Positions 1 to 64,000 of a DNA stretch of 64,000 bases are shown here, piece by piece. The translations under genes were made by a program, and so were the position numbers. The notes below the pieces were generated by a model, which worked only from the letters and a program-made list of their open reading frames with translations, searched no databases and was not told where the DNA came from. The stretch is from contig CM068745.1 of the NCBI GenBank assembly GCA_035084275.1, positions 7,440,001-7,504,000 on the forward strand, read 5' to 3'. This DNA is from Hydrolagus colliei (lineage: Eukaryota). Within the stretch, counting starts at the first letter, position 1. Each line of letters begins with the position of its first letter.

Positions 1-1245
1 ACTTTGATTTATATAGCGCCCTCCACGCCGGACTGCATCTCAGAGCGCTTCACAATAGCGGATCCCGGGAACAAGCCAGGGGCAGGGGGAGAAAGGTGAC
101 CAAAGGCGTGGTCGAAGAGAAAGGTCTTCAGCTGGACCTGAAACTGAGAAAAGAGGGGGCGAGGCGGAGGGAGTGAGGAAGGGAATTTCAGAGCCTCGGG
201 GCATAGTGGCTGAAGGCACGGCCTCCTAGGGTGGAGTGGAGGATTCGGGGGACATGGAGGAGGCCAGACCCGGTGGAGCGAAGGCAACGGGTGCTGGTTT
301 GAGGAGAGAGGAGGTCCGAGAGGTAGGGGGTGCAGAGGAGTGGAGAGATTTGAAAACAAGGCTGAGGATCTTAAAGTCGATCCTCTCTGGGATAGGGAGC
401 CAGTGAAGTCTGGCAAGGACTGGGGTAATGGGGGAGCGAAGCTTGGTGTGGGTGAGTATGCGGGCGGCAGAGTTTTGGATGAGTTGGATTTTGTGGATTG
501 TGGTGGAGGGGAGACCGGCGAGGAGGGCATTTGAATAGTCCAGCCGTGAGGTGACGAAGGCGTGGACCAAGGTTTCAGCGGCTTTTTGGGTGAGGTACTG
601 CCGGAGATGGGTGATCCGTCGGAGGTGGTAGAAGGCGGTCCTGGTGAGGGACCGGATGTGGGGGAGGAAGGACAATTGGGGGTTGAACCTGACGCCAAGG
701 TTGTGCACAGGTTTGGAGAGTTTCAGAGGGAGACCGGGAAGGTGGAGGAGGTGAGAGCTGTGCGAATGGAGACGTTGATGAGAGCCAAAGAGTATGGCCT
801 CCGTCTTGTCAACATTCAGCTGCAAGAAATTTGCGCTCATCCAGCTCCTGATGTCTGACAGGAAGGCTGACAGAACATCAGGGGACTGGGGGTCACAAAG
901 TGAAGTAGAGAAATAGAGTTGGGTGTCATCTGCGTACATGTGGAATGTGCCCCATGTGTACGGATGACATCCCCAAGAGGGAGCGTGTAGATGAGGAAGA
1001 GGAGGGGGCCAAGGATGGATCCCTGGGGTACCCCACAGGTAACTGAGTAAGAGTGGGAGGAAAAGCCATTTGTGGAGATGTGCTGCTGGCAGTTTGTGAG
1101 GTAGGACTGGAACCAGGCGAGTACGGTCCCACTGAGGTGGATGACTGAGGACAGGGGGTGGAGGAGGATGATGTGGTCAACTATGTCGAACACAACGGAC
1201 AGGTCCAGGAGGATAAGGAGGCTGAGGGAGCCCTGGTCGTAGATA
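1..1245 (-). mobile_element. L2 LINE 3' fragment (frameshifted reverse transcriptase and 3' tail)
   Basis: ORFs 837..1250 and 226..939 encode RT motifs (LLDLSVVFDIVDH, GVPQGSILGPLLF, YADDTQLY) and the L2-type C-terminus (LVHAFVTSRLDYSN...[13 protein letters not shown]). L2 tail GTGAAGCGCTCTGAGATG...GGCGCTATATAAATCAAAGT lies at the window edge. Confidence 0.93.
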
Positions 1246-1267
1246 TTCATATAGTGGTTTTCACATC

Positions 1268-1567
1268 AGTCCTGTAGCTCAGTGGTTGGAGCACTTGACT
1301 TACAAATGAGAGACCTGGCAGGGAGAAACCTTGGGCAAGTTTCCTTATGCCACACACTTATTAATAATCCTTCAAAATAAATAATAAATTGGTCACTTCA
1401 ATCTACGACTGTTTGTGAGACACTGCTGAGCGCAATTGGCTGCCATGTTTCTCCCACAAATATACAGTCAATTCACTTTTCCAGTTTATTCTGTGAAGCG
1501 CTTTCAGATGTCTAGAAGACGTGAAAAGCACTATACCAAATGCAAGGATTATTATTACTACTATTAT
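1268..1567 (+). mobile_element. tRNA-derived SINE (young family, L2-like tail)
   Basis: A-box-like TAGCTCAGTGG head, body shared with many copies in the window, ends AAATGCAAGG(ATT)n. Confidence 0.88.
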
Positions 1568-1839
1568 CAATAAGACTTCCCAAAGTGCATCATAGATAAG
1601 TGAGTGCCGAGCTGGGAGTGGAGGAGCTGAGGACGGTGATTATGGGGAGGAAGGTAACTAATAGTACCTGAAAGTGACTGAAAGGAGGATTTTAAATTGA
1701 GTTTTAAGCAGTGGGAGGGAGGATCAAGTGGAGAAAAAAATTAGTGTTCCAGAGATTAGGGACAAAATGTCTAAAAGATTAGTCACAGATGGTGGAATAG
1801 AACAGATTATGTGTTATGTGGAATCTTTCGTGGAATGAA

Positions 1840-2340
1840 ATATTTTCAACCAATTATGTCCTATTCTGCCCAGTTCCTAATTGTAAGAGAAAATATCATT
1901 GAGTGCTTTAGAGAAGGTACAATGGACCCAGTTGACACTAGGGATAAGAGTACGTAGCAAAGCTTGCAAAACTGGTAATGTATTCACTGGAGCAAGGAAG
2001 ATAAAGAGAAAATCCAGCACAAAGTACAATATTCAAAATGATCGAAATGTTTGGGAATTTAAAAGATGAGGCATAAGTTATATTTATTCGGTACGTGCAG
2101 GAAGAGGTTAAAAGAAAATATAGGTTGGTGCGATATGGAAAAACTGCCACAAAGTCCGTAAGCCGATTTGAAAGAGAATTAGATAAACATTTAAAGAATG
2201 AGATGTAAAAGGAAATGGTGAAAGAATATGAAAAAATCAGGATTATAGTAGACAGCTTCAGTGCAGGGGAGTTAGCATGCCACAGGCATAACAGGCTGAA
2301 TTACTTCTTCCCAGTCTGGCATTTACACAATTCTATGATG
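1840..2340 (+). mobile_element. Old degraded CR1 LINE 3' fragment
   Basis: Degenerate match to the 3' part of the CR1 at 3631-4540 (TTCACTGGAGCAAGGAAG, AAGAGAATTAGAT, ends ATTCTATGAT). Confidence 0.55.
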
Positions 2341-2960
2341 TGACTATGGAGATGGCTCTCTCATTACTGTAGCTAGGAGTAATATGCTGTACTTAAGAGT
2401 GCTGTAGCAAGACAAGTCAGTTTATTAAGCTTTATGGTTAAAATTGCATCTAGATGTGAAATATCCAATTTCCATCTTGTAATGTTTATCTCTGTTAAAT
2501 TAAATGAATGGCTGCTCACCGTCTCAGCACCCGCCTGGGTCTTTACAAACGCGGACAGTGACAATTTGAAATTCTGGGATTCCATCCTCAGAAATCTGAT
2601 GGCAAGCTTTATTACCAATGGAGCATGTACAGTTATAGCACATCAACAACAACAACATTACATTGATAGAGTGCCTTTCACGTCGGGTGGACGTGCCACA
2701 TGTGGGTCAAATAAGCAGCGATTCACAATGGAGTTCATTATCAACAACTTGGAGTCATCAGTGGGTGAGCAGTAGTGCATCGCATCCAACTCCAGATTTA
2801 CTGGAGTTGGATACAGCACTTCAGAGCAAGAATCCTGCGAGTTGGCTGTCATTTGCTGCATTCAACCAAAGAATTTGGTTGAGTGATTTTGAGTGTATGC
2901 TATGGTAGACCACTGGTTGTCCATATGTCTGTTATTTACATGTCTGCTTGTCAGCAGCAG

Positions 2961-3600
2961 TGATGTGTCAGCCTAGCTCAGTTGGTAACACAATAACAAA
3001 ATATTACATTTCTATAGGGCCGCGGCTCTGAGTCAGAAAGCTGTCTAAAGAGTCCCGCACTCTGAAACTCCATCACACAGTCCCTTCGCCTTGCTCCCTC
3101 CCTCAACTCCTTCAAGGTTGGTCTCAAGACCCTCTTCTTCGACCATGCTTTCTGCTGCCCTGCCAACTCTCTCTACCCCTCGCCCCTAGTCCGTCCCTCG
3201 CCCTTGCTCGGGTCCCGACCTGACTGTTCAGCGCCTTGGGACGTCCTCCCGATGTGAAAGGCGCTCTATAAGTATAACTTTGTTATTGTAAATTCAGGCC
3301 CCAAATCGAAACTTTGAACTCATAGTCTGGGTGACACTCCCATGTGGTATTGGGGGAGCATTGCATTGCTGAAGATGTCGTCATTCAATGATACATTAAA
3401 GCAGGTCCCATCTGCCTGTTCAGGTGGACATCAAATAACCTATTTGAAATGAGAAGGCATGTTTCTCCAGATATTCTGCCAATAATTCTCCAGTTCTGTA
3501 TAAATTGGTTTCTTCATTCATCTACAAACACATGCTCACTCCACATTATACCACCCTCTGTGAAGCACCTCGAGACATTTAGATATGATTATGCTCTTTA
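2961..3600 (+). mobile_element. DeuSINE-type (SacSINE1/AmnSINE-like) SINE interrupted by L2 pieces
   Basis: tRNA head GCTCAGTTGGTA...CTCTGAGTCAGAA, Deu-domain-like GCATTGCTGAAGATGTCGTC...CATCTGCCTGTTCAGGTGGAC. Family name is from recalled consensus. Confidence 0.65.
3055..3289 (+). mobile_element. L2 LINE 3' end nested in the SINE
   Basis: CTCAAGACCCTCTTCTTCGACCATGC...GTGAAAGGCGCTCTATA...TTGTTATTGT tail. Confidence 0.8.
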
Positions 3601-3630
3601 TCAAAAATAAGAATTATTACATCACAACCT

Positions 3631-4540
3631 ATTTCCAAGTTTGCAGATGACACTAAGTTAGGGAGAATAGTAAATAGTGAGGAGGATAGTAGCCATCTGC
3701 AAGAGGATATAGACAAATTGGTAAAGTGGGCAGACACATGGCAGATGAAGTTTAATGCAGAGAAGTGTGAGGTGATGCATTTTGGGAGAAGAAATGAAGG
3801 GAGGCAATATAGGCTAGATAGTACAATTTTAAATGGTGTGAAGGAACAGAGAGACCTGGGATTTGTGTTAGTGACTCATTGAAGGTGGCAGGACAGGTAG
3901 ACAAGGCTGTTAAGAAGGCATATGGGATACTAGGCTTTATAAATAGGGGTATAGAGTACAAAAGTCAGGAAGTGCTGACTAACCTCGATAGGACTTTGGT
4001 GAGGCCTCAGCTGGAATACTGTGTTCAATTCTGGTCACCACACTACAGAAAGGATGTGAAGGCATTGGAAAGGGTGCAGCGAAGATTTACTAGGATGGTG
4101 CCAGGATTGAGGGTCTTCAGCTATGAGGAGAGGCTAGATAGGCTAAGGTTATTCTCTCTGGAGCAGAGAAGATTGAGGGGAGACCTAATAGAGGTTTATA
4201 AGATCATGAGGGGTTTCGACAGGGCAAATAGAGAAAAACTATTTCCACTCGTGGGTGAATCTGTGACTCGTGGTCACAGAGGGGAAGTAGAGGGGAGCTG
4301 AGGAGAAATTTTTTGACTCAGCGAGTTGTTCGAATCTGGAATGCATTGCCTGAAAAGGTGGTGGAGGCTGATTCGATAACAACTTTTAAAAGGGAATTAG
4401 ATCTTTATTTAGGGAGAACAGGTCTATTAGGCTATGGGGAGCGGGCAGGGCAGTGGGATTGAATCGCTCTTTTCAAAGAGCCGGCACAGACTAGATGGGC
4501 CGAATGGCCTCCTTTTGTGCCGTAAAATTCTATGAATCTA
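3631..4540 (+). mobile_element. CR1 LINE 3' fragment
   Basis: KFADDTKLG read at the start; ORF 3879..4301 has [15 protein letters not shown]...LERVQRRFTRM...LEQRRLRGDLIEVYKI; 3' end GGGCCGAATGGCCTCC...ATTCTATG. Confidence 0.93.
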
Positions 4541-6059
4541 ACCTGATACAGATGTGAATGCAAGATACCAAAAGCAAAATGCTGGTATGTGTGCACGTGA
4601 AGTTGTGGACATACATGTGAGCTTCGTGCTTTGGATGCATGTTGTCGCGAGGTTGTTAGGAATGTTATTAAGTGGTCTGGTAGCTAAACTCAATCTCAAG
4701 TGACCTTGTGCACTAGTACACAACAGAATTTTTCCCCTAAGAGTGCATGGTCATTTTTCACCTTTGAGAATTTGAAATCAGTATCTCTCCTTCAAAACAC
4801 ACTGGGGGCAGAGGTTCTTCAAATTCAGCTCTTTTTAAATCTGCAAGCCAAAGCTCCAACAGGTAGTGTTGTCCTTGCTAGACAAGCAGCCTGAAGTTTG
4901 CCAGCCAATGTCTTGAATGTCAAACTATTTGTTAGGTGGACATATTAAAGCACTTCATAGGATTTACTGTAGTGACTGTAGTGAGTGCAGATGAGATCAT
5001 ACATCTGGTGGTCTAAATGGAAAGCTATGTGGGTTTAGATGGTTAACCTCTAGTGTGTATCCCAGCACACTCTGAGGTCCCAAGCCTTGGGTCTCTCTAA
5101 CCTGAGCCAAATAATCTCCGAAATTAGTGAAGTAGGATGTGTCTCCGAGAGAGTGTGCATGGCATTCCAGACTCAGGGACATTTTGATGTGTAAGTAGCA
5201 TATATAAGTGGAACTCTGGTTTAAATACTCTTAAGCTTGGTGGATTTCTGTATATTGCAGACACCTGGTTTAAGAAAACTGATACAAGCAGACTCTATTG
5301 ATAAATCCCAAAGATCATCCATTAAAACCAGATATTGCAGTTTTAGATCAATGTACAGGTGGTAAAATCACTGGTAATATCTGTCCGAAACTCCATCAGA
5401 TACACTGATATGTGTCCAGCTTAAGAGCACAAAAATTAAATTGGGAACATAAATGGTATTTGGTCGGATTTGGGGGTGACAGTGAGGTCATTTGAAGCTA
5501 AGGATTGAGACTGTAGCCTGTTACTCAAGAGTGTGAATCCCAATTTTGTAACAGTTTAAGATTAAGCAGGAATAATTTCAACATTCATCTTTATCTGCAT
5601 CGTATTCAACAAAACCATTCGAACTTTCCACGTGACTGTTGCAATTCATCACAAGTACTGACAACTCTCCAATCTATTTATGCTAATGGTCAACCGGTGT
5701 GTTTGTTGCTATTCACATGGGACACTCGGCACATTTAGTACTTACATCTCCGTACAATGAGAAGGAAACCAGCTCAGCAAGCTACATGGTAATCGGCACA
5801 GTGTGTCCTTTAAAAGAGACTGTGATAAATTGCTCTTATTGATTTAGGTTTATGCTGTGCAGTCGGAAAGTATCATTTCAAATGTTTCATTTGGTTTAAC
5901 TCCTTTTAATCCCAAGAGCCTGAAGTATACTATAGTTTAATAGGTTGACAACTTTTTTTAAAAAAATAATGATTTGACTGGAAAACAAGGATACAGGACA
6001 AGATACTCTTGACAGGAATGAGCTATCACCATTCACCAAACCAAGCTTGGGCTTTTCAA

Positions 6060-6440
6060 TACAAAACAAAAATACATTTGTATAGCGCCTTTCGCGTGGG
6101 AAATATTTTGCTTCAGTCTTGAATGGAGTTGTGCGTAACAGGTGTATAACATTTTTAAATATGATTGGAAACAGTAAAGTCTAAACAACATTTTCAGATG
6201 CATTAAGACAGCAAAATAAGAAGACACCGGTTTAAAGTTGCACGGGATTCTTTGGGGACAAAGGGAAGGCGTTTAGGCAGGATTTGAATGGAGGGAAGGA
6301 GGGGGCAAGGCAAAAGGATTAGGGGAGAGAATCCCAAAGTTTTGTGGAGTAGTGACTGATGGTGAAACATGGGGCACGAGGGACAAACAGGAGGCCAGAA
6401 TAAGCTGAGCAGAGGCAGAGGTTGGTGGAGTAGGTGGGTA
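6060..6440 (-). mobile_element. Degraded L2 3' fragment(s)
   Basis: L2 tail ATTTGTATAGCGCCTTTC at ~6075 and purine-rich L2 3' body ~6260-6440. Confidence 0.55.
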
Positions 6441-6524
6441 AACAAGTCAAATAGATAAGATAATTGGATTAATTAATGCTCCCATTAAAGCAATCCACTA
6501 ATTGACTAACAACTGGGTTCCTAC

Positions 6525-6764
6525 GGGGGGGGGCACTCGACAGTCCAAATGTTCGATAGTCCGAACACAAAAATTTCCTACACCTGGAGCGGTTACCGTG
6601 GTTACCGCTCGATAGTCCGAAAATAAGGTTCATTAATCGGAACATTTGGTACGATAGTCTGAAGGTTCATTAGTCCAAATGTTAGGGTTAGGGTTAGTGT
6701 TAGGGGAAGCTTCGGACTAACGAAACTTCGTACGAATGAACCTTCGGACTATCGAGCTGTAACC
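6525..6764. mobile_element. Non-autonomous DNA transposon with 8-bp TSD, subterminal repeats and internal (TTAGGG)n
   Basis: Perfect TSD GTTCCTAC at 6517-6524 and 6765-6772; repeated TCGATAGTCCGAA-like units, forward on the left and reverse on the right; a homologous uninterrupted site is visible at ~22578-22600. Confidence 0.85.
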
Positions 6765-7249
6765 GTTCCTACTTACTGCTAGGTAAACAGAGGTGTGTGG
6801 AGTAAGGAAACTTGCCCAACATTTTGTCCTGCCGGGAATCAAAGCCGGGTAATTCGCTTGTGAGGCGAGTGCTCTAACCATTGAGGTACAGAACTCGATA
6901 AACATCTTCACACAGGTAACATATTTTGAAAGTGGAATGGTGATAGGAACACACATTCTTTGACTGAATTTACAAACCTATCATTGAACACACACTTTGA
7001 GGGAATATTCCAGCTGTTTCTCGACATAGATATTTTTCTTAGCATTTTGGAATGCATATGTTTTTCACTATTAGTAAATTTCAATCTTAATTTTTAAGAT
7101 TGGAGCCTTGACTGAACTCAAAATTCCAATGTGAGACTTGAACTTTTTGCCTTCTCCCTCCAAGGCAAGAGTGTTTCCACGTAATCAAGACTGTTGCCTC
7201 ACAGGTTTACCCAACAGCCTAACCAGTTTGAGAACTCCTTTGTGTGCAG
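6765..7249 (+). repeat. Direct segmental duplicate, copy A (SINE head plus apparently unique flank)
   Basis: Collinear with 22586-23112, including non-SINE sequence such as GAACTCGATAAACATCTTCACAC...GGAACACACATTCTTTGACTGAATTTACAAACCT. Confidence 0.92.
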
Positions 7250-7412
7250 GTTCCTACTTACTGCTAGGTAAACAGAGGTGTGTGGAGTAAGTAAACTTGC
7301 TGAATACACTAGCAAAACACAAAATACTACAGATGCTGGGAATCTGAAACAAAAACAAAAGTTGCTGGGGAAACTCAGCAGGTCAGGCAGCATCCATGGA
7401 GAAAGGAAAAAG

Positions 7413-7449
7413 AGTCAACGTTTCGGGTCTACAACCCTTCGTCAGAACT
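7413..7449 (-). ncRNA. Minimal type I hammerhead ribozyme (PLE-associated)
   Basis: Minus strand AGTT-CTGACGA-A-GGGT(TGTAG)ACCC-GAAAC-GTT-GACT: CUGANGA and GAAA core, 4-bp stem II, palindromic ACGT stem III, AGTT/GACT stem I. Confidence 0.75.
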
Positions 7450-8065
7450 GGGGCTTGTTTGGAGGGAGAGGTTTCTTAAGAACGTTAAAGGGGGAGAGGC
7501 AGGACATGGAAGACAAAGGAAAAGGAAAAAAGCGTGTGTTAACTGATAGGGATGTATGGAAGGTCAATCCTGATCTTCCAGTCTCCCTCCATTTCAACTT
7601 GCGCTCACATTCAGAGGCTGATCTTTCGATCCATGGTCTCCTGCACTGTTCCAGTGACTCACAGCGAAAGCTTGAGGAACAGCACCTCATCTATCTACTG
7701 GGGACACTGCAGCCGTCTGGCTTCAACATTGATTTCAGCCATTTCAGGCCATAGGAGTTTCTTCCCCCCTCCATCCCCCCCCCCCGCCCCCCCCTCCCCC
7801 ACCCCCCATCACAATCATAACTCCAGACACCCCTTGCCTCTCTGGTGTTTTGTTTACTCTATCACCACTAAACACGTCTTCTCCCCAGTTTTGTTTAAAC
7901 CCACCCACTTCTGTTTCTCCCCATGAAGCCGTTATCACATATTCAACCCATCAGTTACCACACTCTTTTTTCCTTTTCCTTTGTCTTCTTTATCTCCTTT
8001 GTCTTCCATGTCCTGCCTCTCCCCCTTTAACGTCCTTAAGAAACCTCTCCCTCCAAACAAGCCCC

Positions 8066-8102
8066 AGTTCTGACGAAGGGTTGTAGACCTGAAACGTTGA
8101 CT
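8066..8102 (+). ncRNA. Minimal type I hammerhead ribozyme (PLE-associated)
   Basis: AGTT-CTGACGA-AGGGT(TGTAG)ACCT-GAAAC-GTT-GACT; same fold with one G-U pair in stem II. Confidence 0.72.
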
Positions 8103-8608
8103 CTTTTTCCTTTCTCCATGGATGCTGCCTGACCTGCTGAGTTTCCCCAGCAACTTTTGTTTTTGTTGCTGAATACAGTACTTCAGCCTGTCAGGAATCA
8201 AACACAGTTTTCTTGCCTTGTGAGGCAAGTGCTCTAACTACTGAGCTACAGGACTCCACAATGTTAGTTGCACTGAAGCATGATGTGAAGCACATATTGC
8301 AAATCCACTTTCTATCATTTTACTGAAAGAAACACAATTGTCTAGATTGTTCCAGTCTTTGTGCTGAGTTCTCTCTACCGACGTTTTATTCATCTTCACT
8401 ATATTCACTATTGCCTCTGGAAGCTTTCAAGTCCTTGAACCCAGTCCACTCTCCTCCAAAAACTCTGCTGCAATAACAGTTTTAATGCAATGATGAAAGG
8501 GTACCCATTTATTTGTATATTTGCAATCCAACTTCATCTTTAATCTCCTCTCTAGATTTCAAGGAAGTCTTTCAATTGAAGTTCATTGAAAGCCACAAAG
8601 TACTTGGG

Positions 8609-8714
8609 CCAAAAATGCAGAAATCGCTGAGAATACTCAGCAGGTCAGTCAGCATCTATGGAGAAAAGAAAAGCGAGTTATCGTTTCGGATCCATGTGCC
8701 TTTGTCAGAACTCA
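8609..8714 (-). mobile_element. Short PLE pseudo-LTR copy with decayed hammerhead
   Basis: Similar to 7345-7449; flanked by AAAGTACTTGGG (8597-8608) and AAAGCACTTGGG (8715-8726). Confidence 0.78.
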
Positions 8715-9603
8715 AAAGCACTTGGGTTTTTGACTTTGGATTGCTGACAGCAAAGTGGGGGGGACAAAAAAAACAAAAAGCAATGTCTTTATTTGGTATC
8801 TGGATAACCTGTATCTGGTTTTATGGAATTAGAATTTTGTACCAGCTGTGCTATTACATAATATTTACAATCTCCATGAGGAAAAAATTAAATGTTTCCA
8901 AAAAGTATGAATTGTAACTTTAATATCAACTGGAAGAGTTGAAGTGAGGTTAAAATAACCATTGTCCTCTAGAGGGTTATTAGATTATCAAATGTCAAAG
9001 TCACAAGTGGCTATTGAGGTTGAGATAGTTCAGTGGAAGTTGGGTAAAAGTTTGGACATTACCAGAAGGTCGCCAGAATTCATTAAAAGTTGTAGTTTGC
9101 AAACTTACTCCAACACAACTGTGACTACTCAAACTATTGATATTGGTGATAATTTACAGAAAATGCTTCATGAAAAAGTTCAGCAAATTTGTAGCATTTT
9201 CAAATGCTGCTGATGAAAGATTTTTCTTAGCTGACTATTCATTCAAAATTTTTTGCAACACAGAAGAATTGCTTGAACTTGCTCCACTGATGATAACAAC
9301 AAATGTCTTTTTGAAATTGGTTGAGTGCACGGATAGGGGTGATCTGAATATGGCTAGATTTACTTTGCTTCAAATGGAGGGCCAGCAAGGAACTAGTTGT
9401 TGCCAGTGTAAAATGCTGAAAAGTCGCCATTGCAGTTTCTATCTTACCACTGCGTTATTGACCAACGAAACCTATATATGGAAAAAAGTGTGAAACAGTC
9501 ATGGATGTCATAATTCGAACACTAAACTTGATGTGTGTGCAGAAATTTAATAACAATTTCACACACAACAGTTTGCATTTATATAGTGCTCTCTCTGCAG
9601 GAT

Positions 9604-10193
9604 ACAACAACAACAACAACAACTTTGATTTATATAACGCCCTCCTCGCCAGAAGGCGTCTCAGAGTGCTTCACAGTAGGGGTCCTGGGACCGAGCCAGG
9701 AGCAGGGGCAGGAAGGTGACCAAAAGCTCGGTCGAAGAGAAAGGTCTTCAACTGTGACCTGAAACTGGGAAGAGAGGGGTCGAGGCAAAGCGAGTGAGGA
9801 AGGGAGTTACAGAGCCTCAGGGCGTAGTGGCTAAAGGCACGGCCGCCGAGGGTGGAGCGGAGGACTCGGGGGACATGGAGGAGGCCAGACCCAGAGGAAC
9901 GAAGGCAGCGGGTGCTGGGTTGTGGGGAGAGAAGATCAGAGAGATAGGGGGGTGCAGAGGAATAGAGGGATTTGAAAACAAGGGTGAGGATCTTGAAGTC
10001 GATCCTCTCTGGGATAGGGAGCCAGTGAAGTTTGGCAAGGACTGGGGTAATGGGGGAGTGAAGTTTAGAGCGGGTGAGTATGCGGGCGGCAGAGTTCTGG
10101 ATAAGCTGGATTTTGTGGATTGTGGTGGAGGGGAGACCGGCGAGGAGGGCGTTGCAGTAGTCCAGCCGAGAGGTGACACAGGCGTGGACCAAG
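9604..10193 (-). mobile_element. L2 LINE 3' fragment (same family as 1-1245)
   Basis: ORF 9671..10231 has [16 protein letters not shown]...[13 protein letters not shown]...QLKTFLF; (CAA)n tail at ~9604-9623. Confidence 0.92.
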
Positions 10194-10204
10194 CACTGTA
10201 AAGC

Positions 10205-10617
10205 ATTGCTTTCATTTTCAAAGCCCTCCATGGCCTCACCCCACCCTACACCTGCGATCTTCTAACCCCCTACCAACCTGCCCGCCCTTTCCGCTCAGCA
10301 GGCTCTGGCCTGCTCCGCATCCCCGGACCCACCCGCCCCACCACTGGTGGGCAAGCCTTCAGCCATTCTGCCCCTAACTTCTGGAACTCCATCCTGCAGT
10401 TCCTCTGCCTCGCTCCCTCCCTGGCCTCCTTCAAGTCCCGCCTCAAGATCCTTCTCTTCAACTCGTCCACTCCTCTTCAACTCCTCTTCAACTTTCCCTC
10501 CACTCTCCCCATCACCGACCCCAGCTCGGCTCTGAAGCAATGACTGTCCAGCTCCTTGGGACGTCCTGCTGACATGAAAGGCCCTGTACAAGTGTAATTT
10601 TGTTGTTGTTGTTGATG
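10205..10617 (+). mobile_element. L2 LINE 3' fragment, head-to-head with the previous one
   Basis: TTCAAAGCCCTCCATGGCCTCACC...CTCAAGATCCTTCTCTTC...(GTT)n tail. Confidence 0.82.
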
Positions 10618-11089
10618 TTTACCTTCTGATGAATTGAACAACATAATGGAGAATCACAGTACCATTCAGAAGTTTGCTGGCTGAGCCTGGTGAGATTTTG
10701 AAATGTGAGGTAAAAGCAGATCAATTTATGCACTCAGCACATTGTTACATACCCAAATTGTCAGTTTAAAATTGGTTATACAATCCTACGCCTACAGTGG
10801 ACTTGAATGACCACTTGTGTTGCTCCAAACATGTGATTCAAGGATGAAATCAACTTGTGACACTGCTGTGATTCCATGTTTGCGCATTTGAGTTGAAGCT
10901 TCACAATGACAGAACTGCAGGAAAGTGATGTCACCAGTGGCCATTTTTAGAGAGATTGTCATAGCTTTTTTGTTACATGAAATGAACTTAACTCAGAGCT
11001 GCCAACCAGTACGTTTTTGCGGTATTTAGTATGGTAAATTGAAGTAAATACGGTAGTACGATTTTTCTTGTTAAAATACGTTTTTCGGA

Positions 11090-11352
11090 NNNNNNNNNNN
11101 NNNNNNNNNNNNNNNNNNNNNNNNNNNNNNNNNNNNNNNNNNNNNNNNNNNNNNNNNNNNNNNNNNNNNNNNNNNNNNNNNNNNNNNNNNNNNNNNNNNN
11201 NNNNNNNNNNNNNNNNNNNNNNNNNNNNNNNNNNNNNNNNNNNNNNNNNNNNNNNNNNNNNNNNNNNNNNNNNNNNNNNNNNNNNNNNNNNNNNNNNNNN
11301 NNNNNNNNNNNNNNNNNNNNNNNNNNNNNNNNNNNNNNNNNNNNNNNNNNNN
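11090..11352. other. Assembly gap (263 N)
   Basis: Run of n. Confidence 0.99.
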
Positions 11353-11510
11353 TGTCTTTCTCGGTCGCGCTCTCTCTCTTTCTCTCTCTGTGTGTCTCTC
11401 TCTCTCTTTCTCTGTGTCTCTCTCTCTCTGTTTGAGTCTCTGGGTGTCACAATCTCACTCACAGTCTTTCTCTGTCTCAGTCTCTTTCTCTTTAACTCTC
11501 TCTCCCTGCC
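11353..11510 (+). repeat. (TC)n-rich low-complexity repeat
   Basis: Imperfect TC/TG dinucleotide runs next to the gap. Confidence 0.9.
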
Positions 11511-14500
11511 TTCAGTAGCAGTGCTACCTTATGCCGTCGCTGATACACTGTAAATGTTAGCGCTGGGCGCTAGGCTAGACGCAAGGCATTACTAGGAACA
11601 ATTTTTTTCATATACGGAAACACAGTAGGCCTCGCTCTTAATGCAATTTTTGCTTAATTTTTTCGTTAAGTACCGGTAGGTTCTGGGGAAAATACTTTTT
11701 TTACTACAAAATACTGTTTTTAGCTTTCAGGAGGACTTTTTTGTTGTTAAAAAAGGTTGGCAGCTATGTTACCTGCTCATCAGGCTCAAAGGTTAAATTA
11801 GTTTAACGTCCTTAACTTATATTTCAATGTTTGACACTTTATCATCACAGAATAAACATTCTCATTTTTAAAATTCAATAATTCAACTGCCAATGATCTG
11901 GAACCAAGATAATCCCCAATTGAATTATAATGTTAAACTATAATTAACAGATTGAAATTGCATCTAGGTACATATTTAATCTATTGAAAACATTTCAGAT
12001 TTTACAGGATTTAGCAATTTCTCAATTATAATTTTTAAATTTTTAAGCCAGTTTTCTGAAAATTATTTTAAGAACTAAAGGAAACCAGCTTCAATTCATA
12101 TGTTGTAAATTTCTATGTTAATAGACTGAATAATAATAATAATTGCATTTGATACAGCTCTTTTTATATCTTATCGATGTCTCAAAGCGCTTCACAGAAT
12201 TTACTGTGAACTGAATTGACTGTGTATTTGTAGGCGAAATGCAGCAGCCAATTGTGCAATTGTGTCCCACAAACAGTCAAGGATTGAAATGACCAATTTT
12301 ATTATTGTGGTTTTGTTTGTAGGAATTATTATTAGGCATAAATCTAGACCCAGGGGCAGTTTATCCCAAATATTTCAGAACCTGACTTGTTCTTTCGCCT
12401 TTCTTTCTTTTAGTTATTTTCCCCATTGTTCCAGTCCAAGTCAATTAGTTTTGCCAGCCAAAACCAAAGAGCAAAGGGAATATTTTTTAGTTTCTGCAAG
12501 TGACATTCTGGAACTACTCATTATAGCAGCAGCCTTGTAAGAATAACGATTGCTTAATTTCCCACTGTACTGATCAGTTCTTTAATGATTCATGTATGGC
12601 TTTAAGATATCAAGAGCCTATGGCTCGGTGACTTTCCCCAGTACTCGGTTTGGATTTGCCACAAGATTTGGAATCTCAGCTGGAATAATTGGTCAATGTT
12701 TATTTTACAGTCTGCTTTTTATTGAAGCTTATGTTCAGTGTATTCTCCATTCCCTCTGATGGATGGCCAAGGTTGTGATAGCTATGTGAAACCACTAGTG
12801 GAAACCCATGCTGTAGTATTGGAATGGCATGGATACAAGCCATTCAACCCAAATAGTCTGTGACATGTTGTGACCAAAAATATTGGGAGTATCAGCACAC
12901 TAGACTCTTGCATGACATTGCTCCTTCTCCCCTCGCCTTCCAAACCATTTTCTATCTCTTGGAATGTAATAAAGTTACCCTGCTACTCATCTATGATATT
13001 GAAGATGTCACAGATCTAATGAATTGTACCATTTATCAATTAAATACATGTTCACTCTGCTAAACAAACAGAATTTCTATATAATTAGCACAGCAAATAC
13101 ATTGATTAGTTCTTTAAACATTAATATGTGGCTTTAAGAAATGAATTTCCGTGAGTTATATAATGTATATTTATGCTGAGTTTTGTTGGTGTCGTACAAG
13201 GATACATGTTTCCCTGGTGTCCTATAATCATTAGTAGATTTAACAATAATTCCTTCTCCAACAGTGAAACAGACAGACAAATGGTCATGCAAGTGTCAGA
13301 GGCCAGGCCAAGACTAATTAGTGTGCGCGTGTTTGCAATAATAGGTGGGTGTTAAATGCAGTTATAATGGCTACTGTAGGGGAAAAGTCATTAATGCCTT
13401 CTAGATCTTTAATTGTAGCTTTGATATGCCCACAATGATATGTTACTTTTTCTTAGAAAGATTGGTTATACTTATCCTCCTTTCATTCCCCGCTCGCTGT
13501 GCTCTTATGAGAATTTGCAGTATTTAATTTGAAAATGTGTAGTTATTGTAAAATTGTTTTCATAAACTCTGCATAAATAAATAAATAAGTTTAGAAAGTG
13601 ATTTACATGACGCCTAATTAAATTTTAAGTGTAGATTGAGCACTGATTTAGGTGAAACATTTTGATGTAGCCTGAACGTACAGGAGAATTGGAATGTTTT
13701 GAACTAGAAAAGATTATTCCAACCACTCATAGTACTGTACTGTCTGGCAACTTTTTCCACTGCTTGTCCAGCATGGATCACGCTGCCAGTTAGACCTTTG
13801 GTTTGCAGATTTAACAGGTGTTGAATGGGAAGATCCTCTGACTGGTCTGCTCTTCCAGGACCTGATGATGAGCCGGCCTAACTGTGTCTCCTTCAAGGTC
13901 CGTCTCCTCTTTGACCACTCCATCCCAGTCCAGTCTTCCTGAATCCAGCTCAGGTGTAAACCTTGACATGTCCTCCCAATGTAATCGACAGTCGTTAAAG
14001 TTGTGTAAGTTAATATTGTTTGAGCAAGTTCGAAGATTTTCATTGGGTTTGGAAGACCCAACTTCTTTCTGGGTTATTCATGATCCTGCAATGCAGATTA
14101 GTAATTTAATCTTCTTTTTAGAAGCGTGTTCCTATAAGATTGCATGAGAGTCCAATTGTTCATTGTGTGTATGTGTATAAACATACAAGTGTAAGGTTAT
14201 GCTTGTTGGCTTAGTTGAGGAGGGGCAGGAGGAGGCTCATGTGGAGCGTAAATGCCGGCATAGGCCAATTGGGCTGAATGGCCTGTTTCTGTGCTGTATA
14301 TTCTAAAGTAAATATATCAATTTTGGGGAGTTGTAAGCATCCATAGTGCTTGTGCTGTGATCAATCATGGGATTATGTGTTTTATATGTTACACGCTTCA
14401 GTTTTATGCATTTTGTATTCTTGATATCAGTTAGATGTTTTGCTTCACAATTTTACTCCATGAATAGTAGATGAACTAAATAGCCTATTTGATGATTTGT

Positions 14501-15010
14501 GACACTGGCATTTTCTTTAAGTTCAACTAAATGTATGTTTTTGGACTTACAAATAATAGTGATTTTAGCCAATTGATTTGGGGCTCCTAACATGTGATAT
14601 ATTAGCCAAATGTAGGCAAACAGCACAGTGACTAAAGACGATAATAATTTTTGTGTTTGCTAGAGTGCCTTATCATGTCTTCAGATGTATCAAGGCACTT
14701 CACGGAATAAGCTGCAAAGTGGATTGACTGTGTATTTTGTGGGCGAGATTTATCTGATTTATCTGCATTGAACTCGCTGGTTCACAGCTTGTAACATTGG
14801 ACATCCAGTTACTGAGACTGAATTATTTTTTTAAGTTAAGCTATTGTAAAGGTCGCTAGAAAGAGACTTCACCCAATACAGGTGTGTGGATTATAATTTT
14901 TTTATTATCATATACAATTTAAATGTTAATGTCTTAACACATACAATTATTGGATAGTTTTGTTACATTAACAACAATAACAACAAAATTACACCTATAG
15001 AGCACTCTTT

Positions 15011-15645
15011 ATCATAAGACCATAAGAATTAGGAGCAGGAGTAGGCCATTTGGCCCTTCGAGCCTGTCCCGCCATTCAATAAGATCATGGCTGATCTTCT
15101 GACCTAACTCTAATTACCTACCCCATCCCCATATCCCCTAATCCCTCTATTTTTAAAAAAATCTATCAGTCTCAGCCTTGAAAATGTTCAGGGACTGAGC
15201 ATCCACAGCCTTCTGGGGTAGTGAATTCCATAAATTGAGTGAAGACATGTTTCCTCAACTCCATTCTAAAAGGACCATTAATTTTAAGACTGTGATTAAT
15301 TTTAAGACGGTTATAGATTCTCCTACCAGGGGAAACAGTCCCTCAATATCTACTTTATCCAGCCCTTTAAGAATCTTATATGTTTCAATAAGATCCCCCC
15401 TAATTCTTCTGTACTCTAGAGAGTACAGCCCTAGTTTATTCAACCTATCCTCATAGGTCAGTCCCTTCATCCCAGGAACTAACCTAGTGAATCTATGCTG
15501 CACCCGCTCTAAGGCAAGTATGTCCTTTTTTAAATAAGGAGACCAAAACTGCACACAATACTCTAGGGGCAGTCTCACCAAAGCCCTATATAGTTGCAGC
15601 AGGACTTCCCTACTCTTGTACTCTAAACCTTTTGAAATGAACACT
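15011..15645 (-). mobile_element. CR1 LINE 3' fragment
   Basis: ORF 15255..15839 has [20 protein letters not shown]...[10 protein letters not shown]...[11 protein letters not shown]; tail CTTATGGTCTTATGAT. Confidence 0.92.
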
Positions 15646-16001
15646 AATACCAATAATACCAATCCTTGCAGTTGATATGGCTCCTTATCACGTCTTTGAG
15701 ACATCTCAAAATGTTTCACAGGATATGCAGTCAAGTGTAGTGACTGTACATTAAATAGAACAATTAAAAATGTAAATAAATAATAATGAGGAATAAAACA
15801 GTACACAGTGTCACACAGCAAATATTTAACTATCAGCACAGATTAATAGTTTTGCTGATACTCTTGTATCGACAAACAACTGACCTCCAATATATAGGCG
15901 AATAAGTGATCATATACATAACACAGTTACAATTAAATTTTTCTAAACGGGAAATAAATATTTCTCTTTGTGATTACTTTACCTGAAGCTTGTTATCACA
16001 G
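15011..16001 (-). repeat. ~1-kb inverted duplicate, copy A (CR1 3' end, SINE tail, apparently unique DNA)
   Basis: Reverse complement of 59893-60906 along its whole length, including the non-CR1 part. Confidence 0.93.
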
Positions 16002-17317
16002 ATTCAATGAAACCGATGTTACCCGATTCCAATGGGGAAGTCGCTGATGACCAGCTGCCTCACATTTGTTCCTCATATAAAGATTCCTTTTTTTACCCCA
16101 AAGCCACATCTTTCTTTCAAGTGTTTCTTACCCCCAATTTAGCCCATGTGACCTTTAAAATCAATCATGGAATTCAAAGATTATTATTTGGTCCAATCAA
16201 ATCCTTATCCACAAGGTTCCCTGTGGACTATCTCGGTTTAATCTAAGGAATGTGAGAGTTCAAATGTGTGAAAAGTTTGATTCAACCATCAATTATCCTT
16301 CCTTGACACCTTCATGTCGTAATGATCTTTCAAAATCTCATCCAAGCAGACTAGAGCTCTTTAAGCACTCTGAGATGCCGTCTGGCGTGGAGGGCGCTGT
16401 ATAAATCGATGTTGTTGTAGAAGGAACCAAGAGTTCCAATTAATCAGGACAACGTCAGGTTAACTTGAAGCCACACATTTCTGATCACATGAATGTTGAC
16501 ATTTGGATCTTCTTCATTGATCGTGGAATTTTTGTATCAGCACAATGTCAATTTTATTGACCTGAGATAAGACTGTTAGGTACCATCCGTCCAAATATGG
16601 AAAGGAACAACACCTATTCATCAAATCTTCATCAACACAATCACAGAACTCACTCCATTTGGTTCAAATTTTCTCTTACATCCCATAAAACCATTTAAGA
16701 TTGCTCCAGTTCTTATACACACCCTGGACATCAAACAATGACTTCCACCATATTCTTACACCATTGCTTCATTCATCAAGTCTTCAATGTTGTCCGTCAA
16801 CCATCACTTCAGTGCACATTGCTAGTTCACAGCCAACTCATTGTCACATTATTACATTACTGAAGTGGGGGAAAGCTTGTTAATTCCCCCAATTCCCATC
16901 CAATTTACACCGTTGGCTATTGATTACCTAACTGTGCAGTTACACATTTGTAAGCCATTTCTCTTCATGTGATCCAATAAGTATTTTGAACAGATTGAGT
17001 AAATTTCAGGAGAGGTTTGTGAATAACCTTGACCGCTAATGGAATAAAGGAAACAAGGAGTACGTTCTTTGGTGTTCCCATTGAGCCGAGTTGTCAACCA
17101 TGTCAGGAAAATCTTTGTGTAAGATTTTGTTAGGCATTTACTAGCCAGAGGATGGCAGAATTGTTGTTGCATAAATTACCATACAATATTACTAGTGAAT
17201 GCTACTGCAGAAATTTATGTTGTTATAATCTTTGAAGCAAACCAGCTAACTCTCCAAAAACAGCATTTGGTATCCATATCTCTTTCTTCTTGAAGCTTTT
17301 TTTTAAAATTTATGTTA

Positions 17318-17382
17318 CATACATACGTACATACATACATACGATCGATCGATCGATTGATCGATCGATCGATTGATTGATT
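17318..17382. repeat. Compound tetranucleotide microsatellite (TACA)n-(GATC)n-(GATT)n
   Basis: Directly visible. Confidence 0.9.
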
Positions 17383-17457
17383 TACAAATGGATTGTAAAC
17401 TTGTGGTCAAAGAGATGGATCTTTTGGTGGGATTTAAAGCTAGAAAGAGGTGCCGGA

Positions 17458-18165
17458 TAACAACAACAAAATTGCACTTAATATAGCGTCTTTCACGTCG
17501 GGAGGACGTCCCAAAGTGCTGAATGGTCAGGTCGGGACCCGAACGGTGTGGGGAGTGGGGGGGAGAGGGTCGGGGGAGGGGAAAGGAGAGGGGGAAGAGT
17601 TAGTGGGGGAGCCGAAGGCGCGATCGAAAGGAAAGTCTTGAGTCCTTGAGGCGGTCCAAAGGAAGGTCTTGAGAGGAAAGGGAGGAAGCAAGGCAGAGGG
17701 GCTGCGGGATGGAGTTCCACAGTGCGGGAGCAGAGAGGCTGAAAGCCCGGCTGCCGATGGTTGGGCGGTTAGGGCAGTGGACGCGGAGCAGGCTTGAGTC
17801 TGCTTAACAGAGGGAGCGGGCAGGTTGAATGGCCTTGAAGGTGAGGACGAGGATCTTAAATTCGATCCTCTGGGGGATGGGGAGCCAGTAGAGATGGGCG
17901 AGGGTGGGAGTGATGTGGTCGCGGAGCCTCGTGCGGGAAAGTATAGAAGCTGCAGAGTTCTGGATGTTCTGCAGCCTGTGAGGGGGAGGAGCTGGGAAGG
18001 CCGACAAGGAGAGAGTTCCCGTAGTCGAGCCTAGATGTGATGAAGGCGTGTATAAGTGTTTTGGCGGCATGGGGGCGTGAGGTAGTGGTGGAATCTGGCA
18101 ATATTGCGGAGGTGGTGGAAGGCTGCACCGGTCATGGAGCGGATATGAGGGAGGAAGGACAGAAG
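17458..18165 (-). mobile_element. L2 LINE 3' fragment (second subfamily)
   Basis: ORFs with LIHAFITSRLDYGNSLLVGLP and LYWLPIPQRIEFKILVLTFKA; tail TAGCGTCTTTCACGTCGGGAGGACGTCCC. Confidence 0.88.
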
Positions 18166-19898
18166 GATTGATGAACGAGTTTCAGAGAATAGGGGTGTAG
18201 TGGCTAATAGTTTGGATGACAATGGTGGCACAAAGTTTTGGCGGTCAAACAGCAGATCTGTGTTAGCTATGTGAAGTGGCAGGCAGGGTAGTGGGCTGAG
18301 GAACGTGGAAGTCAAGGCTAGACAGAGAGCCTGTGAAACTTGCTGAGGATTGGGATGAATACAGATTGAATAACAAAAAGTATAATTCTCCTTTAATTTA
18401 AAAACAATCCTGAAACGTTATTTTTTAATAATGTGTGTGGACATTTCCTCTTGTATCTATGTACAAAAATCAAATGGCATTTCTGGCATTGAGATTGAAG
18501 TACATGTTTTTCAGCCGCAGCCCATTGCAGTGTACTTTGTAAAGATGTATCTCTTCCCTCTGCCTCCACAGAAGTAATAGTTGTAGTCAATGATTTTTTT
18601 CTTCGCATTTTTAAAATCACAATTGGAGCTGCAATGCTCTTTTATGCAGTCGAGTGTACACAGTTTCAAAGAAGTATGTCAGTCTCTATCTATAATGATA
18701 TGTAATACACCACAGGCTCATAATGTCTCAAAGAGTTTAATGCTGTCAAGTTTGTGACTATGTAAGTGTGGGCAAATGTAACACATCAAGATCTCACAAA
18801 CAGCCAGAAGGTGAGGAGCCAATTTATCTGGGGAAATGTTTGGAGAAAGTCTCTTCTCTTTTCCACTAGTGCCATGAGATGCCCATTTACAAAGGGCTTG
18901 ATGCTATGATTGGAGGGCGTTAAGGTCAAGATTTTCAAAGGATGAAATTTAATGATGTTTTGCTGCCCAACCTCTCGTCAATGGAGATAATTTTCAAGCT
19001 GAAAGTTGTGACAATCTCTAAATGATAACACTCTCCAGATTTCTGTAAAAAGCTTCTGTGAGGCATGGAAAGGTTATTGGTAATCCTGAAACCATTGCAT
19101 CGCTGCCTCAGTAGGGTGCAAGGTGTTGGCTAAAACCCAAGACTGCAATTTTCTTAGAGATTGTGGTCTCTGCTCTAGCTCAAATATTTTGTTCTCTTCG
19201 TATTGGCTATCATCCAACAGAGATTGCAAATAGTAATTCCAAAAAGTCCTTTAAATAGACATCCTTTTCAAATTGTTTAGATGAACTAATTTCACTGTAC
19301 TACTATCTGTTTAAAACATAACTAAGTATTATTCATGGAATTAATTCTTACCACTTTCAATGTTTTGCAATTTCCCTTTTGAGACAGATGGAGAGAAATT
19401 TCATTTAGGTCCAGACTTACCCTCTTAAAGTAATATTCTCGTGTCCAAAATGTTATGCGTTCTTTAATAGTTTTAGTATTGAAACTGGTTTCCTCTAAAT
19501 TATTTTAAGAACTAAGGAACAACGACTTCAAAACTGTGCCTAAATTCAATAATTTGCCAAATTCTGGCCTTCTAAAACATTTAAGTGAGTTTAGACTTTC
19601 CTCATCTGTTAAATGTTTAGACTTTCTTCATCACTTTAAGCTCTAATGTGTCTATTATATCTGAGAAGGACATTGATGATATGACCCTTTTTGAAGCAGA
19701 TTTAATCTCTGATAATGCTTCTTGTTTGCAATTATTTCTACCAGTTTACAGTGCTTGTTGCCTCTTTTACTTGCTGACCCATAAGTGTTTGTAGCAGTTC
19801 TATTACTTGCTTGAATGTGTGTTTAACTAATGTTAATTCTAATAGTTCATATCAATTAGGTGACCTAAGTTAAACGACACTACAATTGCCCTGCCAAA

Positions 19899-20224
19899 CC
19901 TGTAGCTCAGTGGTTAAAGCGCTCACCTTACAAGCGTGAGCCCTGTGTTCGAATCCAGGCAGATCAGGCCAAAACCTTGAGCAAGCTTCCTTACTCCACA
20001 TGTCTAATAATAATCCATCCCTCCAAAAAACAGAATAATAAAAATCGTTAATTTCTAGCCACAACTGTTTGTTGGACACTGCTGTGTGCAATTGGCTGTT
20101 GCATTTTCCCCACAAATATACAGTCACTTCACTTTATAGTATATTTTGTGAAGCGCTTTGAGACGTCGAAGATGTGAAAAGTGCTATTTCAAATGCAAGG
20201 ATTATTATTATTATTATTTATTAT
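19899..20224 (+). mobile_element. tRNA-derived SINE, near full length
   Basis: TGTAGCTCAGTGGTT...GTTCGAATCC (A/B boxes) to (ATT)n tail; a second tail fragment follows at ~20330-20470. Confidence 0.9.
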
Positions 20225-21057
20225 ATTAGAACAGCAGTTGGAGCCAATTGACATATGTGGCAACTATGCGTGCATTTTAATCTAACCGATTACCATCCAG
20301 TGGATAACCTAAATTATATTTAACCTAATTGCTGTGCACAATTGGCTGCCACGTTTTGCCCACAACTATACAGTCAATTCACTTAATAGTATATTCTGTA
20401 AATTGTTTTGAGGTGTCTAGAAGACATGAAAAGTGCTATATCAAATGCAAAGAGTATTATTATTATTATATTTAAAAGTGGTATTTGCAGATAGCCTTCA
20501 ATATGTTAATTGTGACTTCTGGTTGTGAATATTGACAGCCATTTGTGATGTTTGTAAAATCAACAATTAAAATTCCAAACGCCGACCAAATCTCTACTCG
20601 ATTTCTCAATTAATTTTCTTAACAATGATAATTATTTTTGTGAACGATTTCCTGAAGTGGAGGAACAGACAGAAGCTGTGACATCCCATCTTATATCTCA
20701 CCTTCTGCCTGATTTCTGTGTTCCAGATTATGAGTGCACTTGTTTTCTGAAGCTGAAGTTAATGTGCATTTGACAGGCCACTGACCTGAAATGATCTCTC
20801 GATTTTGAGTACTGATCTGAAATGAATTGAATAATTGACAAGTTCAGATCAATTTGGAAAAGTATAGATTTGACCAAATTCAAACAGACATACTTTTGAC
20901 CTTTCCTATTATTGCTTATTAGAGAGTGATATTTTTGCAGACAGGGACCAATTTGTCTCCTGACAATCTTTGAATTTGATATAGCACCTATCATGTCAAT
21001 TACTTAGTGTGCTTCAAAATGTACAGAAATTGCTGTTAGGTGTACATTCAGAGATAA

Positions 21058-21364
21058 GAATAATCCTTGCATTTAATGTTGCACCTTATTGCATCTTCTA
21101 GACTTTTCAAAGTGCTTCACAGGATATACTGTAAAGTGAATTGACTGTATCACGGCAACAACAGCAACAAAATTACATGTTTAGAGTGCCTTTCATGTCG
21201 GGAGGACATCCCAAGGCACTGTGGCAGCCAATCATGCACAAACAGTCGTGGATTGAAATGACCAAGTTAAGGAAAGTTGCCCGAGGTTTCACTCTTCCAG
21301 GAATCAAACCCAGGTTTCTTGCTTGTAAGATGAATGCTCTTAACTACTGAGCTACAGGACTCCA
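21058..21364 (-). mobile_element. tRNA-derived SINE, rearranged
   Basis: Tail AATAATCCTTGCATTT at the left, head CTGAGCTACAGGACTCC at the right, short L2 tail inside. Confidence 0.75.
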
Positions 21365-21542
21365 CATGAATCTGTCAGCTACTTTTTGCAGAGTCATTGC
21401 CCCATAAACATCTAGGAGATACGTGACCAATTTATGCAGAGGATTGTTGGCTAGAATACTGGGAGAAACTCCCTTTTATTTATTCCAAATATTGTCAAGA
21501 TTCTTTAACATCGCTTCATCATACCCAGACTTGACTACACTG

Positions 21543-21682
21543 ACAAAAACGCAAAATACTGCTGATGCTGGAAATCTGAAACAAAAACAGAAATCGCTGG
21601 GAACACTCAGAAATTCAGGCAGTATCTATGGAGAAAGAAAAAGTGAGTCAATGTTTCTGGTCCATAATCCTTCGTCAGAACT
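21543..21682 (-). mobile_element. Short PLE pseudo-LTR copy
   Basis: Similar to 7312-7449; boundary at GTCAGAACT, the hammerhead 5' edge. Confidence 0.8.
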
Positions 21683-21714
21683 GACAGAATCTGCTCGCTG
21701 GACTTCCCAATTTT

Positions 21715-22558
21715 CCTCTCCTTAAGATGCAGACCATCCAAAATTCTGAAGCTTGTGTCCTCTCCCACACTCAGCTTCATGAGCCTATTATCCCCATCCG
21801 CACCCGGCTCCATTGGGTCCCCATCCCCGAGAGGATTGAGTTCAAGATCCATGTCCTCACTTTCAAGGTCATTCATGGTTTTACTCTTCTCTGCCTCTGC
21901 AACCTATGAAAACCACTCCCTCTGCTCAGCAGGCATTTGCATGGTTCATGTCCCCTACCCCACCATCGATAGGGCAGTCCAGCTTTTAGCCTTTCTGCCA
22001 CCAGTCTCTGGAATTCTATCATGAAGTTCTTCCACCTCACCACTTCCACTGCATCATTCAAGGGCCGTGTCACGACTTTCTGTGACTTTCTCCAACCCTC
22101 AGTCATCTTTCTTCCACCTCTCCCTCCCCAAATCCAACCCCTCGGGATGTTCTCCCAACATGAAAGGCACTAAACAAATGCAATTTATTATTGTTGTTAA
22201 TAGACCTAATCAATTCTTGGTCAACTTTTCATCTGAAGGACAGGTGAAACTTAAAGTAAAAACTTGTATTTTTACCCTCCTCCACCGCCTCTCCTCTTAC
22301 TTCAACCTTCATGGCCCTGTCCTTGACTGGTTCATATTCTATCTTTCGCACAGTCTCCACTTTGTCTCCATGAACAGCTTCTCTTCCAGCCCCCGGACCA
22401 ACAAGTGCAGTGTTTCTCAGGGATCTGCTCTTGGTTCTCTCCTCTTCAACATCAATATCTACCTGCTACCTTTTGGTGAGTTTATCCACAGACATGGGTC
22501 AACTTCCACATTTTTGCAGATGACACCCAATTGTATCTCTCTGCCTCCACTCTCAATT
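21715..22558 (+). mobile_element. Two degraded L2 fragments
   Basis: LHWVPIPERIEFKI (21727..21909) with tail at ~22198; upstream RT piece SVSQGSALGSLLFNI at ~22272-22558. Confidence 0.8.
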
Positions 22559-22585
22559 CCAGGACCAAAATCGACGAACAACTGG

Positions 22586-23112
22586 GTTGCTGCTTATTGC
22601 TAGATAAACAGAGGTGTGTGGAGTAAGGAAACTTGCCTGATATTTTGTCCTGCCGGGAATCAAAGCCAGGTCATTCACTTGCAAGGCGAGTGCTCTAACC
22701 ACTGAGGTACAGAACTCGATAAACATCTTCACACATGTAACATATTTTGAAAGTGGAATGGTGATAGGAACACACATTCTTTGACTGAATTTACAAACCT
22801 CTCATTGAACACACACTTTGAGGAAATATTCTACCTGTTTCTAGACATAGATATTTTTCTTAGCATTTTGGAATGCATATATTTTTCACTATTAGTAAAT
22901 TTCAATCTTAATTTTTAACCTGCTTTCAAAGAACCTGAACTAGAGTATGAGCCTTGACTGAACTCAAAATTCCAATGTGAGACTTGAACCTATAGCCTTC
23001 TCCCTCCGAGGCAAGAATGTTTCCATGTAATCAAGGCTGTTGCCTCACTATCGAGATTAGAGAGCAGGTTTATCCAATAGCCTAACCATCTTGAGAACTC
23101 ATTTGTGTGCAG
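22586..23112 (+). repeat. Direct segmental duplicate, copy B (probable donor)
   Basis: Collinear with 6765-7249 and contains two short segments absent from copy A. Confidence 0.92.
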
Positions 23113-23810
23113 ACTATGCATGTTTCAAACCTTGGCTAATCCCATCTATCTTTTTATTAAAATATGGAAAATATAAAAGAATTTAGGTCTGAATTTCTAA
23201 ACTGATGATATATGGTGGATGGGCTGTCACAATGTCCAAACGTGACCTATATCTGTGGTTATCTGTCTCCCTCAATCTATTGCGTGTCCGTGCAAGGAGT
23301 CTGTGAATTATTTAGACGTTATGGGTATTATTTAATGATGCATTTTTCTAATATAATTTTTGCCTAGCTAATAACAATCACCACATTTCCAAAGGAACTA
23401 ATTGCCACATCTCTTTGGAGACATTTCAATGTGTTCAGTTTTAAAATGAAATACACATGTTATTTCATCATTTTGACTTGTTTTTATTCTGTACTAGTTA
23501 CTCCTTTGCCTTAGTATTCATAACTGTACTTTTTGGCAAATTCATATAGATTGGATTTAAATGCAGTTTTGCAATGCATTCTTGCTTGACGTAAATGTTC
23601 ATTGATCTGGAAAGAAGAGCAAATTTGTAGTGTTGAAGATGAGAGAAGCTATTTCAGTATATATTTGCACTGAGGGTGAGCTGTAAAGCACCAGTAACCA
23701 TTTTCCCCACTCTCTATATATATATATATTGATAGTCGTGGGCTTCCAACTGAAATAAACAAAAATCTTAATAAAATGAAGAAAGGGTAGTGAAAGCGTA
23801 ATTAAAACTG

Positions 23811-23933
23811 ACATCACAAATAAAATCCTTACACCTAGCCACTGACAAAAATAGAAATCCTTCAAAATGTTAAGAGTGTTTCACTGCTCCACTGTGTGTA
23901 AGAGAGATGACAACCAACCTGAAAACACAGCAA
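23811..23933 (+). repeat. 123-bp inverted repeat, left arm
   Basis: Reverse complement of 24527-24649 with one mismatch seen. Confidence 0.95.
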
Positions 23934-24526
23934 CAATTCACTGCCATTTAGAAACCTAAGTAAAATACCAGCTGAAACAATCACTAGTATAGTTTAAAAA
24001 CTGCAACACAGAGCAGCCCCATTAAGTTTATTACTGACAATAGTTCTCATATTTAACAATAATAATGATCCTTCCATTTGATATAGCGCCTTATCACCTT
24101 GATGTGTTAAAGTGCTTCACAGGAATTTCCAGTGAAGGGACTATAGATTTGTAGGCAAATCAGGCAACAATTTTTTTTATATGAAATATATCAAATGGCA
24201 TTAAATAAGATTTTTTTTCAATTCTGGTGGTTGAATTTAATATGATAAGTATTAATGGTTTCATTGGGAAGGTACATGAGCAAAATGCAGCCAGGTTGAA
24301 ATGCCTCAAATGGACACATTCTGTGGTACCCACAGTCTGTGCCTGATGGTGGGCTGCGGTGGGGGGGGGGGGGGGGGGGGAAGAGGAGACAGTGGCTTTT
24401 ATGGGTACAAATCATTTCCTCACTAGTGATTCGCGATTCAGCTTCAAAACGATGAAAGTTGAAGTGTTCTGTGGCAAATCAGTTCAGCTACACGGTTGTA
24501 AGGAGTCAGCGTTCATTTGAACCTAT

Positions 24527-24649
24527 TTGCTGTGTTTTCAGGTTGGTTGTCATCTCTCTTACACACAGTGGAGCAGAGAAACACTCTTAACATTTTGAAG
24601 GATTTCTATTTTTGTCAGTGGCTAGGTGTAAGGATTTTATTTGTGATGT
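24527..24649 (-). repeat. 123-bp inverted repeat, right arm (inserted copy)
   Basis: Flanked by direct repeat GTTCATTTGAA at 24511-24521 and 24648-24658. Confidence 0.95.
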
Positions 24650-24658
24650 TCATTTGAA

Positions 24659-25007
24659 GGAGCTCCTGTGGCTCAGTGGTTAGAGCACTTGTCTTGCAAG
24701 CTGGGGAGACCAAGCTGGGGAGACCTGTGTTCGAATCCAGGCAGGTCAGGGCGAAACCTTGGGCAAGTTTCCTTACTCCACACGCCTAATAATAATCCCT
24801 CCAAAAAAAAACACAATAATAAAATTGGTCATTTCAATCCACGACTGTGTGTGGGACACTGCTGTGCGCAATTGGCTGCCGCGATTCACCCACAAATATA
24901 TACAGTCAATTCACTTTACAGTATATTCTGTGAAGCGCTTTGGGACGTTGATAAGATGTGGAAAGCGCTATATCACATGCAAGGATTATTATTATTATTA
25001 TTATTAT
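24659..25007 (+). mobile_element. tRNA-derived SINE, full length
   Basis: GGAGCTCCTGTGGCTCAGTGG...GTTCGAATCC...(ATT)n. Confidence 0.92.
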
Positions 25008-25610
25008 GTAAGCCATCATTACTGCACCATAGGAATTGACAAGTCTCAATTGAAACAAGAATAGAAAACAACTTGAACAGAGATTTGAAAAAGCAAAACC
25101 CTAAACTGTCCATGGGGGTGAAATAATCACTGGACATACTGTTTCTCTAGCTCAGGGTTCACATTGGGCACAGCAGTTTTCTCACACTCTTTTCTCTCTG
25201 TTCTTACAACTGACTTCACTTTCTATTTGATCTCTTGCAAATAAATTTGGCATCTACCCTTCATCTGGAAACCGCTGCTACTCATCTTGTAGCGGGTCAA
25301 TATTTATCCCACCAAAAGTACCTGGAAGTGCTAGAGGCGAACAGCTTTTCTCCATGCCAACCTCAAACAGAGATGTCTGCTGGGGCATTAGATATCTACA
25401 TTACAGGTTTGACTGCTTCCTGGTCAAACAGACCTTGCTGGTCAAAAAGCTGGTATACCTGGTTTACTGGAAAATCGATATCCAGAGAACCAGCATTTTG
25501 AGATTCAGATATGCAGTCTAGCCGCAATGGAAGGAGGAGAGTACAAATGCTCTGCTTTTTAGTACCAACTGTAACAACCGAGTGAGCAATATCCATAACT
25601 AAAACAGTTT

Positions 25611-28600
25611 TAAGAGCACAAGAAATAGGAGCAGGAGTAGGCCATTCGGCCCCTCGAGCCTGCCCTGCCATTAAATAGGATCATGGCTGATCTAACCTAA
25701 TTCCATTTACCCACGTATCCCCATATCATTTCATCCCTCTATCCATTAGAAATCTATCAATCTCAGTCTTTAATATGTTCAAGGATTGAGAATACACAGC
25801 CTGCTGGGGTAGAGAATTCTATAAATTCCCTTCCCTCAGAGTGAAGAAATGTTTCCTCAACTCTGTTCGAAAAGGCTGACCCTTAATCTTGAGGCTGTTC
25901 CCCCTAGTTTTGGATTCTCCAACCAGGGGAAACAGTATCCCACTGTCACTCCCCTTAAGAATCCTATAGATTTCTAAAAGATCACCTCTAATTCTTCTAT
26001 ATTCTGGAGAATATAAACCCAGTTTACTCAAACTATCCTCATAGGTCAACCCCCTCATCCAAGGAACCAACCTAGTGAAACTACGCTGCACCCTTTTAAG
26101 ACGATTTATTTCTTAAATAAAGTGACCAAAACTGCATACAATATTCTAGATGCGGTCTCACCAAGGCCCCCTACAATTGCAGCAAGACTTCCCTATTCTT
26201 GCAATTGAACCCTTTTGCAATGAATGCCAATATGCCATTAGTCTTCCTAGTTGCTTGCTGTACCTGCACACTAACCTTTGGTGACTGGTGTAGACGGACA
26301 CCCAAATCCCTCTGAACACTAACGCTACCTTGTCTCTCCCCTTCTAGAAAATAATCCGCTTTTCTATTTTTACTACCTAGGTGAATAACCTTCCACTTTC
26401 CCACATTAAACCCCATCTGCCACCTTCTTGCCTACTCACCTATCCCTTTGAATTCTTCTTGTGTCATCTTCACAGCTTATTTTCCTACCTAGCTTCATAT
26501 CGTCCACTGTGTTGAGCTCTATTTCCTCATCTAAATCATTGATATAGACTGGACATAGTTGAGGCCTAAGCACTAATCCTTGTGGCACTCCACTAGTCAC
26601 ATCCTGCCAATCTGAGAAGGACCCATTTATGCCTATTCTTTGTTTTCTTCCCGTTAGCCATTCTTCGATCCACACTAATATATTGCCTTAATTTCATGGG
26701 CCCTAAACTCATGTAACAGTCTTTTATGTGCCACTTTGTCGAAAGCCTTCTGAAAGTCCAAATAAACTACTGGTTCCCCCCTATCTAGCTTGTTAATTAC
26801 ATCCTCAAAAAACTCTAATAGATGTGTTAAACATAATTTCCCTTTTGTAAAGCCATGTTGACTCTGCCTGATCATGTGATGATTTTCTAAGTACTGCACG
26901 AAGATATCCCTGATAATTGACTCTAGAATTTTCCCTGCCACCAATGTCAGACCAACTGACCTATAGTTCCCCATTTTTTCTCTCCCACCCTTAAATAGTG
27001 GCATTACATTTGCGATCTTCCAAACAAAAGGAACCATTCTAGAACCCAAAGAATTTGGGAAGATAAAAAACAGAGCATCCACTATCTCTACAGCCACCGC
27101 CTTCAAACCCTTGGGATGCAGGCCATCGGGTCCAGGGGATTTATTCATTATTAAACCCATCCATTTCCCTAGAAGTGAAAGTGAGCCTATTGGTTCACCT
27201 CTATTTTTGGTAAGTTTTCAGCGTCTTCTAACGAGAAGGCAGAAGCAAAATATTTCTTTAATGACTGTCTATGCCTTCATTGGACCTATATTCACTTTTG
27301 ATAGTCTCTTCCTCTTTATGTATTCGTAAAAACTCTGATAATCCATCTTTATGTTCCTAGCTAGTTAACCCTCATATTCTATTTTCTCCCTCTTAATCAG
27401 TTTGGGGGTTTTCCTTTGCTGATCCCTAAAGCCCTCCTAATCCTCAGGTTTACTGCTCTTTTCTGGCAGTATCATATGTGTCTTTTTTTGATTTTGTACT
27501 TTGCCCAATTTCTCTAGTTAGCGTTGGTTGACCCACTTTTCCCGTGGTGTTTTTATTCCTCAAGGAAATATGTTTTTGCTGGGAATTATGGATTATATCT
27601 TTAAACATTTGCCATTGCTCGTCTACTGTGATATAGTTTAATCTAATTTCCCAGTCTATTTTAGCCAAATCTTCTCTTATATTCGCAAAGTTGGCTTTGT
27701 TTAAATTTAAGACCCTTGCTTCGTACTTAACTACATCACTCTCTAACTTAATGTTAAATTCCATTATGTTATGGTCACTCTGCCATAAGGAGCCTTAACT
27801 TCCAGATTGTTGATAAGCCCTATTTTGTTACACAAAACAAGGCCTAGGAAATCCTGTTCCCTGGTTGGTTCCTCAGCATACTGTTCTAGATAGAGTAGAA
27901 GTCAGTTTATCCGTGATTCGATGCACCAGCACTTCCGTATAACCGACATGCCAAAAAAAAAGTCCCCATTCGATAACCCAGAACTTACCCGGAACAATAG
28001 CAGTGGAGTATTTGTAAATACATAAATAATAACATAAAAACAGAATACCAGAATGTTGTACTGGTGCTTGTTGTTGGAGCTGTTCTCTTGCGCTTTTTAC
28101 CTTTGCTGGTATACATTGCACTTGAAGCCATGATGCTGCGGTTGTGGTTTATAGTCCAGCGATTCTTTTTGAAGTGGGGCACGCCAAGCGGAGAAAAAAT
28201 GGAGCGTGTATGACTTTAAAGTCATACTGGCGGCAAGCCGATAACGCTAGCCGATAACTCACATTGTCGCGCAGTTGCAATATTTGCTGCTAGTAGAGTC
28301 TAGGGCGATCAGCTTGCTGCTAGTAAAGTCACACGACTTTGAAATCGCACTGCTGTTTTGTTCACCCGCCTGGCATCCCCCATTTGGGGAAGGGTCGCTG
28401 GACTGTAAACCTCAATCAGTGAGGCTGAGGAACGCAGGAGATTGGTTTTAATGGTGGGTGCCAATGTAATATTCTGTTATTATCTGTTATTACTTAGTAT
28501 GGTGTGTGTTAAAAGAACTTTAATTTTTTTGTGGTGGGTTTTCGGCTACAGGCCGCCCGAATATCCAGCAGGCGCTTTAACTGGCATTGGCTAGGTCCCA

Positions 28601-28690
28601 CGGGTACCGGATAAACGGGCTCCTACTGTAACTATCTCTAATGCATTCCATAAACTCGTCCTCTAATTTACTTTTGCCAATTTGGTTTTC
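25611..28690 (-). mobile_element. Long CR1 LINE fragment (linker and RT, multiple frameshifts), interrupted by a DNA transposon
   Basis: ORFs 27450..27764 (LNLNKANF), 26675..27160 (KSPGPDGLHP, YLDFQKAFDKV), 26436..26675 (SGVPQG), 26171..26416, 25819..26091; CR1 tail at ~25611-25670; CR1-like sequence resumes at 28631. Confidence 0.93.
27893..28628. mobile_element. Non-autonomous Tc1/mariner (pogo/Tigger-like) transposon with TA TSD
   Basis: TA|GAGTAGAAGTCAGTTTATCCG ... CGGATAAACGGGCTCCTACTG|TA; nested in CR1; additional internal inverted repeats. Confidence 0.82.
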
Positions 28691-28844
28691 ATCATACAAT
28701 TCCATGTAGTACTTTAACCTCAATGTATTGACACCTGAAATTATTTTCTAAATATGGCACTTGCACAGCCACTTTTCGCAAGGAAAGCCGCATTTTCATT
28801 AACTTCGTTTGAATAATGTTTGACGAACGATGGGAGCTTAACAG

Positions 28845-29130
28845 TAACAGTAGTAATCCTTATGTTTGGTGTAGCGCGTTTCACATCAGACATCCCAAAG
28901 TGCTGCACAGGATATAGCTTAAAGTGAAGTGACCCACAAACGGCTATGGAATGAGCGATCAATTTTATTTGTGAGACATTTGGTCGGGAGAAACCCTGTC
29001 TCTTTTTTGAACACTGTTGTGGAACCTTTAACATCCACCACGTTAGGCGGACAGCACCTTGATTTTAACATCTCATCCGGAGGGCAGCACACTCCTGGGA
29101 CTGCGTTGAGGTGTCAGCTTAGATGATGAA
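28845..29130 (-). mobile_element. DeuSINE-type SINE fragment
   Basis: TTTAACATCCACC...TTTAACATCTCATCCGGAGGGCAGCAC is a reverse Deu-domain-like sequence. Confidence 0.6.
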
Positions 29131-31831
29131 TATGCGAGGTAAGCGCGGATTCCTCGGAGCTCAACTGGCTCCAAGGTGACATATTTCGCAATGAAATATT
29201 GGAATTGAGCCAGCCCCCCTCTGCGGTGGTCTCTGGAGTCTGACTCCTCAGCCAGGCGAATCCAGAGCATTCCAGGGCATTGCTGATGAAAGCACAGCCA
29301 GCCTCGATCATCGGTAACATATGGAAGAGCAGACTGTCATACAATTTAAATTAAATTCTTGCCTGGCAACAGTCTACTTTTTCTTATAAGTGCGATTAGG
29401 AATAGATGATCCTGCACTTTGATTAAATGTTTCGGCCAATGCCCTTGGCATTTAATAAGCAGGGGAGCTCTTTATTGCCTCATTTGTTGACTAACATGTT
29501 ATCACTTAATTAGAGTTATATATAGCAGTGCCATGCTAAAACTAGTTTAAATCATGGAGTGAAGCAATTACTAGAGTTCATCTCTTTTTGGGGAAAAAGA
29601 AGTGAGTTGGAGATGTAATGCTATCCGAACATTTACCAAAACATTCAAAATATTATCCGAGTGTACTATTTCCTACATAAAACAACAATTTACATTTATC
29701 TAGCATCCTTCAGGTTGGGAGGGGGGAATTCCAGGGGTTTGATACAGCTGATGAGGTTCCACAATTGATGGCCAATAAGCACAATACCTAATAGCTGTGC
29801 TTCACTGAAGTGAATAATAATAGGGTTAATTTAACAATAAATGTTTAACCGTTGAATTATCTCATTAGAATGCCAGCTTATGAAATAGACAAATGAATGT
29901 TCATTATAACACACTTTATCTAATGGTTTGCTATATTAGGCTGCAGAATTAAAACCTGTGTCAGTGAGCAGTATGTCATTGTGAGTATTGTAGTGCAGTA
30001 TTTTGAGATTTGTATGAACTCTTCTCATCGTTCAGTGCATAAATCTGTTGGCAAATGTGAAACGGAACTATATGAATATCCAAGTCCTAGGACAATAATG
30101 AGGTGAATAACAATGCAACTCATACTTGCAAATAGCTTCTGAAGATAATCAGCACTGTGTTATGCTGACACCTCCATTTGAGAATTCCATTACAATTGCT
30201 GCAATTTAGATTCACTTTGGTCTCAGCAGTTGCACGATTTGGATCAAGTTTCCCCTCAACTGCCTATCGTTAATACAAATTAATTCAGCTTTTTGAGTCT
30301 CAGTCCTCGTAACTTAGAAACCTAAGTCTTGTATCAATTTTTTTTGTTCAGCTCTGAACCCTTCGTAATGTTTCACAGTCCAACCGGGACTTTTGAAAAG
30401 GTGGTGGGAATAATGGAGCCAGCACTGCAGCAAGTGGGAATCAAAGGATTAATGAAACCACTTCTTCCAAATGATTTCAGGATCAAAGCCTCAACATTGG
30501 CTCAAACCTGATTTGCACTGTACATTTTGCAGTAAATCACACAAAATGAATGTAACATGAATGGAATTACCAATAATCTCTGCGGGAATTGAATCGGGTG
30601 TTTTGACAGTAACTGATGGTCTTCAAGACCAACTTGTGTTAAGCCTCCATTCCTCAAATAAAGCTTGCTTAACTCTGTGAGAATTCATAACCTTCTTTGG
30701 GTTCATTGTTCAAAAGTGAGCAAGATCTGGCTTACTTTCATAGCACAGGGATGCCTTGACATCCACCACAACAGCAACAACAACTTGGACTCATATAGGA
30801 TCCTCCACAGGGTAGCGTCTCAGAGAGCTTGACATCGCTAAAAGGCAAATTAATTGCTCTGCTTCTGCCTTGAAATGCTAACCAGAGCTGTGTGCAGGTA
30901 CCTGGAGTGGAACGGGCTCTGCTGCAGATTATAAAATTGCACTTGACTGCTTTTTTCCACTCAGGATAAGGAATCGCCAAATCCATTATCCACCAAATAA
31001 AATTGGTTCAGCATTTTTACGCCCTATTAGAATGCAGTGCATGTGAAGAGGACTGAGGTGTAACTGAGAGGCTTTATTAGGAAGCCATGTCTTTACTCAG
31101 GTTGTACGGCAGCCTTGACAGCTTCTCATGCCTCTTTCCATACTCTGGCTTTCTATATGTATTTCCTAAAGCAGTGGCAGGTCCCTCATCCTAATCTTCT
31201 TGTGCTTGTAATATGTCTTATTATACAAACGACTGTACAGAGTCACTCAACTTGGCAGGCTCATTTTCTGTTCTGTCATTTTGCGCTTCTAGGTACAAAT
31301 ACAAAATTGGATGGTTTACATTATATTGTGTCATTAAAAAAGCATTACTAAAGGCAATCGTGTCTGCCCAATTGCTGAAGCACTTGGATCCAGAGGTTTG
31401 CAGATCATACTGTTATCCCAGGAAACAAAGATTCAAAAGACTGATCAAAGAGATTAAATCCTCCTCTCTGTAGTTAAAGGGATTTAAAAGCTTTATGCTG
31501 TACTCTTGGATGTGTTAATTATCCAAATATTAAGGTAGGCAAGAAAATTCCTACAGGGATTGCAAATGACTAATTATTAGATATGATGAGGAATTAATAA
31601 TGACCGTGTAATGAATATCTTGTTTACGGTATTCAGATTATTTGAGTATTGAGTCAGAATTCCATTTTGAGATGTTAATACCAATAAAGCAGTATTGATT
31701 AAAGGATTCTTTCTGCTGAGACTTCAGCTTTGAAAAAAAATGGACCTTTGAATAAATGTTGCATTTTTGGAGAACTAATAAACATATCTTATTCCTAGAC
31801 TTGCTTTGTATCAAAAGTACGATTGATAGGC

Positions 31832-32010
31832 GTCAGGCTGGCTCTCTCTGGGAAACACTCTTGTTTCTGAATCAGTAGGTTGTGGGTTCAAGCCTCAGGA
31901 CTTTGAGCTCAATTAGGGCACCACTTAGGGCATGACAGTGAGTGCTGGGAGAGCTAAACCAAGGCACTGACTAGCTATTGAGACAGATGTTAAAGAACAC
32001 CTGACACTAC
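31832..32010 (+). mobile_element. DeuSINE-type SINE head fragment
   Basis: CACTCTTGTTTCTGAATCAGTAGGTTGTGGGTTCAAG...TAAACCAAGG. Confidence 0.55.
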
Positions 32011-32579
32011 AGTAAACCTTACATAAGTTTTATCTTTATAAATTGTATGATCACCTAAGTCGTACATTGCCCTGAGTTCCATTCAGTTTACCATCAAAAC
32101 CACTTAGATTTGTTTGCACAACTCACATTAATCACCTTCTAACTCATAATGCCACTCACCTACCCTCCATTACTCTCACACTTACCGGTTGCATTAATTT
32201 GCAGGAAATTATGATGTGATCCGTCCACGCATACATACTTTTAGTGATATAAAAGACATCAGTGACAAATAATGATCTGCTAAATATGGGACATTATTTG
32301 CACTCTGTTGGGTACAAGAAATTGGCAGTATGTTTATCAATTGGTTTAAATATAATTTGAGAGAAAACACATCTATAGTTTCAGCTAGCTTTTCAGTGTC
32401 TTTTTTTAATTAAAAAAGACAATTAAACCAAGCTTTGTTGTCGCCTTTAATGTGACAGTATAATGAGATGCAGTAAGTGGATCACACAGAGATGGGCTAT
32501 AGGATTGCAGCTTGATTAGTTATATGGTTGTGAGCTGAGATGGTGCAGCACATTTGCATAGGAAACACTGCCAATATTA

Positions 32580-32892
32580 TTCTGTAGCTCAAGCAGCAAT
32601 CACCTTGCAAGTGAGAGACCTGGGTTCGATTCTAGGCAGTTTCCTTACTCCGTACGCCTGATAATAATCCCTCAAGAAAAAAATCCGGAACTGTTTGTGG
32701 GACACTCTGTGTGCAATTGGCTGCTGTGTTTCGCCCACAAATATACAGTCAATTCACTATACACTGTATTCTGTAAAGCGCTTTGAAATGATTATTGTCA
32801 ATCGTGTGGAGTAAGGAAACTTGCCCAAGATTTCGCCCTGGCTGGAATCGAATGCAAGGTGAGTGTTCTAGCCACTGAGCTACAGGACACCA
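32580..32892. mobile_element. Two tRNA-derived SINE pieces in opposite orientation
   Basis: Plus copy ~32580-32797; minus head ~32803-32892. Confidence 0.8.
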
Positions 32893-33404
32893 CTATGATT
32901 GTTTGTGGGACCTTATTGTGCTCAGGATGGCTGTAATATTTGCATAATATTTGCGTACAAGTCCCAGTACTTCACAGTGATTGCGGGTTGCTTTAAAGTA
33001 TTTCATTGCACTATGAAAAGACAAGTTCTTTCTATCTTTTAATAGTATGTCAGCAGTAGTGCTTTGCGCAATTTGAATGATGACAATGTTGCAAATTTAA
33101 TGCCTGTTGGCTAATAATTGTAGTGTCTGGAAATGATCTATTTAAAAGAATTATTTTATTAAGAGGTATGTGAATCCATGAATAATTGTACTTTCCAAAA
33201 CGCAGTAACTGTACACATTAATGGCCCTATGTACGTTCAAGCTTATAGTATCAGGGCATCATGTCTTTGGAGAATGTAAGTTGAACAATTAATTATTTGA
33301 TATATGCAAAGCATTTTGCATCCGACTTCAAAACGTGACGTTAAATCTTTATTTATAATAGTGTTGTATGTGAATATTTGATACACTTGTTAGCCACCTG
33401 GCTA

Positions 33405-33600
33405 GTTCTACGTTGTTGGAGGTGCAGTTTTTTGGATGAAGCGTTAAACTGAAGACCTATCTGCTTACGCTCATGGATATTGAAGATCGCATGGCACTAT
33501 TCGAAAAGGAAATGAAGTTACCTACAATGTTCTGGCTAGCAGCCCTCCAGATAAAATTTGTCATTCACTTCACAGCTGTTTGTGCATTTTAGCAAATTGG
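33405..33600 (+). mobile_element. DeuSINE-type SINE fragment
   Basis: GTTGGAGGTGCAG...GGATGAAGCGTTAAACTGA...GATCGCATGGCACTATTCGAA. Confidence 0.6.
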
Positions 33601-35547
33601 TTTTTGCAATTGTTGCAGTTTACAGCAAATCTTACGACTTTTGGATCACGAGAACTCAAATAGGTTACCAGCATGGTTGAGTATGCTGGACTTGTTTACC
33701 AAAAGTAGCTTGATATCAATAATAATAATAATCCTTGCATTTGATGTAGCGCCTAATCATGTTGTTAAGACATCTCAAAAGTGCTGCACAGAATATAATG
33801 TAAAGTGGATTGACAGTGTAGTTTGTGATGCTATGACTGTACAAGAATAGGTGGGTATTTTAGAAGGATGAGATCAAATGGACTATTCATCTAAAACTCT
33901 TATGAGTATTTTTCCTTTTGTGCTTTGGACGTAATTCTATTGTGCTTAGCTAAAATCATGTGGAAACATGACATTGGTTGTATTTGTATAACAATACATC
34001 AACACAAAATCTCTTATCAATAGACAGGTCCTGTTAAATTATAGACTGGCTTTTACTTTCAAAGATGACAACCACTTCATATCCTTACAACATTTTGTAA
34101 CATATATAATCTGATTTCCTTCTTTTAAGGAAGAGACCTAGAAAGAGGAATGCTGTGGGCTTTGGAGAGTAGTTTAGAATTAGACATTTGAATTTTCAAA
34201 AGCAAATGAAATATTTTTGCTGATAAAGAGCACAATTTCAGAAACTCTTTCAAATCTTCAAAAGGCATGTTTTGAAACTTCAAACAGCTTGCTGTAAAAT
34301 TTCCCTGCTATTAAACCACTTGATTTCTTTCTTTCTTTCTTTTCCAACTACTTTTATTATATTCAAGGGTTGTCTGCACATTTATAGCTCATTGTATTGT
34401 TCCAGAACGAGCTGCAGGAAAATAATGTAATTCCAAGGATTGGGGTGGCGGTGGGTGAAAGAAGGAAAGATTGCAGTAAGAGTGTTGCATTTGTTAAAAT
34501 CTCTGCACAATGTAATCCAGCTCCAATTAAAATCTTTAAAGTCTACTTTTATTATTGCAATATCTCCCTTCAATTAAATTTTTTTTATTTCTGCAACAAA
34601 AGACTTTTGTTGCAGGGAAGAGAAGTTATTTTGAAGAGGTTCACCCACCGTTGCTCTCATTTGCAACATCAATTCCAATGTTGTAAATTGTTTTGAAATA
34701 ACTGATAAATACAGGCTTGTGACCCAACAAAATAATTAAGTTATTATTTTTAAAAATGACCTCGGAATTTCTTTTCTTTCAAATATTATTTGGAGAGCAG
34801 GTGGAAGGCCAGGTCATTTGGTAAATTGTTTGCAAATTCATAAGTAGCTGAAGTAGACGGCCATTTTAAAATCTTCTGTGGAAGAATTAACAAAGTTAAA
34901 CAGTTTATTGTGTCCGAACAGCATTATTGAGATGTCCCAAAGCGGTTCACAGGACGAGGTGTCACTTGAACACAGAACCTTCTGTTTCAGAGGTGAGAGT
35001 GTTATCACTGCACTTGGCTGCCACACAAACCATTTCCCCTGGAAAGTGATCTGCCAGTTGACTAACAAACAGGCTCACTGTTGATAAACAGAGGCATTTG
35101 GAGTAAAGGCACTTGCTTAAGGTTTTGCAATGCCTGGGATATAATTGGGTGGGGAAGTGGGAGTGGGGGAGGACAAAGGCAGACAGACTGATGGACAGAG
35201 AGGACATTTGACAAATGCTGTTTCATATAACTACTAATAATCCCTCAAAAAAAATTAGTAATTTCAATCACCGACTGTTTGTAGGACACTATGGTGCGCA
35301 AACAGTCAATTCACTTTACAGTATATTTTGTGAAGTGCTTTGTGACATCTAGAAGAAGTGAAAAGCGCTATATCAAATGCAAACAAATTTCTTGTGCACA
35401 AGGGACACATTCATGATCAAAGAGCTATTTGCCCCTGATCTCCCAGTGTGGGAGGTGTGCCTTCCTGGTGTCAATTGCTTAATGTTTGTTGTTGGGGAAA
35501 GCAAAATTACTATATTCTTCCCTTATTGGATGCTGCAAAGTACTCGT

Positions 35548-35970
35548 GGAATCCTCTAGCTCAGTGTTTAGAGCCCTCGCTTTGCAAGTGAAGGGACTTG
35601 GGTTCAATTCCCAGGCAGGGTGAAATGCTGGGCAAGTTTCCTTACTCCACGTGCCAATTGTTAATCGATCGGCGGAGTTCCGAGTTTGGTAAAATTCCTT
35701 CAAAAATATAATAAGTTGATCACTCAACCACGACGGTAGCGTTTCACCCACAAAATATACAGTTAATTCACTTAATTGTGTATATTCTGTGAAGCTCTTC
35801 GAGGCATCTCGAAGACGTGATAAGAAGCTATACCAAATGCTAGCATTATTAGTTCTAACGAAGGGTCATGGACCTGAAATATTGACGCACTTTTCCTTTC
35901 TCCATAGATGATGCCTGACCCACTCAGTGTTCCCAGCGATTGTTGTTTTTGTTGCAAGGATTATTATCTT
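35548..35970 (+). mobile_element. tRNA-derived SINE with a PLE fragment inserted in its tail
   Basis: Head at ~35548; tail split by 35851-35952; another SINE body at ~35235-35380. Confidence 0.8.
35851..35952 (+). mobile_element. Short PLE pseudo-LTR copy
   Basis: Starts AGTTCTAACGAAGGG (decayed hammerhead); flanked by TGCTAGCATTATT and TGCAAGGATTATT. Confidence 0.8.
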
Positions 35971-38959
35971 TATTATCGAATTATTGCAAAATACTTTTAT
36001 TTAGTATTACATATTCAGAGAAATTCTACATTTCCATGAACAGAGAAGATACAAATTATTTCAAATGGGGAAAGCCGCATATCTTAAATATAGTTTTTGA
36101 TCAATATCTAAATTTGTCTTTAATATTCAGAGGTGGAGCTGGGATACTATCATGGGAATTCTTTTACTAAGTGGTATGTGTGTGTGAGAAGTGAAATGCT
36201 CCCACAATCATGCTGATTTCGTTTTAACAACAGAAATACCAGCAACAACTTGCAGTTATATATCCCTTAAAGTTGGACAATGTCTTGGAGTGCTTCACAA
36301 TGATACAGTTTGATATCAAGCTGGGGGAATGGAAGGTGGGAAAAGGGACCTGGCTTTTTCAAGGTAGGTTTTAAGATATGACTCAAAGACAACAACAAAA
36401 ACTTGCTCTTATATAAACGGTGTCTTTGGGTTGTTATCGGCATCCTGGATGACTTTGGAGTGCAAGTCGGTTTGGGCCTATGAAAGGGAGGCAATATTTG
36501 CGGAGATGCTCGAGCGACAGATAGCGGTGAATCGTGAGACTGGATTTCTGCCATCTGCACTCGAGCAACCGGGCTGATGAAGAGTGATGAAGAGGCAACA
36601 AGATAAGTGGTAGAGTGAGTGAAATCCAGAGATTAAGGGGAGTAGCATGAAAACTCATTTACAGCTTGTGGAACAAAGGGCATGGCATAGGACATACAGC
36701 AAGCCCAAGTCAGCCAAGATGGACTGGGTGAGCAGAAACGTAATGTAGAAAAAGATCAGAGTGATTGGGTAGTACTACAGTTGGAAGGGATTTACAGGAC
36801 CTTGTAATCGATCCACAGGGAGATAGTGTTGTTGCCTGATGAAAACTGGGTGACTGAATACTATTCTATCCCGCATGCACATACCTAAGACAGTCTACTC
36901 AAGACTTTTTTCAGTGAACATTTCAAAGCCTAAAAAAAATCAAATTGACCTGCTGGAATCTGTCAGCTGGTTCGGTTAGTCATCTGATTTCTCTGCACAA
37001 ACCAGTTTCTCTGCAATAATGAAATTCGGCAATCTGCTCCAGGGTTATGAACCCTAGATAATGGGTCCCATTGTGCCTTTTGTAGGCAGCAAGAAAATTC
37101 TGACAGTCTTTTTCACAGAAAGTACGGAAGGGTAATATTTCTAAAGGTATATAAGTGCATTGTCCTATTGTCAGTATCAGTAATAATCCAGAAACACTAG
37201 ATGGCAGTGTCAGAGGTTATTGCAGACCTTTACACATCAACCAGATGACTGCTTTCTTGAAAAACACATTAGCAAATAAGGTTTCCGGTGCGTCAATTCT
37301 ATATAATCACCTTACAATCAAGTGCAAGGTTCAATGTTTGCAGTACCCTTTCCACTGACTATTAGATTGATCATTTGATTTGAAACCTGCTGTTAAATGA
37401 ATTCTTTTTTGACAAAGAATATGTACAATTTTAGTGTGTTTTACCTCCTACACCATTTATTCACCCGTGTACTTTATTTCAGCAATTCACCAAATTGCAT
37501 CTTGCCACAAATAATAATATGTCATGATTAACATTTCGGCAGATCAGTTAGTATATTTGCAGATATCCTCCCAATATTTCAGAGTTAAGCATTTCTGCTG
37601 AGCCTTTAACAGTTTTCAGCAAACAATTGAATGTAAACTAATGATACCTTTTATAAATATTGGTTTTCAGCCCTGACTTAACCATGTAGTGTGTTCTACA
37701 ATAGAAAGTCTTGTAACATTCAAAATCCCGATTGTATAAATGGAAATTGCTTTGAGCGATGTATCAAACACAATGTGCCAGATTTAATTAGTTATCATAT
37801 CATGCCTTACATCTAAGCAAACAATCCTTGAATGTTCTGCATTAGTGTATAATGGGCAATATTACTGAGGTATTATTGATAGCTGAATCAATCGATAACA
37901 CTTTAGACTGCTTTATGCACATACGTTATAATTTTGACTACTTTTTTCCACAGATTAAGATGGATTTTTTAAAAAAATACAGTTGCTCAATGTGTAATAA
38001 ATAAATGGAAGCGTGTCCATATGTATACAATAGTAATGCAAATGCATTGGACATAATTACCGATACCTAGTTTTGCTGCTTACATTGCATTTAATAGAAT
38101 AGCTGGGTTACTGTATCCAAGTTTTAATTGATACATAACATTTATCTTCACTCGTGTTTTATCTGTCTGATAATAGAGTGCAGAAGAAATCAACATTACA
38201 AATGTAATCATTACCGGTAGTTTGAACATCAACATTACATTGAAAGCTGAAGCAATGAGACTAAAGCAGTTGCAGCAGTAGCATGTTTAGAGAAGTATTT
38301 TGCAGTAACCGAATGGTTGATAGAATCTGAAACCCAGCTTGGATTTGGGTAAAGACGTGCTCAGTATCAAACTGAATTTGTTTATGTGGACTCTGAAGCT
38401 GCTAGAACATGGCAGAAAGGCTTGTACACTCATTTGGGGCTGGAAATATCTAACGGATTTAACCTCAGGTCATAGTCCTATCAATGTAAGATTGTGCGTT
38501 ATTTTGAAAGAGCCTTAAATTCAGTTTTCATGTGATGCTTTAACTAAAACTGCAGAAAACTAGTTGAGACTGAATTGAAGAAATTTCCAAAATTTACAAT
38601 TGTAAATTTTAAGGGTTTACATTTAACAACATAAAATATTTTAAGTCCATTTATGTGAAGCCAGTCAGGTCCAAGCTGAATTATACCAACTCTCTGATCG
38701 CCAGTCAAACTACTTTATTCTCAAGCTACATTCCAGGAAACTCACAGGAAGTTCCTTGTACCTATCCACTAAGTGAGGCCTCAAACCCATGCTTGTCAGA
38801 TAACGAACCACCAACAAGTGACTATTCTTCTTGCGTGGGAGGTAAGCTGAACTGGCTCCCAAGGTGACATTCCTGGCAACAAAATGTCAGCATCGAGCCA
38901 GTCAGCTATTGCAGTCTTGGTAGTCTACGACTCTACATCTGTGACCTCCACAAACCTTA

Positions 38960-39240
38960 GTAACTAGGCTGCTTCCTCTGCTCAGCAGACACTGGCTGCT
39001 TCATTTCACAGCCCCACCATTGGCGGTTAGGCTTTCAGCATATCTACCCCCCTTCATTGAACCTGAATCTCTAAGATTTCCTTTGACTCATCGCTTCCAT
39101 TGCCTTCTTCAAAGTCTGCCTCAAGATCTTCCTCTTTGACTGTGCTTTTGGTCATATTTCCCCATTCACCCACTCCTCACAAACAAGCCTTGGATTGTTC
39201 AGCTCTGTGGGATGTGCTTCCATTTCAGAACTGTTGCTGT
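38960..39240 (+). mobile_element. Degraded L2 3' fragment
   Basis: CCCACCATTGGCGGTTAGGCTTTCAGC...CTCAAGATCTTCCTCTTTGACTGTGCTTTTGG. Confidence 0.65.
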
Positions 39241-41558
39241 TAGTTTTGAAGTTCCTCTGAGTTTGATGTGGATGTATTCATGTTTCCAAAACAATGTAAG
39301 AGGCAGTAGCTGAAGGGAATATTTACATTGATGTTGTGTGAATCACTATTCAGGCACAGGAGAACAGCACAGTTCAGCTTCATCTTGTCCTTACCTGGCA
39401 TTGTGAGGATGTAGAATAAAATGTGGTGGAGTGAAAGTCCATTATGGGCCTCAAGAGGGAAGTTGACATGGATATGAAATTCAGAGGCTTAAAGGGAGGT
39501 ATGGGAATTCAGCAGGGTAGCAAGATTGAAAGAACAGCTTGCTCTGAGAGCTGGTGTAGACTTGAAAGGTCTTCTTGAGTGGCATCCTTTCTTAACTTGT
39601 TTTCAATTGCAGCAACTCCACTTTGTTGAAGAGTTCATGGAAGAGCAACATAGTTGAATCAAAGGCTCCAAGTTAAGTGAGATTCAAACAACTAATCTCT
39701 TATTTACTGAGGAAAGGAAGATTGAATGACGACATGGTTCAGGTCTTCAAAACTCTGCGAAATGTGAATAATTTAATTGATTATTTCATTTAGAGGTGTA
39801 ACTGCAGGACTGGAGCAAGACTGAGTGAGATGAGAGGCATATCACGTGTTATGAGTGGGAGATTAAAGGGCTTTCATCTTGAAGTCTCAGTATATGTAAT
39901 TTGATGTATTAAAAATAACTTTGAAGAAGATGCATAAGTGTGTATGCTGGGGATGCAAAATGAAGGTTGTCTTTAAAATGTTGTCAGACGCTTTTGAATG
40001 CTACATGAATAAGGTAAACGTAGAGTCAGGTACAATTCCTCCCCAATAATGTTTACTATTATAATAATAATCAATATATATAGTATAGAAGAATAATAAT
40101 CGATACATTTAGTAGAGAGGATATCTCATAGCTTGTCTGGAAAAATGCAGTGTTTGCATATTGTCGGTGTGCACAGCAATATCACACAAACAGCTATGAA
40201 GTGAATGACCAAATTATGTCTTTCACACATCTCTTCTTTCTACAAGCAAACCATTTATTTCAGGTCTGAAGCTTTTTTTTTGAGCTGTGAACTGTTACCG
40301 TTTCAGATACCCTTACACAACATCTCTTTTTGATTCAATATCGATCAGATTGCATTTCAGTCTGATTGCCGCTGATAGGAAAGTGTCCAAGATATCAACA
40401 CAAACTGAGTACTGTACATGGAATTTAGAAGAATAATAACCCTCTGTATTTGATTTAGTGGTTTTCACACAAGAAGGACTTTTCAAAGTGCTTGAAGTTT
40501 AATGATTTATATATCTTGTAGACTTTTAGATTGTAAAAACAAATAACATAGATGTAAATGAATAACATTAAATATGAAATGTCTTCTAAATGGATTTTTA
40601 TCTAACTGGATGAGGAGGAGACAGTGCTTTACATTGGAAGTATTTTACCTTCATATCTCCAGGTCAGTAATGAAAGATGATGTACTTTCGACTTGCGAGT
40701 TTAACCATAATTCCCGAGTGGCTAGTAAATTTTCCAGTCGTTCAATATATTTCTATTCCATAACTGACAATGACAGATTCTCTATCTATACAAAGGATCT
40801 ACCTGCAATCCATGACTTACTTACTGCTGGTTTCGAGCTCAACAGTAAATACTTTCTGATGCATTGGGGTCGATATTGTGATACATTTGATATTTCTAAC
40901 ATCAGATGTGCAGGAAGCACATGTCTGTGAAGGCAGCCCTAGGGCGTTGGATTTGCAGATCACCTGTTCGCAAGATACTGTTTTACCGAGCAGAATAGCA
41001 AGTAGTTTGCTCGCTTGTCAGTCAAAGGCCACCACCTAATATTGCATATAGCTTCATGGGTCTTATCATTAAGAATAGTGCTAGGAGGCAGGCCCACTTC
41101 TGACATAGTCCATGTGGTAAATATTAAATGAATGCCAAATTGAAGCAGTATGTTGTAAGATGGTAGTTATCACATTGCATTTTGCAAAAATAAGTTAACC
41201 CTTACAAAAATGTGGAGCAGTTTACTTGACTGGTTGCTAGCACTGTCTATGACTTTACGTGGTTGTGTCACTAGTTTTCAATACAACAACAACAACTTCA
41301 ATTTATATAGCGTCCTCCACACTGGACGGCGTCTCAGAGCGCTTACATATATGTGAAAGATTAGCCTGGCCGGATCTATTTCAGGTCTTTCTCAATGGCT
41401 ATAAAATCAGCCTCAGAAGCTGATTTTTTCCCCCTAAATATTATGTCTACTTTCAAAACGGAGTTAATCTACACACAAATAATTGATTTGTTGGGAGTCG
41501 TATTGGCTTTTCTGTGGGACAAGATAATTATTTTCATCTGAAGTGATATTTGAGACTT

Positions 41559-41891
41559 GGAGCTCCTGTAGCTCAGTGGTTAGAGGACTCGCCTTACAAG
41601 CGTGAGACCTGTGTTCGAATCCAGGCAGGTCAGGGCGAAACCTTGGGCAAGTTTCCTTACTCCACACGCCTAATAATAATCTGTCCAAAAAAAACACCAT
41701 AATAAAAGTTGGTCATTTCAATCCATGACTGTTTGTGGGATAATACTGTGTGCAATTGGCTGCCACATTTCGCCCACACATATACAGTTAATTCACTTTA
41801 CATTATACAGTATCCTGTGAAGCACTTTGAGACGTCGATAAAATGTGAAAAGCGCTGTATAAAATGCAAGGATTATTATTATATTATTATT
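41559..41891 (+). mobile_element. tRNA-derived SINE, full length
   Basis: Near-collinear with 24659-25007. Confidence 0.92.
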
Positions 41892-42122
41892 TTAATTTTT
41901 AAACTGTGGTATCTAGTTCTGTTCTCATGTTCCAATTCAAATAAATTACTTACAAATGTATTATCTTTGCCTCTCATAATTTGGGATCCGTTTTCAATGA
42001 GCCAATGTTATTGTGTGAGTTAGCAACAAACCAGGTTGGGCTGCATCAGTTGAGCTCAAATGCCCAGATGTCATACTGCATGCAATTCTGATCACCATGA
42101 CTTAAATGGCTCAGGCCTACAG

Positions 42123-43071
42123 TAGGGTCCGGCGATATATCGACATATCGCTAAAACCCGGTATGATTTTCATATCGATACTCCGATACAGGCATTTCAA
42201 AAATATCGATATATCGAACAATCGATATATCGAGGTGAAAAATCGGAATGCACGCACACTGAACTACAAGACCCAGAATGCTCATCTCTATACACAATGC
42301 ACAGACCGAGGTGCAAAGCCGCCATATTGTATTCATAGTCCTCGAATACAATATATAGGTATGCAAGGGGTGGGGGGGGCGAGAGAAGGCTGTGGGGGGG
42401 GGATGAAGGGGAGAGAGACGGCTTGGGGGGGGTGAGGGGGAGAGAGACGGCTGGGGGGGGATGGAGGGGGAAAGAGACGGCTGGGGGGGTCGGAGAGGAG
42501 AGGGACGGCGGGGGGGGGGGGGTGGGGGGAGAGAGATGGCTGGGGGGCATTGGGGGGAGAGGGATGGCGGGGGGGGGGGGGAGAGACGGCGGGGGTGGGG
42601 GTGGGGGAGGGAGAGAGAGATGGCTGGATGGGGGGAAGGGAGAGAGAGACGGCTGGGGGTGGTGGGAGGGGAGAGAGACGGCCTGGTGGGGGGTGGGGGG
42701 TGGAGAGAGACGGCTGCGGGAGTGGGCGAGGGAGAAAGAAATGGCTGGGGGGGTTGGGGGGGTGGAGAGAGACGGCGGGGAGGGGGGGGGGAGAGATGGG
42801 GTGGAGGTGATAATATACAGATAGATAGAGATGGGGGGGATGTGAGAGAGACACAGAAACACAGACAGAAAAACACAGAGATGGAGAGAGTGAGAGACAC
42901 AGAGAGAGAAAGATATTTACCTCCTTAGGAGATAGGCCCCGAATGCGCATGCACCCGGAATGCGCGCGTATGTTCAGTACGAAAAACCCGGAAATATTGA
43001 TATTTCGGAATATCTCGATATGAGCCCATCAGTATATCTAAATTGGAAAATTTCCATATCGACGGACCCTA
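42123..43071. mobile_element. Non-autonomous hAT transposon
   Basis: TIRs TAGGGTCCGGCGATAT and ATATCGACGGACCCTA; perfect 8-bp TSD GCCTACAG (42115-42122, 43072-43079); multiple subterminal CGATAT/ATATCG motifs. Confidence 0.92.
42365..42810 (+). repeat. G-rich minisatellite (GGGAGAGAGACGGCTGGGGG-like units)
   Basis: Tandem imperfect units with long G tracts inside the hAT element. Confidence 0.9.
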
Positions 43072-46000
43072 GCCTACAGGCAGTGCAGAGAGAAGAAACT
43101 GAGGGAACCAGTGACATAAGTTTAAAGTTGCAAAGGTCAATTTCAGGATGTTCACCAGGAAGTTTTTCTTTACACAGAGGGTCATTAGCCCTGGAACAGA
43201 TTACCAGGAAAGCTGGTTGAGGCTAGAACACTGAACAATTAAATGCAGCACAATGTTATGATGGAAAGATGGTCAGGTTGGTATTCTAGAGGGATGAGAT
43301 CAAATGGGTTAATGGACCTTCTTCATCCAAACTGGGTAAGATATGCTCTGAAGCATGTTACGAGCTGGATGACAGCATCTCAATCTTTGGATATATCAAG
43401 TCAACTATCTTGTAAAGTCGCTAATATCTGGTAGCAGACTATAATCAAGCTGGTCCACCCCAGCTGATACCTGGAATGTGATTATTCATTTTATTGAAAT
43501 ATTTCATCTAAATAGTCATTTGTGCTATTGTGGATTTTTACTTAAAACTGACTACAATGGTTCGTGGGGGAAAGTTTACCAGTGAGTACAATATGGATTC
43601 AGCCTTCCTGAAGTAAGCATTGGTGCAATATGCACTTCATCAAGTTCTGCGTTTGTTCACCAGCCTTTCGTTACTGGCAATGAATTGCTTTCTAGAGCAG
43701 TCAATAGTTAATCAAGTTTTCCATTGCAGTTGGCAGTTGTGAATACATTGAACAATGTTGTTTTAGTGCAGAGAGATTGCTATGTAACATATACTCCCAT
43801 TTCAGCTTGAATTCCTCTGGAGAGCATAGCCTTGGTAACTCTATTTCATGGTAAGTAGTCAACTGTATATTATCAAGAGAAGAAAACACTATTATAATTC
43901 TGAAATGAATACTCTGCCTGGTGCGAAGAGCAACCTAGAGCCAGTTACACCTGTCAATCCCTGACAGTTCAGTTAGGAGTACACTTCACTGAGTTTGTTC
44001 TGGAGTGAAGTCAAGCTGGGTCTGTCCCGAGTTGGTTGTGCAGGTCTTGCCTCGCACCTCTAGCGCATGCTTTGAATCCCAATTGAGCTAAAATATGCAC
44101 GTTCGTACCGATCTGAACTTGGCTTATTTGAAGCTATACGGGATTCAGGTCATCTTCGGTTTTTGTTAAACAACTGAAGACAACTGTGAATTCTATGGTG
44201 TGTTCATTCCATCAGTTTCACCAATAATGTGTCTTTATCATGATCAATGTGCACGGTTACTGAATCATGATTGTTTTCCTTGAGTCTATGGGGTAAGTTG
44301 AAGGTATTCCATGAATTAGCACTGGCATTACTTTGAAGAACACATTGAAGCATACCATAAGTATTCCTTCTATTTCCCTACTGCTGTATTTTTCTTCTGT
44401 AGCAGAGTGAGAAGATACCACTAAAGCAACAGTTCAATGGTTACAGTTGATTTTAGGCACCTGATTAACCAATATGGCTCACTTCATAATGGGCATGAAT
44501 ATTAAATATTTTTGTATGTTTGATTACCTCAATGCGAATTAGTTTAAAAGTAATTTCCCCATTTAAAAGGCAGGACCAATCAATATTTATGTTTGGCATA
44601 ACCAGTGAGCGTCAGTGAGCTACCAAAGTAGGGTTGGCAGAGGCCATTATCATCATTATTAATATTATGCCCATCACAGGCAAGCCTAGAATTATGCAAT
44701 TAAGTTCAAGATAGGAACTTCTAGCTGAAAAATATTGTCAAAGAGTTAGCAAGCAAGTATTTTGTTTTATGACATTGATGGTTAGTTTGGGGTGGATTTG
44801 CTGGAGTTGGGATTCACAAGCCGTAAATCTTGCAAACCTTCAAGGTAGAATAAACAGAAAAGTCCCAATTTGTGAATATCACAGGTTACATCCATTGTTT
44901 GTGGCTCTTCACAAGTTCAGAAATCGAGCTAAATATTCTCAGTGCAAGTAAATCTCTTTTGTATTTAGGTGCTCACTAGTCTGCCTGCATGTATTTTGGT
45001 ACCTAAAGCATTCTGTACTTTCTTAGTACAATATGATCGTTAAAAATCCTGCTTTGAATGCACATTGTTTTCCGAATAACTGTAATAGGATTCTCACATA
45101 GTTCAGGAGAATTTGGAGGTCCTCAGCATTTCTAAGTGAATTTAAATGGTGACTGACAAAAGGTAATTAAAACGTGTACTCCCAACCCATATAATTATTA
45201 TTTTGCCAGCCTAATGTCAGAGCAATATATTAGCGGCAGCTTCCACCCTCCTGACTTTGTTGTAATTATTAGCCTGAATTGATTGTGTGCCATTATGCTG
45301 GTGCTTCAGAACTAAATAGTGTAATTTAATTTCTTGCATTGTCTCCCGAGTTCTGCGGAATGAGGATAGCAAGCGAGAGCAGCAAACAGATCCTGGCAAT
45401 GGTTTCACGGTGATGTAAATAACAGCAGAGAGTCATGTGATACGCTTCTCTTCACTCAGTTGGAATTGACAAGTGTTTGAATTTTCACATGTCGGCTGTG
45501 GTAGGTACAATCAGCAGCTGTGATGGACTGGATGATTTGTGAAAGAGACTGTCAAATTCTCTAAGGTTTAACCCTGGGAGAAGGAAAAAGGCAGAATCTG
45601 AGGCTTAAGCTGATTTATTTTCTCAGCTGAAGAGGATAGGAGTGGTGTAAGGTGCTTAACATTCTGCCCCATGTTCTCACTTTTGCAGTAGCTCTATGTT
45701 CATGGACTTAATTAGATAGTGCTTCACATGAGTATGAAAAGGTCATTCTGTGATGTTTCATGCTATAGCAGCAGAGAGCTAACCGGGCAACTCTTTAACC
45801 AGAGACCAGCTTCCTGGGTATGCAAAAGAATTCTTCCTGAAACCTGCAATGAAATGTCACATTAAATGGTTTGCCAATAAGATTGCTATTAAAAATCAAT
45901 GTGCTTGCTTGAAAGGAATTAATCCACATCAGTGTTTGTGATCCCCTCTTTATTTGGGCGAAAGAAGCCAAACAAGGAATGCAACAAATTTGATCTATCC

Positions 46001-46442
46001 ATCCAATTATTAACAGCTTTCTCATTCAACTTGCCAGTTACTCTCTTGCATCAATACCTGACATCTCACTGAGGTCAGTGTGGAACTCTTCATCGTTTAT
46101 GACAACTTTCACAGGAAGATATTTCATTATCTCCAGGTCCATTCTAATTACTTTTGGCTGCAGGTTTCAATCTGTGTGAATAAATTCAGAATTTATTCAG
46201 CTGCGTGCACTCACCTATAAATTAATGTGGGGAGACAGCTTTTGCAGAAGAAGCCATTTTGCATTAGCTTAACCTCAATAAAAGTTATTTTGCAGCAGGA
46301 AGCTCCGGCTCTAAAAGAAGCAAACATAGATTAGATAATGGAAAATTGTTACTGCTTTTTGATTCTGTACTTGTATTTGCCACTTGCTGCAATCAAAATG
46401 CTGAACATAGACTGGTCACAATTCTCTTTCCAGTGTATATGT

Positions 46443-46592
46443 GTTGAAGACCTTTCTCTTCGACCGAGCTTTTGGTCACCTTCCTGCCCCTGCTCCTGGC
46501 TCGGTTTCGGGATCCGCTACTGTGAAGTGCTCTGAGACGCCGTCTGGCGTGGAGGGCGCTATATAAATCAAAGTTGTTGTTGTTGTGTTGTT
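46443..46592 (+). mobile_element. L2 3' end
   Basis: Reverse complement of the 1-130 and 9604-9750 tails; (GTT)n end. Confidence 0.88.
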
Positions 46593-47479
46593 AAGGTAGC
46601 ACCAGTAGAGATTGTTTATGTGATGGCTCCACAATGCCAAAATACACCTAATGGATTAACTAACTCATTTTAAATGTTGTCCACTTATTCATGTTCGTGT
46701 TGCCAGTGATTGTGCGGGGTGGGGGGGGGATGCCAGGGATGAATGGCGCTGCACCCAAAGTGACTGCATTTGATTTTGTCTCTTCTCGCTCGTCTCTTCT
46801 ATGTTGACATTGTATAGTTGGCCGCTGTCTTGCCTCACCATCAAAAAAAACGAGCGCTGACGCCACACTTTGAGAATTCAATTCTGGTTGATGCTTCAGT
46901 GCATTCCGGGGGGAGATTAGCATAGTCAGACAGCAACAAACTACATTTACATAATAACCAACTGTACCATTGCAGGTATGCTTGCAACCAGTTGAATCTA
47001 ACCTGCCTTCTCACTTTAGTCTGACACTTTTATTTCTCCTTGAAAGACTTCATCTTTGCTTGTTCGGCATCTTTCTTTATCCTTTAAGATTAAGGAAATG
47101 TGCCATTGAAAAATATGCATCCCTTATTCACATATTTGCGCACATATCATTTTGGGATGACTGCTCTTGTTGGGAGTAGTCAATGGAAGTACTCTTGTTG
47201 GGAGTAATGTTGTTGGGAGGACTCCTTGTTGGAGTCCATACAGGTGTGATGAGCTTGTTTATGTCATGGTAGAAGAATCCCCCCCCAAGAAAAAAACCAC
47301 GAATCTCTGCCTTGCAAGAGCTTTCCAATGAGGTATAAATCATGTTACTACTTCAGTCGGTTAGACAGACACACATTTTGTGGGCATATTTCAAGTTGGC
47401 GCGACTTCCCAGGTGCGGAAATTTAATCCTTTGGATAAGATATTCAACTGAGGTTACTGCAGCATTGCCCCCACAAACA

Positions 47480-47770
47480 TCCATGAAGTCTTTATTTTTA
47501 ATCTTTTTTTTCCTGGCCAACAAAAAAAACACCGGGAGAAACTTCTCTTTTCCAAAAATGCCACTGATTCTTAATGTCCAACTAAACGCGAACGAGATCT
47601 CAATGTCTCATCCGAAGGATGGCACCTATAACAACACAGCACACCTCCTGTGCTGCGTTGGAATTTTAGCTTCTACTATATGGAGTTAAAAGTCTCGACA
47701 TGGGCCTTGACCAAACAAGGTGTTTGACTCTCTGGTGAGTGCGTTACCAACTGAGCCAAGCTGACACCAG
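47480..47770 (-). mobile_element. DeuSINE-type SINE
   Basis: AATGTCTCATCCGAAGGATGGCACC...TTACCAACTGAGCCAAGCTGACAC head. Confidence 0.65.
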
Positions 47771-50049
47771 TTTGTTGACTGTAAGTAGTGAACAAACTAT
47801 CTGTCCTGTTCTATTATCTAGTACACTGGTCAGTGAATCAAAAAAACTGGTCAGCTGGAGTAACATTGTGAAACAAAGCATTGGAGCTAAGTGAGCAATG
47901 CATTGAACAGTGGGTTATGAGTTCACACCATTGATTTCCCCAGATGACGTTTTTTGACATTAGATCTGCCGACATGTCCAGACCAGAAAATGATTGAGTG
48001 AAAGTAAAGAAAGCCTTGTTACTTGTTAGTGAATCTATTGCTTTACCAAAAGAAAACCAATTAAATAACTATTTTAAGACAAAAATAATAAAAAGTCAAC
48101 TGATTTTTTAAGTTATGAAGCTAATATTTACTGTTTACAAGGCATAGGAGAGTCATATTTTTACCCTGCATGGGATGAACCCCATTGTTGGAGAGAAAGA
48201 ATCATTCACAGTGTTTTCAAACCATCGTGTGTGTGCTCTCTCATTGTCTCTCTCTCTCTCGACCTGTATCTATCTGGTGCTGGTATTTCTGTGTTGGGAA
48301 AAATCACAAACCTGGTGTTTGTATGCACTCAACTAAACATGTTTTACCAACATTGCCTCTCTACATTGGATCTCTGCAGATAAGTGGAAGGATCATTGGT
48401 TGACTTTCAGTCAGCTTCTTGGCACTTTGTTGTAAAATAGAGTTGAAAAAAGCACATTTTATTAAATAACTTGTATCTGTGTTTTCAAATCCTCTAATGT
48501 TGTAAAGTTTCAATGAGACTGCAACTCCAGTTAAAATCACAGTGTTTATGCTGGAGTAAAGTCTCAACTGTGCGACTGGAATTGTCGCATTAGATCCAGC
48601 GTTCAGCTGTTGAGGACAGTTCTAAACTGACCCCAGCTATTCAATTCAAACCCAGTTTAGAAGCTTGGTCATCAAAACCAACAGCACAGACCTGGCTCCG
48701 ATCCACATCTGTCATCCTTTCTGTTTTGGATTTCTGGAAGAGCCAAACATCTTCTTATGGTCCCATTGAAGTGAGACAGACTTTAGGGATCAGTACAACA
48801 CTGACCCCTAGTGCCAGCTAAGTCCTATATAAAAGTACCGCTGTGATATGGAAGGTCTCGGAGAAGTGCGAACCTAGGCCTACAGTTGCATTTTGGCAAA
48901 GGAGGAATAATTCATCTGCAGATCAATAATTCATTTCCATTTGTTTTTTACTTTGTGTGAGAAACACCCTCTCTATTTAAACTAATAAATATCCTTTATT
49001 TAAGCAAAGCAAATACATTTGCCTGTAGATCTATCCCTGCAATAGCAATTCACATATAGAAATGTTTGGTCTTCTTCAAGGAGAATTTCTCTTCATTTTC
49101 TACAGTCTGGTATATACAAATTGCTGACCTCTTGGGAAAAAATACTGAAGCAGGCAACTGGCTTTGATGGCAAAGTGAGACTGCTGTTTTCAATCAAGAT
49201 TCATTTTGCCCACATATATACAGTCAGTTCACATTACAGTATATTCTGTGAAGCACTTTGAGACGTCTAGAAGATGGGAAAAGAGCTATATCAAATGCAA
49301 AGATTATTCTTATTCTTTATTGCTTGCTTCTGCATCTAAGATCCGTGCATATCATTACTACCTTGAACTGAGTTAATGATAATCTGCTGATTAAATTCAT
49401 GTTTTCTTTGTTAAATCTTGTAGAAAACAATGTAAGCTCTGAACTTCTCATTTGAAACAATCTGTCAAGATATCTGAGGGAAATTATGCAGTGAGAAACA
49501 CTCTTGTCAGGTAATGTGATGCTTTTAAATTTGTTATCGATCTTGCAGTTGTAAATAGCAGTAAATCCCATGATTTTGACCTGCTTTTTGGGGTCATGGT
49601 AAACCTCTATAAGAGGCCAGATCTTCCACACATTTTGTGCAAGTGATGCGATTTCCATGGTAAGTATACACAGTATACCGGGGCCACGGTATAACTGCAT
49701 TTTCTGAACCAGTGTCAGAATGGAATGAGACCACCTTGACGAGGTTGTCTCACAACATGTTAGCTCTGCAATTGCATTTAACTGTAAAGTAAGATTTGGA
49801 CAATCCCTTGGACCTCCTGGAGATCTTAGCCAGTTCCACTGCTCTATTCTAACATTTAGATTAAGTTATGCTCCATGCAAACATCTGTGCTTACATTTTG
49901 CCTACGGTGAGAATGATACAGAACGATTAGTATAACTTCGCAATCTGCCACACAAGGACTGGCTCAACACAATACCTCCAGTGTAATTGAGGCATTAATC
50001 ACGATTTAGTCTTGTAGATATTAGATTGGGTTCTGAAGAAAACTAATAA

Positions 50050-50880
50050 TTTGATAAGGTGTCTTGTTACGTAGCATCTCGAAGTGCTGCATAAAATGAA
50101 TTATTCCGAATTTAGTGACGATAGTTATCTAGGCAAATGTGGGAGCTAATCTGCACTAGAGATATTTCAACTGCAATGAAATGAATAAGCAAAGTTGATT
50201 TTTTTTTGGTGATTTTAGACGAGAGAGGAATATTGCGGAGAATATAATGGCGAACAACCCATTTTTCAAAACCGTGCCCTGGGGCCTTTAGCACCCATCA
50301 GAAAAGTAGACAGTGTTTCACTCAGTTTACAATCTTAGCTGAACACAGCACATCTAACAATGCAGTGCTCGCTCAGTATTGCGTTGAAATGTCAGCCTCG
50401 ATTATGAATTCAAGTCTGGTGAGGCTTTATCTTTGATACACCAACTCAAAACTAGCTTCCTGTTTAAAACAAAATCATAAAAAACACCCGAAAATAAATA
50501 TTTCATGTCTCGGCAAAAAAATAATATACCAGTGCAATATTGATTTATATTTCTGTACTGCTCTTTGTCTAGGCTGACATTCCAGTGCAGTGCTTGAGAT
50601 GTGCTGCATTGTCAAGTTTGACGCCCTTCGATTTAGATGTTAAAAAGAGATTGCATCTGCCTGTTCAGATAGATGTTAAAGACCTCATGAAACTATTTGG
50701 AAAGAACAAGAAAGTTTTCCTGATGTCCCGGCCAAACAATCTTCCAGATAAAGTCGATCAATCACGTCATGACTGCTTGTGGTGGGGGATGTATGCAAAT
50801 TGGTTGCTGCATTTCTCTCCAAAATATGCTACGAAACACTGAGTCATTTCAGTAGCATTCTTACAATGCTGTATCAAATG
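50050..50880. mobile_element. Two DeuSINE-type fragments in divergent orientation
   Basis: Minus copy ~50050-50420; plus copy ~50570-50880 (AGGCTGACATTCCAGTGCAGTGC...CTGTTCAGATAGATGTTAAAGA). Confidence 0.55.
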
Positions 50881-51613
50881 CACCGTGTTACTGCAACTTG
50901 CCAATGCATAACCTGCGAGAGAACAGGGCAGCTGATTCTTAACAGTGAAATCTTAACAAGTGTGTTTAACATCACATATCTTAAATTGAAACTGAGAAAA
51001 GGGTTATTTTTACTTTTACTTGTCAGCACGATGACACAATCCTAATGACAGCAGAAAGCTGCTTTGTGGTCTGGCAATCGGGATGCTCTCAGTTTGCACA
51101 GTGTGTGCCTATCAATGTCTCACTTGCTTTGTAGTTGTAAACTCATTCCATGCACTCGTCCATTGGACTCAATAAGGCTGCACATCTGTGATATATTGAA
51201 GCTGAATTCTGTGAGTTGCACAATGCTGATGGGGGAAGTTTTGACATTTCGTCAATGAAAACCTAATTTTGCTTTTCACTGATAAAATATATAGATAACT
51301 TTGTTTTTAAGAAAAATAATTTCATTTTTTTGAACAGTATTTTAACTACGGAAGCTAATTTACTTAGCCAAACTGCAGGTCTCGTGAGAACTGAGAGTTC
51401 GCACAGGGAAATACGTAGCAGGCAACACTGCTTTCCTCTGCAAGGTAATGTTAAAGTGACAATGCACAGTATTTGTGTAGGTATATTATGTGCCATATGT
51501 AAAGTCAACTATTTGTGAGCCATATATAAACATGCATACAGAAAGAATTACAAGTAACTTAATTATGTACGAGTAATTAACAAACAAAGGAATTTATTAT
51601 GTAACTAACTGGT

Positions 51614-51982
51614 GGAATCCTGCAGCTCAGTGGTTAGAGCACATGTCTCGCAAGCGAGAGACCTGGGTTCGACCTGGCACTGTGAAATGTTGGGCAAGTT
51701 TAATTGCTCCATAAGCCTCTCTTTGCCTAGAAATAAGTCGGAACCTGGTTGTTATTCGACAGGCGGATGGCTTTTCTGGAGACGAAAATTCCTTCAAAGA
51801 AAAGATGGTCACTTCAATTCACGACTGTTTGTGGGACAGTGTTGTGGGCAATTGGCTGATGGGTTTCACCCATAAAATGTACAGACAATTCACTTTACAG
51901 TATATTCTGTGAAGCGCTTTGAGACGTCTTGAAGATGTGATAAACTGCTATACCAAATGCAAGATTATTATTATTATTATTA
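51614..51982 (+). mobile_element. tRNA-derived SINE, longer variant
   Basis: Head GGAATCCTGCAGCTCAGTGGTTAGAGC; extra segment CCTCTCTTTGCCTAGAAATAAGTCGGAACCTGGTTGTT; (ATT)n tail. Confidence 0.88.
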
Positions 51983-53829
51983 CAATTGGCAAACTTTTCA
52001 TTTTTCAAATGCAGTCTGACCCTGATAGAAAGCCACGGATAACCTTGGACACTATGAACAGCAATATATTTAAATATATTTAACTTCCTCTTCCCAGGGC
52101 TGTCAACTGGGCTTCTGCACTGAGCTCAGAAGTGGTTGACGCTGACCAGCCTTTCTGTACATGATATTCAAGTGCAATGGGGCTTGGTGGCAGTAGTGGC
52201 ACCGACAACCCTGGAATTGCTGACGAGCTGCTCTATAACATGAGCAGTCACATTTAATTACCCAAGTCCCTGTTATGACATGTCGGACTGTGAATTGCCT
52301 GATTTCCTCTGTGCACATGGTGTACAATCTGCCTGTCCTTTGCATTTACATATGGCACAGAATACATGCTTTGCACATCTATTTGAGCCAGATTCCTATT
52401 TTCCACTGCCAAGTCTGTGTTACTGCACTTCACTTTGTGCATATTTATCTTTCGTTTGTAGTTGCAAATTGGTTTTAACCTTGCTGCTGTGATGTGAGGA
52501 AATAAACAACATGTTGATAGCCCTTTCTGACTGCATCATGGACTCCCATTTTTTCTTCCTTCAAAGCAAGCGATTTTAAGCAGATGAGTAAAGAATGATC
52601 AGTCACCCAAAGTAGAAGCCTGACTAATATGGAAAGAACTACGGAAAAGTCACATCCTGGAAGTATTGAGATCAATGTACGTTGAGCCAGTAGATCTTCA
52701 CAGCCTCAGGTTCTGTGGTCATATAGAAGACAGATGGCTATGTCTGACGTCATCTCTTTGATCATTAAACTAAACTCTGCTTCTGGTCATATCCTAGAGA
52801 GAGGTATGGAGGGTATTAATGGCAGTGGTAATGCATCATTATTGAACTGTGTGGAGTATTGCTGATGGACATTTCAGTTACTTAATCTGCATCTGTTTGC
52901 TCGTTGTCAGCTCTTTGCCCACGATTAAGGCAACAAGTTTGGTTTCCTTGTAATGTGCTCACACTTTTCTAACAGGCTTGTTCTAAAAGGGTAAATCGGA
53001 TCTGCCTTAGCAGCCATGATCTTTACTTAATAGTTTATTGATAATTGAGCTGGAAATGGTTCCAAAAATGTATTTGTCTCTTCCACAGCATCAAGTCAAT
53101 AGTTAATAGAAAAATTACCAGAGGTTTTTTTTCCCAACATTAGTGGCTTACTTTACTTAAGGATTTTGTTATTATAAATTACTTATTTAAATTATTGCAT
53201 TATTCATGTTCTTTCTAGATGTCATGTGTACCACAGACTGATAGTGAATACAGACTGACACTTCTCAGCCTGACTGTATTCTAGCACTGACCCTTTGATC
53301 CCTGGATCTTTATAATTTTGCCAGTGAAGTATGTTTACTATCATTTTAAATATATATACAGTATATAAGTAAATTCACGTCTGATTGCCACCACTGTTTA
53401 TTGCTTTAATTGGTCAGACAAATTATATGAAATCATTAAAATATCACCCCCAAAAGATGGAAATCAACTGAGGGTGAATATTATTTATAACATAATCCTT
53501 GCATATCCTTTGTTCTAGAACCTTATCACGTTGTTGAGACATCTCAAAGCATTTGATGTCATATACTGTATTGACTGTATTTTTTGGACGAATGTGGCAG
53601 CCAGTTGCACACAACAACGTGCCACAAACTGCCATGGAGTGTGAGTGACCAATATTATTTAGGGGATTGCTGGCCAGGACACTGGAAGAAACTCCCTTCG
53701 CTCTTTAAATAGTGCCATGAGGTAGTGCCTTGCTCTTGTGTATCCGATTCTGTTTGAAATATTGATAGGGACATTTGCCACTGGTGGCAAAGTGTTGCAT
53801 GTATTAACTTCTTCTTGCATCAGGCGCTG

Positions 53830-54270
53830 GCTGCATCAACCTCCATAGTTGCATACTCAACCTCACCAAGCCAGTCAGGAACCTAGGTGTCTTCTTCAAC
53901 CCTCAATTGTCTTTCCTCCCTCACATTCAAGCAATGACTCACTCTGCCATTCCCTACCTCCGCAACGTTTCCTGATTCCGCATTACCTCACCCCTAAAGC
54001 TGCTGAAACCCTCATCCACCTCTTTGTTACATCCCGGTTCAACTATGCAAATGGCTTGCTGGTTGGCCTTCCTAATTCCTCCCTCCACAGGCTGCAGATA
54101 ATCCAGCTCTCTGCGGCCCATGTCCTCTCCTGTTCCAAACTCTGTGACCCCATCTCCCCCATCCTTGTCCAACTCCATTGGCTCCTCATCATCCAAAGGA
54201 TCCAATTCAAGATCCTGGTCCTCACATTTAAAGCCCTCCACAACCTTGTCCCAGCCTACATCTGTGACCT
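53830..54270 (+). mobile_element. L2 fragment
   Basis: ORF 53849..54337 has AAETLIHLFVTSRFNYAN...LHWLLIIQRIQFKILVLTFKALH. Confidence 0.85.
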
Positions 54271-57200
54271 TGGTCTTCTTTTGACTAGCAACTCTTATGT
54301 TCTTGTATACAAATTGTTCATAGTACAGGTACTGTAATTTGGTTTGATCAGATTATTACCAAGGATTAAAAGACAGATGGTTTCAGTGAGTTGCAGGATT
54401 ACATTTCTTTATGTCATTGTGGGAAATGTTATTGCCTCTTGTGGAGGACCAGAAAAGTAAAAAAATACCATATTAATAATTCACCACATTCTTGAGGAGT
54501 TGTTTTCCTGTGTGATTAGCCGATATCTTTGTCATAATTCATCTCTGAGAATCAATGAAATTCCATGCTACATTTATTCTGCTGAAAGTGAAGCAGTTCA
54601 GCTTCCAGCAGTTGAAAGAATGTAGAAGCCCCTGTCTTAAATTGTATTGGAGCCATAACTAAACTTGACCCCAACTTTGGGGTTTGGGGCATGCACAGCC
54701 TTGCCATTTGCATCACCAACTCTCAACCATGAAAAATACAAAGCTTGAAATTCAGACTGTCTCTTATTCTTCAGGGGGATTGTTTGGTTATTTGAATGCC
54801 TAGGTACATTGCACAATGTGTACCTAAAACCCATCACTCAGCTTAAAAATAACCAGAGTAAGTGTTCCATATATGTGATTGAAATACAATATGCAATTTG
54901 AAATTTCCCTGTATCTGGAATGAAATGGATACTCACTCCTTGGGGTATGGTACCAGAGTATTGGGTGCAGGTTTTATTGTGCCTTGATATAATTTGTTGT
55001 TGTTGGTGAGAGCTTTCAGAGGCCAAATTTAGCTAGATACTTGAAAAGGAAAACATTGCAAGGTGATGGGGAGAGCAAGGGAGTGTAACTGATTGGGTAG
55101 CTCTTCCAAAGAGCTGGTGTAGGCTCGATGGGCAGAATGGTTTCTTTCTATTCTATCATATTCTATGATTCTATGTCAATGTGAAAGTGCAACTGGTATA
55201 GGCTCTCTCCCAATCGATAATGTATGTTTTGTGGGAAATTGTTATGAAATAGCTGAACAGTAAAGTGTAACGGGAAAACTTAAATGTTGCATGGTGAATT
55301 ATCTTTGATTAAATCATAGAACAATCTTTGTTCTCTATTGTGTTTTTCCATTTGAGTACATTAAGGAAAAGCTAATTTACTTAGATGGATATTAAGGAAA
55401 AGCTCATTTACATAGATGTGTACTTTTGGTTTAATGGTTCATTACCAGTATATACTTGTAACTGACAATATTGTGCAATGTACCTAGAGGTTTCTCAGGT
55501 TAGTAATGATCCTTAATCTTTGTTTTGTGATTTTCTGTTTTGTTATATTAATAAAAGCTCATTACATAACTCTTCACTATTATTTACTGACAGTGTAGTG
55601 CAATGTGCTGTGTAAATCTGCAGAATATGTTCATGCTTTGTGCATCCAGTGTCATTGGGTCAAGGGTATCGAGCAACACTCTTCCTCGATGAATCTAACG
55701 GCGAGAGGAAAGTTAAGTAAAGAACAATTCACCAATCGATTGAGTACTTCCATCATCTCGTAAAGGATCTGGTTACATAATTGAGTGAAATTAGCAGCAT
55801 TCCTTGTAATAAATATAAATATTTGAAATCTCTTGCAGTTCAATATTTCATGTCATGCTGAGTAATCCTTCCTTTTAATTTCTGCCCTACCCTGACTTAC
55901 CTCCTTTGAGATCCTCCAGTTTCACACAGTTCCAGCAGTATTATTTTGTAGGCATTTCATCCACAAAATATACAGTCGATTCACTTTACAGTTGATTCTG
56001 TGAAGGTCTTTGAGTCGTCCCAAAGTCATGATAAGACACTAAATCAAAGTATTATTATGGAGCCATCTTATAAATGTACAGTGCCGGCCATACTTTAGCC
56101 CCCTGTCCTGCAGGCAACTTTTAATGGCAGCAAGGACACACAAGAAGAGGATACTAATTTCATTCAGATTTAAATACTGACCTTTATAATCAGAGCAGCA
56201 TTTTGGAAGGAGGATTTTGTTTTGCCGAGGCCTCTGAGAGAGGGGAATCTTCTAACCCCTTCCCCACTACCACAGCACCTGACTGTTCAGCTTGGGATGT
56301 CCTCTGCATAGATATATATATATATAGATGTCATTCTGTTGTTACATTTCCGGGGAGTTTCACAGCAACTTAAGCTTTGCACAGCAACTTAGGCCTATGG
56401 CAAAGCTGCCAGGTTAATCACTGGAAGAGTTTGCTCTCCGCAGACACAAACTGCTGATGTGTGTGCGTTTTATAAATATGGCCTCAGCAAAGATCAGCAA
56501 AATATCTTCATTGGACACTTTAGGAAAATATTTCCAAGGTGAATTGCATCATTTGAAATACAGCCAACTTATTTTCAGTGTGACAGTACTTCTATTAAGA
56601 CCAATTAATAGGATTGATGGTGCTTTTTGTAGCTGAATGCAAAGTAGAGTATGTCTGGCAATGTCTGACAGTCTTTGTCTGTCATAGGAACAGTGCTGGA
56701 CGCCTAAAAGTTAAAAGGCTGCTTTATGTTCTCAGATAGTCGTGAGTTCTATAGCATTTGTTTCAAAAGCTACAATTAGATAGAGGGAATGTTTTTCCTC
56801 TTTTAATTCGGATGTTTTGCATCTGAATAAGAGGGAGGGCTTGAAATTGAGGCCTGGTGGTTTAATAGAAAATCAAATTTGAATGTAAAATCAAACTTTG
56901 AACAATTGTATGCCGTGCTTGAAATTTTTACTTCTGATCCTTTATTTGCCTCTCTCAAATGTTGTACTAACGCTGTTGGATTAAGTGTGCAGACTCAGGT
57001 TGCCATGCCAACAGCTGTTTGAGTTTCAAAAGCTGCAGAGTAAATCAAAAAGCTTGTTCAACTAAATTTGATCTCTGGTCAAGACAGCATAGGAACAAGA
57101 AGAGGCCATTCAGCCATTGTTCCTGTTTCACCAATTTATCAGATCATTGCAAATCTTATGATCCAATTTCTCTACATTTCGCCATTTATTTACCTTTACA

Positions 57201-57610
57201 TCATTACTTCCTGAGTATTTACTTTTTCTCTTGTATACGTGTCCATTGATTCTGCACTGATGGTCTTCTGGCATAAAAAGTAAGCAAAGCTGACTGCTTG
57301 ATCTTAATAATATTATCACTATTGTATGTTTGTCTTGACAATTCAGGCCAAATTCATTGTCAGTGGCCTACTTGTAACCTTATAATGTCTCCCAGTTGTT
57401 CTAACTTCAAAAATATGGATACCACCCTGTGGTAGAAGCATCAACAAAGTACTGTATCATTTTTTTCTCCTTCCAATTGCACATTTTTTCTTGAAGGTAC
57501 AGTACTAATATTGGTGGGGATACAGTTCTACGTAGGATAAGTAACATCCATTACCGTACCTTAAATCACTGTTTGATATTTGAGTTGAAAGCCAGCATAG
57601 CTCAGTCTGA

Positions 57611-57823
57611 AACAAAAACGCAAAATACTGTAGATGCTGGAAATCTGAAACAAAAGCAGAAATCGCTGGGAACACTCAGCAGGTCAGACAAGGATCTGTG
57701 GAGAAAGGAAAAGTGATTCAACGTTGACCAAGGGTCATGGACCCGAAATGTTGACTCACTTTTCCTTTCTCCATAGATGCTGCCTGACTTGCTGAGTGTT
57801 CCCAGCGATTTCTATTTCGTTGC
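57611..57823. mobile_element. Short foldback PLE (inverted pseudo-LTR halves)
   Basis: Minus arm 57611-57725, plus arm ~57725-57823; TSD AGCTCAGTCTGA (57599-57610) and AGCTCAATCTGA (57824-57835). Confidence 0.85.
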
Positions 57824-59892
57824 AGCTCAATCTGATTCTGCTTTGCTCAATGCCCATACATGTGCATTCTACAGGAGTACTCGCTAGAGAGCAATGAGGA
57901 ATGGGTAGCTTGAGTGCTTTAGTTTTCCTCTCCCAGGACAAGATATACTTGGGTCAATTGTAATCCTCTTACACCTACAGTGGCAGACACTGGTGATCAA
58001 ATCAGTAACCTTCCGGATCTGTATTGGTAAATTCCACATTGGCCAATGCTTCATCACTTCAGTTGTTGATCATTAATACATTTATTTCGGTCTCATTATT
58101 TATCCCTCATCGTTCTCTTCCAACTCGATGTGGAGTGAATGCAAATGGAGTGAAACTTGCATGTTGTCTTTACCATGATATTTTGCAAAGTCGAAAACCA
58201 GACGAAAGAAAATTGATGGCTTCCATTTTGACAATTTATTTTAAGACTAAATGATGAAATGGTCATATTGATGATGATTATTATGAACAAAAGATAATGT
58301 TGTGTTGTGTATGTTTTTCATTTTGGACATATCCAGACAGACCATTAAAGAAACAGTCATGCCTTTTCGTTTTCCCGAAATATACTTTAATATTTCAAGG
58401 GCCATTGTTTCACTGCATGAGTGGATATACTTTTTTTAAAGAAAAACACAGAAAATTCACATTGAACATCATTTCAATGTGAATTTGATGAATGGGAATG
58501 AATGCATGGATTAATGGCTCAATGTGTTCTGCTTCCCATTGTTCCTCACTGAGAGCTGTATTTTATTTAAACCGTCTACCTTTTCCCATGTTGAAGTAGC
58601 ACTGCAATCTACCCATCATTCCTACGCTGCAGCCGTTTAAAAACCTGTAAGAAACTCTGGCTGCCCTTTGGCATTTTCTTCACTCCTCTGTTTGTTGCTT
58701 GTCTACTTGTTTCCAGGCCACTTAGCTTGGCTCTTTCAATTGTAAGTAATCTTTTCCCCATGTTTATGGAAAGGGAAAGTGTGAATTTCAGTGCTGAGTG
58801 CTAAAAGTTGCATTCCCTGAGGATACCGATAAAATTAGACACACGAAAATGACATCTGCTGCACCAAGCGTGGCTTGTGTCACTACAGTGTAGCCTAATG
58901 CAGCAAGGCAAAAATCACCTTTAATTTTCTGGTAGAGAGACTTCCAGATTATACCTCCTGGGAGAATTCAGCAACATTATTATTATTATTTGATATCTCC
59001 TTTTTTTTTCCAGTTACTGTCCAATTCTGTTTGCATGCAGGCACAGTAATTGTGTAGGTTTAAATAATTCTACTTAAAAAAAACGCCGGATTTCCCAGAG
59101 AATCCCCTAAAGTTGTTAATACTAATGCCACAAATTCTGAAGTTTAAAATTATATTTAACAATTGTCATGCCTGAAAGCAATGTAGGACATTTTACAACA
59201 TGCATTTATAGCAGTGTAATAAGGTAGTGGTGGCAGTTTAGAAAATATATATATATACATGTATATCAGATATATATATATATCCATAATTGATGCTTCC
59301 CACATGCATTCCGTTGGTAAGGTCAGAATATATCTTTCTTTATTTTTCCCACAGATTTTTTTCCTTCGACAGCATTTGCCGGCATTCTGCTCTAGAATGC
59401 TAGGTAGCCTCCGCTAGCACATGCAAGTGGCCATTTCTAAAGTGTGAGTTAGGACATCAGCAAGCTATTTAATTGTCGAAGGCCAGACTGGCTTGAGCTG
59501 ACTTCCATGCGTGCGAACTTTGCAGTGAAAGTTATTTGCTTGTAATCTGGAGTGTCACTCCGATTTAGATCACTCCCACCCCACAACCACCTTGTGATAT
59601 TCCATTTATCATGCCGATTTCACAACCAGTGGCTTTTTTAATGCAATGTGCAAAAATGACTGTGAAATCTTTATGGAATATATATGCCAACAACTTGCAT
59701 TTACCAGGCACTGTCTTGGAGCACTTAAATAACATGAAGACTCGATTTTCCTCTAAAACAAATACTTTACCCAATTATATCTAAATTCAACGCAGCAAGC
59801 AGAATTTGTTTGAGTTGTTTTGCGACATGAAAAGTGGTCGATTTTTATTGTAACGTATAGAAATAGGTTTTCCTCACAGCTTTTCACTCATC

Positions 59893-60906
59893 CTGTGATA
59901 ACAAGCTTCAGGTAAAGTAATCACAAAGAGAAATATATATTTCCTGTTGAGAAAAATGCAATTGTAACTGTGTTATGCACATATACAGGATCACTTATTT
60001 GCCTATATAGTGGAGGTCAGTTGTTTGTCGATACAGGAGTATCAGCAAAACTATTAATCTGTGCTGAGAGTTAACTATTTGCTGTGTAACACTGTGTACT
60101 GGTGATGTTTTATTCCTCATTCTTATTTATTTACATTTTTAATTGTTCTATTTAATGTACAGTCACTACACTTTACCACATATCCTGTGAAACATTTTGA
60201 GATGTCTCAAAGATGTGATAAGGAGCCATATTAAATGTAAGGATTGGTATTATTGGTATCTGCGTTCATTTCAAAAGGTTTAGAATACAAGAGTAGGGAA
60301 GTCTTGCTGCAACTGTATAGGGCTTTGGTGAGACCGCACCTAGAGTATTGTGTGCAGTTTTGGTCTCCTTATTTAAAAAAAGGACATACTTGCCTTAGAG
60401 GGGGTGCAGCGTAGATTCACTAGGTTAGTTCCTGGGATGAGGGGGCTGACCTATGAGGATAGATTGAATAAACTAGGGCTGTACTCTCTAGAGTACAGAA
60501 GAATTAGGGGGGATCTTATTGAAACATATAAGATTCTTAAAGGGCTGGATAAAGTAGATATTGAGGGACTGTTTCCCCTGGTAGGAGAACCTATAACCAG
60601 GGTCACAGTCTTAAAATTAATGGTCAGCCTTTTAGAACGGAGTTGAGGAAACATTTCTTCACTCTGAGGGTAGTGAATTTATGGAATTCACTACCCCAGA
60701 AGGCTGTGGATGCTCAGTCCCTTAACATGTTCAAGGCTGAGACTGATAAAAAAAAAAAAAATTAAATGGAGGGATTAGTGGATATGGGGGATATGGCAGG
60801 TAATTAGAGTTAGGTCAGAAGAAATGCCATGATCTTATTGAATGGCGGGGCAGGCTCGAAGGGCCGAATGGCCTACTCCTGCTCCTAATTCTTATGGTCT
60901 TATGAT
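59893..60906 (+). repeat. ~1-kb inverted duplicate, copy B
   Basis: Reverse complement of 15011-16001. Confidence 0.93.
60261..60906 (+). mobile_element. CR1 LINE 3' fragment
   Basis: ORF 60404..60646 has [11 protein letters not shown]...[11 protein letters not shown]; same 5' truncation point as the 15011-15645 copy. Confidence 0.92.
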
Positions 60907-63212
60907 TATCAGTACCTGTTTTAACAGAGCACCATGCAATTCAGTATTGTAATGCAGTAAAGTTGATGTTGTTGCTATGGTTTCCATTGGTAACCTACAC
61001 AGAGGGTTCATAGTTACAGCAATTTCCGTTACTCTCCGCATATGAAATTTTAATTGCATTAATTCCAATGGTGAAGAAATTCCTTTCTGCTCACAAGGTT
61101 GATTTGACTGAAGAAGACCCTTCAGTCCATCTGTTGTCATCCTTCCTACCTCCCTTCCATGTTTCCATCATAGCATCAAGGAATGTTTCCCCAAATGCGT
61201 TCCAATATCCCAGCCTTAATCATCTTCCTGTCAACTTCAGTATTTCTGTTTAAATCAACTTTGGGAGAGGCAGTTTGGATAGAAATATTTTCCCCTAGAC
61301 ATTCTTTCTCTTTTTAAAGAATTGTCCGCAGCTCATGTTAATTCTTATATCATTCCCTTGGAGACAATCTGACAACCCATCAAAATTATATGTACTTCTG
61401 CACTCCGTCTGATGAGACAGGAGGAAGTTTGAACACTTTAAGTGCTCTGGTACGTCACCCCACATTGAAGGGTGTGATACAAATGCATGTTGTCACATTA
61501 AAGTGCTGTAACATGAATGCAATACTTTGAATTAAAGGAACACTCTATATATGGAGATCTAAATCACTTATACAAAATCATCGAGCTGTTTATCTTTTCG
61601 AAGATGAATGAGACATTAAATGAATATCGACGTTAATTGAAAAATTATTTAATTTAATATCAACCTGCATGTGCCGTTCTCAAATCCATTCCTTTGCACT
61701 GGCTGCCATCATTTATAATAATAATCCTTGCATTTGCTGTAGAGCTTTTCACGTCCTGTAGCTGTCTCAAAGCGTCTTCACAGAATATTCTTATACCATA
61801 TTACAGAATGTGGCATCTCACATGAGTCTTACAGCAGCAGATTTGAATGAATCCAGACTTTTACAGAAAAACAGAAAATATACGTGTCTATGCGGTTCTA
61901 ATATCAACAACAACGACAAAATTACATTCATAGAGCGCCTTTCACGTCGGGAGGATGTCAAGCTTGATGCGTGTAAATCTGCAAATGAAAGCTCTTTGAC
62001 AGTCACTGGATGAGTGACATGAGTAAGGTTCAAAAGGTCATCAAAGTTTCTTCTGACATAGTACAGTTCTGTACTTGACAAGATTCAGTTCCCCTTGTGC
62101 AGTGCATGCTTGATGAAGTAATGGTACACACACTATGGACCAGAGGCATTAAGCAGTAACCATAATGAACTGGAAAATGAGCATTATTGCTGAGGTGCTG
62201 TGGTTTAGATTAGGTTTAAACGCTCAACCTCACCTTTATTTTCAGACCGAATCTGGCCTGCATTATTCAGTAATGCAGAACTTCTCATTCATTATTGCTT
62301 AAATGTAATTTCCATAGAGAAACTGTCAAGGAGAAGATTTAATTACAGTTGAATGGGTTGGTCTGAAAGGTTATCTAAATTGCATGTTATTTGCCAGCTT
62401 TGCCATCAACCTTGCTATTTCCCTCTTTATCTTTGCCTTACATGCATGAGAGTGCTGGTCCCTTGTGCACAGCTAATTAATTCATACCAGGGTGAGAAAA
62501 ACACAAGCATTTTTGAATTATTGACTAAAGGAATAAGGAAAATAAGGTTCGGCTTTAAAGGCTTTTAGCCCTTCAATCACCAGTTGCCGCAGCTTGTCAG
62601 AAACAATAGTGCTACTTCTGTTAATTGTTCTCTTGTGAATACTGTACCACTATGAATGCTGTTTTGCAGGTCTATTAGATGCTTAAAAGAGTTGACTCAC
62701 ATGGGGCTTGACATTCTGAGTTCTGGCTTTTGTCTGGCACAAAAAAATCAACATTAATCTGTTACAAAGTGTGGAGGCTTTGCCTCTTCTCTCCTTTTCT
62801 CTGACCTGCTCATTATCTTTCGTACTGGTGTTGCATTGCAGTTAAAAGACGTAATTACAGTGATTATATGCACCGCACAATGAGGAAGGAGCCATTTGCG
62901 GACAAGCACCTAAGCAATGCTGTCAGCCCTTTGTCAAGTTTAAGCACTAACAAGACACAAGCCATTCTAGCACCAGGGAATAAATGTTGCTGGGAATTCT
63001 GCCAAAGTAGAAATGCAGCTGAGATTTTCACTCTCAGCTGGATCTTACCTCTACATTTCCAGCCTAAGACTGAACCTTCTTTACAAATAAAAATTAAGGT
63101 TAACCCAGAATATTGAAGATGAAAGGATCTTGAGCTGGGTATTATTGAAGGAAAACAAGTTATAGAACTTTGTGATTGATTTTTTTTAATACAGAAGGTT
63201 ATTGGGACATGA

Positions 63213-63490
63213 GAACAACAACAAATCACACTTGTATAGTGCCTTTCATGTTGAGAGGACATCTCGAAGCGTTGGACAGTCAGGAAATTGGATCCATGCA
63301 GAGTTGGGATCAATAGTGGTAGAGGGCATGGAATGTTGGGGTGATCAAAGGCGCGGTCGAAGAGGAGGGTCTTGACAATGCCTTGAAGGAGTAAGGTAAG
63401 CAAGGTGAAGTGTCTGTGGGATGGAGTCCCAAAGGATGGGGGTGGAGAGATAGAAGGCCTGACCGCTGATGGTGGGGCAGGCTGGGCAGG
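63213..63490 (-). mobile_element. L2 3' fragment
   Basis: Tail TATAGTGCCTTTCATGTTGAGAGGACATC; KTLLFDRAF in ORF 62864..63403. Confidence 0.75.
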
Positions 63491-64000
63491 GAACGTGGAT
63501 CAAGTGGTTGAAACACTTTTCCTTCCTTCTCTCCGCACTTTTACAGCTTGCCTTAAGATCTTTCCCTCCTTAGGATCTGATGTTTTTGGTCATTTCCCCC
63601 CATAAAGGATTGCTTGCTTGGCTTGTTGCTCCGATTTCATGATCTCAGAGATCAGCGTTTAAGTGTAAGTAGAAATGGCATACCAACCTATTCTTTAGCA
63701 CACATGATGCCTCAAGAATTGAAAAAATGACCAAAAACGCTAAACAGTATGGCATGAAAAAAGTTAATAGAATCCCAAATAGAAGCAAACTACTGTGGGT
63801 GGGGGCGGAGAGAGAGTGTTCAGTTCCACAGCTCGTCTTTTGGAATGACTGGAAAATATTGCATTTCATAACAGATTAGGTAGCACATTTGCTGATTGTT
63901 GAATCTATTATGAAAAGTCACATTTTTCACCCTGTAGTTTATTTTTCCCGTTTCTTCCAGCTGCTACTGTGCATTTTGAAAGGCAAGAGCAATTCACTTT

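What the first reader, a model, noticed from the sequence alone, without database searches (positions are those of the whole stretch)
15011..16001. 1-kb inverted duplication ending exactly at a CR1 3' tail: candidate 5' transduction
Seen: 15011-16001 is the reverse complement of 59893-60906, 44 kb away. The unit is ~260 bp of apparently unique DNA, a SINE tail and a 5'-truncated CR1 with the same truncation point. Homology stops precisely at the CR1 terminal CTTATGGTCTTATGAT. Copy B keeps a degenerate TSD-like match around the CR1 alone (ATTATTGGTATC / ATTATCAGTACC), suggesting it is the donor; copy A cuts an L2 tail. Established: CR1/L2-group RTs recognise their own 3' tail. Inference: a read-through (e.g. 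intronic) RNA containing a dead CR1 was re-mobilised with its upstream flank, a route to sequence shuffling or the birth of a composite non-autonomous element.
Basis: partly seen in the sequence, partly recalled or inferred. Interest (0 to 1): 0.7.

Follow-up and report, generated by a model that had tools for sequence, protein, structure and literature searches.

The report
Nearby DNA patched into a break
A 1-kb piece ending in a jumping-gene tail was copied once, back to front, into an older repeat 44 kb away, where about 36 bases were lost; it is most likely a DNA-break repair patch of a known kind, though copying from the host gene's RNA by the jumping gene's enzyme remains possible.

Summary
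The pair is real: A (15011-16001, minus strand) and B (59893-60906) differ at about 5% of sites, and the flank has only these two matches in the genome, so there is no composite family. A is the acceptor. It interrupts an older LTR-like repeat that runs through the site in 25 of 29 paralogs; 35-37 bp are lost, there is no TSD, and both joints show 1-2 bp microhomology. Copying followed the CR1 insertion closely: three variants are private to A and B, against about 18 per copy afterwards. Classical 5' transduction fits poorly: no short TSD, long target loss, donor 44 kb away in a 1-Gb genome. Local two-copy duplications are common here (29 within 100 kb against 7.5 expected). Best reading (0.65): DNA-templated break repair from B, possibly begun by a new CR1 insertion, as in a published human L1 case. 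The RNA route stays open (0.27): homology stops at the tail, and B is probably sense in a teneurin pre-mRNA. No second tail-stopped case turned up in 1.66 Mb or in 11 close CR1 groups. The scan's notes hold no look-alike of this stretch. Low interest.

The parts
15011..16001 (-). Copy A, the acceptor: whole inserted unit, 991 bp
   Evidence: interrupts a host repeat
15011..15645 (-). 5'-truncated CR1 3' end in copy A; limits approximate at the 5' side
   Evidence: shares three private variants with B
15653..15751 (-). SINE 3' tail in copy A
15752..16001 (-). Two-copy flank in copy A
14842..15010 (-). 3' part of the older LTR-like host repeat, with the remainder of an L2-like tail stub
   Evidence: 25 of 29 paralogs match this side as well as the other; ends in TTACA
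16000..16760 (-). 5' part of the host repeat (starts TGTAA; a separate small L2-like insert at about 16356-16419)
   Evidence: 131 candidates in the genome, 40 scored
59893..60906 (+). Copy B, the donor, 1014 bp
   Evidence: contigs of another organism cover its 5' boundary and bridge its 3' junction
59893..60150 (+). Two-copy flank in B
60155..60253 (+). SINE 3' tail in B
60262..60906 (+). 5'-truncated CR1 in B, G-type tail subfamily
60248..60918 (+). Span bounded by the weak TSD-like match around the CR1 of B (about 60248-60261 and 60905-60918)
   Evidence: 11 of 14; 15 of 420 shuffled pairings score as high

Best explanation
Copy A is a one-off local copy of locus B that replaced 35-37 bp of an older repeat 44 kb away, most likely made when a broken DNA end at A invaded B, copied about 1 kb of its DNA and was rejoined through 1-2 bp of microhomology. 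Shown: two copies only, A is the acceptor, target loss without TSD, short microhomology at both joints, and A's flank and CR1 derive from B at least as far as 60621. Inferred: the break, the strand invasion and a DNA template. Two sub-cases cannot be separated here. (a) Plain repair (SDSA, MMBIR or alt-EJ type) that copied the whole unit and happened to stop at the repeat tail, about 0.37. (b) A new CR1 insertion began at A, its short cDNA (under ~285 nt) paired with the near-identical CR1 at B and was extended through B's truncation point into the flank, about 0.28. These splits are my estimates.
For: The flank has 2 matches of 2 candidates. The host repeat is continuous across A's site in 25 of 29 paralogs. 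The spacer missing at A measures 37, 34 and 38 bp in 9, 2 and 2 of the 13 paralogs (of 29) where the pattern could measure it, and a contig of run X6 shows 36 letters there. CR1/L2 insertions usually give 3-5 bp TSDs, and truncations over 20 bp are uncommon in repair-proficient cells but frequent without Ku70 (PMC4245944, passages). In 1.664 Mb around the window, 29 of 86 two-copy pairs lie within 100 kb against 7.5 expected, 18 of them within 10 kb, in both orientations, so local DNA copying is active in this genome. Of 11 close CR1-tail groups on another contig, 2 share flanks and both run at least 600 bp through the tail. Human precedent for sub-case (b): a chimeric L1 whose 5' part and non-L1 5' flank came from an L1PA5 about 230 kb away, ascribed to retrotransposition plus SDSA (PMC8087252, passages). 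The last 283 bp of the CR1 hold no variant private to A and B, as (b) allows.
Against: A random end falls within 2 bp of a CR1 tail with probability about 1e-4, so sub-case (a) needs a coincidence. For (b), A's exact end is shared with B and is rare: 13 other places in the genome, against 362 other G-type tails and about 4,250 family tails, i.e. 0.3-4% for an independent 3' end. A and B also agree at the subfamily-diagnostic sites of the last 283 bp apart from noisy columns near indels. B's CR1 is probably sense to host transcription, as the RNA route needs. The excess of pairs at 10-100 kb alone is small (11 against about 7). The cited human chimeric L1 kept a 119-bp TSD; A has none.
Confidence: 0.65

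Rival explanations
1. Local RNA templating. CR1 reverse transcriptase bound the internal CR1 tail in a nascent host pre-mRNA, primed on a break or nick 44 kb upstream in the same transcription unit, and copied 1 kb before 5' truncation.
For: Explains the tail-exact end and the identical terminus without coincidence. A teneurin gene lies on the + strand with its first Ten_N exon 473 kb downstream. T-over-A skew is about 0 in the first 385 kb of the fetched region, then +0.030, and +0.038 in the window, consistent with + strand transcription through B. The CR1 subfamily was probably still active when copying happened. LINEs with SINE partners are held to recognise their own 3' end (PMC3747384, passages). 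Transcription-coupled templated insertions at breaks are reported in human cells (bioRxiv 2022.09.30.509517, abstract and section 5).
Against: No TSD and a long target loss. Tethered local use of pre-mRNA by a CR1 enzyme was not found in my searches. No second tail-stopped, flank-sharing pair among the other 28 local pairs or 11 close CR1 groups, although these samples are small. Transcription through B is inferred from skew only. Sense orientation has a prior of one half.
Confidence: 0.27
2. Classical 5' transduction by ordinary TPRT at a random genomic site, or the start of a composite non-autonomous family.
For: The structure is flank, then truncated LINE, then tail, with an apparent 5' truncation at 59893.
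Against: Only two copies. Landing within 50 kb of the source in a 1.003-Gb genome has a chance of about 1e-4. No TSD around the unit. The DNA search scores only best candidates, so diverged extra copies are not strictly excluded.
Confidence: 0.04
3. A larger DNA duplication later trimmed by a deletion at the tail, or later gene conversion between A and B.
For: Larger inverted duplications that pass through CR1 tails exist in this genome.
Against: The host repeat resumes on both sides of A with only 35-37 bp missing, which leaves no trace of a longer insert. Divergence is similar along the unit (3.4-8.1% by part).
Confidence: 0.03
4. Assembly artefact: one locus represented twice.
For: No listed contig piece spans the whole of either laid stretch.
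Against: The copies differ at about 5% of sites with several indels. Contigs from two studies of organism A and one of organism B run from the host repeat about 30 letters into A, just under the tool's 31-letter bridging rule. Contigs of organisms B and C bridge B's 3' junction.
Confidence: 0.01

Closest known systems
Chimeric LINE insertion by TPRT plus SDSA (human L1HS/L1PA5 insertion in CDKL5, PMC8087252, passages seen; it cites Gilbert et al. 2005, which was not held)
   Same: The 3' end is a LINE tail; the 5' part and non-LINE 5' flank are copied from a resident LINE nearby on the same chromosome (230 kb there, 44 kb here).
   Different: There the two LINE sources are distinguishable and a TSD is kept. 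Here the element is CR1, no switch point can be shown, and the target lost 35-37 bp.
Templated insertions at double-strand breaks (bioRxiv 2022.09.30.509517, abstract and section 5; MMBIR and alt-EJ papers seen only in the listing)
   Same: An insert copied from another locus sits in a small deletion, closed by end joining; donors are often in contact range and transcribed.
   Different: Those inserts are somatic, in cell lines, median 120 bp. Their '100 kb' is distance to an induced break, not to the acceptor. Nothing there predicts a stop at a LINE tail.
5' transduction of SVA elements (SVA_F1; PMC3287187, passages)
   Same: Upstream host sequence is joined to a retroelement and found at a second site.
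   Different: SVA copies are dispersed, flanked by 4-20 bp TSDs, and formed a subfamily of at least 84 members. Here there is one local copy without TSD.
SINEs that borrow a CR1 or L2 3' tail (PMC3747384, passages)
   Same: A non-LINE 5' part carries a LINE tail that the enzyme could recognise.
   Different: Those are multi-copy families with their own promoter. This unit has two copies and no sign of further spread.

Membership tests
5' transduction by TPRT | 3' end of the new copy coincides with the element's 3' tail | tested here: met
   Homology ends 2 bp after the CTTATG repeat
5' transduction by TPRT | TSD of the clade's length (3-5 bp for CR1/L2) around the whole unit | tested here: not met
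   35-37 bp of target lost, no duplication; expected pattern from PMC4245944
5' transduction by TPRT | Insertion site independent of the source position | tested here: not met
   44 kb apart in a 1.003-Gb genome
5' transduction by TPRT | Source is transcribed in the element's sense from upstream | tested here: inconclusive
   Teneurin exons on + strand downstream and positive T-over-A skew; no transcript seen
5' transduction by TPRT | RNA processing marks such as a removed intron | tested here: inconclusive
   A and B are colinear with only small indels; an unspliced intronic RNA would look the same
Composite non-autonomous retroposon family | Many dispersed copies of flank plus tail | tested here: not met
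   2 matches of 2 candidates; private-variant pattern in 2 places only
Templated insertion by break repair | Donor intact elsewhere, acceptor identifiable | tested here: met
   A interrupts the host repeat; B continuous in organism B contigs
Templated insertion by break repair | Small deletion at the acceptor with short microhomology and no TSD | tested here: met
   35-37 bp lost; 2 bp at the 5' joint, 1-2 bp at the 3' joint; microhomology this short is also common by chance
Templated insertion by break repair | Donor close to acceptor, with similar events in the genome | tested here: met
   29 of 86 two-copy pairs within 100 kb against 7.5 expected
Templated insertion by break repair | Template was DNA, not RNA | not testable with these tools
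   No sequence mark separates them for an unspliced template
Chimeric LINE (TPRT plus SDSA) | Switch point: 3' part from another source copy, 5' part from the nearby donor | tested here: inconclusive
   Private shared variants at 60559, 60561, 60621 and none beyond; same subfamily haplotype and same rare terminus in the last 283 bp

The most novel reading that the evidence does not exclude
CR1 reverse transcriptase can grab its own tail inside a nascent host pre-mRNA and copy upstream intronic sequence into a chromosome break within the same transcription unit, giving local RNA-templated duplications in a genome with a stringent-type LINE.
Probability: 0.25. Interest if true: 0.55.

Novelty: new member of a known kind. 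Interest (0 to 1): 0.24.

Why it matters
As a repair patch it is one of many local duplications in this genome and has no evident function. It is useful as a clean case with a known donor, a readable acceptor site and a relative date. It also warns that 'flank plus LINE ending at the tail' does not by itself prove 5' transduction. If the RNA route were right and recurrent, CR1-type enzymes would be able to shuffle host intronic sequence locally, and a genome-wide census of tail-stopped twins would test this directly.

Tried and rejected
Composite family: rejected. TSD at B as proof of donor status: weak, 15 of 420 shuffled pairings score as high; donor status rests instead. Recurrence of tail-stopped twins: 2 of 29 local pairs end at a tail, this one and a plain pair of young LINE copies; about 0.5 are expected within 15 bp of any retroelement tail, so there is no excess, and power is low. 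Close CR1-tail pairs on contig C1: 0 of 11 groups stop at the tail. Empty orthologous sites: joints skipping A in runs X5 and X6 are read as paralogs of the host repeat (sides of 25 and 54 letters); no empty site at B among the 15 joints shown, 82 more not shown. No RNA holder listed. Exon search: 291 of 721 candidate ORFs scanned against Pfam (290 top-scoring plus the CR1 ORF of copy A); one teneurin exon and two mobile-element domains found (GIY-YIG below its cut-off), none in the window. The CpG-island scan found no bin passing my thresholds, so the transcription start is not located. Literature searches for CR1 5' transduction or CR1 copying of nascent RNA found no relevant paper (PMC13343379 has 0 hits for 'transduction'); subscription papers are mostly not searched. 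Ichiyanagi 2007/2008, Gilbert 2005 and Damert 2009 were not held. Scan notes: none near this place or by sequence.

Full report
Observation. The window holds an inverted pair, A = 15011-16001 (minus strand, 991 bp) and B = 59893-60906 (plus strand, 1014 bp), 89.7% identical by BLAST including gaps and about 5% different per aligned site. Each unit is about 260 bp of flank, about 100 bp of SINE tail and a 5'-truncated CR1 with the same truncation point. The flank has two matches in the 1.003-Gb genome. The CR1 family has 5,008 candidates. Homology stops two bases after the family's CTTATG repeat. Earlier AI notes call the genome a chimaera; I did not test this.

Reality of both copies. Divergence and indels rule out a simple assembly double. 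Contigs from runs X1 and X5 (organism A, two studies, 0 differences) and X6 (organism B, 6 differences) run from the host sequence about 30 letters into A, just under the tool's 31-letter bridging rule. X6 and X10 bridge B's 3' junction. X6 differs from the window at 50 of about 1,570 bases in six listed pieces (about 3%), less than A differs from B, so the event probably predates that split.

Direction. The sequence on both sides of A belongs to one older dispersed repeat (131 candidates, 40 scored). It spans 14842-16760 and has LTR-like TGTAA/TTACA ends. In 25 of 29 paralogs both sides are present in one locus. The segment missing at A measures 37 bp in 9, 34 in 2 and 38 in 2 of the 13 paralogs where it could be measured; an X6 contig shows 36 letters. 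So A is the acceptor, it lost 35-37 bp, and it has no TSD. The 5' joint has 2 bp of microhomology and the 3' joint 1-2 bp. That stub has a CpG next to the 3' joint that has decayed to CA in some paralogs (L055, L067, L069), so the final 'AT' of A may be target-derived. The TSD-like match at B (11 of 14) is the best of 21 copies but is reached by 15 of 420 shuffled pairings; it is also longer than the 3-5 bp peak reported for CR1/L2 (PMC4245944).

Timing and source of the CR1 in A. Against 29 family copies, A and B share 7 non-majority sites in 622 columns and have about 18 each of their own, some of them alignment noise. Three shared sites (60559, 60561, 60621) are private: a pattern spanning them matches only A and B in the genome. 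The other four are subfamily polymorphisms. So copying came soon after the CR1 landed at B, and A derives from B at least to 60621. For the last 283 bp there is no private shared variant. The exact terminus occurs at 13 other places, against 362 other G-type tails and about 4,250 family tails. An independent 3' end is therefore disfavoured (0.3-4%) but not excluded.

Background. In 1.664 Mb around the window there are 86 two-copy pairs; 29 lie within 100 kb against 7.5 expected from dispersed low-copy families, 18 of them within 10 kb and 11 at 10-100 kb. These 29 include one 14-kb near-identical tandem at an N gap, a few repeat pairs and one pair counted in two pieces; none was dropped. Two end at a retroelement tail: this one and a plain pair of young LINE copies. 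Chance per end is 0.009 within 15 bp of any tail and about 1e-4 within 2 bp of a CR1 tail. Among 11 groups of close CR1 tails on contig C1, picked from the listings, two share flanks and both run through the tail. Local DNA copying is thus common here, and tail-stopped copying is not seen to recur, with low power.

Host context. No exon was found in the window. Teneurin (Ten_N) exons lie on the + strand from C6:7,976,777, 473 kb past the window. T-over-A skew in non-repeat DNA is +0.002 in the first 385 kb of the region, +0.030 from there to the window, +0.038 in the window and +0.017 to +0.023 beyond. This suggests, but does not show, that the window lies in a long 5' intron transcribed on the + strand. 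B would then be sense and A antisense.

Mechanism. Each candidate must absorb one unlikely fact. Ordinary TPRT must land within 44 kb (about 1e-4) and make a long target truncation, which was 2 of 30 for ZfL2-1 in HeLa-RC cells and rare in DT40 cells. Plain break repair explains closeness, deletion and microhomology but must stop at the tail by chance. TPRT followed by invasion of the nearby CR1 explains closeness and the tail and has a human precedent (PMC8087252), but needs an independent end to match B's. Local RNA templating explains the tail and the orientation but has no CR1 precedent in my searches. My rough weighing gives DNA-templated copying 0.65 (0.37 plain, 0.28 TPRT-primed), local RNA 0.27, classical transduction 0.04, others 0.04. 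The underlying event rates are estimates, not measurements.

Papers. PMC4245944, PMC8087252, PMC3747384 and PMC3287187: passages only. bioRxiv 2022.09.30.509517: abstract and section 5; its supplements were not seen. PMC13343379: term search only. Gilbert 2005 is known to me through its citation in PMC8087252 and from recall. The labels CR1, L2 and SINE rest on tail motifs and recall; no repeat library was available.

Verdict. A real, single, old local duplication with a clear donor and acceptor. It is a new member of a known kind, with a minority chance of a more interesting RNA-templated origin. Interest 0.24.

Noticed in passing
window 23811-23933 and 24527-24649: A 123-bp inverted duplicate, 99.2% identical, 594 bp apart. 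The second copy ends about 10 bp before the 5' end of a SINE at 24659, like templated filler at a SINE 5' junction.
   Followed up: partly
window 6765-7249 and 22586-23112: Another local two-copy pair (85.6%, 15 kb apart, same orientation) containing a SINE head; its first 51 bp are repeated at 7250-7300.
   Followed up: partly
L235:1211-1793 and L233:1384-1929: Head-to-head CR1 pairs joined at their truncated 5' ends with complete tails facing outward, as if both ends of one break were primed. Two such among the first 100 listed tails on contig C1.
   Followed up: partly
L223:1-1233 and L224:1869-3101: A recent inverted duplication (99.4%) with a 7.5-kb spacer whose inner breakpoint lies inside a CR1 body; outer extent not fetched.
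   Followed up: partly
host repeat of A; L071, L073, L076, L078, L079, L081 versus other paralogs: Some paralogs lack the L2-like tail stub of about 70 bp, so the stub entered one founder of this LTR-like family and spread with it.
   Followed up: partly
window 60001-60245, run X10 record 1: A 387-letter contig of organism C follows the flank and SINE tail to 60245, and its last 143 letters are not in the listed piece. It could be a different junction in that organism; the table was cut.
   Followed up: no
G000:C6:8,046,364-8,075,185: A 14.3-kb tandem duplicate, 99.99% identical, either side of a 200-N gap; probably an assembly overlap.
   Followed up: no
G000:C6:7,976,777-8,114,394: Five Ten_N exons of a teneurin gene on the + strand; skew suggests its transcription unit may start about 850 kb upstream.
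   Followed up: partly
L047:1994-2956: A 321-aa open frame with a weak GIY-YIG match (E 0.0009, below cut-off), possibly a Penelope-like element.
   Followed up: no
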